Position numbers and translations under genes: made by a program. This document shows, in pieces, positions 1 to 64,000 of a DNA stretch of 64,000 nt. The notes beneath the pieces are model-generated. The model did not search any database and was not told where the DNA came from. It saw only the letters and a list, made by a program, of their open reading frames with translations. Numbering within the stretch: position 1 is the stretch's first letter; each line of letters starts with the position of its first letter. Origin of the DNA: an uncultured bacterium (lineage in GTDB: Bacteria; Patescibacteriota; CPR2; UBA1875; CAIMLA01); assembly GCA_903842085.1 (NCBI GenBank), contig CAIMLA010000043.1, positions 1,563 to 65,562 of the forward strand, given 5' to 3'.

Positions 1-647
1 TTAAATACAACAACGAACAATTGCTGTTAACTGCGCTCACACATCGTTCTTATCTAAATGAACACCACAATATCAAAGAGCACAATGAACGATTAGAATT
101 TTTAGGAGATGCAGTCTTAGAGCTGGTTGTGACTGAATATTTATATAAAAATTATAAGAACCCTGAAGGCGATCTAACCAATTGGCGAAGTGCCTTGGTT
201 AAAACAGAGACCATCTCTGAGGTGGCAAAAGAACTTGGTGTGGAGCAGTATATTTTGATGAGCCGAGGTGAAGCAAAAAGTCTTGGTCGGAGCCGTCAAT
301 TAATCCTAGCTAATATTTTTGAAGCCATCATCGGAAGCATCTATTTGGACCAAGGGTTAGATTCAGCGAAAAAGTTTATTCATGAACAGTTGATTGTCAA
401 ACTCGATAAAATCTTATCAGACAAATTATACATAGATCCAAAAAGTTTATTCCAAGAACTTGTCCAAGACAAAGAAGGGATTACTCCTTATTATGAAGTC
501 ATTGAAGAGGAGGGACCTGATCATGACAAGTTATTTACCGTTGGTGTCTTTGTCGGTGAAAAAAATTGGGGAGAGGGCAAAGGCCCCTCAAAACAAGCCG
601 CTCAAGCTGGGGCAGCGATCAAAGCCATTGAAAAGTACAAAAAATAA
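1..647 (+). CDS. rnc: Ribonuclease III (5' partial; reading frame open to window start)
   Basis: The RNase III signature ERLEFLGDAVLELVVTEY is present and a C-terminal dsRBD-like region follows. There is no stop codon upstream in frame, so the gene begins before the window. Confidence 0.85.
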   Translation, partial: KYNNEQLLLTALTHRSYLNEHHNIKEHNERLEFLGDAVLELVVTEYLYKNYKNPEGDLTNWRSALVKTETISEVAKELGVEQYILMSRGEAKSLGRSRQLILANIFEAIIGSIYLDQGLDSAKKFIHEQLIVKLDKILSDKLYIDPKSLFQELVQDKEGITPYYEVIEEEGPDHDKLFTVGVFVGEKNWGEGKGPSKQAAQAGAAIKAIEKYKK

Positions 648-712
648 AAATCGTTATAACATAAATTAAAGCGTTGCTACAAGTGGCGCTTTTTTTGTAC
701 AATTATGCTGTT

Positions 713-3700
713 ATGTATTTAAAGAAACTAGAAATATACGGTTTTAAATCCTTTGGCTCAAAAAGTGTCTTGGACTTTGAGCCGGATTGTGGAGCTGCTG
801 AAATTACGGCAATCGTTGGCCCGAACGGATCAGGGAAAAGTAATGTCGCCGATGCGATCAGATGGGTCTTGGGAGAGCAAAGCAATAATATCCTTAGAAG
901 TAAAAAGAGCGAGGATGTTATTTTTTGTGGTAGTGAATTAAAAAGTCGTTCTTCATTCGCTGAAGTTGTAATCACGCTATCACAAGAAAAAGAAATTATC
1001 ATCGAGATAAATAACAAAAAACATTCATTTCCCGAAATCTCGGTTAGCAGAAGGCTCTACAGAAGCGGGGAAAGCGAATACTTTATTAATCATAAAAAGG
1101 TTAGATTGCTCGATATCCAAGAGACCTTGGCTTTTCTCGGGTTTGGTCAATCAACCTATACCGTGATCGGCCAAGGGATGGTCGATCGACTCCTTTTTTT
1201 CAATGCGGCTGAACGGAAAACCTTATTTGATGAAGCTGCTGGAATAAGGCAGTATAAAATAAAAAGAGACCAATCACTAAAAAGGCTTGTGAGCACAGAG
1301 AGTAATTTAATTCGTCTGAATGATATTCTAAAAGAACTCGAACCACGAGTTGTCAACTTGAGAAGACTAGTCAAAAGGGCCGAAGGACGGAAAGAAATAG
1401 ACCTCCAGCTTGAGGCTTTACAAAGGAAGTACTATGGATCATGTTTCTTCGAAATAGACCAGAAAATCGCTCAATATGATCAAGAAAAGACCCAGATCGA
1501 AAAAGCAATTGAAGAGCTCCGAGCCGTTATAGACCACAATCACCAGCGAAAAACAAATACAGGCGAGAAGGACAGTTTCGGCAAAGAGGAGCTCGCCTGT
1601 AATCTGGAGTTAGATAAGCTATATAGCGATCGAGATAAGCTTATTAGAGAGATTGCTTATCAAGAAGGCCTGAAGGTCGAGAGCGAAAACCAAAAAGAGG
1701 CCAAAAAGCAGCAAAAAAAACGTTTAGACAGGGAGAGAACTCAATACGAAGAAAAGGAGACCCATCTTTGTGCCTTGATCGGAAAAAATCAAAAAGAGAT
1801 CCAAGCGTTGGAAGTAGTCGTAAGTGAGGTTGAAGCAAAAATAGAAAAATTAAAACAGAGCGAAAAGCTACTTGAGTTAAATCAGATAAAAAAATCTGAA
1901 AGTGAACAAACTCAAGCGATCGCAATGATTGAAGATAAAATTGGAAAATTGGAAAGCGATAAAGCCGAACTGAAAGAACAAGCCTTTATCTTGGCCAAGG
2001 ATGAGGAGCGGTCAAGAAAGCTAAAGGCAGATCAAGAACAGCTTTCAAATCAAAAAGAAGCCTCTTTAAGACAAATTAACGAGGTTGAAGAGAAGCAGGC
2101 CGAGACAATGAGAAAGAAAAATAATCTCAAGCGAGAGATTGACCAATTAGAAGAGTTGATCAAAATAATTGTACAAAATATCAAAAGCACCGAGGAGGAA
2201 ATACTAAAGACCAGCGATCATATAAGTGAAAAGAACCTGAAAGAAGTCGAAGACACTTTGATAAAGCTTGAAAGAGAAAAGGAATCATTATTTCAAGTAT
2301 TTTCTAGTACTGACAAAGTAAAAGCCACAACCACTTTTGATTTATTCTCAAGGCTTTTTTCTAAAGCGATGGATCAAATAAAACGACTAACCGACTCCTT
2401 GGATGCACGTAAAAGAGGTGAGAAGGAAAGTAAATTAAATAATTTACGGCAAGAGATGGATCACCAAAAAGAGGCGCTGACTGACTTAATCCTGGCCTTT
2501 GGGAAACTTAGCTCCGATATCGATAATTTTGAGAATAAACAAATCGAATTAACGGATCTTATTAACAATTTGGAGGGTGAGTTAAAATCACTTTCTCTTG
2601 AATTAGCGAAAAAAGACGGGCCAGGGAGGATAGAGGTGATAAGCGGAAAAATTCAGTCAATCGAAAAGGAACTTATTTTGTTAGAAAGAGACAAAAAACC
2701 TTATCTAGACAATGATTTAGAAATACAAAAAAATTATTTAACCAAGAAAAATGAAATACAGAAAAATATATCAGATTTAAATCAAGAACTTTACCATGAG
2801 AACTTGCTTTTAGCCAGAACGAAAAATATTTTAGAAAATCAACAAAAGGAGAAAGAGCTCTCCGTGGAAAAACTAGTTGAAATTGGGCAAGACCTGTCAA
2901 CTCACTTTGGGTCAGAGAATAATACCGTTCAAATACAAGATTCATCGCAACAAAAAGAAAAATTGGAGCAAGTCGAAGGACAAATAAAAGACTATAAGGA
3001 CAAGTTAGATAAGATCTATCTGAAAAAGAAGGAAACCGAAGCGGAAGACAGAAAAGCAGAACAAGAGGCCCATCAATATGAAAGCAAGGTAGTCGAATTT
3101 AGTAAAAAGCTCAACGAAGTCATTATGAGTCTTAGCCACTATCAAACAAAAAAAGAAAGTCTCAACGAAGAAGTTGGAAGCCTGAATAAATTTAATGACT
3201 CTAAGATGGCGCCAGCGGTCTTATCGCAGGAAGAAAAGGATTTGTTAAAAGCCAAAATCGAAAATCTAAAGCGAAAAAAAGAAATAATTGGGGGAGTCGA
3301 TCCTGAAACTATTAGTGAATTCGAGGAGCTTGATCAGAGAGAAACGGTGATGAGGCAGCAAGTTAATGATTTGGTTGTGGCCAAAAGCGACCTGGAAAAA
3401 ATTATTCAAGAATTAGATCAAAAAATTAAGAACAAATTTACTCAGACTTTCTCCGAGATCGCAAAACAATTTAATTATTATTTTTCAGTTTTGTTCAATG
3501 GTGGTTCCTCAAAACTGGAATTTGGTGAAGACGACCAAAACAATCTAGGCGTAGAAATTTCTGCCAGTCCGCCTGGGAAAAAAGTTCAAAGTTTGAATGT
3601 CTTATCAGGAGGGGAGAGAACCTTAACCTCTTTGGCCCTGTTATTCGCAATCCTGTCAGTTAATCCAAGTCCATTTTGTGTCCTAGATGAAGTCGATGCC

Positions 3701-3907
3701 GCCCTTGATGAATCTAACACGATTCGCTTCCTCAATATCCTTAAAAAGTTAAAAGCAAAAACACAATTTATCGTTATCACTCACAATCGAGAGACAATGA
3801 ATGTTGCAAACCTTTTATATGGTGTGACGATGGCAGAAAATCACATCTCAAAATTAATTTCTGTTCAACTTCAAGACGCCAAAGAGATGTCTCACGCCGA
3901 ACATTAA
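713..3907 (+). CDS. smc: Chromosome segregation protein SMC
   Basis: Walker A GPNGSGKSN, a long coiled-coil region, the ABC signature LSGGERTLTSLALLFAIL and Walker B VLDEVDAALDE are all present. The start was moved to ATG 713 (MYLKKLEIYGFKSF), the typical SMC N-terminus; the ORF track starts at TTG 674. Confidence 0.9.
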   Translation: MYLKKLEIYGFKSFGSKSVLDFEPDCGAAEITAIVGPNGSGKSNVADAIRWVLGEQSNNILRSKKSEDVIFCGSELKSRSSFAEVVITLSQEKEIIIEINNKKHSFPEISVSRRLYRSGESEYFINHKKVRLLDIQETLAFLGFGQSTYTVIGQGMVDRLLFFNAAERKTLFDEAAGIRQYKIKRDQSLKRLVSTESNLIRLNDILKELEPRVVNLRRLVKRAEGRKEIDLQLEALQRKYYGSCFFEIDQKIAQYDQEKTQIEKAIEELRAVIDHNHQRKTNTGEKDSFGKEELACNLELDKLYSDRDKLIREIAYQEGLKVESENQKEAKKQQKKRLDRERTQYEEKETHLCALIGKNQKEIQALEVVVSEVEAKIEKLKQSEKLLELNQIKKSESEQTQAIAMIEDKIGKLESDKAELKEQAFILAKDEERSRKLKADQEQLSNQKEASLRQINEVEEKQAETMRKKNNLKREIDQLEELIKIIVQNIKSTEEEILKTSDHISEKNLKEVEDTLIKLEREKESLFQVFSSTDKVKATTTFDLFSRLFSKAMDQIKRLTDSLDARKRGEKESKLNNLRQEMDHQKEALTDLILAFGKLSSDIDNFENKQIELTDLINNLEGELKSLSLELAKKDGPGRIEVISGKIQSIEKELILLERDKKPYLDNDLEIQKNYLTKKNEIQKNISDLNQELYHENLLLARTKNILENQQKEKELSVEKLVEIGQDLSTHFGSENNTVQIQDSSQQKEKLEQVEGQIKDYKDKLDKIYLKKKETEAEDRKAEQEAHQYESKVVEFSKKLNEVIMSLSHYQTKKESLNEEVGSLNKFNDSKMAPAVLSQEEKDLLKAKIENLKRKKEIIGGVDPETISEFEELDQRETVMRQQVNDLVVAKSDLEKIIQELDQKIKNKFTQTFSEIAKQFNYYFSVLFNGGSSKLEFGEDDQNNLGVEISASPPGKKVQSLNVLSGGERTLTSLALLFAILSVNPSPFCVLDEVDAALDESNTIRFLNILKKLKAKTQFIVITHNRETMNVANLLYGVTMAENHISKLISVQLQDAKEMSHAEH

Positions 3908-3927
3908 GGTAGATCGATAACAAGCGA

Positions 3928-3956
3928 TTGACAAAAAGTGATATTTTTATTAATAT
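3928..3956 (+). promoter_or_regulatory. Sigma70-like promoter upstream of rpsP (TTGACA-17-TAATAT)
   Basis: TTGACA at 3928-3933, a 17-nt spacer and TAATAT at 3951-3956, about 40 nt upstream of the rpsP start. Confidence 0.35.
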
Positions 3957-3995
3957 TAGCAAAGTTATTATACAGTTTAACCGTAAGGAGAGAGA

Positions 3996-4430
3996 GTGGT
4001 AGTAATCAGATTATCCCGAGTTGGGAAAAAAAAGCAAGCCTTCTATCGTGTCGTAGTGGCAGATTCAAGACGACCAGTAACGGCAAAATTTATTGAAATA
4101 TTGGGTTGGTATAATCCCCATACTAAAGAACTGAATGTGAAAAAAGAAAAAATCGAAACCTGGTTTAGTCATGGCGCCAAACCATCTAACTCAGTCGCTA
4201 TTCTATTTGAAAAAAATAAGATCGCTTTACCGAGTTGGGTGAAGATTGAAAAGAAGAGTAAAAAACCAAAGAAAGAAGTCGAAATGGCTGAACCAGCCAA
4301 AGAAACTCCCGCCCCGGTAGAGCCACCAGAGGAGCCTCAAAGCCCCGAACAAGCTTCCGACGAAGTTGCACTAGACGATAAGAAACAGAATAATATAGAC
4401 AATACAAAAGTATCGGCTGACGATAAATAA
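3996..4430 (+). CDS. rpsP: 30S ribosomal protein S16 with C-terminal low-complexity extension
   Basis: MVVIRLSRVGKKKQAFYRVVVADSRRPVTAKFIEILGWYNP aligns with the S16 N-terminus. A GTG start follows an AAGGAG RBS. The protein is 144 aa versus about 85 aa normally; the extra C-terminal part is Pro/Glu-rich. Confidence 0.9.
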   Translation: MVVIRLSRVGKKKQAFYRVVVADSRRPVTAKFIEILGWYNPHTKELNVKKEKIETWFSHGAKPSNSVAILFEKNKIALPSWVKIEKKSKKPKKEVEMAEPAKETPAPVEPPEEPQSPEQASDEVALDDKKQNNIDNTKVSADDK

Positions 4431-4444
4431 AAAAGGAGAGTCTT

Positions 4445-4831
4445 ATGCCAGCAAAAGAAGCAGATCAAGAGTTTGTAGAGTACATTGTTAAACAACTAGT
4501 TACCCAGCCCGACAAGGTTCAAACGACTCGTAAAATTGACGAGCTAGGAGTTCTTGTGGAGCTTATCGTAGATCGAGATGATATGGGGGTTGTTATTGGC
4601 AAAGAAGGCAAAACAGCCAAAGCCATTAGAACTTTACTGAGAGTCATGGGAGCAAAAAACGACGCTCGGATTAACCTTAAAATTATTGAGCCTGATGGTG
4701 ATAGCAAGAGAGAAGAAAAGGTCCCAGAAAAAATTGAAGAAACCGAAGAAGTAGAAAAAGAAGAGGTTGCTAAAGCCGAGGATGAGCCAGAGAAGGAAGA
4801 CGAAGCGCCAATGGCAGACTTAGAACTTTAG
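4445..4831 (+). CDS. KH-domain RNA-binding protein (YlqC/UPF0109-like) with acidic C-terminal tail
   Basis: A KH motif VIGKEGKTAKAIRTLL is present and the gene sits in the conserved position between rpsP and trmD. Confidence 0.8.
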   Translation: MPAKEADQEFVEYIVKQLVTQPDKVQTTRKIDELGVLVELIVDRDDMGVVIGKEGKTAKAIRTLLRVMGAKNDARINLKIIEPDGDSKREEKVPEKIEETEEVEKEEVAKAEDEPEKEDEAPMADLEL

Positions 4832-4856
4832 TTTTAGGGAATAAAAGGATACAATA

Positions 4857-4879
4857 ATGGAGCCACTTTGTGGCTCCAT
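4857..4879 (+). terminator. Perfect 10-bp-stem hairpin followed by an AT-rich run, just upstream of the trmD start (putative terminator/attenuator)
   Basis: atggagccac-ttt-gtggctccat, followed by tttatataaaat. Confidence 0.3.
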
Positions 4880-4890
4880 TTATATAAAAT

Positions 4891-5568
4891 ATGAAATTCA
4901 TTATCATCACCCTATTTCCTGAAATGTTCAAAGGCCCCTTGACCGAAAGTATTTTACCAAGAGCTCAAAAGAACGGCTTGGTTCATTTTGATTTTCTTAA
5001 TCTCCGAGACTTTGGTCTTGGTTCAAGAAAAAAAGTCGATGACACCCCTTATGGGGGTGGCGCCGGCATGGTCTTAAGAGTTGATGTGATGGCGGAAGCG
5101 ATCGCGGCGGCCAAATCAAAAATAAAGAATCAGAAGTCAAAGGTTATCCTTTTGACACCTCAGGGTAAAGTATTCAATCATTCAAAGGCGGTTGAACTGT
5201 CCCAAAAATACGAAGCTCTGATCTTGGTTTGTGGTCATTACGAGGGTTTTGATGAGAGAATAAGAAACCTAGTAGACGAAGAGATCTCGATTGGCGAATA
5301 TGTCCTAACTGGAGGAGAGATACCGGCAATGGTTTTAATCGACAGTATCAGCCGCTTATTGCCAGGTGTTCTTGGAACTACCGAATCGCTTAATGCCGAA
5401 TCATTTACCGATGGCCAATTATTGGAATATCCTCAATATACTAGGCCAGACGACTATGACAACCTGACGGTGCCAGAGATCCTAAAATCAGGTAATCATG
5501 CAGAAATTGAGACTTGGAGAAAAGCCCAATCGATTGCAAAAAGCCAAATTTACAAAAAAAGAAATTGA
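4891..5568 (+). CDS. trmD: tRNA (guanine37-N1)-methyltransferase
   Basis: MKFIIITLFPEMF is the TrmD N-terminus. SPOUT-type motifs are present and the synteny rpsP-KH-trmD is the usual one. Confidence 0.9.
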   Translation: MKFIIITLFPEMFKGPLTESILPRAQKNGLVHFDFLNLRDFGLGSRKKVDDTPYGGGAGMVLRVDVMAEAIAAAKSKIKNQKSKVILLTPQGKVFNHSKAVELSQKYEALILVCGHYEGFDERIRNLVDEEISIGEYVLTGGEIPAMVLIDSISRLLPGVLGTTESLNAESFTDGQLLEYPQYTRPDDYDNLTVPEILKSGNHAEIETWRKAQSIAKSQIYKKRN

Positions 5569-5618
5569 TGGTTTATCATTAATTATTTTGATATTATGTT
5601 AATAAGAAAAGGAGAAAA

Positions 5619-5798
5619 ATGGCAAAATTTAAGGTCAATCAAGAAGTGTGTATTGGTTGTGGAACTTGCGTGAGCTTATGTCCAGATTGTTTTGAACTGA
5701 ATGATGAAGGTAAGTCGCATGTTATTTTAGAAGAATGTGATTGTGACTCCGCTGAAATTGTAAATGACTGTCCGGTTCGAGCTATAACTGTAGAATAA
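5619..5798 (+). CDS. Small 4Fe-4S ferredoxin (59 aa; absent from the ORF track)
   Basis: Hand translation gives MAKFKVNQEVCIGCGTCVSLCPDCFELNDEGKSHVILEECDCDSAEIVNDCPVRAITVE. It has the CxxCxxC...CP cluster motif plus a second Cys group. An AAGGAG RBS lies 7 nt upstream of the ATG. Confidence 0.7.
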   Translation: MAKFKVNQEVCIGCGTCVSLCPDCFELNDEGKSHVILEECDCDSAEIVNDCPVRAITVE

Positions 5799-5799
5799 A

Positions 5800-6480
5800 A
5801 TGGATGATTTTGACGAAAAGACGGGCTCTAATGATAAGATTTGGAAAATAATCACTGCTTTGGCTGTCGTTCTTTTTGTCGTTGCAATAGTCTTTGTCAT
5901 TATCTTTGGTCTTCGGGTTCAAAGTAATAATAAGATAAAAGACCAAGAAATCTCCGCCAATCTTAAAGCTCAGGAAAAGGTCTTAAGAAATGAATTTCTG
6001 CAAGAAACAGAGTCAGATGATATTCAATATACAACCTCTCCTTACTTTGGCAGTCTAAAATTTAGTTATCCAAAAATTTGGTCAACAAATATTGCGATCA
6101 ATGAAGGCTCAGGAGAAGAATTCATCTTTATGGCTGACCCCAACTTGATCGAAATAAATGAAAAAGCTGCCTATACCCCAACTGCGCTTAAAGTAACCAT
6201 CAATAAAGACCGTTATGAGACCGTTTTGAAAAAGCTTGAGGACAAAAATAAAAGCGCCAAAGCGCCGTATAAGTGGACTGAAGCCGATACAGTTGTTTCA
6301 GAAATAAAAGGAAAGGTTTTCTCTGGATTGTACAGCAAGGAGAACCCAAACCGCTATATTATGGTTTTGGTTCCGTATCGAGACAAGACCTTGATCATTA
6401 GCACTGATGGTAGCACCACCGAGGATACCTATAAGAGCCAATTTGAAAAGACCTTAAGCTCATTTGAACTCAGAAAATAA
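5800..6480 (+). CDS. Hypothetical membrane-anchored protein (one N-terminal TM segment; paralog family member A)
   Basis: Hydrophobic segment ALAVVLFVVAIVFVIIFGL. The ectodomain shares motifs with ORFs 19233 and 46396. Confidence 0.6.
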   Translation: MDDFDEKTGSNDKIWKIITALAVVLFVVAIVFVIIFGLRVQSNNKIKDQEISANLKAQEKVLRNEFLQETESDDIQYTTSPYFGSLKFSYPKIWSTNIAINEGSGEEFIFMADPNLIEINEKAAYTPTALKVTINKDRYETVLKKLEDKNKSAKAPYKWTEADTVVSEIKGKVFSGLYSKENPNRYIMVLVPYRDKTLIISTDGSTTEDTYKSQFEKTLSSFELRK

Positions 6481-6521
6481 ATATTATATAATAGAGCACT
6501 CATAAACTCCGAGATTTTAAG

Positions 6522-8597
6522 ATGGAGCAAAACATTTTTAAATTAAAAAGTAACTTTGAACCACAAGGCGATCAGGGCCAAGCGATCGCTAAACTTAATC
6601 GTGGTTTAGAAAATAACTTCAGATATCAGACTCTCCTGGGGGTGACTGGTTCTGGGAAGACCTTTACTATGGCCAAGGTTGTCGAAAAAATACAGAAGCC
6701 AACCCTGATTATTTCTCATAATAAAACCTTAGCCGCCCAGCTTTATAGTGAATTTAAAGAATTTTTCCCAAACAACGCTGTTCATTACTTTGTCAGCTAT
6801 TATGACTACTACCAACCGGAAGCATATATACCAAGGACAGACACCTACATTGAAAAAGACGCTTCCATCAATGAAGAAATTGATCGTCTCCGGAATGCTG
6901 CCACGAGTGCCCTATTATCAAGGCAAGACACTCTGATTGTCGCGAGTGTTTCTTGTATCTATGGCTTGGGGGATCCAGAAGATTACAATACTTTAGCTTT
7001 GTCTTTAGAGCTAGGAGAAGAACGGAGTCGAGATAAGATCATTAGAAGACTAATTGACATCCAATATAACCGGAATGATAAGGTTTTTGAGCGAAGTAAC
7101 TTTAGGGTTAGGGGTGAGACAATTGATATTTGGCCAAGTTATGAAGAAGAAGGCATTAGATTGGAATTAGATAGTAATAATAGAATTTGTGTTATAAAAA
7201 AATTTAACCCCTTAACCGGAGAATTTTTGTCGAAGCTGAATTCGGTGACAATTTTTCCAGCCAAACATTTCGTAACGACGAAAGAGCGGATTAAAGAAGC
7301 GACCATAAAAATTAAGAGTGAACTGGAAGAGAGAATAACCGACTTAAAGAATGACAGTAAATTGCTCGAAGCCGAACGGCTGTCGCAAAGAACCAACTAT
7401 GATATGGAAATGCTCGAGGAGGTCGGATACTGCTCAGGGATAGAAAACTATTCTCGTCACCTGACAAATCGTCCACCAGGCGTCCAGCCAGCCACCCTGA
7501 TTGATTATTTCCCAGAGGATTACCTTCTCATGGTTGACGAATCTCATATGACCATACCTCAAATCAGGGGGATGTTTCACGGGGATTATTCGCGGAAGAA
7601 AACCTTGATCGACTTTGGCTTTAGACTGCCGAGCGCCTTTGATAATAGACCACTGAAATTTCATGAATTTGAGGATCATATTAAAAATGCTATTTTCGTT
7701 TCGGCAACGCCAGGTAGCTATGAGATTGAGAAAAGCACCGATGGGCAAGTACTAACCGCTGAGGAGTACTACCTGGCAGTTAAAAAAGGGAGAGACTTTG
7801 CCAAAATTAGTGAACAGGTCATTAGGCCAACCGGGTTATTAGATCCAATGATTGAGGTTAGAAAAACGGCTAATCAAATAGATGATCTAATCGCCGAGAT
7901 TAGAAGAGTCATCAAAACCAAGCAAAGGGTTTTGATTACGACCCTAACTAAAAAAATGGCAGAGGAACTGGCACAGTATTTGGCGGAGATGAATATTAGG
8001 GTCAAATATTTGCATTCTGAAATTCATACTTTAGATCGGCCCGAAATCATCCGAGAACTAAGATTGGGTATCTATGATGTTTTAGTAGGAATCAACCTGC
8101 TGAGAGAAGGCATCGATCTGCCCGAGGTTTCTTTGGTTGCAATCTTAGATGCGGATAAAGAAGGTTTTCTAAGAAGCGAGCAAGCGTTAATTCAAACTAT
8201 AGGCCGAGCGGCTCGTCACAGTCAAGGGCGAGTTATCATGTACGCTGACCAAAGAACTGGATCAATGGAAAGAGCAATCTTTGAAACAAATAGACGCCGA
8301 GAAATTCAAGAAAAATATAACCAGCTAAACAATATAACGCCGATAACAATCAAGAAAAAAATTGCGGACTCAATGGCTTCTCCTAAAAAAGGTGAAAATA
8401 ATGATGGTAAGTTCGAGATTTCTGGAATACCAAGAGATGAACTTGAAAGATTAATTAGAGATCTTGAAAAAAAGATGAATCTGGCCGCTAAAAATTTGGA
8501 GTTTGAAAAAGCCTCGGAATTCCGCGATCAAATAAGGTTGATCCGAACTGAATTAGAAAAAAACGATTTTAAGAAGAAAATTAAAAAACTTAGTTAG
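6522..8597 (+). CDS. uvrB: Excinuclease ABC subunit B
   Basis: GVTGSGKTF Walker A, the [12 protein letters not shown] beta-hairpin region and helicase motifs are present, and the C-terminus has the UvrB/UvrC interaction motif. Confidence 0.95.
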
Positions 8598-8610
8598 ATT
8601 AGTTATAGTT

Positions 8611-8650
8611 GTCCTGCCGATCAGGACATAGCCCTAATCGGCAGGTTTTG
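8611..8650 (+). terminator. Bidirectional intrinsic terminator between uvrB and the convergent GHKL kinase gene
   Basis: Nested stems gtcctg/caggac and ctgccgat/atcggcag, followed by ggtttt. Confidence 0.4.
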
Positions 8651-9092
8651 GTTTGAGTTTTTTTACAGCAGGAACTTTGATCGTGGTAACGTAATTGTTG
8701 CCTTCTTTTTTCAGATTAATTGTGCCACCGATGCGGGCCAGAAGTTTTTTGGCGATCATTAAACCCCGACCGTGACAACGAAGCTCGTCTCCGGGCTTGT
8801 CTTCTTCTTTGACGCAATCTAGGCCATTGCCATTAGGTGAGTCTGGGTTGATAATTTGTACCGTTAACCCCGCATCATCTCTAACAATAGTGGCTGAAAC
8901 ATCACAGCCGCCATAGAGAAGGCCATTACTGACCGCCTCACTAACAGGGACGGTTACGCAAAGCACGTCTTTTGGATTAATGATACTTAGGGCCTCTTCT
9001 GCCGCCGCATCTCTTATAATGGCCATTGGACTTTGACCGGTTTCGTTTTCTTCTGAGTGTAAATCTAGCTTATAACGACGGGTGATAATCAC
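8634..9092 (-). CDS. GHKL/HATPase_c-type serine kinase (RsbW/anti-sigma-factor-like), stand-alone
   Basis: C-terminal GRGLMIAKKLLARIGGTINLKKEGNNYVTTIKVP resembles the ATP-lid/G2 box of anti-sigma serine kinases. No STAS partner gene is adjacent. Confidence 0.6.
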   Translation of the reverse strand: MIITRRYKLDLHSEENETGQSPMAIIRDAAAEEALSIINPKDVLCVTVPVSEAVSNGLLYGGCDVSATIVRDDAGLTVQIINPDSPNGNGLDCVKEEDKPGDELRCHGRGLMIAKKLLARIGGTINLKKEGNNYVTTIKVPAVKKLKPKPAD

Positions 9093-9240
9093 GAGAATCG
9101 CTCCTCAGTAAACTGATTTTTAATGTTCAAACCTATCCCTATTGTCTCCCATGGAATGAAATTGTCAAATCAAAATGCTTGAAATGTGGCTAAAAAAAGA
9201 GTACAATTTTAAAGTTTCTGACGCTAATTGAGGGGATTAA

Positions 9241-12054
9241 ATGCATAACAATATTGTTATTACTGGCGCACGTGAGCATAATTTAAAAAATATAAATGTG
9301 GCTATTCCACGTGATAAGCTGGTCGTAATTACTGGCTTGTCAGGATCTGGCAAATCATCTTTAGCCTTTGATACAATCTATGCCGAAGGTCAAAGACGGT
9401 ATGTCGAGAGTCTCTCAAGTTATGCGCGTCAATTTTTAGGCTTAATGGAAAAGCCTGATGTTGATCAAATCGAAGGTCTTTCGCCAGCAATTTCGATTGA
9501 TCAGAAATCAACGACTAAAAATCCTCGTTCAACTGTTGGCACTGTCACTGAAATATATGATTATTTGAGGTTGCTCTATGCCCGAATTGGTATCCCACAT
9601 TGCCCAATTTGTGGTCGCGAAATTACCAAACAAACAGTTTCACAAATAGTTGAGCAAATATTATCAAAAGACTCGGGAACCAAATTTATGATACTGGCTC
9701 CAATCATTAAGGATAAAAAGGGTGTACATAAATATGTATTTGAAGGTCTAAAAAAGGCTGGCTATGCTCGCGTCAGAGTGGATAATAAAATATTCGATAT
9801 TGATGAAGAGATAACCTTAGATAAAAATAAAAAGCACACCATAGATGCGGTCATTGATCGCTTAATTGTGGGTAGTGAAATTGGCAAACGATTAATTGAA
9901 TCAGTCGAGGCGGCCCTCAATCTGGGTGAAGGAGTGATGATTTATTTTGACAATGATAGTCAAGAAGAGGAAGTCTATTCCCAAAACTTTGCTTGTCCTA
10001 ACTGCCATATTAGCTTGCCCGAGATTTCTCCAAGGAGTTTTTCATTTAATAGTCCTCATGGTGCCTGTCCAGTCTGCACTGGCCTTGGTTCTAGGCTTGA
10101 GATAGACCCAGAACTGGTCGTCCCTAATAAAAAACTGACTATTGCCGAAGGAGCGATTCGGTATTGGAATCGAACAACGGACAAATTAAATTGGTATACC
10201 CGCCTTTTGAAAACAGTCGGCGAGAAATACGACTTTACGGTTGATCAGCCGATCAGTACCATTACGGAAAAATCATTGAATATTATTATGTATGGTAGTG
10301 GAGATGAGCTTTTTAACTTTCAGCTTGGTTCAAGATCTTATGAAGCGACCTATGAAGGCGTTGTGGCCAATCTAGAAAGAAGATATCTAGAAACAGATTC
10401 AGATTATATCCGGAACGAAATTAGAAAATACATGGGCGAGAAAATCTGCCCAAAATGCCAAGGAAAAAGGTTGAAGCCCGAATTTTTGGCCGTTACAATT
10501 GTCGGCCGGTCGATTGTTGATTTGACAAATTATCCAATCAATGAGGCTTTTGATTATTTCAATAAGTTAGAGTTGAGTAGTCGAGACAATAACATCGCAA
10601 AGCAGATTTTGAAGGAGATTAAAGCTCGTCTACGTTTCTTAATAAATGTTGGCCTAGATTATCTAACGCTAGATCGGAGTGCCAGTACCCTCTCTGGTGG
10701 TGAAGCTCAGAGAATCAGACTAGCCACCCAGATTGGATCTTCATTGATGGGGGTAATTTATATCTTAGATGAGCCTTCAATCGGTTTGCATCAGCGCGAT
10801 AATTATCGCCTGATTGATACTCTGAAGAATTTAAGAGATTTGGGAAATACAGTCATAGTTGTTGAACATGATAAAGACACGATGGAAGAAGCCGATTGGT
10901 TGATCGATGTTGGCCCAGGCGCGGGCGAAAAAGGCGGAGAGGTCATTGCGGCTGGGACACCAGATGAAGTAAAAAGGAATCCAAATTCACTTACGGGTCA
11001 ATACCTAAAGGGAGAGAAAAAGATCTTCTGTCCCACGAGTCGGAGAAAGGGAAACGGGAACGAAATAGTTGTGATTGAAGCAGAAGAGAATAATCTTAAA
11101 AAAATAAATGTCCCAATCCCTCTCGGAAAACTGGTCTTAGTGACCGGGGTCTCTGGCTCAGGTAAGTCCAGCCTAGTAAACGATGTTTTGGCTAAAAAGC
11201 TGGCTCAGATCTTTCATCGAGCCCAAGAGCCAGCAGGGAAACATAAAGAGATTATTGGCTTAAAAAATCTAGATAAAGTTATTAATATCGATCAGTCACC
11301 AATTGGCCGAACCCCACGATCTAATCCGGCCACTTATACTAAGGCCTTTGATGACATTAGAGAATTATTTTCGAATGTTCCTGAAGCCAAGATTAGAGGA
11401 TACAAAAAGGGCAGGTTTAGCTTCAATGCAAAGGGGGGCGGGCGTTGTGAAGTCTGCCGAGGTGAGGGGATATTAAAAATTGAAATGCATTTCTTGCCTG
11501 ATGTCTATATCACCTGCGAAGAATGTGGCGGGAAGAGATATAACAAAGAAGCCTTAGAGATACACTATAAGGCGAAAAATATCTCTGATGTTTTGAATAT
11601 GACGGTTGGGGAAGGGTATGAATTTTTTCACAATATTCCTCAAATAAAACGAAAACTAGAAACCCTGGTCGAGGTTGGCTTGGGCTATATTCGGCTCGGT
11701 CAACCAGCCACCACTTTATCTGGTGGCGAAGCTCAAAGAGTTAAACTAGCCTCTGAATTAGCCAGACGTTCTACAGGGAAGACCCTTTATATTTTAGATG
11801 AGCCAACGACGGGACTCCACTTTGATGACGTCAATCGCTTAATGCATGTCTTGAATAAGCTTGTTGATATCGGCAATACCGTTTTAGTGATCGAGCACAA
11901 TCTAGAAGTTATTAAATGTGCCGATTGGATTATCGATCTAGGGCCAGAAGGTGGAAACAAGGGGGGTGAGATTCTGGCGCAGGGAACACCAGAACAATTA
12001 GTTAAAGAAAAAAAATCATATACTGGGCAATATCTGTCTAAAGTTTTAGCCTAA
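9241..12054 (+). CDS. uvrA: Excinuclease ABC subunit A
   Basis: Two ABC modules ([10 protein letters not shown] and [10 protein letters not shown]), two LSGGEAQR signatures and Cys-rich zinc fingers. Confidence 0.95.
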
Positions 12055-12058
12055 GACT

Positions 12059-13486
12059 ATGGATCCATTGAACAAAAATATTGTTCAAAAGATAAAGAAT
12101 CTCCCTCAGACACCTGGAGTCTACATCTTTCGTAATGAGAAAAGAAAGGTTATTTATGTTGGCAAGGCGATCAAGCTGAAGACTAGGGTTGGGAGCTATT
12201 TCCAAAATAAAAACCATGACATCAAAACTCAAAAATTGATAGAAAAAATTGCTGATTTAGAATATCTCAATTGTGCTTCCGAGATCGAGGCGCTAGTCGT
12301 AGAATCAGAGCTGATCAAACGCTATAAGCCTAGATATAATATCATCTGGAAAGATGATAAAAATTATTCATATATTAAAATTACGGGTGAGGCTTATCCG
12401 AGGGTTTTTGTGGTTAGAGATACCTCTGATGCCGAGAGTCAATATATCGGACCTTTTGTCGATGCGGTTGCTCTAAAAAATTCTCTCAAGCATATCCGTA
12501 AAATATTTCCTTTTTGTACTTGTTATAAGCCGAAGGACCAGGTTTGCCTATATTATCATCTAAAACTTTGTCTTGGACACGGGGAGGAAGCGAAGAAAAA
12601 AGAATATGGGAAGAACATAAAAGCGCTCTCTCGATTTTTTTCTGGGGACACCGCTAAAATTATTGCTGATTTAAAAAAAGAGATGAAGCTATCGGCCCAA
12701 AACCAAGACTTTGAGGCTGCTGCTAGAGCGAGGGATCGATTATTAAATTTAGAAAACCTCAAATATGTTCCGATAGAGAGCCAGAATCACGATCAAATGC
12801 ACGATCAAGCCTTAATTGACCTACAAATTATGACCGGCTTGGATAAAATGCCGAAGCGGATCGAATGTTTCGATATTTCGCATATCTCGGGGCATTTACC
12901 GGTTGGCTCAATGGTCGTTTTTACCAATGGTTTGCCAGATAAAAATAGCTATCGGAGATTTAAGATAAAAGGGGTTAAGCAGATTGATGATTTTGCGATG
13001 TTGAATGAAGCGGTTGGAAGAAGATTGAAAAATCTTGATCGTAAAAAGGACAAGTCGTTTGAGCTAAATCCAGATTTAATTATCATAGATGGCGGGAAAG
13101 GTCAACTTTCAACGATTATGAAATCATACCAGAGCCAATACCCATCAATTTGTTTTCTCTCAATCGCGAAAAAAAATGAGGAGCTCTATCTCTCTAGAAA
13201 TAACCGGATCGAGAAACTCCCCTTGATTGAAAATTCTCAAACAATGTTTCTCTTGCAGAGAATTAGAGATGAAGCCCATAGATTTGCCATTACCTACCAT
13301 CGCCACCTCCGGAAAAATGAAATAACAACCTCGGCCCTTGATTTAATTCCAGGAGTCGGTCCAAAAACAAAACGAGCGCTTCTCAAAAAGTTTGGTACAA
13401 TTGAGGGAATCAAAAGCGCTGACCTTTCGGAAATAGCGATATTGGTCGGCCTAAAAAAGGGGGAAAGGATCAAGGAAAATTTATGA
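12059..13486 (+). CDS. uvrC: Excinuclease ABC subunit C (short form, 475 aa)
   Basis: GIY-YIG N-terminus (PGVYIFRNEKRKVIYVGKA), a UvrBC-interaction motif (AAARARDRL), an RNase H-like endonuclease region and a C-terminal HhH (IPGVGPKTKRALLKKFG). Confidence 0.85.
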   Translation: MDPLNKNIVQKIKNLPQTPGVYIFRNEKRKVIYVGKAIKLKTRVGSYFQNKNHDIKTQKLIEKIADLEYLNCASEIEALVVESELIKRYKPRYNIIWKDDKNYSYIKITGEAYPRVFVVRDTSDAESQYIGPFVDAVALKNSLKHIRKIFPFCTCYKPKDQVCLYYHLKLCLGHGEEAKKKEYGKNIKALSRFFSGDTAKIIADLKKEMKLSAQNQDFEAAARARDRLLNLENLKYVPIESQNHDQMHDQALIDLQIMTGLDKMPKRIECFDISHISGHLPVGSMVVFTNGLPDKNSYRRFKIKGVKQIDDFAMLNEAVGRRLKNLDRKKDKSFELNPDLIIIDGGKGQLSTIMKSYQSQYPSICFLSIAKKNEELYLSRNNRIEKLPLIENSQTMFLLQRIRDEAHRFAITYHRHLRKNEITTSALDLIPGVGPKTKRALLKKFGTIEGIKSADLSEIAILVGLKKGERIKENL

Positions 13487-14409
13487 AAAAAGTTGTGGCA
13501 ATAGGTGGCGGCTCCGGACTGTCAACCATCTTGAGAGCGATCCGTGACTACCCGATAGAGATTACGGCCATCGTCACGATGACTGATGATGGTCAGAGTA
13601 CTGGTCGTTTGCGTAAAGACTTTAATCTCTTACCACCTGGCGATATTAGAAAGTGCATTGCGGCATTGTCAGATAATGAGGATATCCTTCTTGACCTTTG
13701 GCAATACCGGTTCAAAAAAGGGGTCGGTTTGAAAGGGCACTCTTTGGGAAATCTTATCATCAGTGCGGCTCAGGATTTGTATAACGGCAGCTTTGAAAAG
13801 GCCATAGAAGGGATGTGTGATCTTTTCTCGACTCGAGGCAAGGTTCTCCCCTCTACGCTTGAAGATGTCAACCTCTTAGCTACTTTTAGGGATGGAAAGA
13901 AAATAAAAGGGGAATCTAAAATAAGAAAATATGGCTATAAGGAACAAATAGAGCGACTTTATATTGACGGAAAGGTAAAAGCCAATCCAAAAGCTCTTAT
14001 TGCCATAGAAAAAGCAGATTATATCTTGATTGGACCCGGAAGTCTTTACACGAGTATTATTCCCAACTTTTTATTACCAGAGATTGTCAGAGCCTACAGT
14101 CTTTCGAAAGCAAAAAAATATTATATCTGCAATGTTTCAACTGAGAGAGGCGAGACAGAAGGTTATACTAGTCTTGACCACATTAGAGCTTTGGAGCAAT
14201 ACCAAATATTTGTCGATCTAGTTTTGGTTAACAGCAAAAAATTTAGAAAAGGCTCGGGAGATGGCTATGTCATCCCAGTCTCCTTGGGGGCAAAAACTAG
14301 AGACTTATATCATATTTCGGAAAACGATTTAGTCAGCCAGGCTAATCCTCTTTATCATGACGTCGATAAACTTGGTCAAGTGATTTGGCAGTTAATCATT
14401 AAGAGATAG
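13483..14409 (+). CDS. YvcK/gluconeogenesis-factor family protein (UPF0052, CofD-like)
   Basis: N-terminus VVAIGGGSGLSTILRAIRDY is typical of YvcK. It overlaps the uvrC stop by 4 nt. Confidence 0.8.
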   Translation: MKKVVAIGGGSGLSTILRAIRDYPIEITAIVTMTDDGQSTGRLRKDFNLLPPGDIRKCIAALSDNEDILLDLWQYRFKKGVGLKGHSLGNLIISAAQDLYNGSFEKAIEGMCDLFSTRGKVLPSTLEDVNLLATFRDGKKIKGESKIRKYGYKEQIERLYIDGKVKANPKALIAIEKADYILIGPGSLYTSIIPNFLLPEIVRAYSLSKAKKYYICNVSTERGETEGYTSLDHIRALEQYQIFVDLVLVNSKKFRKGSGDGYVIPVSLGAKTRDLYHISENDLVSQANPLYHDVDKLGQVIWQLIIKR

Positions 14410-14466
14410 TTAGCTTTTCTTTTTGTTCGTTTTGTAGTAAAATAAGCGGGCAAAAGAAAGGGAAAA

Positions 14467-14685
14467 ATGCGAACGATTGTAACTATAGTTTTACTCGTGG
14501 CCGCCTTCTTGCTAATCGCCGCGGTTTTGTTGCAGCAGAAGGGAAGCGGTCTCTCAGGTATATTTGGAGGAGATAGTGCTTCATATCTGACAAAAAGAGG
14601 AGCTGAAAAGTTTCTAACAATTTTTACGGTTTTGTCAGCGGCTATTTTTATAGCCTCAGCTCTATCGTTATTAATTATTAAATAA
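14467..14685 (+). CDS. secG: Preprotein translocase subunit SecG
   Basis: 72 aa with two TM segments and the LLQQKGSGLSGIFGG motif. Confidence 0.75.
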   Translation: MRTIVTIVLLVAAFLLIAAVLLQQKGSGLSGIFGGDSASYLTKRGAEKFLTIFTVLSAAIFIASALSLLIIK

Positions 14686-16445
14686 TGAAAACTCGCAGAG
14701 TTGGTATTAAGCTTCGCTTGGTGCTGAAAAAATTCTATCTAGACCTCAAGCAAACCCATTTAAAAGATTTACGTAATGGTTTTTTTCATTACCTGAAGAA
14801 ACTTCCAGATATTATCCATTTAAAGAATATGATCTTAGTGATTATTATTCTCTCAGGGGTAACTTTGATAATGTTTTTTCAAAGATTCTCGGCCCTTGGA
14901 CAATATTTTGAAGTGAGAACGCCGAGTTATGGTGGCACCTATACAGAAGGCGTTATCGGCCAAATTGATAAAATAAATCCACTTTTTATTAATAGTGAAG
15001 CTGAGGCATCAGCGAACAAATTGGTCTTTTCAGGCCTAGTAAAAGTAATGCCAAATGACGTCATAACGCCTGATTTAGCGGAGAGTTGGACTGTTCAGGA
15101 AGAAGGTAAAGTCTATACTTTTAAGTTAAGGAAAAACCTTAAATGGCATGATAACAAAGAAGTCACCGCTGACGATATTCTCTTTACCATAGATTTAATC
15201 CAAAATCCTGATACCAGAACTAGTCTAAACGCCGTGTGGCAAAATGTTGAAGTGGTTAAAAATAATAAATATGAAGTAAAATTCACTTTGCCAAATAATT
15301 ATAGTGATTTTTTAAGAGTGGCAGCACAGCCGATCTTGCCGCAACATTTATTAAAAGACACCGATCCGAGCAGTATCAAGGTGGCTGAGTTTAATACAAA
15401 GCCGATTGGCTCAGGCCCTTACAAATTTACTCGTTTTGACCAAACGGGAGAGGAAACGATCGCAATCTTTGATGCAAATGGGAATTACTATCCTCACAAA
15501 CCATATATCAATAAAGTACGCCTGAGATTGTACGAAAATTTTTCCGATCTATATTCTGCCGTCCTTCGAAAACAAGTTAATGGCATCAGCCAGATCCCAT
15601 ATAACAAAATTGATGCGATGAAGAATATAGGTTCACTCAACGCTTATAATCAATATTTGCCTCGATATAAGGTCTTGCTTTTTAATTTAAAGAACGAACT
15701 CTTGGCGAATGCGGAAATCCGACAAGCGCTTTCAAAAGCGATTAATAGAAGCGAGATAATCGCGAAAGGGTTAGACGACAAAGCTATGCCAGTTTACGCC
15801 CCAATTCTTCCTGGCAAAGAAGGCTATGATAAAAAGTTAAACACCAATCTTTTTGATGTCAACAAAGCCAACGAAGAACTTGATAAAGCCGGTTGGATCA
15901 AGGGAAAGAACGGAATTAGAGAAAAAGACGGGAAAAAATTATCTTTCAAATTGGTGGTCAATGATGACGATGAAGGTAAAAAGGTTGGTGAAATCATAAA
16001 AACCGAATTTGAGAAAATAGGAGTAGACACAAATTTAATTGTATCAGACAAAGATCTCTTCCAGGCAGATTATATTAGACCAAGAAACTTTGATCTGGTT
16101 ATCGTTGGTCAAAACGTTGGCACCACGACTGATTTATACAGCTTCTGGCATTCGTCTCAAGTAAACGACCCAGGGCTCAACTTGAGTGGCTTAAAAGATC
16201 GAAAGATTGATAAGCTTATTGAACTTGGGAGAAAGAGTAACGATAAAAAATATCGGGATGACAAATATCGACAAGCTCAGGAAGCGATCATGTCAGTGTC
16301 ACCAGCGGTCTACCTTTATGACCCAATCTACTCTTTTGCGGTCACAAAAAATATTAAAGGGTTTGACCAAGGCAAAATTACGACCCCAGTTGATCATTTG
16401 AATGATATTTCGAACTGGTATGTCTACGACAAAGTTAAAAATTAA
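14685..16445 (+). CDS. ABC transporter substrate-binding protein, family 5 (oligopeptide/nickel type), membrane-anchored
   Basis: N-terminal TM segment followed by the SBP_bac_5-like motifs YTFKLRKNLKWHDN and LVIVGQN...SFWHS. No permease or ATPase genes are adjacent. Confidence 0.75.
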   Translation: MKTRRVGIKLRLVLKKFYLDLKQTHLKDLRNGFFHYLKKLPDIIHLKNMILVIIILSGVTLIMFFQRFSALGQYFEVRTPSYGGTYTEGVIGQIDKINPLFINSEAEASANKLVFSGLVKVMPNDVITPDLAESWTVQEEGKVYTFKLRKNLKWHDNKEVTADDILFTIDLIQNPDTRTSLNAVWQNVEVVKNNKYEVKFTLPNNYSDFLRVAAQPILPQHLLKDTDPSSIKVAEFNTKPIGSGPYKFTRFDQTGEETIAIFDANGNYYPHKPYINKVRLRLYENFSDLYSAVLRKQVNGISQIPYNKIDAMKNIGSLNAYNQYLPRYKVLLFNLKNELLANAEIRQALSKAINRSEIIAKGLDDKAMPVYAPILPGKEGYDKKLNTNLFDVNKANEELDKAGWIKGKNGIREKDGKKLSFKLVVNDDDEGKKVGEIIKTEFEKIGVDTNLIVSDKDLFQADYIRPRNFDLVIVGQNVGTTTDLYSFWHSSQVNDPGLNLSGLKDRKIDKLIELGRKSNDKKYRDDKYRQAQEAIMSVSPAVYLYDPIYSFAVTKNIKGFDQGKITTPVDHLNDISNWYVYDKVKN

Positions 16446-16465
16446 TCTTTAATTTGATAGGTAAG

Positions 16466-16492
16466 AAAAAACTCCATAACTATGGAGTTTTT
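16466..16492 (+). terminator. Intrinsic terminator after the SBP gene
   Basis: ctccata-ac-tatggag hairpin followed by tttttt. Confidence 0.5.
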
Positions 16493-16579
16493 TGGTGCCC
16501 GAGGCGGGACTCGAACCCGCAAGATGTCACCACCAACGGATTTTAAGTCCGTCGCGTATACCAATTCCGCCACCCGGGC
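16493..16579 (-). tRNA. tRNA-Leu (anticodon UAA)
   Basis: Reverse-complement folds as a cloverleaf with anticodon loop cuUAAaa, a long variable arm and an encoded 3' CCA. Confidence 0.85.
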
Positions 16580-16624
16580 ATTAGATTTAAGCAAAACCAA
16601 ACGAATCAGGAAGCCCCATCAATC

Positions 16625-16699
16625 TGGAGGCCTCGCCCGGAATTGAACCGGGGTGAACGGTTTTGCAGACCGCTGCGTAAACCACTCCGCCACGAGGCC
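16625..16699 (-). tRNA. tRNA-Cys (anticodon GCA)
   Basis: Reverse-complement is ggcctcgtggcggagtgg...cuGCAaa...ggttcaattcc...cca. Confidence 0.85.
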
Positions 16700-16706
16700 A
16701 TTTATA

Positions 16707-16782
16707 TGGAGCGAGAGACGGGGCTCGAACCCGCGACCTCAACCTTGGCAAGGTTGCGCTCTACCAGCTAAGCTACTCTCGC
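16707..16782 (-). tRNA. tRNA-Gly (anticodon GCC)
   Basis: Reverse-complement is gcgagagtagcttagctggtagagc...ttGCCaa...ggttcgagcc...cca. Confidence 0.85.
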
Positions 16783-16819
16783 AAACACACGTGGACTAGA
16801 TTACGTCGAGATTGATTTA

Positions 16820-16895
<76 letters not shown>

Positions 16896-16963
16896 TTATT
16901 TTCTTTTTCTTCTTACTAAGATTCTTCTGGCGATAAATAACGTCCAGATCAATCTTGGTAAAA

Positions 16964-17040
16964 TGGTGGGCGATGGGGGATTCGAACCCGCGACCTCCTC
17001 GGTGTAAACGAGATGCTCTAACCAGCTGAGCTAATCGCCC
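16964..17040 (-). tRNA. tRNA-Val (anticodon UAC)
   Basis: Reverse-complement is gggcgattagctcagctggttagagc...ttUACac...ggttcgaatcc...cca. Confidence 0.85.
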
Positions 17041-17077
17041 CGATATCAATGTTCAATTGACTCGTATCCCTTAACTT

Positions 17078-17164
17078 TGGTGCGGACGAGAGGACTTGAA
17101 CCTCCAAGACCTTTCGGTCACTAGCACCTCATGCTAGCGCGTATACCAATTCCGCCACGTCCGC
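17078..17164 (-). tRNA. tRNA-Leu (anticodon GAG)
   Basis: Reverse-complement is gcggacgtggcggaattggta...atGAGgt, with a long variable arm, ...ggttcaagtcc...cca. Confidence 0.85.
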
Positions 17165-17197
17165 TTGGTATAAAAAAAGCGTGCCAAGCGCTCAAAT

Positions 17198-17226
17198 ATT
17201 ATAGAATTATAAGAGGGATAAGTCAA
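17198..17226 (-). promoter_or_regulatory. Consensus sigma70-like promoter (TTGACT-17-TATAAT) for the six-tRNA cluster
   Basis: Minus-strand reading is TTGACTtatccctcttataattcTATAAT. A short hairpin plus T-run (17170-17192) lies between the promoter and the first tRNA. Confidence 0.4.
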
Positions 17227-17275
17227 TCTCAAATCTCTATCAAAAATTATATAAAAGTTGTATAATGATCAAGCA

Positions 17276-17749
17276 ATGCCAAATGAAGAAAACAAAGAGA
17301 CGCTAGGTGTAAATCTATCAAATGATTTTCAGCAAGAGCTTAAAAACAAGAAGCGGAAAGTCAATTGGCTTGGTGTAGTTAGTGCAACTTCTCTGGCCGT
17401 AATCGTCATTGTGGTTCTGGGCCTTGGATCTTATGAAATCTTTTTTAAGAAAGAATCAATCAAGCAGGATGCCGACACAAAGATAGAATCAAAACCAGTC
17501 GCAACCGATGAAAAAGCGAGTAGTGAGCCTGAGACAGAGGAGAAAACGACTGCGACCACTCCAGCGCCAACCCCAGCTCCAGCTCCGACCGCTCCATCAA
17601 CGACACAAGAATATGTTATTGCTGATGGTGATAACCTTGGTGCAATTGCGGTCAAATTTGAGACTACCGTCGAAAAGTTGAAAGCGGCAAATAATATTCA
17701 AGATGAAACATTGCTACAAATAGGACAAAAGATTAAAATAGTTAAGTAA
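17276..17749 (+). CDS. LysM domain protein with N-terminal TM anchor and Pro/Ala/Thr-rich linker
   Basis: C-terminal LysM motif YVIADGDNLGAIAVKFETTVEKLKAANNI. The start was moved to ATG 17276; the track's TTG 17258 overlaps a TTGTATAAT -10-like box. Confidence 0.75.
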   Translation: MPNEENKETLGVNLSNDFQQELKNKKRKVNWLGVVSATSLAVIVIVVLGLGSYEIFFKKESIKQDADTKIESKPVATDEKASSEPETEEKTTATTPAPTPAPAPTAPSTTQEYVIADGDNLGAIAVKFETTVEKLKAANNIQDETLLQIGQKIKIVK

Positions 17750-17762
17750 GAAAGGAGAACAT

Positions 17763-18308
17763 ATGTTTATGTGGATTATTTTAGGGATTATCGTGCTAGT
17801 CGCGGTTTTTGTGATTATTACTTATAACGGACTGATCAAGCTGAAAAATAGAGTTCAAGAGGCCGATAGTGATATTGACGTACAATTGAAAAGACGTTAC
17901 GAATTGATCCCGAATTTGATTGAGACAGTCAAAGGCTATGCTAAGCATGAGAAAGAATTATTTGAAAAAGTCACTAAAGAACGATCTAGTCTTGTCACGG
18001 GTTCTACTGCTGAAAAGGTCGAGGCGAGCAACGCTTTAACCGACACCCTTAAGTCTATCTTTGCTGTAGCAGAAAACTATCCAGAGCTGAAAGCAAATCA
18101 GAACTTTTTACAGCTGCAAACCGATCTAACAGATACTCAAGATAAGATTATGGCGGCTCAGAGATTCTACAATGGAAACGTTCGTGACTTTAACACAAAA
18201 CTTCAAGTTTTCCCAACAAATCTTTATGCAAAGATGCTAGGTTTTAGCGAATTTGGCTTTATTGAAGCTGGAGAAACTGAGAAAAAGAACGTCGAAGTAA
18301 AGTTCTAA
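17763..18308 (+). CDS. LemA family protein
   Basis: N-terminal TM segment and the LemA motif NGLIKLKNRVQEADSDIDVQLKRRYELIPNL. Confidence 0.85.
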   Translation: MFMWIILGIIVLVAVFVIITYNGLIKLKNRVQEADSDIDVQLKRRYELIPNLIETVKGYAKHEKELFEKVTKERSSLVTGSTAEKVEASNALTDTLKSIFAVAENYPELKANQNFLQLQTDLTDTQDKIMAAQRFYNGNVRDFNTKLQVFPTNLYAKMLGFSEFGFIEAGETEKKNVEVKF

Positions 18309-18314
18309 TTTATC

Positions 18315-19208
18315 ATGGCAACGGCCTATACTTACGCAAACTCTAATAAAAGAAAGACATGGTTTTGGCTAATTGGCTTTGTCCTTTTTGTGATCGTTGT
18401 CGGGTACATCTTTAGTCGAGCCCTAGATATGCCGTGGATATTGCCTTTGGCGGTCACAATTGCAATCATTCAGTCGGGGCTTTCATACTGGAGCAGCGAT
18501 AAAATTGTCCTATCAATCTCTAGGGCAAAAGAAATAGATAAAACCACAAACCAAACTCTATTTCGTTTAGTTGAAAATCTGTCCATCGCTTCTGGCTTAC
18601 CGATGCCCAAAATATATATCATTGATGATAGTGCTCCAAATGCCTTTGCGACAGGGAGAGATCCAAAGCATGCGGTTATTTGTGTTACAACCGGCCTATT
18701 GAACAAGCTTGATAAACAAGAGCTTGAAGGGGTCTTGGCTCATGAGTTTTCTCATATTGGAAATTATGACATTAGGCTCCAAACGATTATTGTTATTTTG
18801 GTTGGGTTAATCGCTCTCTTGGCGGATTGGTTTGTTTATTTGCGGTTTTTTGGCGGTGACGATGACAACGGAAATTGGGTATTTGTTTTAATTGGCTTTG
18901 CTCTCGCTTTGCTCTCTCCTTTGGTAGCATCTTTGATTCAACTTGCCATTTCTAGGAAAAGAGAGTTTCTGGCTGATGCGGATGGGGCTTTGCTCACTAG
19001 GAACCCTGACGGTTTGGCAAGAGCCTTGGAAGACATCTCAAAAGATAAAGAGCCGCTCGAGGTCGCGAATAAAGCCACGGCTCATTTATATATCACAAAT
19101 CCACTCAAAGATCAGACCGATTCTAAAAAAAGTCGGTTTTCTGGGCTTTTTGATACTCATCCACCAATTGAGGAGCGAGTGAAAGCCTTGCGTGACATGG
19201 CCTTATAA
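18315..19208 (+). CDS. htpX: HtpX-like M48 zinc metalloprotease
   Basis: HEFSHIGNYD contains the HExxH motif and there are four TM segments. The LemA-HtpX gene pair is a common arrangement. Confidence 0.85.
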   Translation: MATAYTYANSNKRKTWFWLIGFVLFVIVVGYIFSRALDMPWILPLAVTIAIIQSGLSYWSSDKIVLSISRAKEIDKTTNQTLFRLVENLSIASGLPMPKIYIIDDSAPNAFATGRDPKHAVICVTTGLLNKLDKQELEGVLAHEFSHIGNYDIRLQTIIVILVGLIALLADWFVYLRFFGGDDDNGNWVFVLIGFALALLSPLVASLIQLAISRKREFLADADGALLTRNPDGLARALEDISKDKEPLEVANKATAHLYITNPLKDQTDSKKSRFSGLFDTHPPIEERVKALRDMAL

Positions 19209-19232
19209 CGTTTTTTAAATAAAAGGGGTAAA

Positions 19233-19913
19233 ATGGAAGAAACTAAAGAAAAAGTGAATTTAAGAAGATTAGTCATCACGATTGTTTTGGTCTTGATAAC
19301 CGCGATCGTGGTCGGTGGTTTGGTTTGGTTTTTGATGGATAGGCAAGCAAAGCAAACGCAGTCAGATAATGAAAAGTCACTTAAAGAGTTAGAAAACACT
19401 ATCGGAAAGACAAAGACACAAGAAAATGAACCCGAAACGGTGGTTACGGATGAGTTTGCATCTTGGAAAACTTTCTATGGACCTGGCTTCACCATAAAAT
19501 ATCCGGGGGAGTGGAAAATTGAAGAAAACTCAACGAATACCAACTTAGTATTCGCAAAAACAAACGTAGTTTTTACTAATATACCAAAAAATTATTCCAT
19601 ATCATTAAATTATGGAGAATTATATGGACGTGGTGGGTCATGTGTTATGCGAAACATAAATTATGAAGCTAAAGAAGTTGTAAATAAAATCGTATTAGAA
19701 CCAAAGGGTGACATTTCAACTGTTTCCTTACCTGACGGCGAGATGTGTGGTGGCCAAGTCCTAAAAGGATTTGTTATTTCTACAAACTGGTTTAATTACA
19801 GCAATAAAGAATTATTTGGCTATTCATATGGCGCGAGTAGTGATAAATCGCTCTCAGACGAAGCAAATGTATATTTTAAAAAAATAATCGAAACTTTGTC
19901 TAAATCTTCGTGA
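19233..19913 (+). CDS. Hypothetical membrane-anchored protein (paralog family member B)
   Basis: N-terminal TM segment. The ectodomain motif WKTFYGPGFTIKYPGEWK and the C-terminus FKKIIETLSKS are shared with ORFs 5800 and 46396. Confidence 0.55.
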   Translation: MEETKEKVNLRRLVITIVLVLITAIVVGGLVWFLMDRQAKQTQSDNEKSLKELENTIGKTKTQENEPETVVTDEFASWKTFYGPGFTIKYPGEWKIEENSTNTNLVFAKTNVVFTNIPKNYSISLNYGELYGRGGSCVMRNINYEAKEVVNKIVLEPKGDISTVSLPDGEMCGGQVLKGFVISTNWFNYSNKELFGYSYGASSDKSLSDEANVYFKKIIETLSKSS

Positions 19914-19923
19914 AGGAATAAAG

Positions 19924-19951
19924 AAAAAAGGCCTGATCTGGGGCCTTTTTT
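19924..19951 (+). terminator. Intrinsic terminator (aaaaaaggcc...ggcctttttt)
   Basis: Perfect inverted repeat with an 8-nt loop and a T-run. It is immediately followed by TGaTATAAT. Confidence 0.55.
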
Positions 19952-19953
19952 GA

Positions 19954-21954
<2,001 letters not shown>

Positions 21955-21957
21955 TTC

Positions 21958-22290
21958 TTGGCTAAAACAAGCTTAAATGATATACTAATGACGTTTATGA
22001 GAAAAATTACCAAAGAGCAGGTGGAAGATCTAGCAAAATTAGCTCGTCTTGGGCTAACAGATGCAGAGAAAACTTCATTGGCAAGAGAAATGACGGTGAT
22101 TTTGGAGTATTCAATGTTACTCGACGAGGTTGACACAAAGGGGGTGCAACCAACAAGCCAAACCACGGAACTTAAAAATATTTTTCGTAAAGATTGTAAA
22201 GTTATTTCAGATATTGATATCAATGAAAAGTTACAAAATGCCCCTGTCAAAGAAAAAAGCTTTATCAAAGTAAAAAAAGTATTAGAGTAA
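21958..22290 (+). CDS. gatC: Asp/Glu-tRNA amidotransferase subunit C
   Basis: LAKLARLGLTDAEK...LLDEVDTKGVQPT is the GatC pattern. The start may lie slightly downstream (MTFMRK...). Confidence 0.8.
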   Translation: MAKTSLNDILMTFMRKITKEQVEDLAKLARLGLTDAEKTSLAREMTVILEYSMLLDEVDTKGVQPTSQTTELKNIFRKDCKVISDIDINEKLQNAPVKEKSFIKVKKVLE

Positions 22291-22296
22291 GATAAG

Positions 22297-23760
22297 ATGG
22301 CTAACCGAACAATCATCGAACTGAATAATAAGATTGAACAAAAGACGATAACTCCTTCTCAAATATTGCAGGAGTGTTCTCAAGAGATCGATAGAGCGGA
22401 GGATGAACTAAACGCTTTTGTGACAGTCTTGCCGAAAGAAAGCTTAGAAGCGGCTAAAAAATCTGGAAAAAGAGCAGAATTAGGCAAAAGGCTGAGCAAG
22501 CTCGACGGCATACCCGTAGGGATAAAGGATGTCTTTTGTACTAAAGGAATCAGAACAACCGCCTCCAGTAAAATGCTAGACGACTTTATTCCTATCTATG
22601 ACGCGACAGTCGTCAAAAAAATAACCGACGCTGGAGCGGTCATGATCGGAAAAAATAATTGTGATGCCTGGGCACACGGAGCTTCAACAGAAAATTCTGA
22701 CTATGGAGTAACGAAAAACCCTTGGGATTTAAGCCGAGTCCCGGGAGGCTCTTCAGGCGGTTCAGCGGCGGCAGTCGCAGCCGGAGAATGTCTTTTTTCG
22801 ATTGGGAGCGATACTGGCGGATCGATCCGACAGCCAGCTGGATTCTGTGGCGTCGTTGGTTTAAAACCAACCTATGGTCGGGTCTCAAGATACGGCCTAA
22901 TTGCGATGGGATCATCCTTAGATTGCGTTGGACCAATTGCCATGACGACAGAAGATGTTGCCTTGATCTTAGAAGTAATCGCCGGTCATGATGAAAAGGA
23001 TGCAACCAGTCTTAATCTCCCAGTTCCAAAATATAGTGACAAACTCACTAAGTCGATCAAAGGCAAGAAAATTGGATGGGTCAATGAGTTCTATGAGACG
23101 GGCTTAAATGATGAGATTATAAAAGCCTTAGAGGCGGTTCGTGAAGTCTACGCCAGCTTAGGCGCGGACTTCATTGAGATTAAACTTCCCCATGCCAAAT
23201 ATAGCATCCCAGTTTATTATTTAATCCAACCGGCTGAAGTTAGCTCAAATCTTGGCCGATACGACGGAATAAAATATGGTCATAGTGCCGCCAAGAGTGA
23301 AAATTTAATAGATCATTATTTTAGATCTCGAGACGAAGGGCTAGGCGCTGAAGCAAAACGAAGAATTATGCTGGGCACTTTTGTTTTGTCCGCTGGCTAC
23401 TATGATGCTTACTACAAGAAGGCAATGCAGGTTCGAACTTTGATCAAGCAGGACTTTGAAAAAGCATTTGAGAGTGTTGATATTATTTTAGCGCCAGTAG
23501 CACCAACAACGGCCTTTAAGATTGGGGAAAAAGTTGACAATCCTCTTCAGATGTATCTAGCGGATGTCTTTACAGCCATGGTCAATCTATCAGGTAATCC
23601 CGCCCTGTCACTACCATGCGCTTTTGATAAGCAAAAATTGCCAATCGGGATGCAACTAATAGGCAAACACTTTGAAGAAGAAACAGTCTTAAATTTTGGT
23701 CATCAATACGAAAAAGCAACCGAAAAAGTTGTTTGGCGGAATAATAAAACAGTCATTTAG
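22297..23760 (+). CDS. gatA: Asp/Glu-tRNA amidotransferase subunit A (amidase)
   Basis: Amidase signature GGSSGGSAAAVAAGE and a Ser-cisSer-Lys triad context. Confidence 0.95.
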   Translation: MANRTIIELNNKIEQKTITPSQILQECSQEIDRAEDELNAFVTVLPKESLEAAKKSGKRAELGKRLSKLDGIPVGIKDVFCTKGIRTTASSKMLDDFIPIYDATVVKKITDAGAVMIGKNNCDAWAHGASTENSDYGVTKNPWDLSRVPGGSSGGSAAAVAAGECLFSIGSDTGGSIRQPAGFCGVVGLKPTYGRVSRYGLIAMGSSLDCVGPIAMTTEDVALILEVIAGHDEKDATSLNLPVPKYSDKLTKSIKGKKIGWVNEFYETGLNDEIIKALEAVREVYASLGADFIEIKLPHAKYSIPVYYLIQPAEVSSNLGRYDGIKYGHSAAKSENLIDHYFRSRDEGLGAEAKRRIMLGTFVLSAGYYDAYYKKAMQVRTLIKQDFEKAFESVDIILAPVAPTTAFKIGEKVDNPLQMYLADVFTAMVNLSGNPALSLPCAFDKQKLPIGMQLIGKHFEEETVLNFGHQYEKATEKVVWRNNKTVI

Positions 23761-23767
23761 GAGGAGC

Positions 23768-24526
23768 ATGGGGAGAGCACAGAAATTAAAAGAACAAAGG
23801 AAAATTGAAAAAGCGAAAAATCTTGAACGAAAGAAAAGAAGAAAAGTCCTTTTGTTCAGAGGGATCGCGATAACGGCTGGGCTAGTCATTGTTGGCAGTC
23901 TAGGATTTTACGGTGTGGCTTTGGCCAAAAATCGCTGGTTTAGTAATAATAAAGTTTCACAAGGAGAGGATCTCAAAGTGGATAAAGTAAAAAATAGCAA
24001 TAAGACCTATGCCAAAGCCCCAGAGATGAAGATTGATCCTAGTAAAAAATATATTGCTAAGATTGATACTAACAAGGGGAGCTTTGAGGCTGAATTAGAC
24101 GCAAAAAATGTTCCGATTACAGTCAATAATTTTGTTTCTCTATCAAAGGATAAGTTTTATGACGGCTTATCTTTTCACCGGATCGTTAAAGATTTTATGA
24201 TCCAGGGAGGGGATCCAAAAGGGGATGGCACTGGAGGGCCGGGGTATAAATTTAATGACGAACCAATCGTCGGCGATTACACCCCAGGGACTTTAGCAAT
24301 GGCAAACTCTGGTCAAAATTCAAACGGTTCGCAATTTTTTGTGATGACAGGAGATTATTCGAGCGGGAAACTCCCTAAAAATTATGTTATTTTTGGTAAA
24401 GTCATTTCTGGTATGGACGTAGTCCAGAAAATTGGCGCAACTCCAACGACAAATGGTGGTCAGGGAGAGCAATCAAAACCAACCGAAGTCGTTACGATTA
24501 ATAATATTACGATTGAGGAAAAATAA
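23768..24526 (+). CDS. ppiB: Cyclophilin-type peptidyl-prolyl cis-trans isomerase, membrane-anchored
   Basis: FHRIVKDFMIQGGDPKGDGTGGPGYKF is the cyclophilin core. The start was moved to ATG 23768, downstream of an AGGAGG RBS; the track's 23696 start overlaps gatA. Confidence 0.85.
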   Translation: MGRAQKLKEQRKIEKAKNLERKKRRKVLLFRGIAITAGLVIVGSLGFYGVALAKNRWFSNNKVSQGEDLKVDKVKNSNKTYAKAPEMKIDPSKKYIAKIDTNKGSFEAELDAKNVPITVNNFVSLSKDKFYDGLSFHRIVKDFMIQGGDPKGDGTGGPGYKFNDEPIVGDYTPGTLAMANSGQNSNGSQFFVMTGDYSSGKLPKNYVIFGKVISGMDVVQKIGATPTTNGGQGEQSKPTEVVTINNITIEEK

Positions 24527-24973
24527 ATGTTCCAAACGATTGTCGTCGCTTTAATCGCTTTTCTCCTAGCCTATATAATGGCCTTAGCGATTTTGCGAAA
24601 CAGAAATAGAAAAATAATTAAATCTGGTCAATCAACAATAATGAATAAAAAGTTTGTTCAAGAAAAATGGTCTGAGATCGAGCAGACTTTCGGACTCGGC
24701 GGACCAAGTCATTTTAAGGCCAGCATTATGGAAGCGGACAAATTAGTTGATTATGCTCTCAAAGGTAAAGGCATCAAGGGAAATACCTTTGGTGAGAGAC
24801 TAAAAAATGCCAAATCACAATTTTCTAGTTATTCTGATTATGATAATCTTTGGTTTGCCCACAAAGTCAGGAACAATATTGCTCACGAATCAACCCATGA
24901 TCTGAATTCTGCCGAGGCAAAAAAGGCGATTGAATATTACAAAAAAGCCTTATTAGAAATGAAGGTACTATAA
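24527..24973 (+). CDS. Hypothetical membrane-anchored protein with C-terminal Rx4H (HEPN-like) motif
   Basis: N-terminal TM segment and a C-terminal WFAHKVRNNIAHEST. The HEPN assignment is tentative. Confidence 0.5.
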   Translation: MFQTIVVALIAFLLAYIMALAILRNRNRKIIKSGQSTIMNKKFVQEKWSEIEQTFGLGGPSHFKASIMEADKLVDYALKGKGIKGNTFGERLKNAKSQFSSYSDYDNLWFAHKVRNNIAHESTHDLNSAEAKKAIEYYKKALLEMKVL

Positions 24974-26455
24974 ATGATTAAATACGAAACTGTCATCGGT
25001 TTAGAGATACACGCTCAACTAAAGACTGAGAGTAAGATGTTTTGTTCTTGTGATAATTATTCAGTTGACGCTAAGCCAAACGAAAATACTTGTCCAATCT
25101 GTCTTGGTATGCCCGGAACCTTGCCTGTTCCAAACAAAAAAGCAATCGAATGGGTATACTTGCTGGGGCTTGCCTTGAATGGCAAAATTGCCGAAAAGTT
25201 TAATTTTGAACGAAAAAATTACTTTTATCCAGATTTGCCGAAAGCGTATCAGATTACCTCGAGTACTAAGCCACCGGTTATTGGAGGCAGAGTAGAAATA
25301 GAAACTGAAGGGGTAATACAAAACATTAGGATAAATCATATCCATCTTGAGGAAGACGCTGGAAAACTCATTCACCCGAAGCTTGGAGAATACAGCCTGG
25401 TGGATTTAAACCGAGCCGGAACGCCTTTACTCGAAATAGTGACTGAGCCCGATATGAGAGCTCCTAGAGAGGCCAGAATCTTTATGCAAGACCTCCGCTC
25501 GATTTTACGTTATCTCAGTATCTCTGATGCTAATATGGAGCAAGGGAATCTAAGATGTGACGCCAATATATCTTTACGCCCAGTCGGCCAGAAAGAGCTT
25601 GGCACAAAAGTTGAAATAAAGAATATTAATTCTTTTAAGATGATTGAGCGAGCCATTGAGTATGAAGTCGAAAGACAAATGGAATTGCTTGGTGAGAACA
25701 AAAAAGTTGTTCAAGAAACCAGAGGCTGGGATGAGTCAAAAGGAAAAACTTTAGGTCAGAGAAGTAAGGAGGAGGCTAACGACTATCGATACTTTCCTGA
25801 GCCCGATATTCCCCCCCTTGAACCTTATTCTGGAAAAGAGATTGATTTTGACGAGATTAAAGCATGGCTCCCCGAATTACAGAAGGAGAAAAGTCAAAGA
25901 TTCATCAATGAATACAACCTATCGACTCAGGATGCAGAGATATTGACCAGCGACTTGGAGTTGTCGAGATATTTCGAACAAACTTTGGAAGAACTGCCCG
26001 ATATAACCAAAAACGATGAAATAAAGAAACAAAAAGCAAAAAAAGTCTCAAACTGGATTATTAGTGAGGTCTTAGCGAAATTGAATTTAGCGGGTATTTC
26101 TATTAGCGATTGTAAGGTCAACCATAAAGACTTAGCCGAACTTTTGGATAAAGCCGATCACGGTGAGATAAGTGGAAAAATTGCCAAAGAAATCTTTGCT
26201 GAAATGTTCGAGACCGGGAAGAACTCAGAACAAATCATCAAGGCCAAGGGTCTCTCCCAAATCAGCGATACTGGTGCGGTCAAGGTGATGATCACTGAGG
26301 TGATAAAAGAGAACCAAGGTCCAGTCTCTGATTTTAAAGCTGGTAAGGAAAAAGCCTTTGGCTATTTAATTGGTCAAGTGATGGCCAAATCACGGGGTCA
26401 AGCCAACCCTCAGGTCGTGAACGAAATATTAAAAGATTTATTAGATAAGGAGTAA
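24974..26455 (+). CDS. gatB: Asp/Glu-tRNA amidotransferase subunit B
   Basis: N-terminus MIKYETVIGLEIHAQL matches GatB, and a C-terminal GatB/YqeY-like domain is present. Confidence 0.95.
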   Translation: MIKYETVIGLEIHAQLKTESKMFCSCDNYSVDAKPNENTCPICLGMPGTLPVPNKKAIEWVYLLGLALNGKIAEKFNFERKNYFYPDLPKAYQITSSTKPPVIGGRVEIETEGVIQNIRINHIHLEEDAGKLIHPKLGEYSLVDLNRAGTPLLEIVTEPDMRAPREARIFMQDLRSILRYLSISDANMEQGNLRCDANISLRPVGQKELGTKVEIKNINSFKMIERAIEYEVERQMELLGENKKVVQETRGWDESKGKTLGQRSKEEANDYRYFPEPDIPPLEPYSGKEIDFDEIKAWLPELQKEKSQRFINEYNLSTQDAEILTSDLELSRYFEQTLEELPDITKNDEIKKQKAKKVSNWIISEVLAKLNLAGISISDCKVNHKDLAELLDKADHGEISGKIAKEIFAEMFETGKNSEQIIKAKGLSQISDTGAVKVMITEVIKENQGPVSDFKAGKEKAFGYLIGQVMAKSRGQANPQVVNEILKDLLDKE

Positions 26456-26457
26456 GC

Positions 26458-27006
26458 ATGGAGATTGTAAATGCCTTTATTCAGCCCTTTCTTTTGTTAG
26501 CTCCCAAGATTCCAATTACGATAATTAGCTTTATCATCGGTTATGTTATTATTTGGGTCTTAATATTGATTTTGAAAAAATCAATTGCTTATCTCCGACT
26601 GACAAAATCGGTCCGGGGTCTGATTGTCGGCTGTGCCAGTGCGTTTTTGTGGGCTTTTTTGATCATGCACCTTCTAGAAATATTAGGATTAAGCAGTCTC
26701 ATTGTCCTTATTTCAGGGTCCGCCGTTTTTTTAGGCTTTATCCTAAATCAAGGCTTAGCTCAAACGATTAGTGACATCGCTTCTAGTATCTCTTTAGCTC
26801 AAGACAAGGATTTTAAAATTGGCTCGATCGTTTCGTTAAATGAAGGAAAAACAATTGGCGAGATAATTTCACTTGATATGAGAAAAGTTAGAATTATGGA
26901 CAAAAAAGGAAAATTACATGTCGTGCCAAATTCAATGATAGATAAAGGCGAGTGGATTCTTATGGAAAAACCAGTAAAGCATGAAAGTTATAAATCAAAA
27001 AAATGA
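26458..27006 (+). CDS. Small MscS-like mechanosensitive channel domain protein
   Basis: Three TM segments, then FKIGSIVSLNEGKTIGEIISLDMRKVRIMDKKGKLHVVPNSMI, which resembles the MscS beta-domain. Confidence 0.55.
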   Translation: MEIVNAFIQPFLLLAPKIPITIISFIIGYVIIWVLILILKKSIAYLRLTKSVRGLIVGCASAFLWAFLIMHLLEILGLSSLIVLISGSAVFLGFILNQGLAQTISDIASSISLAQDKDFKIGSIVSLNEGKTIGEIISLDMRKVRIMDKKGKLHVVPNSMIDKGEWILMEKPVKHESYKSKK

Positions 27007-27613
27007 TAACCTCTGGCTAGAGGTTGAGCGGGCCTATGACGAAGAGACACCGTCTGGCTATAAAATGGCCTGCATTGAAGCTGAGAAGGCGTTCAAAAAT
27101 GCTTTGAAAGAAAAGGGCTATCCTTATCGTGATGTTGGACAAACTCTATCACGTTTTAGTTGGAAGTTTTCGAATCGAGAAGATCTGAAAAAGGCGATTA
27201 CAAAAACCGAGCAAATAAAAGAAACCTTTGATTATCAACTTTCAAGCTTTGAGACAGAGGACATCATTGCTGCCTATAAACAATCAATAAAAGATATCGC
27301 CGAAAAAAAACCACTTTCGTGGAAGAAAAAAGCGGTTTGGTTCTACCAAGATTATTTATCTTTCAAAGCGTCGTTCATTAAAAAATTGATTATCGGCACC
27401 CTCATATTCTTTTTGATCATCAAATTTTTAGCAAAGACCTCCCTCGGGCAAAACTTAGTGGCTTTTTTGGTCTCTTTCTCGGACCTTATTTATTCGTGGT
27501 TTATGCTCTTTATAATTCTAATCATCGGAATTGGAATATTAGTGATTATAGTTTTTGCTTATCTAGAAGGTAAAAGAACCAAGATCGAAAATAATGATCA
27601 AAAAAGGACTTGA
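26981..27613 (+). CDS. Hypothetical membrane protein (soluble N-terminal domain plus two TM segments)
   Basis: No recognised motifs. Its start overlaps the previous ORF by 26 nt in another frame, so the true start is uncertain. Confidence 0.45.
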   Translation: MKVINQKNDNLWLEVERAYDEETPSGYKMACIEAEKAFKNALKEKGYPYRDVGQTLSRFSWKFSNREDLKKAITKTEQIKETFDYQLSSFETEDIIAAYKQSIKDIAEKKPLSWKKKAVWFYQDYLSFKASFIKKLIIGTLIFFLIIKFLAKTSLGQNLVAFLVSFSDLIYSWFMLFIILIIGIGILVIIVFAYLEGKRTKIENNDQKRT

Positions 27614-27668
27614 GACAACCGTCATTCCTCTATAAAATGATAGTAGTTGGGGCGATTTGATCATTAAT

Positions 27669-27700
27669 AAAAGGCCGTTTTTTTGAGTGAGGCCTTTTTG
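27669..27700 (+). terminator. Intrinsic terminator upstream of dnaE
   Basis: aaaaggcc...ggcctttt inverted repeat with a 14-nt loop, followed by a T-run. Confidence 0.4.
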
Positions 27701-27716
27701 ATTTATAAGAGGGGAT

Positions 27717-30700
27717 TTGAATACATTGGCAAAAACTAAAACAAAATTTATCCATCTGCACGTTCATACCCATTATTCTTTACTCGATGGGATGGGTAAA
27801 ATTCCAGATTATTTAGATAAAGCCCAAAAATTAGGCATGGACTCCTTGGCGATTACTGACCACGGGGTGATGTACGGAGCGATAGAATTTTATAAGGAAG
27901 CAAAAAAGCGCAACATTAAGCCGATTATCGGCTGTGAATGTTATGTTGCTCCGAGAAAACTAACTGACAAAACGGCTAGAATTGATACTAAGCCGTTTCA
28001 TTTGATTTTGTTGGCCAAGGATTTTACGGGCTATCAAAATTTGATGCAATTAGTCACGACTGCTCATTTGGTTGGCTATTACTATAAGCCTAGGGTTGAT
28101 AAAGATTTGTTGAGATTACATTCAGCTGGTTTAATCGGACTCTCAGCTTGTCTGCAAGGGGAGGTCGCTTCCCAGATTGTGAACGTTAATCGTGAAGCAG
28201 CCAAAAAGGCCGCGCTTCAATATAATGAAATATTTGGACAGGATAATTTTTATTTAGAATTACAGGATCATCCTGACCTTCCTGAACAGAAATTAGTTAA
28301 TGCTGAATTGATAAAATTGTCTAAAGAGACTGGCATCCCGCTAGTCGCCACGAACGATGTTCATTATGCCAACCTTGATGACGCTGAGGCGCAAGATGTC
28401 TTGATTTGCGTCCAGACAGGCCGACTTGTCGCTGATGAAGACCGAATGCACATGACGACGGACAATAGTCTTCGTGATATCGAAAACATGGAATTAGCTT
28501 TTGGCCATGTCCCAGAGGCTCTCGAGAATACTCTTAAGATTGCGGACAAGTGTAATTTGGAGCTAAATTTAGGTGGAATATTGATTCCTGATTTTCCAGT
28601 GCCAGACGGTTACACTCTACGTTCTTACCTCGAAAAATTAGTTGATAAGGGGATCAAGGAGCGCTATGAGGTTATCTCGCCTGAGATTGATGAGCGAATA
28701 AAATATGAACTCTCGGTTATCGAGAAGATGGCTTATGAAGGGTATTTTTTGATTGTTGCTGATTACGTCAATTGGGCTAAGGACAACGGGATTGTGGTCG
28801 GTCCAGGTCGTGGCTCTGGAGCCGGCTCTATTATTGCTTATGCTTTAAAGATTGTCGACATTGATCCGATAAAATATGACCTTCTCTTTGAGCGCTTTTT
28901 GAATCCAGATCGAATCTCCATGCCCGATTTTGATATAGATTTTGCCGATGATCGAAGGCATGAAGTCATCACCTATGTCACCGGAAAATATGGCCAAGAT
29001 CACGTTGCTCAAATTATAACCTTTGGTACGATGGCCGCTCGAAACGCAATTCGTGATGTTGGCAGAGTTTTGGGAATTAGCTATGGAGAGGTCGACAAAA
29101 TCGCAAAGTCAGTTCCTGAGAAAATGAATCTCAAAGAAGCCCTCGTTAGCTCGTCTGAACTGGCAGCCTTTACTCGAGAAAGTGATATTTATAATAAATT
29201 GATTGGTTTAGCTACTAAGCTTGAGGGAGTGGCTCGACATTCTTCGACCCATGCTGCTGGTGTTGTTATTTCAAAAGAACCGCTGGTCGAATACGCACCA
29301 CTTCAGAAAGCAACCAAGGGGGAACTAGCGATAAACACCCAATATGACATGGGGAGCTTGGAAAGTATTGGGCTTCTGAAAATGGACTTTTTGGGTCTTT
29401 CGAATCTTACCATCATTAAAAATACGATGAGAATTGTTAAAAAAGTTTATGGTGAAGAGATTGATCTTTATCATATCCCAATGGATGACAAAAAAACCTT
29501 TGACCTTCTAAGCCGAGGCGATACGACTGGAGTCTTCCAACTTGAGTCGGCCGGGATGAAGCGATATATTAAGGAGCTGAAACCAACCGTCTTTGAAGAT
29601 ATCATCGCGATGGTCGCACTTTACCGACCAGGCCCGATGCAGTTTATCGACGATTTTATCTCACGAAAGCATGGGCGAAAAAAACTTCATTATGATCATC
29701 CCTTGATGGAAAACGCACTTTCAAATACCTACGGGATTATTGTTTACCAAGAACAGCTCATGCAGGTCGCAAAAGATATGGCTGGTTTTTCAGGAGGGGA
29801 TGCGGATACATTGAGGAAGGCAATGGGAAAGAAAATTGCTGACCTAATGAAAAAAATGAGAGAGAAGTTTATCCAAGGATCAATAAAAAACGGAGTCGAA
29901 GAAAAAACCGCTATAAAAATCTTTAATGATTTTGAAAATTTTGCTCAATATGCTTTTAATAAATCGCATGCATCTTGCTACGCCCTTATTGCTTACTGGA
30001 CGGGCTACTTAAAGGCTCATTATCCGGCCTCATTTATGGCGGCCTTGTTGACGAGTGACTACGGAAACTCTGATCGAATTGCCATTGAAATAGCGGAATG
30101 CCAAAGAATGAAAATAGAGGTTTTACCACCAGATGTGAATGAATCTTTTTCTGAATTTGGAGTAGTTAAAGAGACTGGGAAAATTCGGTTTGGCTTATCG
30201 GCGGTCAAAAATGTTGGGATGGGGGTAATTGACGCCATTCTGAAAGCGAGGGGAGAAGGGGGCAAATTTAATAGTATTGAGGATTTTGCTCGTCGAGTTG
30301 GCGCTGGGGAGCTTAATAAGAAAGTTATGGAGAGCTTGATGAAGTGCGGGGCTTTTGATTCTCTCGGGGAAAGGCAAATTCTGTTGTTTAATATGGAAAA
30401 AATAATAAGTTTTGCTGGGCTAGCCCAAGGCCATGCTGCAAACGGACAAATTGATTTATTTGGCGGGAGCGGAGTCAGTCTGCCTCCATTAAAGCTTGAA
30501 AAGCCTGATCACGAATTAACAATGAGAGAGAAATTAAACTGGGAAAAAGAACTTCTGGGGATATATATCTCAGAACACCCCACCAGTGAATATGCCGATT
30601 ATTTTTTGCGAGCAGGGGCAAAGCCGATTCTTGAGATTACGGAGAATCTTTCCAACCAGATGATTCTAACGGGTGGGGTTATTACTTCAATTCAAAAGAT

Positions 30701-31199
30701 ACAAACCAGGACTAAGGAAACAATGTATTTTGTGATATTTGAAGATACTACAGCCAGAATAGAGTTAATTGTTTTTCCAAAAGTGATTAAACAGTACCCG
30801 GAGATATGGGAGGTTGGTCGGTTATTATTAGTTTCGGGCAAAGTTAATACCAAAGACAGCCAAGGGAATCAAAACAATCAAATAAAAATAATTGTAGAAA
30901 AAATAAAAGAAGTGGAGGCGAACTTGGAAGAATTAGATACAAAAATAACAGACCCTTTGATTACGCAATCTGTCAAGGAGGATAAGGATGGGACGATTAG
31001 TATCTATATCCCGAGAGGCACGGCAGCTGAAGCCTTGAATGATATCAAGCGGCAATTGGCTAATAATAAAGGTGAGCATGCTGTCGTTGTCTATGTCCCA
31101 AACGGGGCGAGTGGTCCAAAAAAGGTTCGATTGCCCCATGGGATTAATTACAATGCCAAAATAGCCGAAGATATTTGCAAACGGCTTGCTCGTAATTAG
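27717..31199 (+). CDS. dnaE: DNA polymerase III alpha subunit
   Basis: PHP domain HLHVHTHYSLLDG, polymerase core motifs, and an OB-fold near the C-terminus. 1160 aa. Confidence 0.95.
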   Translation: MNTLAKTKTKFIHLHVHTHYSLLDGMGKIPDYLDKAQKLGMDSLAITDHGVMYGAIEFYKEAKKRNIKPIIGCECYVAPRKLTDKTARIDTKPFHLILLAKDFTGYQNLMQLVTTAHLVGYYYKPRVDKDLLRLHSAGLIGLSACLQGEVASQIVNVNREAAKKAALQYNEIFGQDNFYLELQDHPDLPEQKLVNAELIKLSKETGIPLVATNDVHYANLDDAEAQDVLICVQTGRLVADEDRMHMTTDNSLRDIENMELAFGHVPEALENTLKIADKCNLELNLGGILIPDFPVPDGYTLRSYLEKLVDKGIKERYEVISPEIDERIKYELSVIEKMAYEGYFLIVADYVNWAKDNGIVVGPGRGSGAGSIIAYALKIVDIDPIKYDLLFERFLNPDRISMPDFDIDFADDRRHEVITYVTGKYGQDHVAQIITFGTMAARNAIRDVGRVLGISYGEVDKIAKSVPEKMNLKEALVSSSELAAFTRESDIYNKLIGLATKLEGVARHSSTHAAGVVISKEPLVEYAPLQKATKGELAINTQYDMGSLESIGLLKMDFLGLSNLTIIKNTMRIVKKVYGEEIDLYHIPMDDKKTFDLLSRGDTTGVFQLESAGMKRYIKELKPTVFEDIIAMVALYRPGPMQFIDDFISRKHGRKKLHYDHPLMENALSNTYGIIVYQEQLMQVAKDMAGFSGGDADTLRKAMGKKIADLMKKMREKFIQGSIKNGVEEKTAIKIFNDFENFAQYAFNKSHASCYALIAYWTGYLKAHYPASFMAALLTSDYGNSDRIAIEIAECQRMKIEVLPPDVNESFSEFGVVKETGKIRFGLSAVKNVGMGVIDAILKARGEGGKFNSIEDFARRVGAGELNKKVMESLMKCGAFDSLGERQILLFNMEKIISFAGLAQGHAANGQIDLFGGSGVSLPPLKLEKPDHELTMREKLNWEKELLGIYISEHPTSEYADYFLRAGAKPILEITENLSNQMILTGGVITSIQKIQTRTKETMYFVIFEDTTARIELIVFPKVIKQYPEIWEVGRLLLVSGKVNTKDSQGNQNNQIKIIVEKIKEVEANLEELDTKITDPLITQSVKEDKDGTISIYIPRGTAAEALNDIKRQLANNKGEHAVVVYVPNGASGPKKVRLPHGINYNAKIAEDICKRLARN

Positions 31200-31297
31200 T
31201 TTATTAATGTTGTTGACTGAAAAACAATATTTAGCTATAATTAGTCTCGCGTTTAAGCATTTCTTTGTTAACGCTGGTTTATATGAAAGGCGATGAG

Positions 31298-31942
31298 ATG
31301 ATCGGTAAAATAAATGATAAACAACTAAAAAACGTTCCACAACTAGCCCCCGGTGACACTGTTCGTGTTCACGCGAAAATTATTGAAGGCAGCAAAGAGC
31401 GTATCCAGATATTTGAAGGAGTCGTCTTAAGAGTCAAAGGGGATGGCATCAATACCTCATTTACGGTTAGAAAAATATCTTATGGTGTTGGGGTAGAGAG
31501 ACTATTTTTATTGCACTCTCCGAAACTAGCTAAAGTTCAGGTTGTCAAAAGAGCTAAAGTCCGCCGAGCCTATTTGACCTATCTAAGAGAATTGAGAGGC
31601 AAGAGTGCTAAACTTCGGGATAAACAATTTGATGCTTTAGCGGTAAACATTAAAGAAGAAGAGCTAAAACCAGAGGACTTGGCACCACCAAAGATTGAGG
31701 AAGCAGAAGAAACTCAGAGCCAACCCAGTGAATCAATCAACATCTCGTTAGCGGAGAGTACTGAAGAAATCGCTGAGGAAGAGACAAGATTAGACGAAAC
31801 CGCTGAACTGGCAGATATGGATGAGTCAGAAGCCCCTGAAGTGGAAGTCACTGAAGGCTTAGCCGAAGCACAGAAAGATATTGAAAATGCAGAAGCACTT
31901 GAGGGCAAACAAGCCGAAAAAAAAGTTGAAGAACTTACATAA
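31298..31942 (+). CDS. rplS: 50S ribosomal protein L19 with long acidic C-terminal extension
   Basis: [26 protein letters not shown]...[21 protein letters not shown] is the L19 core. The start was moved to ATG 31298. About 100 extra Glu/Ala-rich residues follow the conserved domain. Confidence 0.85.
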
Positions 31943-31945
31943 ACA

Positions 31946-31975
31946 ATAAAAAGAACCGAAAGGTTCTTTTTTCTT
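31946..31975 (+). terminator. Intrinsic terminator after rplS
   Basis: agaacc-gaaa-ggttct followed by tttttc. Confidence 0.5.
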
Positions 31976-32013
31976 ATTCGGTCGATATCGACAGATAGTA
32001 GTATAATTTCAAT

Positions 32014-32634
32014 ATGAAGAAAATTATTCCTAGTTTGGACTATGAAAGTGAACTTTGGCAAAACGGAGAGAAGATTGTGGCCGGCATCGATGAAGTTGGA
32101 CGTGGAGCTTGGGCAGGTCCAGTTGTTGCTGCGGCCGTTGTTTTTAAACCAGATCACAAACAAATAGATTTAGTCAAAGATTCGAAGATGCTGACACCCA
32201 GTCAAAGAGCCCGGCTAAATGAACAAATTCAAAGTTCATGTAAAAGTTACGGGATCGGCGTCGTTGATAATGTCATGATCGATCAGGTTAATATTGGAAC
32301 CGCCACTAAGCTAGCGATGCAGAAAGCCATCGAAAGTTTAGAAAACTACCCTGATTATATTTTAGTTGATGCGATGGAGTTAGATGGCTACTGCAACTGT
32401 CGATATCAGGCGGTTATCAAAGGTGATCAAATAATTTATTCAATATCATGTGCATCGATTGTGGCAAAAGTGGCTCGAGATAACATGATGTCAAAATTGG
32501 ACAAGAAATATGAACAGTATTTTTTTGACGTTCACAAAGGCTATGGTACCCAGAAACATCAGCAAGCCCTTCAAGAGCATGGCCCTTGCGACTTGCACAG
32601 ATATTCTTATAAGCCAGTCGGTAGAATGATCTAA
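32014..32634 (+). CDS. rnhB: Ribonuclease HII
   Basis: GIDEVGRGAWAGPVVAAAVV is the RNase HII active-site region. Confidence 0.9.
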   Translation: MKKIIPSLDYESELWQNGEKIVAGIDEVGRGAWAGPVVAAAVVFKPDHKQIDLVKDSKMLTPSQRARLNEQIQSSCKSYGIGVVDNVMIDQVNIGTATKLAMQKAIESLENYPDYILVDAMELDGYCNCRYQAVIKGDQIIYSISCASIVAKVARDNMMSKLDKKYEQYFFDVHKGYGTQKHQQALQEHGPCDLHRYSYKPVGRMI

Positions 32635-32730
32635 GGAAAACGATTGGAGGTAAAGGTGAAAGTTCCTAGCCAACGCTTTTAGATTGATAAGGGCCGGAAA
32701 AGACCACGAAGAGCTGGTGCCAACAAAGGC

Positions 32731-32759
32731 TTGACACAAATGATGCGAATGGCTATAAT
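32731..32759 (+). promoter_or_regulatory. Consensus sigma70 promoter (TTGACA-17-TATAAT) for nusA
   Basis: ttgacacaaatgatgcgaatggctataat, a perfect match to both hexamers. Confidence 0.5.
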
Positions 32760-32767
32760 TAAATAGC

Positions 32768-32800
32768 AGTCGGATTTCGTGTCAGAAATACGACTTTTTT
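32768..32800 (+). terminator. Leader hairpin plus T-run between the nusA promoter and RBS (putative attenuator)
   Basis: agtcggatttcgtgtcagaaatacgac followed by ttttttg, about 10 nt after the predicted TSS. Confidence 0.35.
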
Positions 32801-32817
32801 GTTAAAAAGGAGTGAAA

Positions 32818-34530
32818 ATGGATAAACAATTTACGTCAGCAATTGAGCAGATTTGTTCAGAAAAAAACCTATCTAAGGAAACGGTCTTATTAACCATACA
32901 GGACGCTTTAGCCGCTGCTTATAAAAAAGATTATGGGAATAAAAAACAAGAGGTCAGAGTAGAAATTACCGAAGACGGGGCCATTGTGGCGTTTATTAGC
33001 AAAGAGATAGTAGAGGACGTTGAGGACGAGACAATCCAAATTAGCCTTACTGACGCTTATAAATTTAAAAAAGATGCCAAGGCTGGAGACTTTATCGAAA
33101 TCAAAGATATTCCAAACGATTTTGGAAGAATCGCCGCCCAAACCGCAAAACAGGTTATTATTCAGAGAATTCGAGAAGCTGAAAGAGACATGGTTTTTGG
33201 TGAATACAAAGACAAAGAAGGAGAAGTCGTTAATGGCATAGTTCAAAGGATAGAAGGGAGCAATGTCATCATTGATCTAGGCAAGGCGACAGGCATTTTG
33301 TTTCCAAACGAACAAATCAGGGATGAACGCTATTATGTCGGTCAGAGATTAAAATTTTTTATAGTCAGGGTTGAACAAAGTGCCCGAGGCCCACAAATTG
33401 TTATTTCAAGGTCACATCCAGGGTTGGTAAAAAGATTATTTGAGCTTGAAGTCCCAGAGATTCTCTCTGGTGTGGTCGAGCTTAAATCAATTGCTCGCGA
33501 AGCAGGCGAGAGGACCAAGATTGCAGTTACCAGTAACCAAGACGGAGTCGATCCTGTTGGTTCTTGTGTTGGGCAAAGAGGGGTCCGGGTCCAGGCTGTC
33601 ATGTCAGAGATAGGGGAAGAAAAAATTGATATTATTTTGTGGAACGAAGATCCACGAGTTTATATAGCGAATGCTTTATCTCCTGCAAAGGTGAGTGAAA
33701 TAAAAATCGATGAAGTCGAGAAAAAGGCTGAGGTGATGGTCGCCGAAGATCAATTATCGTTAGCGATCGGTCGCAAAGGCCAGAATGTTAGATTGGCCGC
33801 GAAATTAGTTGGCTGGAATGTCGATATCCAAGGCGGAGACGAAGCTGGTGTGGAGGCAACTGCAAAAATGATGCATCCTGTCGAGGACAAAAGAGATCTT
33901 GAAGATGAAATCTTAAAAGCGGTGGAATCGTCAGACGGCTCAAACAGTCCCGCTGGGGCTAAAAAGGGTGCTCTGAAATCTAATCAAAAAGAAATAGTTG
34001 ATACACCAAAGGCCCCCGAGAAAGGGATAACTCTGGACATTCAGTCAGAAACTGAAGTCAAAACCGAGGACAAAACCTTAAAAATGGGGGAATCGTTAGA
34101 AGATACAAACAGTCCAACTGAGGTTGAGGAGACGGCCGCAGCATCTAATCAAAAAGAAACAAGCGTTAAATCAAGGACACCCGAGAAAGAGATGACGCCA
34201 GAGATTCAGCCAGAAGCTGAAACTAAAACCGAGAATAATAACAACATAGACGAAATTGCAGAAATTATTGAAGAAGAAAGCTCTTCAAAAAAACAAGACG
34301 AGGGAGCCAGCTCAGAAAAAAAGGAATTAACTCCAGACGTGATACAGCAAGAGACAGCGGCAGTTATTACCGAGAACGACCCTCAGTCTACCACTAATAA
34401 AATTCATGACTTTCACTCTAGTATCGACGAAGGAACTCCCGCACCAGTTGTAACAGAAAGCATTGCCACTGAGGACAGTGATGACATTGCTGCTATTTTA
34501 GACAAAGAAAAGGGCCAGAAACCCTCCTAA
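32818..34530 (+). CDS. nusA: Transcription termination/antitermination factor NusA with repeat-containing acidic C-terminal tail
   Basis: NusA N-terminal domain, S1 domain and KH1/KH2 (GSCVGQRGVRVQAVMSEIGEEKIDII, AIGRKGQNVRLA). The start was moved to ATG 32818 after an AAGGAG RBS. About 230 C-terminal residues are low-complexity. Confidence 0.9.
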   Translation: MDKQFTSAIEQICSEKNLSKETVLLTIQDALAAAYKKDYGNKKQEVRVEITEDGAIVAFISKEIVEDVEDETIQISLTDAYKFKKDAKAGDFIEIKDIPNDFGRIAAQTAKQVIIQRIREAERDMVFGEYKDKEGEVVNGIVQRIEGSNVIIDLGKATGILFPNEQIRDERYYVGQRLKFFIVRVEQSARGPQIVISRSHPGLVKRLFELEVPEILSGVVELKSIAREAGERTKIAVTSNQDGVDPVGSCVGQRGVRVQAVMSEIGEEKIDIILWNEDPRVYIANALSPAKVSEIKIDEVEKKAEVMVAEDQLSLAIGRKGQNVRLAAKLVGWNVDIQGGDEAGVEATAKMMHPVEDKRDLEDEILKAVESSDGSNSPAGAKKGALKSNQKEIVDTPKAPEKGITLDIQSETEVKTEDKTLKMGESLEDTNSPTEVEETAAASNQKETSVKSRTPEKEMTPEIQPEAETKTENNNNIDEIAEIIEEESSSKKQDEGASSEKKELTPDVIQQETAAVITENDPQSTTNKIHDFHSSIDEGTPAPVVTESIATEDSDDIAAILDKEKGQKPS

Positions 34531-34540
34531 AAAAATAGAG

Positions 34541-37042
34541 GTGAGCAATATGAATAATCAATTTGATCGTTTTAGCGAAAACGCTAAAAAAAGCTTAATC
34601 TATGCACAAGAAATAGCAAGCCAAGGTAGTACTAATATTGATACCGCGATGATACTATTTGGTTTTTTGAGTAATCCAAATAGTACAGCCTGTGAAATTC
34701 TGGTTCACGCTGGTGTTAAAAAAGATAAAGTATTAGAAAATATTGTTCCTGGACAAACCGTCAAAACTACATCAGAACCAAAAAACGGCTTGAGCTATCA
34801 AGCCCAGAAGACTTTGGAGAGTGCTCTTGCCTTCGCTCATCGAAATGGTGATAGCGTCGTTGGCACTGAGCATATTTTATATTCGATCATGAATCAAAAA
34901 AAATCAGAAGGCTTGCAGCTTCTGGAAAAATTAAACGTTCCAATTGAAAAGATAAACCTTCAACTTGATGATTTATTCCAAGAGGTTGATGCCGAGGGAA
35001 CCTTTCCAGGGCTTGACTTAGATGAGATCGGAATGCAGCCAAGGAAAAAAAATAAACAAGAATCAAGCCTCGAGAAGTTTAGCACTAATATAACGAAGCA
35101 AGCTCAAGAAGGGAAACTGGATCCGGTTATCGGTCGAGAAAAAGAAGAGTCACGAATAATCTCAATCTTAAACAGAAGGACCAAGAATAACCCAGTCCTA
35201 ATAGGTGAGCCAGGGGTTGGCAAAACTGCGATTATTGAGGGCTTGGCACAGCGAATTGTGGCCGAACACGTCCCAGAGATGCTTTTGAATAAAAAAGTTC
35301 TAATCTTGGATTTGGCTGGAGTTGTCGCCGGAACAAAATACCGAGGCGAATTTGAAGAACGACTGATGAATATTATTCGCGAAGCCAAGGCCGACAAAAA
35401 TGCGATCCTTTTTATTGACGAATTGCATAATTTAGTCGGTACTGGAGCGGCCGAAGGAGCCATCGACGCGGCAAATATCTTAAAACCCGCTTTATCCAGA
35501 GGGGAAATTCAGGTTATTGGAGCAACGACCTTGGATGAATACCGAAAGTATATAGAAAAAGATGCAGCCCTAGAAAGGCGTTTTCAGCCGATCCTTGTAG
35601 CCGAACCGACGGTTGAAGAGACATTAAAGATATTACAAGGGGTAAGATCAAAATTTGAGGAATATCACAAAGTAAAGATAACTGATGATGCTCTTGAGGA
35701 GGCGGCTCGTTCGTCCAGTCGCTACATCTCTGATCGGTTCTTGCCAGATAAGGCAATTGATTTAATCGACGAGGCAGCGAGCTTGCAGCGAATAAAAAAG
35801 GGGAATCTTTCAAAAAATATTCTCAGAGCTCAAAAGGAAATTAAAACTGTCATTGGCAAAAAGGAAGAAGCGGTAATCAATGAAAACTTTGAATATGCGG
35901 CTGAGTTAAAACAGAAAGAAAGCATTCTAAATACCAAATTAAATAACCTAAGGAAAAGGGAAGGGCTAAATGAAAGTTCCTTACCTGTCATTGATCGTGA
36001 AAACATCGCGGAAGTGATATCTATTTCAACTGGGATACCTGTCACAAGGTTAATTCAGAAAGAGTCAGAAAGCTTATTGAACCTAGAAGCATCTCTTAGG
36101 AAAAATATTATTGGCCAAGACGAAGCCACCCAAGTTGTCGCTAGTGCAATAAGACGATCTCGAACCGGTGTTTCTGACACCAAAAGACCGATCGGATCTT
36201 TTATGTTTTTGGGACCGACTGGAGTTGGTAAAACAGAGCTTGCTAAAGTTCTAGCACGAGAAGTTTTTGGGAATGAAGAGGCTTTGGTCAAAGTTGATAT
36301 GTCCGAATTTATGGAAAAACATAATGTTTCCAGGTTGGTTGGCGCTCCTGCCGGTTATGTCGGCTATGAAGAAAGCGGACAGTTAACAGAAACTATCAGA
36401 CGGAAGCCGTACTGTGTTGTCTTGATGGATGAAATAGAAAAAGCTCATCCTGATGTTTTTAACCTTTTATTACAAATATTAGAAGACGGATACCTCACTG
36501 ATGCTAAAGGTTTGAAAGTTGATTTTCGGAATACGATTATTATTATGACCTCAAATGTAGGCGCTTCGCGGCTAAACAAAGAAGTCAAATTAGGTTTTTC
36601 GGCCAGTGCCAAAAACTTTGAGCATGAACTTGAGGAAGAGCACCAAAAAAACACAGAATTTATTATGGAAGATCTTAAAAAACAATTCAAGCCGGAGTTT
36701 ATTAATCGTCTTGATAAGATCGTTGTTTTTCGGGCCTTGACTCATCTAAATATGAAAAAGATAGTGAATCTGCAGCTGATGGATTTAGCAAAAAGGCTTG
36801 AGAACAAAAAGATATATCTAAAAGTTGCTGAATCGGCTAAGGCACTTTTAGTTATCCGTGGGTATGATCAAGAAAATGGGGCACGACCCTTACGACGAGT
36901 TATTCAGAATTTAATTGAGGATCCATTAGCAAATGGGATCCTTTCAAAGGAATTTGTAAATGGGGATACGATCTCGGTTTTAAAAGAAAAGGATGATCTC
37001 CGTCTATTTGTCCAAGAGACCGCGACAAAACAAAAAAATTAA
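34541..37042 (+). CDS. clpC: ATP-dependent Clp protease ATPase subunit ClpC
   Basis: Clp_N repeats, two AAA+ modules (GEPGVGKTA and GPTGVGKTE), a UVR-like motif between them and a ClpB-D2-small domain. Confidence 0.9.
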   Translation: MSNMNNQFDRFSENAKKSLIYAQEIASQGSTNIDTAMILFGFLSNPNSTACEILVHAGVKKDKVLENIVPGQTVKTTSEPKNGLSYQAQKTLESALAFAHRNGDSVVGTEHILYSIMNQKKSEGLQLLEKLNVPIEKINLQLDDLFQEVDAEGTFPGLDLDEIGMQPRKKNKQESSLEKFSTNITKQAQEGKLDPVIGREKEESRIISILNRRTKNNPVLIGEPGVGKTAIIEGLAQRIVAEHVPEMLLNKKVLILDLAGVVAGTKYRGEFEERLMNIIREAKADKNAILFIDELHNLVGTGAAEGAIDAANILKPALSRGEIQVIGATTLDEYRKYIEKDAALERRFQPILVAEPTVEETLKILQGVRSKFEEYHKVKITDDALEEAARSSSRYISDRFLPDKAIDLIDEAASLQRIKKGNLSKNILRAQKEIKTVIGKKEEAVINENFEYAAELKQKESILNTKLNNLRKREGLNESSLPVIDRENIAEVISISTGIPVTRLIQKESESLLNLEASLRKNIIGQDEATQVVASAIRRSRTGVSDTKRPIGSFMFLGPTGVGKTELAKVLAREVFGNEEALVKVDMSEFMEKHNVSRLVGAPAGYVGYEESGQLTETIRRKPYCVVLMDEIEKAHPDVFNLLLQILEDGYLTDAKGLKVDFRNTIIIMTSNVGASRLNKEVKLGFSASAKNFEHELEEEHQKNTEFIMEDLKKQFKPEFINRLDKIVVFRALTHLNMKKIVNLQLMDLAKRLENKKIYLKVAESAKALLVIRGYDQENGARPLRRVIQNLIEDPLANGILSKEFVNGDTISVLKEKDDLRLFVQETATKQKN

Positions 37043-37087
37043 TCGTAAATGATTAATATGGTATAATAAAATTGTCCGTGGAGGACA

Positions 37088-38023
37088 ATGAATACTTTGT
37101 TTGTCTTTATCGCGATAACTCTCGTAGTTATGGCCATTATCTTTGAACTTATTGAGCGGGTAGCTAAGCTTTCTATGCGCAGTTTTTTTATTGTATTATC
37201 AGCGGCGTTTGTTGGGCTTGTGATGGGAGCCTTATTGACCCTTCCTCTTAGCAAAACACCTGGCTATTTAGGTGAATGGTTACCTCTCGTTTTTACAGTC
37301 TTATTAGTTTTTGGTTTTGTCACTTTTTTTTGGCGGCAGAAGGAGGCAGTCAACAAATGGTTTGATGCCATCAATAAATCTCTGTCAGTCCTAAAAAACG
37401 TTGGCGCTCAAACACACCCGCAAAACAGTGTGGCGGTTGTTGATACTTCAGTTTTAATTGATGGTCGCATCTCTGACATCATTCGGACTGGGTTTTGGTT
37501 CTACAAAATAATAATACCTAGATTTATTTTGGCAGAGTTACAAACAATTGCTGATTCAACTGATTCAGATCGAAGAGCTAAAGGTCGAAGAGGGCTTGAT
37601 ATTATTGGGACCTTACGCAAAAGCAAGGAAGTAAAAGTAGAAATTAGCAATCTCGATTTTCCAGAAATTGGCGAGGTTGATGCAAAACTAGTGGCGATAG
37701 CAAAAAAACAGAATTTATTATTGTTAACGACTGATTTTAACCTAAATAAAGTTGCCAAGGCCGAGGGACTGAAGGTTTTAAATATTAATGAGCTTGCTCA
37801 AGGATTACGGCCAGTAATCTTGCCGGGCGAAGAATTAGAATTAAAGCTCGTTCATTTGGGTAAAGAAAAAAGCCAAGGAGTCGGGTACCTTCCTGACGGC
37901 ACTATGATTGTTGTTGAAAGGGGAGGAAGTCTCATTGATAAAACAGTTAAGGTTAAAATTACCAGAACTCTCCAAACGGCAGCTGGTAAAATGTTTTTTT
38001 CAAAGATAGTCGATGCTAAATAA
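37088..38023 (+). CDS. PIN and TRAM domain protein (YacL-like), membrane-anchored
   Basis: N-terminal TM segments, PIN motif VVDTSVLIDGRI...LLLLTTDFNL and a C-terminal TRAM beta-barrel. It is conserved next to clpC in Firmicutes. Confidence 0.8.
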   Translation: MNTLFVFIAITLVVMAIIFELIERVAKLSMRSFFIVLSAAFVGLVMGALLTLPLSKTPGYLGEWLPLVFTVLLVFGFVTFFWRQKEAVNKWFDAINKSLSVLKNVGAQTHPQNSVAVVDTSVLIDGRISDIIRTGFWFYKIIIPRFILAELQTIADSTDSDRRAKGRRGLDIIGTLRKSKEVKVEISNLDFPEIGEVDAKLVAIAKKQNLLLLTTDFNLNKVAKAEGLKVLNINELAQGLRPVILPGEELELKLVHLGKEKSQGVGYLPDGTMIVVERGGSLIDKTVKVKITRTLQTAAGKMFFSKIVDAK

Positions 38024-38912
38024 TTTACAAAAAAGCGTAACTCTCGCACCCTATACGACTTATAGAATTGGAGGTAACGCTGATTATTTTTTTGTCGCAA
38101 AAACAAAAGAAGCCTTAATCGAGGCTTTGGCGTGGGCGAGCAAGGAGGGGATAGCTTATGTCATAATCGGCGGGGGAAGCAATCTTTTAATCTCAGACGC
38201 AGGTTTCCGTGGCTTAGTTATATTAAATCGATCAAATAAATACTCAATATCTGATGGTCTGGTGATATCAGAGAGTGGGATGATTTTATCAACCCTGGCT
38301 CGAAAAACAGTTGATTTAAGTTTAAGTAATTTGGATTTTGCGATGAATATTCCGGGTACCGTTGGCGGAGCGGTTGTTGGTAATGCGGGAGCTTACGGTA
38401 AAGAAATCTCTAATTCCTTAGATTCAGCCCTGGTTTGGTCTGCCAAAGAAGGACTAAAAAAACATCTGAAGGAGGATTTAGGGTTTGCTTATCGATCGTC
38501 GACCTTAAAAAACAACCATGAATCGGTTTTAATCGAAGCCGAATTTCAAATGCAAAAAGAAGATAAGGAGCTGATGCTTGAAAAAGCTAAAAGCGATTTA
38601 GAAAAAAGAAAACATGACTATCAAGGTTTATCCTGTGGTAGCTATTTCAAAAACCCAATCAATAAAAAAATAAATTTAAACAAAGAAACGATTGATAACC
38701 CCTCAGCTGGATTATTAATTGATAGTTTAGGCTTAAAAGGGCTCTCTGTTGGTGGAGCGAGTGTTAGTAAATATCATGCTAATGTTATCGTCAATAAAAA
38801 CAAAGCAACTGCAAAAGATATTATAAATCTTGAGAAATTAATTATTAAAAAAGTGAAAGAGAGATATGATATCGAGCTACAATCAGAGGTGACAAAAATA
38901 GGTATAGTTTAG
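38013..38912 (+). CDS. murB: UDP-N-acetylenolpyruvoylglucosamine reductase
   Basis: LAPYTTYRIGGNADYFF and FAD-binding GGGSN motifs. It overlaps the upstream gene by 11 nt. Confidence 0.85.
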   Translation: MLNNLQKSVTLAPYTTYRIGGNADYFFVAKTKEALIEALAWASKEGIAYVIIGGGSNLLISDAGFRGLVILNRSNKYSISDGLVISESGMILSTLARKTVDLSLSNLDFAMNIPGTVGGAVVGNAGAYGKEISNSLDSALVWSAKEGLKKHLKEDLGFAYRSSTLKNNHESVLIEAEFQMQKEDKELMLEKAKSDLEKRKHDYQGLSCGSYFKNPINKKINLNKETIDNPSAGLLIDSLGLKGLSVGGASVSKYHANVIVNKNKATAKDIINLEKLIIKKVKERYDIELQSEVTKIGIV

Positions 38913-39026
38913 TAATTTTATTTATCTTGGAAACAAAAAGGGTGCCGATTGGCACTCTCTATTTATTGTTACTAAATATTTTTCATTAGAGTTATGACAA
39001 AGCAAGGTTGGTAAAGTATGTTGGGA

Positions 39027-39059
39027 GGGCGGAGCGCACAGAATGTGTGCACTCCGCCC
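39027..39059. repeat. GC-rich 14-bp inverted repeat (gggcggagcgcaca-gaat-gtgtgcactccgccc) at the edge of the high-GC island
   Basis: 13 of 14 positions pair. It lies about 20 nt beyond the stop of the minus-strand high-GC ORF. No adjacent U-tract. Confidence 0.5.
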
Positions 39060-39078
39060 AATGTGCGCGTTTTAAAGG

Positions 39079-39624
39079 CTAGGCCTTGGCGCGAGCCCGC
39101 TTCTTGGCGTTTTTGGTTTTGCCCCCGGCGGGGGCCGGCTTGGCCCCGCTGGACCCCTTCTCAGGGCCGGCCGTCGATGTGGCGAGCTTCCTCGCCCTCT
39201 GGGCGGCTTTTCGAGCCTCCAGAGTTTGGGGGTCGGCTTTGGCCCGCTGTGGCCGATTCAGGTTCCGGAGAACCCGAACGGCTTCAGCAAGAAAGAGGGG
39301 ATTGAGGTACCTCTCGGCACTCTCGACCCCGTGTTCCCGACAGAGGTAAAATGCTACCTCTGCGAGGAACCGTCTTGTCTGATTGAATTCTCCGTCCAAA
39401 ATCGCGGTTTTCACCGCGGAAAAATGGACGTGGTAAGCTTTCAAAGCCATGACTCGTCTCGACACCGAGTCGATCTTGACTCGGCCCTGGTTGGATATGA
39501 AGACCAACCAGCTTTCGAGGCAGCCCATCAGGGCCTCCTCAGAGTCGATGTTGAGTGCCGTTTCGAACTCCTGGTAACGCTGGGCATTCGGCCCAACGGT
39601 TATGGTGATGACGACGTCCGACAT
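39079..39624 (-). CDS. Hypothetical protein of apparent foreign (high-GC) origin with Lys/Ala/Pro-rich basic C-terminal tail
   Basis: 181-aa ORF with an ATG start and an AAGGAG SD 5 nt upstream. GC3 is about 75 percent by hand count, against an AT-rich host. The C-terminus PEKGSSGAKPAPAGGKTKNAKKRARAKA resembles H1/AlgP-like basic tails. The N-terminal domain is unrecognised. Confidence 0.6.
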   Translation of the reverse strand: MSDVVITITVGPNAQRYQEFETALNIDSEEALMGCLESWLVFISNQGRVKIDSVSRRVMALKAYHVHFSAVKTAILDGEFNQTRRFLAEVAFYLCREHGVESAERYLNPLFLAEAVRVLRNLNRPQRAKADPQTLEARKAAQRARKLATSTAGPEKGSSGAKPAPAGGKTKNAKKRARAKA

Positions 39625-39779
39625 CTCGACTCCTTTTGCGTGGTTTTAAGAACAAAAATATACTTTAAGGCTTTTAGAACACTACTATTTTGCAATAGAG
39701 TGACTTTAGCCTAGGATAACCTTGCTTTGTCAATGAGCTTTGGTACTTCGAAAAAGTTTAACTCTCTCGAACAGCGAAT

Positions 39780-39809
39780 ATAATAGCATAAACAGAGCTA
39801 ATAGTCAAG
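39780..39809 (-). promoter_or_regulatory. Sigma70-like promoter (TTGACT-17-TATTAT) on the minus strand, about 150 nt upstream of the high-GC ORF
   Basis: Minus-strand reading is TTGACTattagctctgtttatgcTATTAT. Confidence 0.35.
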
Positions 39810-40173
39810 TGTTTTGTGGAGACTAATTGAGAAGATATATTGCAGATAAAACAAGAAGCCGCTCGATTGACATATTCGCGAAAACACATCTCACTTGCGG
39901 CTCCAACTATAGTTTAACAACACGCCTAATTTTAGGCAGCTTGTTGTATTCAGCTATAGTCCCTCCTTTGCTAAGCCTTCAAAATACAGACTGAGTCCGT
40001 AGCTCTATTAACGCACTAGATAGCTTCTTTTATTCACTATCTAATTTGTCATAGTCGAGCGCGTAGCTCAAGCCTTGGCATCTGTATCTCTCCAGTTTAA
40101 CCGGGAGGGAGAAAAAATCGTCTTTGTGATTATTTCTCTCTCACGATTAAAGGTAAAATCATTATAACATCTT

Positions 40174-42780
40174 TTATTTTACTGTCACAGTAACATTGCT
40201 GCTAGCAGTTTGTCCAATCTTATCGGTGACTGTTGCGATAATATCAGCTGAAGCCCCTGATGGTTTATCAAAAGTTGCGACATAATTAGTCCCGTCTAGA
40301 GTTGCTTCTTTGGATTGACTGCCAATTTTGATCGTCACAGATTGAACCCCATTTGGAGCAGTTATCGTCACACTAACACTATACGGTGTCGCGAAATCGT
40401 CACTCGCTTTTAGGGTCGTAAAAGATATTGTCGGGGCGCCTTGGTTAATTGGACAGGTATCCTGGCCAATTTGTTCTGATCCAGAAGTTGAATAACCGCT
40501 ACTTGCTGTCCAAGCTCCGATCGGAGCAAACCATCTGCCATAAGAGGCATCGGTCGAAGGAATCTCGGCCGTGACGACGTTGATCGTTCTCGTCTCAATT
40601 TGAGCTGGGTCTGGAGGACAACTGTTGTTAACAAGTTTACCTGAAAGTTTATTAATTTTAAGTTCTGTAGCGGCCACAGCGTCTTGAATATTATACCAAG
40701 ATGGGAAAATATCTGTTACCGTTTTGCTCCCAGCGACTGGTTTTTTACCGGTGACGGCGTCTAGAGTCACCGTTTTTATCCCACTGGGTCTGGTAAATTG
40801 TTCATTGGGAGTCCCGTTGAGGGCGTTAATCATATAATCGTGCCAAATTGGGGCAGCCGCAATCGAACCACCGGCTTTTGTCATGGGGGTTCCATCATTA
40901 TTACCAGCCCAAACGCCTGTTACTAAGCTTGGGGTGTAACCAAGCGTCCAAGCGTCTTTGTAATCATTGGTAGTTCCGGTTTTGGCGGCGACTGGGCGAC
41001 CATGGAGCGTTAGGGGGCCACCGGTACCAAAGACATCTGCTCGGGCGTAATCATCAGATAAAACATTGCTTATCAGATATGTAATTTGTGAATCTAAGAC
41101 TTTTTTACCAGCATTTTCTTTGTATTCATCAATTGTTTTTCCTTTCGCGTCTTCAACTTTAATATACCAACTTGGGTCTTGTTTGACGCCACTATTAGCA
41201 AAAACCCCATAAGCATTGACCATATCTAAAAGCTTAACCTCTCCAGCGCCCAAGACAAGGGATAGGCCGTAAAGGCTTTTATCGTTTAAAGTTGTAATCC
41301 CCATTGCGTGGACGGTATCGATAACGTTATCAAGGCCAGCGATATAAAGTGTTTTTACCGCTGGGATATTGAGTGAGTTTTGCAAGGCGCTTCTCATCGT
41401 GACCGGTCCGCGAAATCGGCCATCATAATTACTGGGCACATAACCGCCGCCAAAATCAGTCTTTAGATCAAAGAGCACACTTCCAGGACCCCAATTATTT
41501 AACTTCCAAGCAGTTGCATAGGCAAAAGGTTTGAAAGAGGAACCAGGCTGACGATCCATAACCGCAACATTGACATTGCCATCTATATCAGGATTAAAGA
41601 AATCACGACTGCCAACCATGGCCAAGATTTGACCAGTTTTCGGATCCATCGAAACTAAGGATGCATTTGAGGCATTGTAAGCAGTCCGATTTTTGTCAAC
41701 GTTGGTTGCAACTGCCTCCTCGGCATATTGCTGTTTCGTGATATCTAAAGTGGTATAAACCTTTAAACCGCCTTCATTGACCAGTTTTTCACCGTATTTT
41801 TCGACTAGTTTTTCTTTGACATACATTACAAAGTGAGGTGCCGTGATGGAGCCATAAGGATTTTGCGAGAAGGCAACTTCTTTTTTCATGGCAGCTTCAG
41901 CATCCTTGGTCGTAATAAATTTTTGAGCGGCCATATCTTTTAAGACTTGATCTTTTCTTTTTAAGAGCAAAGCTTTATTTGTCCCGTAAGGAGAATAATA
42001 AGTTGGAGCTTGAGGCAGGGCGGCCAAGGTCGAACATTCTTCTAAACTTAAATCTTTTAAATCTTTATTAAAATAAGTTTTTGCGGCAACTTTAATCCCA
42101 TAAGCATTAGAGCCATATGGAATTTCATTGAGATACATTTTTAAAATATCGTCTTTCTTGTACATCTGTTCTATTTCGATTGAAAGGATGATCTCTTTAA
42201 TCTTGCGAGAATAAGACCTCTCGGTTGTTAGGAGGGCGTTCCGTACAAATTGTTGGGTGATTGTTGAGCCACCGCCTTTGGTGCGATCACCAGTAATAAT
42301 ACCGGAAAAAGCTCTGGCAATACCGCGGACACTAAAACCACTGTGCTTATAAAAATCTTTGTCCTCAATCGCGATCGTGGCATTTTTACAATTTTGAGGA
42401 ATCTCATCCCAGCCAGCCATGAGCCGATTTTTGTCGCCGTGGATCTCATAGAGAAGTTTTCCGTTTCGATCAAAAATCTGAGTCGATTGAGCCGAAATAC
42501 GAGCATTTATTTTGTTTGGAGTTGGTAAATCCTTGGCATACCAGGCAAAAACACCAAAGAGGAGGCCCAGAAAAACTACGGTAACGAGGCCGATTTTCTT
42601 CCAACCACTTTTTGTCGTAAAAAGTGACTTTAATGATTCTTTAAAGCCTGAGAAATTTAAATTCTTAAAGGAGAATCCCTTTTTTTGTCGAGACCGAACG
42701 GCTGTCTTGGCAGAACGAGGACGCGAAAAAGTTCGATAACTTTGTCTTGAGCGTCGCTTTCTCGGTTTATATAAAGGCAT
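40174..42780 (-). CDS. Bifunctional class A penicillin-binding protein (PBP1A-type) with extra C-terminal beta-rich domain
   Basis: N-terminal TM segment, GT51 motifs (EDKDFYKHSG, GGSTITQQ, RKIKE), transpeptidase SxxK (SSFKP), SLN and KTGT. About 150 extra C-terminal residues are Thr/Ser/Val-rich. Confidence 0.9.
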   Translation of the reverse strand: MPLYKPRKRRSRQSYRTFSRPRSAKTAVRSRQKKGFSFKNLNFSGFKESLKSLFTTKSGWKKIGLVTVVFLGLLFGVFAWYAKDLPTPNKINARISAQSTQIFDRNGKLLYEIHGDKNRLMAGWDEIPQNCKNATIAIEDKDFYKHSGFSVRGIARAFSGIITGDRTKGGGSTITQQFVRNALLTTERSYSRKIKEIILSIEIEQMYKKDDILKMYLNEIPYGSNAYGIKVAAKTYFNKDLKDLSLEECSTLAALPQAPTYYSPYGTNKALLLKRKDQVLKDMAAQKFITTKDAEAAMKKEVAFSQNPYGSITAPHFVMYVKEKLVEKYGEKLVNEGGLKVYTTLDITKQQYAEEAVATNVDKNRTAYNASNASLVSMDPKTGQILAMVGSRDFFNPDIDGNVNVAVMDRQPGSSFKPFAYATAWKLNNWGPGSVLFDLKTDFGGGYVPSNYDGRFRGPVTMRSALQNSLNIPAVKTLYIAGLDNVIDTVHAMGITTLNDKSLYGLSLVLGAGEVKLLDMVNAYGVFANSGVKQDPSWYIKVEDAKGKTIDEYKENAGKKVLDSQITYLISNVLSDDYARADVFGTGGPLTLHGRPVAAKTGTTNDYKDAWTLGYTPSLVTGVWAGNNDGTPMTKAGGSIAAAPIWHDYMINALNGTPNEQFTRPSGIKTVTLDAVTGKKPVAGSKTVTDIFPSWYNIQDAVAATELKINKLSGKLVNNSCPPDPAQIETRTINVVTAEIPSTDASYGRWFAPIGAWTASSGYSTSGSEQIGQDTCPINQGAPTISFTTLKASDDFATPYSVSVTITAPNGVQSVTIKIGSQSKEATLDGTNYVATFDKPSGASADIIATVTDKIGQTASSNVTVTVK

Positions 42781-42897
42781 TTTTTCTCCAATTAATTTGA
42801 ATTATACCTAAAAAAGTGTATATTAGTTAAGTAATTTATAAAAAATTCAACACACAAATTATAAATATATTTGTTAAAATTGTCAAGGAAGGACAAG

Positions 42898-44091
42898 ATG
42901 AACAAAATAAATGAGATCTTAAATCGTGGCGTCGAAGAAGTTTATATAAAGAAAGAACTCGAAGCTGCCCTAAAATCAGAGAAGAAACTAAGGATCTATT
43001 ATGGAGTTGATCCTTCAGGAGTCGAGATTCATCTTGGTCACGCGATTTGTCTTAGAAAATTACAATATTTACAACAATTGGGCCATAAAATAATTTTTCT
43101 AATCGGGGATTTTACGGGCATGATTGGCGACCCGACCGATAAATCGGCCATCCGACAACCGCTAACAAGAGAGCAAGTTTTAACAAATGCTAAAACCTAT
43201 AAGGAACAAATCAAAAGTTTCCTCGACTTTTCGGGTAAAAATCCTGCCGAAATTAGATTCAATAGTGAATGGAATGACAATCTGACCTTTAGGAATATTA
43301 TCGAGCTTTCAGGACGGTTTACGGTCCAACAACTGTTAGAACGAGATATGTTCCAACAAAGATTATCAAACAATAAACCGATTGGTTTACATGAATTTTT
43401 GTATCCTCTTGTCCAAGGATATGATGCCGTCATGCTTGAGGCGGACCTACAGATTGGTGGGACTGATCAGATTTTCAATATGCTTCAAGGTCGAGGTCTG
43501 ATGAAATCTCTCAAGAATAAAACGCAGATGGTTCTGGCCGTTAGCCTTTTGGAGGGTGTCGATGGTCGTAAAATGTCGAAAAGCTTTGGTAATTTTATTG
43601 CCATCAATGATCTACCAAATGAGATGTATGGTAAGGCCATGTCAATTAAGGACGAATTAATTATCCGTTATTTTAGCCTCTGTACGGAATTGGCAGAAAA
43701 AGAGATCGAAAAACTTCAAGATCAATTAGATGATGGTCAAAATCCGAGAAAGATCAAGGCGAAACTTGCCTACGAATTGGTCCGACTTTATCATGACGAA
43801 CCTGCCGCCAAAGCGGCCGAGTTAAATTTTGACAAAACTTTTGTCAAAAAAGAAATTCCTGATGAAATTGCAGAAATATTGATTTTAGATAAAAATTGGC
43901 CTTTGGCTGATCTGATGGTCTATACAAAGATTGCAACCTCTAAATCAGATGCCAAGCGACTGATTGATCAAGGCGGGGTGAGGGTTGATGGGGCCGTCAT
44001 CGGCGATCGGGCAGAAGTCATAAGGCCGATTAATGGGACGGTCATCCAGGCAGGAAAAAGAAAGTTTGTTCGTCTTAAGCTTGATCGATAA
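42898..44091 (+). CDS. tyrS: Tyrosyl-tRNA synthetase
   Basis: HIGH-type motif EIHLGHA, KMSKS motif and a C-terminal S4 domain. The start was moved to ATG 42898 after an AAGGAAGG RBS. Confidence 0.9.
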   Translation: MNKINEILNRGVEEVYIKKELEAALKSEKKLRIYYGVDPSGVEIHLGHAICLRKLQYLQQLGHKIIFLIGDFTGMIGDPTDKSAIRQPLTREQVLTNAKTYKEQIKSFLDFSGKNPAEIRFNSEWNDNLTFRNIIELSGRFTVQQLLERDMFQQRLSNNKPIGLHEFLYPLVQGYDAVMLEADLQIGGTDQIFNMLQGRGLMKSLKNKTQMVLAVSLLEGVDGRKMSKSFGNFIAINDLPNEMYGKAMSIKDELIIRYFSLCTELAEKEIEKLQDQLDDGQNPRKIKAKLAYELVRLYHDEPAAKAAELNFDKTFVKKEIPDEIAEILILDKNWPLADLMVYTKIATSKSDAKRLIDQGGVRVDGAVIGDRAEVIRPINGTVIQAGKRKFVRLKLDR

Positions 44092-46151
44092 TGAATTTAC
44101 GAACTCCAATTTCAGAGTTAACCGGCGTCGGTGACCATTATGCCAGAAAATTAGAAAAACTTGGTATAAAAAATTACGAAGACTTGCTTTGGTATTTGCC
44201 GCGACGGTGGGATGACTATTCGCATCTGGTCCCGATTAACGAAATCCGACCAGACGAGATGGTGAGTGTTAAAGGGAAGATCTGGGAAATCAGCAACAAG
44301 AGAGCTAAAAGCGGGATGAACATAACCGAAGCCATCATCGCAGATGATACGGGGACGATTAAAGCCACTTGGTTCAATCAACCTTTTTTAACGACCACTT
44401 TAAAAGCCGATGATGAGATTTGTTTAGCGGGTAAATTAGAATGGAATAGAAACTCAGTGGGGATGATTTCGCCTGCTTTTGAAAAGATTAACTCAGAAAA
44501 TGAGGCAGAGCTAACTCATGTTGGACGGATTGTCCCTGTCTATGCTGAGACAGAAGGCATTTCATCTAAATGGCTTCGCTCCAAGATCAAGCCTTTGATG
44601 AAACTGATCTATTCGATTAGGGACTATTTGCCAGAAGAGATTAAAAAAGAACACAATTTAATAGACTTACCCGCCGCCATACGCCAAATGCACTTTCCAG
44701 AGAATTCTTCCCAATTGAAGAAAGCCAAAGATCGGCTCGATTTTGATGAAATGTTTTTATTACAACTTGCTGTCTTGAATTCACGGAAAAAGCTTAATCG
44801 CGAACGAGCGATCGCCATTCCATTCAATGAAGCCTTGATAAAAGGGTTTGTTCAAGATCTACCGTTTGACCTCACGAATGCACAGCGAAAATCTACCTGG
44901 GAGATCTTACAAGACTTAACGAAAGTAGCGCCGATGAACCGACTTCTTCAAGGAGATGTCGGAAGCGGCAAGACTGTCGTCGCGGCTATGGCCATGATAA
45001 ACACTGTCATCTCAGGCAATCAAGCCGTTTTATTATGCCCCACCGAAATTTTAGCAAAACAACATTTCGATAATGTCCAAACCCTTTTAAAGCCTTATGG
45101 CATGGACTGCTTTCTCCTAACTGGATCGACCAGTAAAGCCGAGAAAGAAGATTTATACAATAAGATAAGAGAAGGGGAGGCCAAGCTTATTATTGGGACT
45201 CACGCCATTTTGGAAAAGGGGCTAGAATTTTGGAGATTAGGTCTTGCCATTGTGGACGAACAACACCGCTTTGGGGTCGGCCAGAGAGCTGCCCTTCGAA
45301 AAGAAAGTCTCTCGACGAAAACGCTTCCTCACTTTCTAACGATGACGGCCACCCCAATTCCAAGGACCCTTTCGTTAACCATCTTTGGTGATTTGGATAT
45401 TTCTCTCTTGAATGAATTACCGCCGGGCAGAAAGACAATCATAACCAGGCTTGTCCCAAACGAGAAAAGACAGGATGGCTATCAATTTGTTCGAGCAGAA
45501 ATCAGTAAAGGTCGCCAAGTTTTTGTGATCTGTCCGCTAATAGGAGAAGAAGCGAGCGAAGAGATGGACAAAAAAACAGTTATGGCTGAATATCAGAATC
45601 TTACTAAAAATGTTTATCCTGATTTAAAGATTGTCTATATCCACGGGAAAATGAAGCCAGCAGAAAAAGAGGAAATTATGACCAACTTTAGGGCTGGCAA
45701 ATTTGATATCTTGGTCTCAACTTCGTTAATAGAAGTTGGAGTCGACATTCCAAACTCAACGGTCATGGTGATCGAGGCTGCTGATAAATTTGGCTTGTCC
45801 CAGCTCCATCAATTTAGAGGGCGAGTGGGCCGATCGACACATCAGTCATTTTGTTTCTTGTTTACAAAATCAAGTAACGAACAGACTTTAAAGAGATTAT
45901 ATGCCCTTGTTAATACTAATGATGGTTTCAAATTAGCTGAAGCTGACCTTGAGATCAGGGGGCCAGGAGACTTCGTTGGCACTCGTCAACACGGTTTACC
46001 TGATATCAAGATGTCAAATTTAATGAACCTAGTTTTAATAAAAAAATGTCGTGAGGCCGCGGTTAAGTTTTTGGCTAAAAACAATTTAGAAAGCCAAACC
46101 GCTTTATATGAAAAAACAGCCATGTATGACTCGATTCTATCTTTGGAGTAA
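44091..46151 (+). CDS. recG: ATP-dependent DNA helicase RecG
   Basis: Wedge/OB N-terminal domain, GDVGSGKT Walker A, DEQHRFG and further helicase motifs. Confidence 0.9.
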   Translation: MNLRTPISELTGVGDHYARKLEKLGIKNYEDLLWYLPRRWDDYSHLVPINEIRPDEMVSVKGKIWEISNKRAKSGMNITEAIIADDTGTIKATWFNQPFLTTTLKADDEICLAGKLEWNRNSVGMISPAFEKINSENEAELTHVGRIVPVYAETEGISSKWLRSKIKPLMKLIYSIRDYLPEEIKKEHNLIDLPAAIRQMHFPENSSQLKKAKDRLDFDEMFLLQLAVLNSRKKLNRERAIAIPFNEALIKGFVQDLPFDLTNAQRKSTWEILQDLTKVAPMNRLLQGDVGSGKTVVAAMAMINTVISGNQAVLLCPTEILAKQHFDNVQTLLKPYGMDCFLLTGSTSKAEKEDLYNKIREGEAKLIIGTHAILEKGLEFWRLGLAIVDEQHRFGVGQRAALRKESLSTKTLPHFLTMTATPIPRTLSLTIFGDLDISLLNELPPGRKTIITRLVPNEKRQDGYQFVRAEISKGRQVFVICPLIGEEASEEMDKKTVMAEYQNLTKNVYPDLKIVYIHGKMKPAEKEEIMTNFRAGKFDILVSTSLIEVGVDIPNSTVMVIEAADKFGLSQLHQFRGRVGRSTHQSFCFLFTKSSNEQTLKRLYALVNTNDGFKLAEADLEIRGPGDFVGTRQHGLPDIKMSNLMNLVLIKKCREAAVKFLAKNNLESQTALYEKTAMYDSILSLE

Positions 46152-46395
46152 AAAATTGATAGGAGCCAATCAAAGCAACAGTTAGGGGTTATTCTGGCCT
46201 TATCAAGCCGTCACAGAGATTGGCGAACTTATTGCTCAAAGGGCTATTAGATTGAATCGATTTAAGGACATGGATAAGTTAGCGGGGCTTTGTTAAAAGG
46301 AAAAATAACATTCAATAATACGAAGGATTTAGTAGGGGTAAAAATTTGTTTATTTTCAATTGTTTCTGATATAATTAAATAAAATAGGAGGGAAA

Positions 46396-47307
46396 TTGGC
46401 TAAAAAAACAACGAACAACAAACAAAGAGTAGAACCAAAAAACAAACCGACGGTTAAAGACGATCAAGCCGGGAAACCAGAGGACGACGATGGTGAAGTC
46501 GATCCAGCGGCGACCGAGAAAGCGTTTGCGGATGAACTTGGAACGATAGAAACAGAAGAGGAAGCAGATGGTGGGCCATTGAAATTCGATCCAGAGGCGA
46601 ACGACGAGCCAGAAGAAATTGCCAAAAAAGAAGCTCAGATGGTAACGGTACCGACACGAAAAGCGGTTCGACCTGCAATCTTTGGGCTAGGGGTCTTGAG
46701 CGGCATTATTATCGCTATGATTATTTTTGGTATTTATTATTACATGGTTGGCCAGGAGGTTTGTGATAGTTATAATAGCGTTACAAATTCTGAAAAAAAA
46801 TTAACTAGCTTAATCACGTCTCAAAATAATCGAGAAACAAAGATATCTGATGCTTGCCCAACAGTTCTAACAGAAACTGATAATCTAGAAATAGCAAATT
46901 GGAAAACCTACAAAAACGAAAAGTCTGGTTTGTCTTTTTTGATCCCAGCCGATTGGCAGGAGTCTAAACCGGCCACGACTAATCAATTTTTCTTTAAAGC
47001 ACCAGGAGATGTTGCAGCGACGCTTAATGTCGGGATTGGGGAGGCGGCTTCGATCACAACGGTCGATGGCTATATTTTGAAAACAACCTCAACAGAAAAA
47101 GTTGCCTGTAATGCGGCCAAAGTAAAAACTTATGTTGATAGTAATCAAAACGAAGCAAACCGTATTAAAACAGCGACTTTTACGGCTTCTAGCACTCCTT
47201 ATCTATTTGAATACGCCTGGCAGACAAATATGGGAGCATCCGTCTCAAGCGACTATTCTGATCTCTTTGATTTGATCTTAAAGACAGTTAGTATCACAAA
47301 AGTGTAA
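46396..47307 (+). CDS. Hypothetical membrane-anchored protein (paralog family member C) with acidic N-terminal region
   Basis: TM segment AIFGLGVLSGIIIAMIIFGIYYY, ectodomain motif WKTYKNEKSGLSFLIPADWQ and C-terminus FDLILKTVSITKV. TTG start after an AGGAGG RBS. Confidence 0.55.
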   Translation: MAKKTTNNKQRVEPKNKPTVKDDQAGKPEDDDGEVDPAATEKAFADELGTIETEEEADGGPLKFDPEANDEPEEIAKKEAQMVTVPTRKAVRPAIFGLGVLSGIIIAMIIFGIYYYMVGQEVCDSYNSVTNSEKKLTSLITSQNNRETKISDACPTVLTETDNLEIANWKTYKNEKSGLSFLIPADWQESKPATTNQFFFKAPGDVAATLNVGIGEAASITTVDGYILKTTSTEKVACNAAKVKTYVDSNQNEANRIKTATFTASSTPYLFEYAWQTNMGASVSSDYSDLFDLILKTVSITKV

Positions 47308-47356
47308 AAAAGAACTCAGCCCGAGCAAAGGTGATTCCTTTGCTCGGGCTGTTTTA
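47305..47356. terminator. Strong bidirectional intrinsic terminator (15-bp perfect stem)
   Basis: aaaaaagaact-cagcccgagcaaagg-tgattc-cctttgctcgggctg-tttt. Confidence 0.6.
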
Positions 47357-47393
47357 TGATTAGGCGAAAATCTATCGTCTGATTTTAGTTTTA

Positions 47394-47519
47394 TTAGCTT
47401 GGAAGTGGGGTTAGAATGATCAAGGCCAGAGAAAGTCCGATGATCAAAACGATAGCAGAAAGGCAGAGGATCCGACCGAAAACAACGTCACTACGATGGT
47501 TCTTTGCGTCATCAGACAT
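47394..47519 (-). CDS. Small hydrophobic peptide (41 aa), stand-alone transcription unit
   Basis: Hand translation gives MSDDAKNHRSDVVFGRILCLSAIVLIIGLSLALIILTPLPS. A GGAGG RBS lies 6 nt upstream and a consensus promoter further upstream. It is not in the ORF track. Confidence 0.35.
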   Translation of the reverse strand: MSDDAKNHRSDVVFGRILCLSAIVLIIGLSLALIILTPLPS

Positions 47520-47597
47520 AAAACGCCTCCATTCGACGAATCGACATTCTGAAAAAAAACGACTAGCTTTTTCCTAATACGAAAACAAATTATAAAC

Positions 47598-47626
47598 ACT
47601 TTACATAATATGTCAAGAACTAGACG
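47598..47626 (-). promoter_or_regulatory. Consensus sigma70 promoter (TTGACA-16-TATAAT) on the minus strand driving the small peptide gene
   Basis: Minus-strand reading is gttcTTGACAtattatgtaaagtgttTATAATttg. Confidence 0.4.
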
Positions 47627-47759
47627 GTTGATTATCTTAATTAAATAAAAGATATACGGTAAAAGAAGACCAGAGTTAAGTTTATAAGCCACTCAAAAAA
47701 GAAGGCGTGATAGGATTGAAATAAACAATAATTTGTACTAAAATGACAGAGTCTTGTTA

Positions 47760-47846
47760 GCCCGGGTGGCGGAATTGGTATACGCGCTAGTCTTAGGAAC
47801 TAGTGCCAGAAATGGCTTGCGAGTTCGAGTCTCGCCTCGGGCACCA
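47760..47846 (+). tRNA. tRNA-Leu (anticodon UAG)
   Basis: gcccgggtggcggaattggtatacgc...ctUAGga..., a long variable arm, ...gagttcgagtctcgcctcgggcacca. A putative TTGAAA-17-TAAAAT promoter lies at 47716-47744. Confidence 0.85.
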
Positions 47847-47875
47847 GAACCAACATCATAAATGAAGGAGGAAAA

Positions 47876-48196
47876 ATGGAAGTTGAACACTTAAAAGAAG
47901 AGGATTTTGATCAAAAAGTAATTCAGTCTAAAAAACCGGTCATTGTGGATTATTTTGCCAGCTGGTGCGGTCCATGCAAAGCGATGGCACCAATTTTTGA
48001 AGAGACAGGTAAGAAGTACCAAGACCGGGTTGATTTTTTTAAGGTTGATGTTGACGAATGCCAGAAAGTTGCTCAGGATTACGGTGTTATGAGTATCCCG
48101 ACTTTAATCGTTTTTAAAGACGGGAAAGTAATTAAGACTCTAGTGGGGCTTCAAGACGGTGACAGCATCGCGGCGGCAGTAGAAGAAGCTGAATAA
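47876..48196 (+). CDS. trxA: Thioredoxin
   Basis: WCGPCK active site; 106 aa. An AAGGAGG RBS lies directly after the tRNA-Leu. Confidence 0.9.
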   Translation: MEVEHLKEEDFDQKVIQSKKPVIVDYFASWCGPCKAMAPIFEETGKKYQDRVDFFKVDVDECQKVAQDYGVMSIPTLIVFKDGKVIKTLVGLQDGDSIAAAVEEAE

Positions 48197-48217
48197 AGTC
48201 AGAGAAAGAAGGTGTTT

Positions 48218-49501
48218 TTGAAAGTAAAAATAGAGAAATCAGAAGGCAAAACAAAGTTAACAATCGAGGTTGAAGCAGCGCAGTTAAAAGTGGCGACTGA
48301 GGACGCCTACAAAAAACTTTCCAAAGAGGTCAAAGTTGATGGTTTTCGTCCAGGGAAAGCCCCTCGACACATTATCGAAAAAGAAATCGGTCAAGAGAGA
48401 ATAAATGCAGAAGTCTTAGATAAAATTATACCTGAAACATATTACGAAGCAGTTATCCAGGAAAAACTTAACCCAATCGGTCCGCCAGAAGTAAAAATGG
48501 TAAAATTCGTTCCAACAGATGGTCTAGTCTATGAGGCCTCAATCGAGCTATTACCTGAGATTAAAGTACCGGCTCTAAAAGAAATTAAAATCAAACGAGA
48601 AAAACCAACCGTTTCCGCAAAAGAAATAAATGAAGTCTTGGACGATCTGGCAAAGCAACTGGCAAAATATTCTCGGGTGGATAGAGCGGCAAAGACAGGA
48701 GATCAAATCCAAATAGATTATGATGGTTTTGTCGATGGGTTGCCTTTCGAGGGCGGGAAAAGTGAAAAATACCCATTTATTCTTGGCCAAGGGCAGATGA
48801 TTCCTGGATTTGAGGATCAGATTGTCGGCATGAAAGAAGCCGAAGAAAGAGAAATAGAAGTCACCTTTCCCAAGGGATATCACGCACATAATCTAGCGGG
48901 AAAGCAAGCTAAGTTTAAAATTAAATTACACGAAGTAAATGAGGTTATTTTACCAGCAATCAATGATGATTTTGCCTCAAAAGTTGGTCCTTTTAGTGGT
49001 TTAGAAAACTTACGGATCGATATTGAAAAAGAATTGTTAAAAACAAAAACAATCCAAGAAAGAAACAGAGTTGAATCAGCAATCTTAGAAAAAATTGTCC
49101 AAGTCACTAAGGTAAATTCACCCGAAAGCTTAATTTACCAAGAAGTGCACAGATTGATGCACGAAGCTGAACAAAATATCGCTCAACAAGGGTTAACGAT
49201 TGAAAAGTATTTGGGGGCCACCAAAAAAACTAAGGAAGACCTGGAGAAAGAACTCGAACCAGAGGCAGACAAAAGAGTAAAAATTGGCTTAGTCCTCTCC
49301 GAGATCGCAAAAGATAATAAATTTGAAGCTAGCGAAAAAGAAGTTCACCATGAAATCGAGGTAAGGCTAGAAAGAACTAAGCCTGAAGAGAAAAAACAAG
49401 CCGAGGATTTCTATGATACTCATGAAGGTCATCACCAAATTGAGAATTTGCTGATTGGGGAAAAAGTCTTGAAATATCTCTACGAAACCTGCTCAGCGTA
49501 A
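48218..49501 (+). CDS. tig: Trigger factor
   Basis: N-terminal ribosome-binding domain including GFRPGKAPRHIIEKEIG, an FKBP-like PPIase domain and a C-terminal domain. The start is TTG 48218, or possibly GTG 48212. Confidence 0.9.
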   Translation: MKVKIEKSEGKTKLTIEVEAAQLKVATEDAYKKLSKEVKVDGFRPGKAPRHIIEKEIGQERINAEVLDKIIPETYYEAVIQEKLNPIGPPEVKMVKFVPTDGLVYEASIELLPEIKVPALKEIKIKREKPTVSAKEINEVLDDLAKQLAKYSRVDRAAKTGDQIQIDYDGFVDGLPFEGGKSEKYPFILGQGQMIPGFEDQIVGMKEAEEREIEVTFPKGYHAHNLAGKQAKFKIKLHEVNEVILPAINDDFASKVGPFSGLENLRIDIEKELLKTKTIQERNRVESAILEKIVQVTKVNSPESLIYQEVHRLMHEAEQNIAQQGLTIEKYLGATKKTKEDLEKELEPEADKRVKIGLVLSEIAKDNKFEASEKEVHHEIEVRLERTKPEEKKQAEDFYDTHEGHHQIENLLIGEKVLKYLYETCSA

Positions 49502-49693
49502 CTTAATGAAAATTTGGTATCGTGGCCGAAAACAACTATTTATACTGGGTGGTTTGTTAAAAAGGAAGATTTAAAGATGTCCTAAGACCATCGCTGAAAT
49601 TGTGGCTTTTCCTGTCGATGACTCATCTTGAGGGCGGAGTCGATCCCAAAAACGAACCTGAGTTCTGTTATAATAAAAGAAGAGGAGAAAAAA

Positions 49694-50296
49694 ATGGAAG
49701 AAAAAAATCAAGTTTTAATCCCGAGTGTTATTGAGCGAACGAATCTGGGCGAGAGAGTCTATGATATATATTCAAGGTTGTTAGAAGATAGGATTGTTTT
49801 TTTAGGGATGCCGATCGACGATATTGCTGCAAACACGGTTATTGCTCAATTGTTGTTTCTTGAACATACTGATAGCAAAAAAGACATTACAATGTATGTT
49901 AATAGTCCAGGAGGTAATGTGACAAGTGCGATGGCGATCTATGACACTATTCAATATGTCAAACCTGATGTTTCGACAGTCTGTGTTGGCATGGCAGCAA
50001 GTGCGGCTGCCTTGATCTTGACCTCTGGAGCGAAAAATAAACGTTTTGCGCTACCGAATACAAAAATTATGATTCATCAACCCATCGTGACTGGAATGGA
50101 AGGCCAAGCGACTGACATTGAAATACATGCAAAAGAATTACTGCGAACAAAAAAGCAATTAAATGAAATTCTATCTAAGCATACTGGTCAAAAAATAGAT
50201 AAAATAAATACTGATGTTGAAAGAGATTTTTTCATGACGGCCAAAGAGGCTAAAGCATATGGCATTATTGATACTATTATTGAGAGCAAAAAATAA
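49694..50296 (+). CDS. clpP: ATP-dependent Clp protease proteolytic subunit
   Basis: Ser-His-Asp catalytic triad context ([17 protein letters not shown]). The start was moved to ATG 49694 after an AGAGGAG RBS. Confidence 0.9.
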
Positions 50297-50475
50297 ATGT
50301 TGACAAAATGAACAAATTAATGTAAATTTGTGAGTACGACTTTATTGGAAGATTGATAAACATTAATTTTTCGAGAAGCTCTAAAGATAAGCTGAAAAGC
50401 TAGATCAGAAAAATGTGAATAGGAAACTCCTCAAAGAGTAATATTTTTTAATTAATATAAGGAGCGGGTATTTTT

Positions 50476-53400
50476 ATGGCCAAAGAAAAAATTCCTTTCG
50501 TTGCCACGACCAGAGCCGGTCGAAAGTACTTAAATAAATCACCGAACTCACTAGTTCTACCTAATCTAATCGAAGTCCAGACCCAAAGTTTTGATTGGTT
50601 TATCAAGGATGGCTTGCAAGAGCTGTTTGATGAACTTTTCCCAATTGTAGATTACACTGGGAAGATTATGTCATTGGATGTCAAGGATTATTGGTTAGGA
50701 GAGGCTAAATATACAGAAAAAGTCGCTAAAGACAAAAAAGTATCTTACGAAGCTCCACTTAAAGCAAATGTCGAACTAACAAACGTTGAAACTGGAAAGA
50801 AAAAAATCCAAGAAGTTTTTTTGGGCGATATGCCCGTCATGACTGCTCGAGGAACCTTTATCATTAATGGGGTTGAACGAGTTGTGGTTTCACAGTTAAT
50901 CAGATCGCCAGGAGTTTTCTTCAATTCTGACACTTCGGGAAGTCGAGAACTTTTTGGTGCAAAAATCATTCCAGGGAGAGGGGCCTGGCTTGAGATTGAG
51001 ACCTCGGCCCAGAATGTCTTATATGCCAAGATCGATCGAAAAAGAAAAATTCCTATCACAACCTTGCTCCGAACGTTTGGTTTCTCTACAAACGAACAAA
51101 TCATCAATCTTTTTAAGGATGTTAACACTGATCCTGATCGGGATTATATTAAAAATGCTCTCGAGAAAGATCCTTCCGTAACTGCTGGAGAGGCCTTTGT
51201 TGAGGTCTATAAAAGAATAAGGCCTGGAGATCTAGCGACGGTTGAGAATGCTCAAAGCTATATCGAAGGTTTGTTTTTTGATATTAAAAAATATGATTTA
51301 TCGAGGGTTGGACGATACAAGATGAATAAACGTCTTGACCTTGAAGTCAAAAATGTTCGAGCAAATTATATTCTAAGGCCAGAAGATCTTATCGAAATAA
51401 TCAAAGAAGTGATTCGCCTCAATAATGGCAATGGCGTCGCTGACGATATTGACAACTTAGGCAATCGCCGCGTGAAAACAGTCGGAGAGCTTCTACAAAA
51501 TAAGTTCCGAATGGGGCTGTTGAGAGTGGAGAGAATAATCAGAGACAGAATGAGCACAAATGATCCTAACATTGTTTCTGCTAGTCAGCTGATCAATGTC
51601 CGTCCAATTGTCGCCGCGGTCAGAGAATTTTTTGCCAGTTCACAGTTATCACAATTTATGGACCAAACGAATCCTTTAAGCGAGCTGGCGCACAAACGAA
51701 AATTAAGTGCTATGGGACCAGGAGGCTTGACTAGGGAGAGAGCCGGCTTTGAAGTTCGTGATGTTCACAAAACCCATTATGGACGAATCTGTCCGATCGA
51801 AACCCCAGAAGGTCCAAATATTGGCCTGGTTAGTTCCTTATCTTCATTTTCAAGAATCAATGAATATGGCTTTATCGAGACACCATATCGAAAAGTCTTA
51901 AATAAAGTCAAAAATGACGGCAAGTCAGCCGTTGGTTACAAAGCCCTTAAAGATATCACTGACAGCAAAGAAAAAGTCTTGGTTAAGGCTGGCGTTAAAA
52001 TAGCGGCAACGGTCGCTAAAAGCGCTGCCGATAATGGTGATGATTATCTTTTAATTGAGCCAATAGCGACCAAGGAAATAGTCTACCAAACTGCCGATGA
52101 AGAAAGTCGGTTTATTATTGCTCAGGCAAAAACTGCGGTTGACGAAGAAGGAAACTTCTTAACCGACTTTGCCATTGCTAGACGAAAAGGTGAGGCAGAT
52201 GAAGTTTCAATTAGTGAGATTGACTATATTGACGTTGCCACGGAGCAACCAGTGGGAATTTCAGCCTCTTTGATTCCCTTCCTTGAACATGACGATGCGA
52301 AACGGGCCTTAATGGGTTCTAATATGCAACGTCAAGCGGTCCCTTTAATAAGGCCGGAAGCACCCTTGGTCGGGACCGGGGTAGAAGCTAAGGTTGCTGA
52401 AGACACAGGCCAAACCGTTGTCGCAAAAAAAGATGGGGAAGTAACATCTGTTACTGCCAATCAACTGATCGTGAAATACAAAGATGGTAAAGATGAAATA
52501 CATCTGCTCCATAAATTTGAACAATCAAACACAGACACTTGTATCAACCAAAAAACCGTCGTTGACAAAGGCCAGAAATTTAAAAAAGGAGACCTTCTTG
52601 TCGATGGAGCAGCGATGGAACTAGGCGAAGTTGCTCTGGGCCAAAACGTAGTGGCCGCTTTTATGTGTATGGAAGGGGGAACCTTCGAGGATGCTATCAT
52701 TATCTCTGAAAGACTGGTCAAAGATGATCGCTATACCTCTATTCACTTAGAAGAATTTCCAGTAGATGTTCGTGATACAAAATTAGGACCTGAAATTATT
52801 ACGAGAGATATCCCCAATGTTGGTGAGGAAGCATTAAAAGATTTGGATGAAGGTGGGATCGTCCGCATCGGCGCCGAAGTTGTGGCCGGAGATATCTTAG
52901 TTGGAAAGATTACGCCAAAAGGGGAGACCGAGCTAACCGCCGAAGAAAGATTACTCCGAGCGATCTTTGGTGAAAAAGCGAGAGACGTCAAAGACAGTTC
53001 TCTAAGGGTTTCGCCAGGCGTTCACGGCAAAGTTATTGAGATTAAGATAAAGAGTCGAGATAAAGGTGACGAATTGCCAGTCGGGGTTATCAGGCAAGTC
53101 TTTGTTACAATCGCTCAAATGAGAAAAATCGCGGTTGGGGATAAGATGGCTGGAAGGCATGGTAACAAGGGCGTTATCGCCAGTGTTTTACCAGAAGAAG
53201 AGATGCCTTACTTAGAAGACGGCCGACCTGTCGATATTATCCTAAATCCAATGGGGGTAATCTCTAGAATGAATTTCGGACAAGTCTTAGAAACCCATCT
53301 TGGTTGGGCCGCTAAAGCCCTTGGTCTTAAAATAGCGACGCCAGTATTTGATGGGGTCACAATAGAACAAATTAAAGGCTTGTTAAAAGAAGCAGGACTG

Positions 53401-54003
53401 CCAGAAGATGGTCGAGTCCAGCTCTATGATGGAAGATCAGGAGAACCATTTACAGAACGAACCGTCGTTGGTGTTAAATATATGTTGAAACTTCTTCATC
53501 TAGTCGAAGATAAGATACATGCCAGATCGATCGGACCATACGCGATGGTCACACAACAACCCTTGGGTGGTAAAGCCCAATTTGGTGGACAGAGATTTGG
53601 GGAGATGGAAGTGTGGGCTTTGGAAGCCTATGGGGCCGCTCATATTTTACAGGAAGTCTTAACGATTAAATCGGATGATGTTGTCGGACGATCAAAAGCC
53701 TACGAATCAGTCATTAAGGGCGAAGATATCAAAGAACCGCGCATTCCAGAATCGTTTAATGTCCTAGTAAAAGAACTCCAAGGCCTTGGTCTGGCTGTTG
53801 AATTAGTCCAAGAAGAAGGAGACAAGATAAAGGAGATTGAGGCAGAAGAGATAATCGAAGAAATTTACGAAGAAAACATAGAAGCCTTGAAGAACACAGA
53901 CTTAATCGTCGGGAACGAAGCCGAAAAGAAACTTCCCATGGTCGACATCACTGACGAAGAAGCAAAAGATGATTTTGAAATTTTGGAAAAAGTTGATGAA
54001 TAA
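50476..54003 (+). CDS. rpoB: DNA-directed RNA polymerase beta subunit
   Basis: 1175 aa with the conserved beta-subunit regions, for example the NMQRQAVPL region. Confidence 0.97.
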
Positions 54004-54015
54004 AAGAGGTGCAAA

Positions 54016-57000
54016 GTGATAATAAACGAGACAAAAAACGATAATTTCCAAGCCGTCAAATTGATGGTTGCTTCCCCGGAGCATATCTTGCAATGGTCAC
54101 GAGGAGAAATTACCAAACCTGAAACTATAAACTATAGAACCCTCAAACCGGAAAAAGATGGTTTATTTTGCGAAAGAATCTTCGGCCCGTCGAGAGACTG
54201 GGAATGCTATTGCGGTAAATATAAACGAATTAGGTATAAGGGCGTTGTGTGTGAGCGTTGCGGGGTAGAAGTAACCCGATCTATTGTTAGAAGAGAAAGA
54301 ATGGGTCATATTAAATTATCTGTACCGGTCACTCATATTTGGTTTTTACGAGGCACTCCAAGCTCGATTGGACTAACTTTAAATTTATCAGTTCGTGATC
54401 TTGAAAAAGTGGTTTATTTTGCAAATTTTGTTGTTTTAGACGTGAACGAAGAAGCAAAAGCAAATGCTCTAAAACAAATTAACGAAGAGTTCAAAAAGAG
54501 AAAAACTGAGCTTGAAAACAAGACCCAAGATCAAGCGGAGCTTCTGACAATGGTTGAGGACCTAGAGCAATATCGAGATAGTGCTCATGAAGAATTAAAT
54601 CAACTCCAAGTCATGGAAATAATTTCAGAATCACGTTTTCGAGAGCTATCGATGAAATATGGGGAAGTCTTCCGTGCCGGAATTGGTGCAGAAGCGATCC
54701 AAGAACTTTTAACTAAAATCGACCTCGATTCATTAGCAAAAACCTTAAAATATGAAGTTGATAACTCACAAGGAGTCAAACGGAAAAAGTCACTCAAAAG
54801 GTTGAAGCTAATCGAGGGCTTTGTTAATGCCAAGATCCGTCCTGAATGGATGATTTTAACGGTTTTACCAGTCATTCCACCAGATCTAAGACCGATGGTT
54901 CAACTTGATGGTGGTCGTTTTGCTACCTCAGACTTAAATGATTTATACCGTCGGGTCATCAATCGAAATAATCGTCTTAAGAGATTATTAGATATGGATG
55001 CGCCAGAGGTTATCTGTCGGAATGAAAAGCGAATGTTACAAGAAGCCGTCGATGCTTTGATCGATAATGGGGCCAGAAGAGACAAAAATGTCGCGACTGC
55101 AACCTCTCGAAGAAAACTCCGTTCTCTGGCTGATATGTTAAAAGGGAAACAGGGCCGATTTAGGCAGAATCTATTAGGAAAACGTGTTGATTATTCGGGC
55201 AGGTCAGTGATTGTGGTCGGGCCGGAATTAAAGCTACATGAATGTGGTTTGCCTAAAATGATGGCGCTAGAACTCTTCAAGCCGTTTGTCATGTCAAAAT
55301 TAATTGTTGGTGGCTTTGCTCATAACGTCAAAAGTGCGAGCCGAATGATAGAACGGAGTAAAAACGAAGTCTGGGATGCCCTCGACGAAGTAATCACCGA
55401 TAAATACGTTTTATTAAATCGAGCACCAACTTTACATCGACTCGGAATTCAAGCTTTTAAACCTGTCTTAATCGAAGGTAAAGCGATCCAAATTCATCCT
55501 TTAGTCTGCGCTGCCTTTAATGCTGACTTTGACGGAGATCAAATGGCCGTTCATGTGCCTTTATCGCAAGCGGCCCAAAAAGAAGCCAAGGAAATAATGC
55601 TTTCAACCAATAATCTCCTCAAGCCAGCCGCTGGGGAGCCAGTCGTAAAGCCAAGTCAGGATATGGTTCTTGGAATCTATTGGATGACGATTGCCGAAGA
55701 ATCAGATCCTAAAGAGCTTAAATCATATAGTGATAAAGAAGAAGCGATTACAGCCTACGATGATCGTCAATTATCATTAAGAAAAATTATCAGGATTAAG
55801 GTCAATGAGGACTTTATCGAAACAACAGTCGGTCGTTTGATCTTTAATGATATTATGCCAAAAGAGATCGGTTATATTAACGAGGCTCTAGATTCAAAGA
55901 AGCTTAGTCAGATCGTCGATCGTGTCTACAAAATTTGTGGTCAGGAAGCGACGGTTACTCTTGTAGATCAAATCAAATTACTAGGGTTTCGCTATTCGAC
56001 AAAATCAGGGCTTTCATTTTCTATGGACGATCTAGAGATACCCGCAGATAAAAAGCAAACCTTAAAAGAGTTTGAAGAAAAAGAAAACCATATCCATCAA
56101 CAGTACTTCCAAGGGCTTATTACCGAAGAGGAAAAGACGACCAAGGTTATTGAGATTTGGACTGAAGCTCGAGAAAAGCTGCAAAAAGATATGGAAATAC
56201 AAATGGATCATAACGGTAGCTCATATCTAATGATGGCTTCTGGGGCTAGAGGAAAAATGGGTCAATTTTCGCAGATGGCCGGGATGAAAGGCTTAGTCGT
56301 GAATGCTGTCGGGCGTATTATTGAGCTTCCAATCAAGTCTAACTTTAAAGAAGGCTTGTCTTCGCTAGAATTTTTCATCTCAACTCATGGGGCGAGAAAG
56401 GGGCTATCGGATACAGCCTTGAAAACTTCAGATTCAGGCTATTTGACTCGACGACTAGTCGATGTTTCCCAAGACGTGATCGTGACCGAAAAAGATTGCG
56501 GCAGTAAAGAATCAGCGGTCATTTCCAGAGCAGAATCTAAAATGATCGGTGAAGATTTTTCTTTCAGAATCAAAGGCCGGGTTTTGGCCAAAAATGTCGT
56601 TAACGACAAAAATGGGGAAATTGTGGCCAAGAAGGGCACAATGATTGACGATGAGATTTTTGCGAAGATAGACAATGCCAATATTGACGAAGTCTTTATC
56701 CGCTCTGTCTCTGGCTGTCATTCAACCTGGGGTATTTGTCAACAGTGTTATGGGGTTGATTTAGCCAAAGGCTGGTTGATTCATCTTGGTGAAGCTGTCG
56801 GCATTATCGCGGCTCAATCCATTGGTGAGCCTGGAACTCAGTTAACGATGAGAACTTTCCATGCTGGTGGTGTCGCCGGGGCTGATATTACCCAGGGTTT
56901 GCCTAGGGTTGAAGAGCTTTTTGAAGCCAGAACGCCAAAAGGCCAAGCAATCTTATCGGAAATTGAAGGCCGAGTTCATATTGAACGAAACCATGATAAA

Positions 57001-57765
57001 AAAATGTTAGAAGTCATGTCCCTTGAGCTAAATGAAGAAGTCTACGATGCAACCGGGTATGAAATTGAGGTTAAGAACAATAAATTTGTTGAAATCAAAG
57101 ATATCTTAGCCACAAAAGATGGTAAAAAACCAATCAAGGCCAAAAGCGCCGGTACAATTAAAATCAAGGATCATGAAATACACTTGATCAAAGAGGCGGA
57201 CGCAAAGGTCTATGAACTCTCTAATCGGGTTGGACTACTCGTCTCCGATGGGGACACAGTTACTCGTGGTCAGGCTTTAACAGAGGGTTCCTGGAATTTG
57301 GGCGAGGCCTTAAAGCTTTTGGGGGAGCTGGCGATCCAACGTTATATTGTCAAAGAAGTCCAACAAATCTACGCCTCTGAGGGACAAACAATTAATGATA
57401 AGCACATTGAGATTATTATTAGACAAATGTTTAGTCGTTGTCGTATTGACGAAACCAATGATACCCCGTTTGTAGTCGGTGAAATCGTCTCACGAACCGC
57501 TTTGAATCGAGCCAATAAAGCGGCGGTAAAAAAAGGTGGAAAGCCAGCCGATTCAACGAACTTGTTACTCTCGATATCAAAGGTAGCTTTAACAACCGAT
57601 AGCTTTTTATCGGCTGCATCGTTCCAAGAAACCAGTAAAGTTCTGATTGGGGCGGCCGTGGCCGGTAAGGTCGACGACCTTCATGGTTTAAAAGAAAACG
57701 TAATTATTGGTAAACTTATCCCAGCTGGCACAGGTTTTAAAGAAACCTTGACGGAAAAGGAATAA
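54016..57765 (+). CDS. rpoC: DNA-directed RNA polymerase beta-prime subunit
   Basis: Zinc-finger cysteines ([23 protein letters not shown]) and the catalytic NADFDGDQM motif. 1249 aa. Confidence 0.97.
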
Positions 57766-57798
57766 GTTGCTAAAATTCTTAGGATTTAAAGGAGAAAA

Positions 57799-58206
57799 AT
57801 GCCCACAATTAATCAATTAATCAAAAACCCGCGAAAGACAACAGTTAAAAAATCTAAGTCTCCAGCTTTGCAAAAAGGCTACAACGCGCTGAAAAATAAA
57901 GTGGTTCCGGCTGCCAGCCCTCAAAAAAGAGGGGTCTGCGTGAAAGTAACGACTCAAACGCCGAAGAAACCGAACTCAGCTTTACGAAAGATTGCCCGGG
58001 TTAGACTCTCAAATCAAATGGAAGTTACCGCCTATATTCCCGGGACAGGACATAACTTACAGGAACATAGCGTTGTTACGATTAGGGGCGGCAGGGTAAA
58101 AGATTTACCTGGGGTTCGTTATCATATCGTTCGAGGATCGCTCGATACCAGTGGTGTTGCAAATCGGAAACAAGGTCGAAGCAGATATGGAGCTAAAAAA
58201 AGTTAA
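57799..58206 (+). CDS. rpsL: 30S ribosomal protein S12
   Basis: MPTINQLIK...[10 protein letters not shown] is characteristic of S12. Confidence 0.95.
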
Positions 58207-58215
58207 GGAGAATAA

Positions 58216-58692
58216 ATGCCAAGAGATCCTAGAAAAGTTGCCAAGAGAAAACTAGACCCAGATATGAAATACCAAAGTATCTTGGTCACAAAATTTATAA
58301 ATAAAATTATGCTAGATGGCAAAAAAGCCTTAGCCACAAATCTTGTCTATGGTGCTTTTGAACAAATCGAAAAAGATACTGGAAAACCAGCTCTAGAAAT
58401 TTTCGAACAAGCGATAAAAAATGTTTCGCCAGTTCTGCAAGTTAAATCACGCAGAATTGGTGGCGCCAATTATCAAGTCCCAATGGAAGTCAAAGGACAA
58501 AGACGACTTCACTACGGATTCGTCTGGATTAGAGAAGCGGCGAGAAGCCGTTCCGGCGTCTCTTATGATAAGGCCTTAGCCCAAGAAATCATTGATGCTT
58601 ATAAAAATACTGGTACCGCCATCAAGAAAAGAGAAGAGACACACAAGATGGCAGAGGCGAACAAAGCCTTTGCTCACTTTGCTCGGTACTAA
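58216..58692 (+). CDS. rpsG: 30S ribosomal protein S7
   Basis: MPRDPRKVAKRKLDPD... with the conserved S7 core. Confidence 0.95.
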   Translation: MPRDPRKVAKRKLDPDMKYQSILVTKFINKIMLDGKKALATNLVYGAFEQIEKDTGKPALEIFEQAIKNVSPVLQVKSRRIGGANYQVPMEVKGQRRLHYGFVWIREAARSRSGVSYDKALAQEIIDAYKNTGTAIKKREETHKMAEANKAFAHFARY

Positions 58693-58745
58693 AAAACAGG
58701 GAAAATAAAAAAGAAATGATCTTTTAGATTTGGAAAGAGGAATAA

Positions 58746-60845
58746 ATGGCGCGAGAATACAGCTTAGAAAAAACTAGAAATATCGGGACAATCGCTCACA
58801 TTGATGCGGGCAAAACAACGGTTACCGAGGGTATTTTGTATATTACTGGACGAGTCCACAAAATTGGTGAGGTCCACGAAGGTGAAGCCACGATGGATTG
58901 GATGGAACAGGAGCGAGAAAGAGGCATTACTATTACTTCAGCCGCGACCACTTGTTTTTGGAATAATCACCGGATTAACATTATTGATACACCAGGACAT
59001 GTTGATTTTACGGTTGAGGTTGAACGATCATTAAGGGTTTTGGACGGCGCTGTTGTTATCTTAGACGGGAAAATGGGCGTTGAGCCACAGAGTGAAACCG
59101 TCTGGCGCCAAGCCGATAAATATAATGTTCCTCGAATGTTTTTTGCAAATAAGATAAATCAAACCGGTGGCGATTTTTACAAAAGTCTTGCGTCAGTCCG
59201 GGAGCGATTATCTAAAAATGCCTATCCAATCCAATTACCGATTGGGTTTGAGCAAAGCATGTCTGGGGCGGTTGATCTAGTTGAAATGAAAGCCTATAAA
59301 TATAAAGAATATACTGATAAAAAACTAGAAGAAACCGAGATCCCAGCAGACATGCTTGATAAAGTCAAAAAATACCGTGAAGAATTAATCGAAAAAGTCG
59401 TCGAGTACGACGATGACGCGATGGAAAAATATCTAGCTGGAGAAGAACTCTCAGTCCCAGAGTTAAAAAAATTAATTCGTAAAGCCACCGTTTCAGGTGA
59501 ATTCTTCCCCTTATTAGGCGGAGATGGTCGAGGCGTGGTTGTCTCTTTACTTGTTGATGCGATTATTGATTACTTGCCATCACCACTTGAGGCTAAACCA
59601 GCGATGGCCACTGATCCAAAAACAGGCGAAGAGATAGAGATTAAGGCGAATGATGAAGAGCCTTTTGCGGCTCTTGCTTTCAAAGTTGCGGCAGACCCCT
59701 TTGTTGGGAAATTAATCTTTTTTAGAACCTATCGAGGGACTCTAAAAAAAGGTTCATATATCATTAATGCGACGACCGGCAATAAAGAAAGAATCGGACG
59801 AATCGTCCGATTACATTCAAATCATCGTGAAGAAGTTGAAGAAGTCTTTTCTGGTGAAATTGCGGCTGCGGTTGGTCTTGGGAAAACAACAACCGGTGAT
59901 ACTTTATGTGACGTAAATAATGTGGTCGTTTTAGAAAATATCGTTTTCCCAGAACCAGTTATCGAGATTGCGATTGAACCGAAGACAAAGGCCGACCAAG
60001 AAAAAATGGGATTAGCTCTTTCCAGATTAGCCGAAGAGGACCCAACTTTTAGAGTTAAAACTGATGATGAAACCAGCCAAACAATCATTTCTGGAATGGG
60101 GGAATTACACTTAGATATCATCGTTGATCGGATGAAGAGAGAATTTAAAGTTGAAGCTAATATTGGTAAACCACAAGTTGCTTATAGAGAAACGATTAAG
60201 TCTAAAGTTCAACAGGAAGGTAAATTTATTCGACAATCTGGTGGTCGTGGACAATATGGCCATGTTTGGCTTGAAATCGAACCTCAAGAAAAAGGTCTTG
60301 GTTATGAATTTATAAACAAGATTGTTGGTGGCTCAATTCCAAGAGAATATATCAATCCAGTCGAAAACGGCATTAAAGAAGCAATGGCAAATGGCGTTAT
60401 CGCCGGCTATCCGGTCGTCGATGTCAAAATAACCCTATATGATGGCTCATTCCATGAAGTTGATTCTTCGGAAATGGCCTTCAAAATCGCTGGTTCAATC
60501 GCCTTCCAAGAGGGAGTGCGAAAGGCCAAAGCGATCATCTTAGAACCGATTATGAAAGTTGAAGCCACGGTCCCAGAAGAATATATGGGTGATATTATGG
60601 GAGACCTAAATTCCAAACGAGGCCGAATTCAGCAAATGTCTGATCGAGGGAATGCCAAAGTGGTTGATGCTCTAGTCCCACTAGCTGAGATGTTTGGGTA
60701 TGCAACCAACCTACGTTCGATGACTCAAGGACGAGGTAACTACACGATGGAATTTGACCATTATGAAGAAGTACCAAGGAATGTCGCAGAAGAAATAATT
60801 GCCAAAAGAGGCAAGAAGCCAGTAGAAGCAGATGAAAAGTCATAA
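58746..60845 (+). CDS. fusA: Elongation factor G
   Basis: G-domain motifs [14 protein letters not shown] and NKID; 699 aa. Confidence 0.95.
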
Positions 60846-61008
60846 AAAACAGTTGCAGAAAAGTGAAAATTATAGTAAATTATGTGAGCGAGAATTAAAT
60901 AGCTAATGATCCACGCGGGTAGGGAGTGTGGGAAAATTTGTTTAGTCAAAAATATTAAAAAATACCGCAAAAAGAGCGGCTCGGCTATTGGCCGAAAAGG
61001 AGAACGAC

Positions 61009-62184
61009 ATGGCAGAAACATTTCAAAGAACTAAGCCACATGTCAATGTAGGAACCATTGGCCACGTTGATCATGGGAAGACAACCTTGACTGCCGCTAT
61101 TCTAAAAGTCCTTGGGGACAAAGGAATGGCTAAAGTTGAGAAATTTGAAGAAATTGATAGTGCACCCGAGGAAAGAGAACGTGGTATTACGATTGCGACT
61201 CATCACTCAGAATATGAGACAGAGAAACGCCATTATGCTCACGTTGACTGTCCAGGACATGCTGATTATGTTAAAAACATGATTACTGGAGCAGCTCAAA
61301 TGGACGGCGCAATCTTGGTTGTTGCAGCTACTGATGGTCCTATGCCTCAAACCAGAGAGCACTTACTCTTAGCTAAACAAGTTGGTGTACCAAAGATTGT
61401 CGTTTATATGAACAAAGTTGATCAGGTCTCTGATCCAGAAATGCTTGATCTAGTAGAAATGGAGATCAGGGAACTTTTGACAAAATATGAATATGACGGC
61501 GATAATGCGCCTATTATCAAAGGGTCTGCACTAAAAGCTTATGAAGGCGATGCAGAAGCCCAAAAATCAATTATGGAACTTTTAGATGCTCTTGATACTT
61601 ATATTCCAGAACCGGTTCGTGATATTTCTAAACCTTTCATGATGGCAGTAGAAGATGTTTTCTCGATCAAGGGACGAGGGACGGTTGCGACTGGTCGTAT
61701 CGAAAAAGGTGTAGTGAAAATTAACGAAGAAATTGAAATCGTTGGGATCAAACCAACCCGAAAAACTGTTGTTACCGGGATTGAAATGTTTAAAAAACAA
61801 CTTGATCAAGGTCAAGCGGGTGATAATGCCGGAGTTTTACTGCGAGGCATAGAAAAAGCAGATATCGAGCGTGGAATGGTTCTTGCAAAACCCGGCTCAA
61901 TTACACCCCATACAGAATTTGATGCAGAAGTATATATTCTAACCAAAGAAGAGGGTGGAAGACATACTCCATTCTTCAAAGGTTATAAACCTCAATTCTA
62001 CATTAGAACAACTGACGTTACCGGTGAGATCACTTTCGACGGCGAAATGATTATGCCTGGTGATCGAGTTAAGATGGGCGTCAAATTGATTCAACCAATT
62101 GCGATCGAAGAAGGATTAAACTTCGCGATTCGTGAAGGTGGTAGAACTGTAGGCTCAGGTATCGTAACAAAGATTAACAAATAA
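61009..62184 (+). CDS. tuf: Elongation factor Tu
   Basis: [27 protein letters not shown]. The start was moved to ATG 61009, 6 nt after an AAAAGGAG RBS; the track's TTG 60988 is less likely. Confidence 0.95.
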
Positions 62185-62192
62185 TAATCATA

Positions 62193-62513
62193 ATGGCCGA
62201 AGAAAAAACAAAACAACGAATTAGGATAAAGCTTAAAGCCTATGACCACAAGATCATAGATCAATCTTCGGTTCAGATTATCGAAGCGGCTGAACGTAGT
62301 GGAGCCATCGTTATGGGTCCAATCCCTCTACCAACAGATCGTAGTCCGATTACGGTGTTACGAGCAAGTAATATCGATAAAGATTCTAGGGAGCAGTTTG
62401 AGATGAAAGTTCACAAAAGACTGATCGATATTACAGACTATACTAACAAAACCGTCGATGCTTTAATGAACATCAATCTTCCTGCCGGAGTCGATATCGA
62501 AATCAAAATGTAA
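62193..62513 (+). CDS. rpsJ: 30S ribosomal protein S10
   Basis: [18 protein letters not shown]...THNKTVDAL-like core; 106 aa. Confidence 0.95.
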
Positions 62514-62549
62514 AGAGCTTAAAACCTTTTATATTGTACGAACACTTGT

Positions 62550-63134
62550 TTGAATGATAAAACCGCTATTGGGGTCGTGACCGAAAAGATCTCAAACACA
62601 ACTGATCAATACCGAGTCCAATACGAAGGTAAAGCGATCGTCAAAGTCTCTATCGAAAATGGTGCTATCACCGCCGGCGATCTTCTTACGACTTCTGCCA
62701 CTAACCCAGGCACTGTCGTTAAAGCAACTGAGACCTCAACGGTCACTCTTGGCTTAGCCCTAGAATCAATCGCTGTGGATGGGGAAATGGCGATTATGTT
62801 ACGAACTTCGTATGTTACAGCAGCGGGTAACTCTGTTTTGTCTGAAACCCCTGGAGACGTCAAGGTAGCTGGTACTGGCAAACTATATTTTGGTGATGCC
62901 GAGACATATTATTTTTCTTTGAATGGCACTACGCTAGAATTAAATACGGCATTTAAAGCAAGTGGAGATTTTGAAACTTCTGGTTCTTTTTCACTCGGTG
63001 GTGGAATAACTTGGTCAAAGGGGGCTGGCGCGCCGACTGGAACTTGTACAACCGGGAGTATGTACAGTCGGGTTGACGGCTCTGCTGGATCAACACTCTA
63101 TGTTTGCGAAAAGGGCGCTTGGATTGCAAAGTAA
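62550..63134 (+). CDS. Hypothetical Thr/Gly/Ser-rich protein with C-terminal Cys pair (no signal peptide; TTG start; no clear SD)
   Basis: The ORF is open only from 62523 and lies 36 nt after rpsJ. Its composition is beta-rich. It ends ...CTTGSMYSRVDGSAGSTLYVCEKGAWIAK. Its status as a real gene is uncertain. Confidence 0.4.
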   Translation: MNDKTAIGVVTEKISNTTDQYRVQYEGKAIVKVSIENGAITAGDLLTTSATNPGTVVKATETSTVTLGLALESIAVDGEMAIMLRTSYVTAAGNSVLSETPGDVKVAGTGKLYFGDAETYYFSLNGTTLELNTAFKASGDFETSGSFSLGGGITWSKGAGAPTGTCTTGSMYSRVDGSAGSTLYVCEKGAWIAK

Positions 63135-63485
63135 TTTTCTTAGACACTCTATCGATAGATCTTTTTAATAAGGACGAGGATGACAAAAAGCAGAAATCAA
63201 TTACTATGCTTTTCGACTTTTTTATCTCTGGGAAAAAAACCTAAAAACGGCTCATTTTATCTTTCTAGTCTGACGAGACCTGCAGACGACTGATTGATCG
63301 AGGCAATCGAGGACAGTTCTCCAACTTCTCGGCTCATTGCAGTCGTTCTAAGGATTAAGAGGTGCTATATAGTTTGAGACTATCGAGAGCCAATGAAGGG
63401 CTTATTCTTTTTACCGATACGACTTATTAAGTAATATGGTTAATATAATAATGTATAAAATTGACAGATATGATAAGATTTTTTT

Positions 63486-64000
63486 ATGGATAATATATCA
63501 GGAAGTGTAAATTCATCAGAATCAATGCCTGGGCTTGAACCGACCCTGCCTGGACAAGATGAAAAAGACTTGCGAATAGGAGAAGGCATAGAAGATTCAG
63601 AAAAAACGCTTATGGATTATGGGCAAAACAATAACCCTGAAGATCCCTCTTATTTAACGAGGCTAGGCATTGAACTAGTAAATGGCGATGATCCAGAAAA
63701 TGCAGATTATAGATTAAGTAAACCTACTTCCAAATGCGAAATGTCTTTGGTCATAGCCGCAAAGGATGAGGAAGAGAGAATTGGTCCAATGCTTGAATCT
63801 CTCTCTATCCAAGAAGGTTTAGCTGATAACCTCGATAGTTTTGAAGTGATTATTATTGTAAATAATTGTACTGATTCGACTATAGAGGCAGCTCAGTTAA
63901 AAATAGAAGAAATAAATAAAAAGCTTGGAGATGAGGGCCGAACGGATAGACTGCAGGTACACTTGATTGATGTTAAGTTTAAAGACGGTGAAGGAGGCGT
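63486..64000 (+). CDS. Family 2 glycosyltransferase (3' partial; N-terminal acidic extension or later start)
   Basis: MSLVIAAKDEEERIGPMLESL is a GT2-type N-terminal motif. The frame is open from ATG 63486 to the window end. It is not in the ORF track because there is no stop inside the window. Confidence 0.55.
   Translation, partial: MDNISGSVNSSESMPGLEPTLPGQDEKDLRIGEGIEDSEKTLMDYGQNNNPEDPSYLTRLGIELVNGDDPENADYRLSKPTSKCEMSLVIAAKDEEERIGPMLESLSIQEGLADNLDSFEVIIIVNNCTDSTIEAAQLKIEEINKKLGDEGRTDRLQVHLIDVKFKDGEGG

Follow-up and report, generated by a model that had tools for sequence, protein, structure and literature searches.

A probable structured RNA gene and the promoter and leader of a high-GC orphan gene in the spacer behind PBP1A of a patescibacterial lineage

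Introduction

Among the bacterial small RNAs (sRNAs) that derive from 3' untranslated regions (3' UTRs), the type I genes are equipped with an internal promoter, as exemplified by DapZ and MicL of enterobacteria, the latter with a length of about 300 nt. RNAs of the DapZ/MicL type act by Hfq-dependent base-pairing, and their conservation is largely confined to a short seed and the terminator. To our knowledge, bacterial RNAs of more than 200 nt that adopt a complex fold and have no known function are rare, and for several of them a ribozyme activity or an unusual assembly has since come to light.

The genomes of Patescibacteria are tiny and leave very little room for non-coding DNA. The bacteria themselves are poorly understood and for the most part uncultured episymbionts.

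The raiA motif RNA, OLE, ROOL and GOLLD constitute a class of orphan large structured non-coding RNAs of bacteria (PMC11109978, PMC12286853). In this study, we are discussing the spacer between the gene of the penicillin-binding protein PBP1A and an open reading frame of 181 amino acids (ORF181) in a 64-kb stretch of DNA from an uncultured patescibacterium (the window). An earlier note on this DNA had seen in the spacer mainly the wiring of a foreign gene to host-like expression signals and had mentioned an unrecognised non-coding RNA (ncRNA) or a regulatory leader as a fallback; both were found. The spacer probably comprises two independent transcription units on the minus strand, namely a structured RNA gene of about 305 nt and the promoter and leader of ORF181.

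The spacer and its place in the window

The spacer (39625–40173) spans 549 bp from the PBP1A stop codon on one side to the ATG codon of ORF181 on the other. PBP1A itself (40174–42780, minus strand) carries the Pfam domains Transgly and Transpeptidase. According to a crude ORF map, the median intergenic gap in the window is 43 bp, and only a cluster of six tRNAs is longer than the spacer, which is the longest non-tRNA gap, in agreement with the unusual length of about 550 bp noticed earlier. An apparent gap of 766 bp (23761–24526) is an artefact of crude ORF picking and holds a cyclophilin-type gene. The longest ORFs in the spacer encode 55 aa (plus strand) and 43 aa (minus strand), so that the reported lack of any ORF of 60 aa or more is confirmed, and there is no conserved ORF. 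The description of the gap as AT-rich, in contrast, was not borne out, as its GC content of 37.7%, compared with 40.3% for the window, is unremarkable for this genome; the spacer seems AT-rich because the neighbouring ORF181 has a GC content of 59%. In the 1.6-kb region, eight promoter-like sites were counted, compared with 2.2 ± 1.4 in shuffled sequences.

The first unit (40188–39846, minus strand), consisting of promoter, RNA and terminator, covers about 60% of the spacer; the second (39808–39625, minus strand) comprises the ORF181 promoter at 39808–39780, followed by a leader of about 150 nt. For the first unit, the sequence analysis establishes the conservation and the fold, the strand, the motifs of promoter and terminator and the independence from ORF181.

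Conservation of the RNA gene

In an 11.8-kb stretch of synteny with locus L002, with a mean identity of 74%, the only 100-nt windows reaching at least 90% identity are located at 40113–39864 (90–93%), and the RNA is more conserved than ClpB, RecG and PBP1A. It follows directly after PBP1A in nine of nine relatives (L002, L021, L022, L023, L024, L026, L029, L030/31 and L032), the PBP1A proteins of which are 63–83% identical, and it is present in one copy per locus. Six of these relatives are devoid of any high-GC gene, and the cargo ORF is absent in L023, L024, L029, L030/31 and L032. Since the RNA follows PBP1A also where there is no high-GC gene, its gene is independent of ORF181. The earlier note had proposed a comparison of this very junction in relatives and had named the retention of the spacer without the high-GC gene as evidence against its reading; for 40188–39846, the reading is thereby refuted, whereas the promoter and leader (39808–39625) are kept together with ORF181.

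In a metagenome scan for GCCAAGGCT-N(25–50)-TGAATAAAAGAAGC, no more than four matches were true loci, and a further one (L028) fell by chance within a coding region. Among the contigs of species-representative genomes, which do not include the clade, MurB had only matches of 30–40% identity, all in unrelated phyla.

Secondary structure and covariation

The covariation set comprised nine sequences representing about seven independent lineages of one clade. On an alignment that had not been fitted to structure, RNAalifold predicted 81 pairs, and compensatory changes were seen in 40 of these. In a curated set of 76 pairs, 93.4% of the cells are paired and 42 pairs have changed on both sides, i.e., the compensatory structure on one strand that characterises a stand-alone ncRNA; upon sliding of the partners, these values drop to 35–48% and to 9–14 pairs, respectively, and the observed pairing values were matched in none of 500 shuffles. 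The minimum free energy of the RNA strand is −100.8 kcal/mol (z −5.1), compared with −82.6 kcal/mol (z −3.6) for the plus strand. In the alignment, G·U accounts for 118 cells and A·C for 10, and on the opposite strand the paired fraction would drop to 77%; this excess of G·U over A·C identifies the minus strand as the RNA strand.

The RNA (39846–40153, minus strand), delimited by conservation, fold and covariation, extends from just past the −10 element to the U-tail. Its fold would comprise about seven helices (P1 to P7); several loops, represented by UGCCAAGGCU, GAAUAAAAGAA, GCAAAGGAG and GUUUUCGCGAAC, are near-invariant. P1 (40097–40150; helix 1), in which UUAAUCGUGAGA (40150–40139) pairs with CCUCCCGGUUAA (40108–40097), is 93% paired with changes on both sides in three pairs; it is capped by a variable extension hairpin (40138–40109), and its 3' strand UCUCCCGGUUAA is almost invariant. 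The central domain (39983–40088; helices 2–5, with 13 pairs changed on both sides) encloses P5 and is made up of P2 (40088–40080 with 39991–39983), P3 (40070–40065 with 39998–39992), P4 (40060–40057 with 40005–40002) and P4b (40051–40048 with 40012–40009), all on the minus strand. Between P2 and P3, the unpaired decamer UGCCAAGGCU (40071–40080) is the same in every lineage except L032, the columns T74–A78, G80–G81 and T83 being invariant. The P5 hairpin (40016–40044; helix 6) has changed on both sides in seven of nine pairs and carries a nearly invariant 11-nt loop GAAUAAAAGAA (40035–40025); its stem is the inverted repeat tagatag/ctatcta, which had been noted at 40017–40053 and is indeed present.

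P6 (39905–39961; helices 7–9), a long hairpin of three segments with the apical sequence CUGCCyAAAAkyAGGC, contains 11 pairs that have changed on both sides. In the terminal hairpin P7 (39846–39904; helices 10–11), composed of GGAGCCGC...GCGGCUUC followed by UUGUUUUAU, this applies to eight pairs. The 8-bp palindrome ttcgcgaa that had been pointed out at 39876–39883 turns out to be part of the P7 tip, GUUUUCGCGAAU (39885–39874), which is the same in eight of the nine aligned RNAs. A kissing-loop reading of the UUCGCGAA palindrome is unsupported, given that the palindrome is the P7 tip and that the differing tip in L032 is likewise a plain hairpin end.

GGAGG (39962–39966, minus strand), contained in the conserved Shine–Dalgarno (SD)-like GCAAAGGAG, is a candidate long-range partner of CUCCC in the 3' strand of P1. 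The corresponding helix (53–57 with 201–205, CUCCC:GGAG) is 96% paired with two pairs changed on both sides, including a C>U change in L002 that is answered by G>A. This pairing could form a pseudoknot or an alternative fold in competition with inner P1. A covariation scan for further pseudoknots revealed nothing convincing apart from CUCC:GGAG.

For the conserved block, a role as a DNA element (a site of attachment, replication or partition) or as the gene of a small protein is scarcely credible. Variable cargo is inserted right after the block, as would be the case at att sites; however, the compensatory changes are strand-asymmetric, as given by the G·U and A·C counts above, and promoter and terminator bracket the block exactly. 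Concerning a protein, no reading frame across the RNA is open in all lineages; a mini-ORF (MPRLELRARL) with an SD sequence inside the RNA was rejected, because it is without AUG and in another frame in relatives, and a 79-aa ORF called across the RNA in L032 is probably spurious.

Promoter and terminator of the RNA gene

A putative promoter that was absent from the earlier note is located at 40161–40188 (minus strand), with a −35 element GTGACA (40188–40183), a 16-nt spacer and a TG-extended −10 element TGTTATAAT ending at 40161. With 11 of 12 consensus positions (GTGACA-16-TATAAT plus TG), it scores better than the ORF181 promoter (10 of 12), and it overlaps the last codons and the stop codon of PBP1A. 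A −10 element of the TGnTATAAT type is found at the same position in eight of ten lineages, with TGCATAAT in L032 and TATACT in L024 as variants. Transcription would, thus, start from an extended −10 promoter inside the last PBP1A codons, a few bases ahead of P1, and would be ended by the long P7 hairpin and its U-tract. These promoter and terminator motifs are conserved, and the combination of an internal promoter at the end of a coding sequence with a putative shared terminator corresponds to the layout of type I 3'UTR-derived sRNAs.

No terminator-like site is present from the PBP1A stop codon to P7, implying that P7 probably also stops read-through from PBP1A. This read-through would suit a cis-acting 3' UTR of the PBP1A mRNA, which serves stability, localisation or translational feedback and ends at the PBP1A terminator, and so does the fact that the block always directly follows PBP1A and in L024 begins at the stop codon itself. 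We consider this reading rather unlikely. In nearly all lineages, the TG-extended −10 element is located 7–12 nt ahead of P1, which argues for an internal start, and about seven helices with invariant loops far exceed the needs of known 3' UTR stability elements. The 3' UTR and an independent gene are compatible with each other, as type I 3'UTR sRNAs do both. We infer that the RNA of the first unit would be made and stable and would act in trans, either bound to protein or in a structural role, and not as a cis regulator. Our best guess is a lineage-specific ribonucleoprotein (RNP) or structural RNA in a 3'-UTR-type sRNA gene layout with its own internal promoter.

Relationship to known RNA families

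The Rfam covariance-model search suggested in the earlier note did not assign the spacer RNA to a family. Rfam 15, which covers RNase P, SRP, 6S, tmRNA, raiA, OLE, ROOL, GOLLD, riboswitches and leaders, gave only spurious matches of microRNA or sRNA hairpins at E ≤ 10 (15–17 bits) for the RNA, and in five homologous loci the RNA had no match at E ≤ 1. Across the 64-kb window, tRNAs alone reached the gathering score; ARAGORN detected seven tRNAs and no tmRNA.

These results make it very unlikely that, in this RNA, the covariance models have missed a highly divergent representative of a known or universal family (RNase P RNA, SRP RNA, 6S, tmRNA, raiA, OLE or others). Its length of about 300 nt does fall within the range of RNase P, tmRNA and large SRP RNA, the window contains no other non-tRNA RNA, and Patescibacteria are divergent. 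Yet, upon inspection for consensus features, the RNA seems to lack CR-I/CR-V of RNase P, the domain IV motif of SRP RNA and a tRNA-like end, and, the window being only 64 kb, genes of the RNase P, SRP and tmRNA type are expected elsewhere.

A riboswitch or cis-regulatory 5' leader was rejected because the gene after the RNA is convergent in L023, L024, L029, L030/31 and L032 (Pur_DNA_glyco in four of them, an uncharacterised 225-aa ORF in L029) and a terminator always closes the RNA. The literature on ncRNAs of Patescibacteria, RNase P and Howlettbacteria contained no description of it that we could find; the RNA is previously undescribed.

The ORF181 cassette

ORF181 (39079–39624, minus strand; 181 aa, 59% GC, GC3 0.72) is a real protein-coding orphan gene. 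The C-terminal codon positions 1, 2 and 3 diverge by 0.07–0.20, 0.07–0.17 and 0.35–0.51, respectively, between lineages. The protein consists of a helical N-domain, modelled by AlphaFold with a pLDDT of 80–90, and a conserved basic C-terminal tail, which is disordered in the model. Foldseek of this model against the PDB gave no significant hit (best E 0.23), and no family was found in Pfam, NCBIfam or PHROGs. Among the ORF181 searches, a profile search of 1.84 billion representatives resulted in only 10 matches, all of them orphans. A weak match of ORF123 to phrog_2978 (unknown function, E 4e-6) is the only link to phages; scans of viral contigs and searches of phage GenBank entries gave no match for the RNA, ORF181 or the ORF123 family.

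The promoter claimed for ORF181, TTGACT-17-TATTAT, was found at 39780–39808 (minus strand), with TTGACT at 39808–39803 and the TG-extended TATTAT at 39785–39780, and is kept in every lineage that bears ORF181, both hexamers being invariant in four lineages (the window, L002, L008 and L010). Thus, −35 and −10 elements with the 16–18-nt spacing of a sigma-70 promoter are conserved in orthologous loci, and the assignment as a promoter is a probable one. The leader (39625–39779, minus strand) is, in accordance with the earlier description, about 150 nt long and has a good SD sequence, AAGGAG (39635–39630), 5 nt ahead of the ATG codon. It is far more conserved than the N-terminus of ORF181, and folding, another of the proposed checks, revealed two hairpins (39771–39747 and 39712–39668). 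The inner stem of hairpin 2 (39698–39685) shows a compensatory change from C-G to U-A, and its GNRA cap is preserved by a change from GAAA to GCAA. On the other side of the gene, the 3' UTR (38934–39078, minus strand; 88% mean identity in five loci) comprises a GC-rich hairpin (39059–39027) with compensatory changes in L010 and a putative bidirectional terminator (38958–38934, both strands) common to ORF181 and murB.

L021 and L029, with near-identical ncRNAs, differ by a 455-bp insertion composed of a promoter, a hairpin, ORF107 and a GC hairpin, and in both L021 and L022 a different, unrelated high-GC ORF family is located behind the same, near-identical promoter. Since the inserted unit of L021 includes the promoter, the latter travels with the gene and is not a captured host signal. 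Promoter, leader, ORF and GC-rich hairpin appear to behave as a self-contained cassette in a slot of variable content immediately behind the ncRNA terminator. The cassette has no integrase called in the fetched flanks and its promoter is within the inserted unit, so that an integron cassette array was rejected.

That the whole spacer would be one long regulatory region or leader, by which a foreign gene of recent acquisition is wired to host signals, is highly improbable. The promoter does face ORF181 with a leader and a good SD sequence behind it, and the 59% GC of the gene does stand out from the 40% GC of the window. However, the upstream 60% of the spacer comes with a promoter and a terminator of its own and is kept after PBP1A in genomes without the high-GC gene; ORF181 retains the same synteny in genomes in which the protein is only 43–47% identical; its GC3 stays at 0.72–0.84 across relatives even though synonymous sites are 40–50% diverged, i.e., saturated; and the promoter belongs to the inserted unit. 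Of the original proposal, the part stating that promoter and leader serve ORF181 holds, while the foreignness of the gene and the host origin of its signals are doubtful.

The inverted repeat flanking ORF181

The leader contains a 15-nt inverted-repeat arm, UGACAAAGCAAGGUU (39732–39718, minus strand), the perfect complement of which, AACCUUGCUUUGUCA (39009–38995, minus strand), is located in the 3' UTR; the repeat is 100% identical in the window, L002, L008 and L010. A second complementary segment, 8 nt long and perfectly conserved, is formed by UAAAGUAU (39667–39660) in the leader and AUACUUUA (39019–39012) in the 3' UTR. Through both segments, the mRNA ends would pair into a stalk that encloses ORF181 and closes the predicted fold of the whole mRNA (z = −8.8). 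This stalk may stabilise the mRNA or may be a processing site.

Neither 15-nt arm varies, so that covariation does not bear on the predicted RNA pairing, and a role at the DNA level fits equally well. Such a role, in which the repeats would be terminal repeats of a mobile cassette, recombinase sites of an invertible switch or paired operators, is possible, albeit not the probable explanation. Invariant arms in four lineages suit recognition by a sequence-specific protein, each arm contains an inward-facing TTGACA/ATGACA hexamer, the content of the slot is variable, many metagenome contigs break nearby, and the flank of L004 is unrelated just upstream of the −35 element. Against this, conservation reaches past both arms, taking in hairpin 1 and the promoter at one end and the terminator at the other end, the repeat is single-copy in the window, and the additional 8-nt segment, split off by hairpin 2, suits an RNA three-way junction. 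Moreover, all ten loci have one orientation and the same synteny, and no recombinase or transposase was called in the fetched flanks of up to 10 kb. On these grounds, an invertible DNA switch was rejected (one orientation, no recombinase called), and so was an insertion sequence or MITE, for which the inverted repeat is present but conservation passes both arms of a single-copy element in constant synteny with no transposase called nearby.

Significance of the locus

Conservation of a 300-nt RNA above that of ClpB, RecG and PBP1A in tiny genomes points to a likely important role. Its clear boundaries, well-supported fold and invariant loops make the RNA directly testable by expression analysis, pull-down and structure work. 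For annotation, the spacer and its relatives should not be treated as a single long leader. The slot, in turn, illustrates how a single high-GC gene that brings its own promoter and conserved UTRs can enter a reduced genome of low GC content and persist there, and the pattern of these cassettes challenges the usual equation of atypical GC content with recent transfer.

A more far-reaching scenario, which we regard as improbable, is that the RNA represents a new ribozyme or RNP-scaffold class of a Patescibacteria clade, the 3' end of which would be the docking slot for self-contained cassettes of one persistently high-GC gene each, whose mRNAs zip end-to-end through the invariant segments of their UTRs, get processed and are possibly excised or circularised to yield a stable RNA. 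If true, the RNA gene and the cassettes would form one functional system and would not be chance neighbours.

Comparison with known systems

With the DapZ/MicL type, the RNA gene would share a promoter in the last codons of the upstream gene, a terminator common with the upstream mRNA and a MicL-like length; in contrast to that type, its helices, about seven in number, covary, and several of its loops are invariant. In these respects, it resembles the raiA motif RNA, OLE, ROOL and GOLLD, being larger than 200 nt, lineage-restricted and rich in covarying helices and invariant loops, with what appear to be its own promoter and terminator motifs. It is, however, smaller than OLE, ROOL and GOLLD, has no sequence or structure match in Rfam 15, originates from Patescibacteria and is tied to the 3' end of PBP1A.

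The slot is reminiscent of genomic islands with tRNA or tmRNA genes as landmarks, where variable, foreign-looking cargo is located just 3' of a conserved ncRNA gene and its presence differs between close relatives, but here the cargo is one gene of 0.45–0.9 kb with its own promoter, and an integrase or a duplicated att half-site was not found. As in integron cassettes, the same slot is taken by different single ORFs of atypical GC content, with a GC-rich inverted repeat behind each of them; unlike in these, the promoter resides within the inserted unit, there is only a single cassette, and neither IntI nor attI/attC is present. Finally, the predicted helix of 15 + 8 bp would enclose a functional RNA in the manner of the RNase III processing stalks that flank rRNAs and of other 5'-3' end-pairing stems, with the difference that the putative stalk, with arms free of covariation, encloses the mRNA of a 181-aa protein.

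A conserved block behind the PBP1A gene

The spacer at 39625–40173 lies between the stop codon of the PBP1A gene (40174–42780, minus strand; Pfam Transgly and Transpeptidase domains) and the ATG of ORF181, a high-GC gene of 181 aa (39079–39624, minus strand) that is convergent with murB (38013–38912, plus strand). A search of the spacer for ORFs of at least 60 aa found none. Its unusual length, to which an earlier note on this DNA had drawn attention, is borne out: in a crude ORF map of the window the median intergenic gap is 43 bp, and the sole real gap that is longer is a minus-strand cluster of six tRNA genes (Leu, Cys, Gly, Phe, Val, Leu; 16493–17164), which is also the window's longest stretch free of coding sequence. 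The TTGACT-17-TATTAT promoter (39808–39780; TG-extended), the SD, the palindrome and the inverted repeat described in that note were likewise all found again. Calling the spacer AT-rich is not justified, given a GC content of 37.7% versus 40.3% for the window (ORF181: 59%). A promoter scan additionally revealed a stronger promoter, GTGACA-16-TATAAT with a TG extension, at 40188–40161, overlapping the PBP1A stop. At its other end, PBP1A carries a strongly basic extension of ~40 aa (MPLYKPRKRRSRQSYRTFSRPRSAKTAVRSRQKK...; 42661–42780) ahead of the membrane anchor.

The spacer is the best-conserved DNA of its neighbourhood. The window shares an 11.8-kb syntenic block of 74% identity with the relative locus L002, in which 100-nt windows of at least 90% identity are confined to 40113–39864, within the spacer, while the coding flanks on both sides are at 55–80%. 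Its PBP1A homologues, which include matches named Patescibacteria group, WS5 and Howlettbacteria, place the organism in the Patescibacteria. Further loci were taken by PBP1A identity (L021, 77%; L022, 76%; L023, 71%; L024, 69%; L030/31, 66%; L032, 63%), and L026 and L029 were added through a sequence-pattern scan. In all fetched loci, a gap of 330–580 bp follows PBP1A, and every one contains the same RNA-like block. According to nhmmer, it is present as a single copy per locus (E 1e-53 to 1e-87 for complete copies; 2e-44 for L026, which is cut by the contig end), with no second copy in the window. In L023, L024, L029, L030/31 and L032, a convergent gene comes next (a DNA glycosylase in four) and there is no cargo ORF. 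The conserved block is, thus, independent of ORF181, and the upstream part of the spacer cannot be tied to the high-GC gene as had been proposed, since relatives keep the block without the gene. In the public record of L032, a 79-aa gene is called precisely over the homologous block (5671–5910); this call is probably spurious.

A predicted structured minus-strand RNA

Several lines of evidence indicate that the conserved block is a structured RNA read from the minus strand. Its predicted folding energy is −100.8 kcal/mol (z −5.1) on this strand versus −82.6 kcal/mol (z −3.6) on the plus strand. For covariation, nine sequences from one clade were aligned with MAFFT, with no fitting to structure; RNAalifold predicted 81 pairs, and compensatory double changes occur in 40 of these. 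In a curated model of 76 pairs, 93.4% of the cells are paired, versus 35–48% after a shift of the 3′ partners by 1–3 columns, and both sides have changed in 42 pairs versus 9–14 after such a shift; none of 500 shuffles matched any observed measure. The 118 G·U cells face only 10 A·C cells, so that on the opposite strand pairing would fall to 77%. No reading frame is kept open across lineages within the block. The suggestion that the spacer might hold an unrecognised ncRNA has, therefore, proved apt.

All elements of the model lie on the minus strand. Helix P1 (40150–40139 with 40108–40097) is capped by a variable extension hairpin, and P2 (40088–40080 with 39991–39983) precedes the unpaired, near-invariant UGCCAAGGCU (40080–40071). 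P3, P4 and P4b (40070–40048 with 40012–39992) enclose P5 (40044–40016), whose stem is the tagatag/ctatcta inverted repeat noticed earlier and whose loop, GAAUAAAAGAA, is near-invariant. Downstream follow the conserved, SD-like GCAAAGGAG, with its GGAGG at 39966–39962, then P6 (39961–39905) and P7 (39904–39855), the tip of which, GUUUUCGCGAAU, contains the palindrome ttcgcgaa. The inner part of P1 shares bases with a long-range CUCCC/GGAGR helix; compensatory changes are seen in both, and the latter may represent either a pseudoknot or a different fold of the RNA.

P7 and the subsequent U-tract UUGUUUUAU have the make-up of an intrinsic terminator, which a consensus scan missed because its loop is long. 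A TG-extended −10 element is located 7–12 nt ahead of P1 in 8 of 10 lineages, with the variants TGCATAAT in L032 and TATACT in L024. Taken together, the positions of promoter, fold and terminator point to one RNA of ~305 nt bracketed by them. Our preferred reading is a stable RNA acting in trans, either structural or bound by protein, that would double as the PBP1A terminator; the main rival explanation is that the block, which directly follows PBP1A on the same strand, is a purely cis-acting 3′ UTR element of that gene.

The variable slot and the ORF181 cassette

The slot behind the RNA accommodates different genes. In L021 (6490–6945, versus 5435–5480 in L029) and L022 (7906–8535), an almost unchanged set of promoter, hairpin 1 and GUACC is followed by small ORFs (107 and 123 aa) of an unrelated family, which has a weak match to phrog_2978 and, in L021, a clearly elevated GC content (57–58%). 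L029, whose RNA hardly differs from the one in L021, lacks a 455-bp block comprising promoter, leader, ORF107 and GC-rich hairpin; since the promoter is missing along with the ORF, it is part of the cassette. In L004, an unrelated stretch of 135 nt (1–135) directly precedes the cassette −35, even though its ORF181 is the same as that of L002, and contigs repeatedly break in or beside the spacer (starts of L005, L008, L009, L010 and L011; end of L026), which is suggestive of differences between strains or of rearrangement at this junction. No integrase or transposase gene came up in the flanks fetched, nor any att duplication. Variation downstream of the RNA is not confined to loci with cargo. 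In L022 (7906–8140) and L024 (7895–7960), the RNA terminator is separated from the next feature by an additional AT-rich stretch in which GTCTGTAAAGT- or GTCTATAAAGT-like words recur.

The reading in the earlier note, by which a single long spacer connects a foreign gene to host-like signals, is wrong for most of the interval; promoter and leader do serve ORF181. Both (39808 downstream, leader ~150 nt) are kept in the window, L002, L010 and L008, even where the ORF N-terminus has diverged by ~75%. On the minus strand, the leader is predicted to form hairpin 1 (39771–39747), with exchanges only among G·U, A-U and G-C, and hairpin 2 (39712–39668), whose GNRA-capped inner stem shows a C-G to U-A compensation. 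Between them, UGACAAAGCAAGGUU (39732–39718) has a perfect complement in the 3′ UTR (39009–38995), both arms being 100% identical in these four lineages; an extra 8-nt pair (39667–39660 with 39019–39012) lengthens the predicted helix around hairpin 2. In the fold of the whole mRNA, the stalk closes the molecule (z −8.8) and would zip it end to end, for stability or processing. That the arms act at the DNA level instead, for which it speaks that neither ever varies, we regard as less likely. The 3′ UTR (38913–39078; 88% conserved across five loci) further contains a GC-rich 14-bp hairpin (39059–39027, minus strand), in which L010 shows compensatory changes, and a bidirectional terminator common to ORF181 and murB (38958–38934). 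As a secondary result, ORF181 would reside in a cassette that is unusual for its conserved UTRs and their complementarity to each other.

ORF181

ORF181 is represented by just six clusters of homologues in a set of 5.8 billion proteins. It is not a strain-specific insert: the order PBP1A, ~555-bp spacer, ORF181 and convergent murB is constant in every contig long enough to tell, for homologues at 71–73% as well as at 43–47% identity. Between lineages, its C-terminal 70 codons diverge by 0.07–0.20 at positions 1 and 2 and by 0.35–0.51 at position 3, a pattern that marks ORF181 as a real gene, with 70 C-terminal aa under strong purifying selection and 110 fast-evolving N-terminal aa. GC3 is 0.72–0.84 in ORF181 and its homologues (L002, L008, L009, L010), compared with 0.37 in PBP1A, despite 40–50% divergence at synonymous sites, so that active maintenance, and not a fading trace of recent transfer, accounts for the high GC.

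The basic C-terminal tail (residues ~115–181; RKLATSTAGPEKGSS...GGKTKNAKKRARAKA) is nearly invariant, and the same motif ends an unrelated protein of 429 aa (P0133); the tail might serve in targeting or in nucleic-acid binding. In the set considered here, P0127–P0133, the remote homologues are singletons on contigs of 0.9–5.5 kb, four of six on ~0.9–1.2 kb.

Relation to known RNAs

With Rfam 15, tRNAs alone reach the gathering score in the window; at E ≤ 10 the spacer or the RNA alone yields spurious hairpin matches only, and at E ≤ 1 the RNA of five homologous loci gives no match. ARAGORN detected no tmRNA, the phage and viral collections searched contain no copies, and no description of this RNA was found in the literature searched. 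A new structured RNA family in a Patescibacteria clade is, on the covariation within nine sequences from that one clade, a well-supported interpretation and our main result. In genomic layout, it comes closest to known 3′UTR-type sRNA genes whose promoter is internal; in complexity, to the orphan large structured RNAs.
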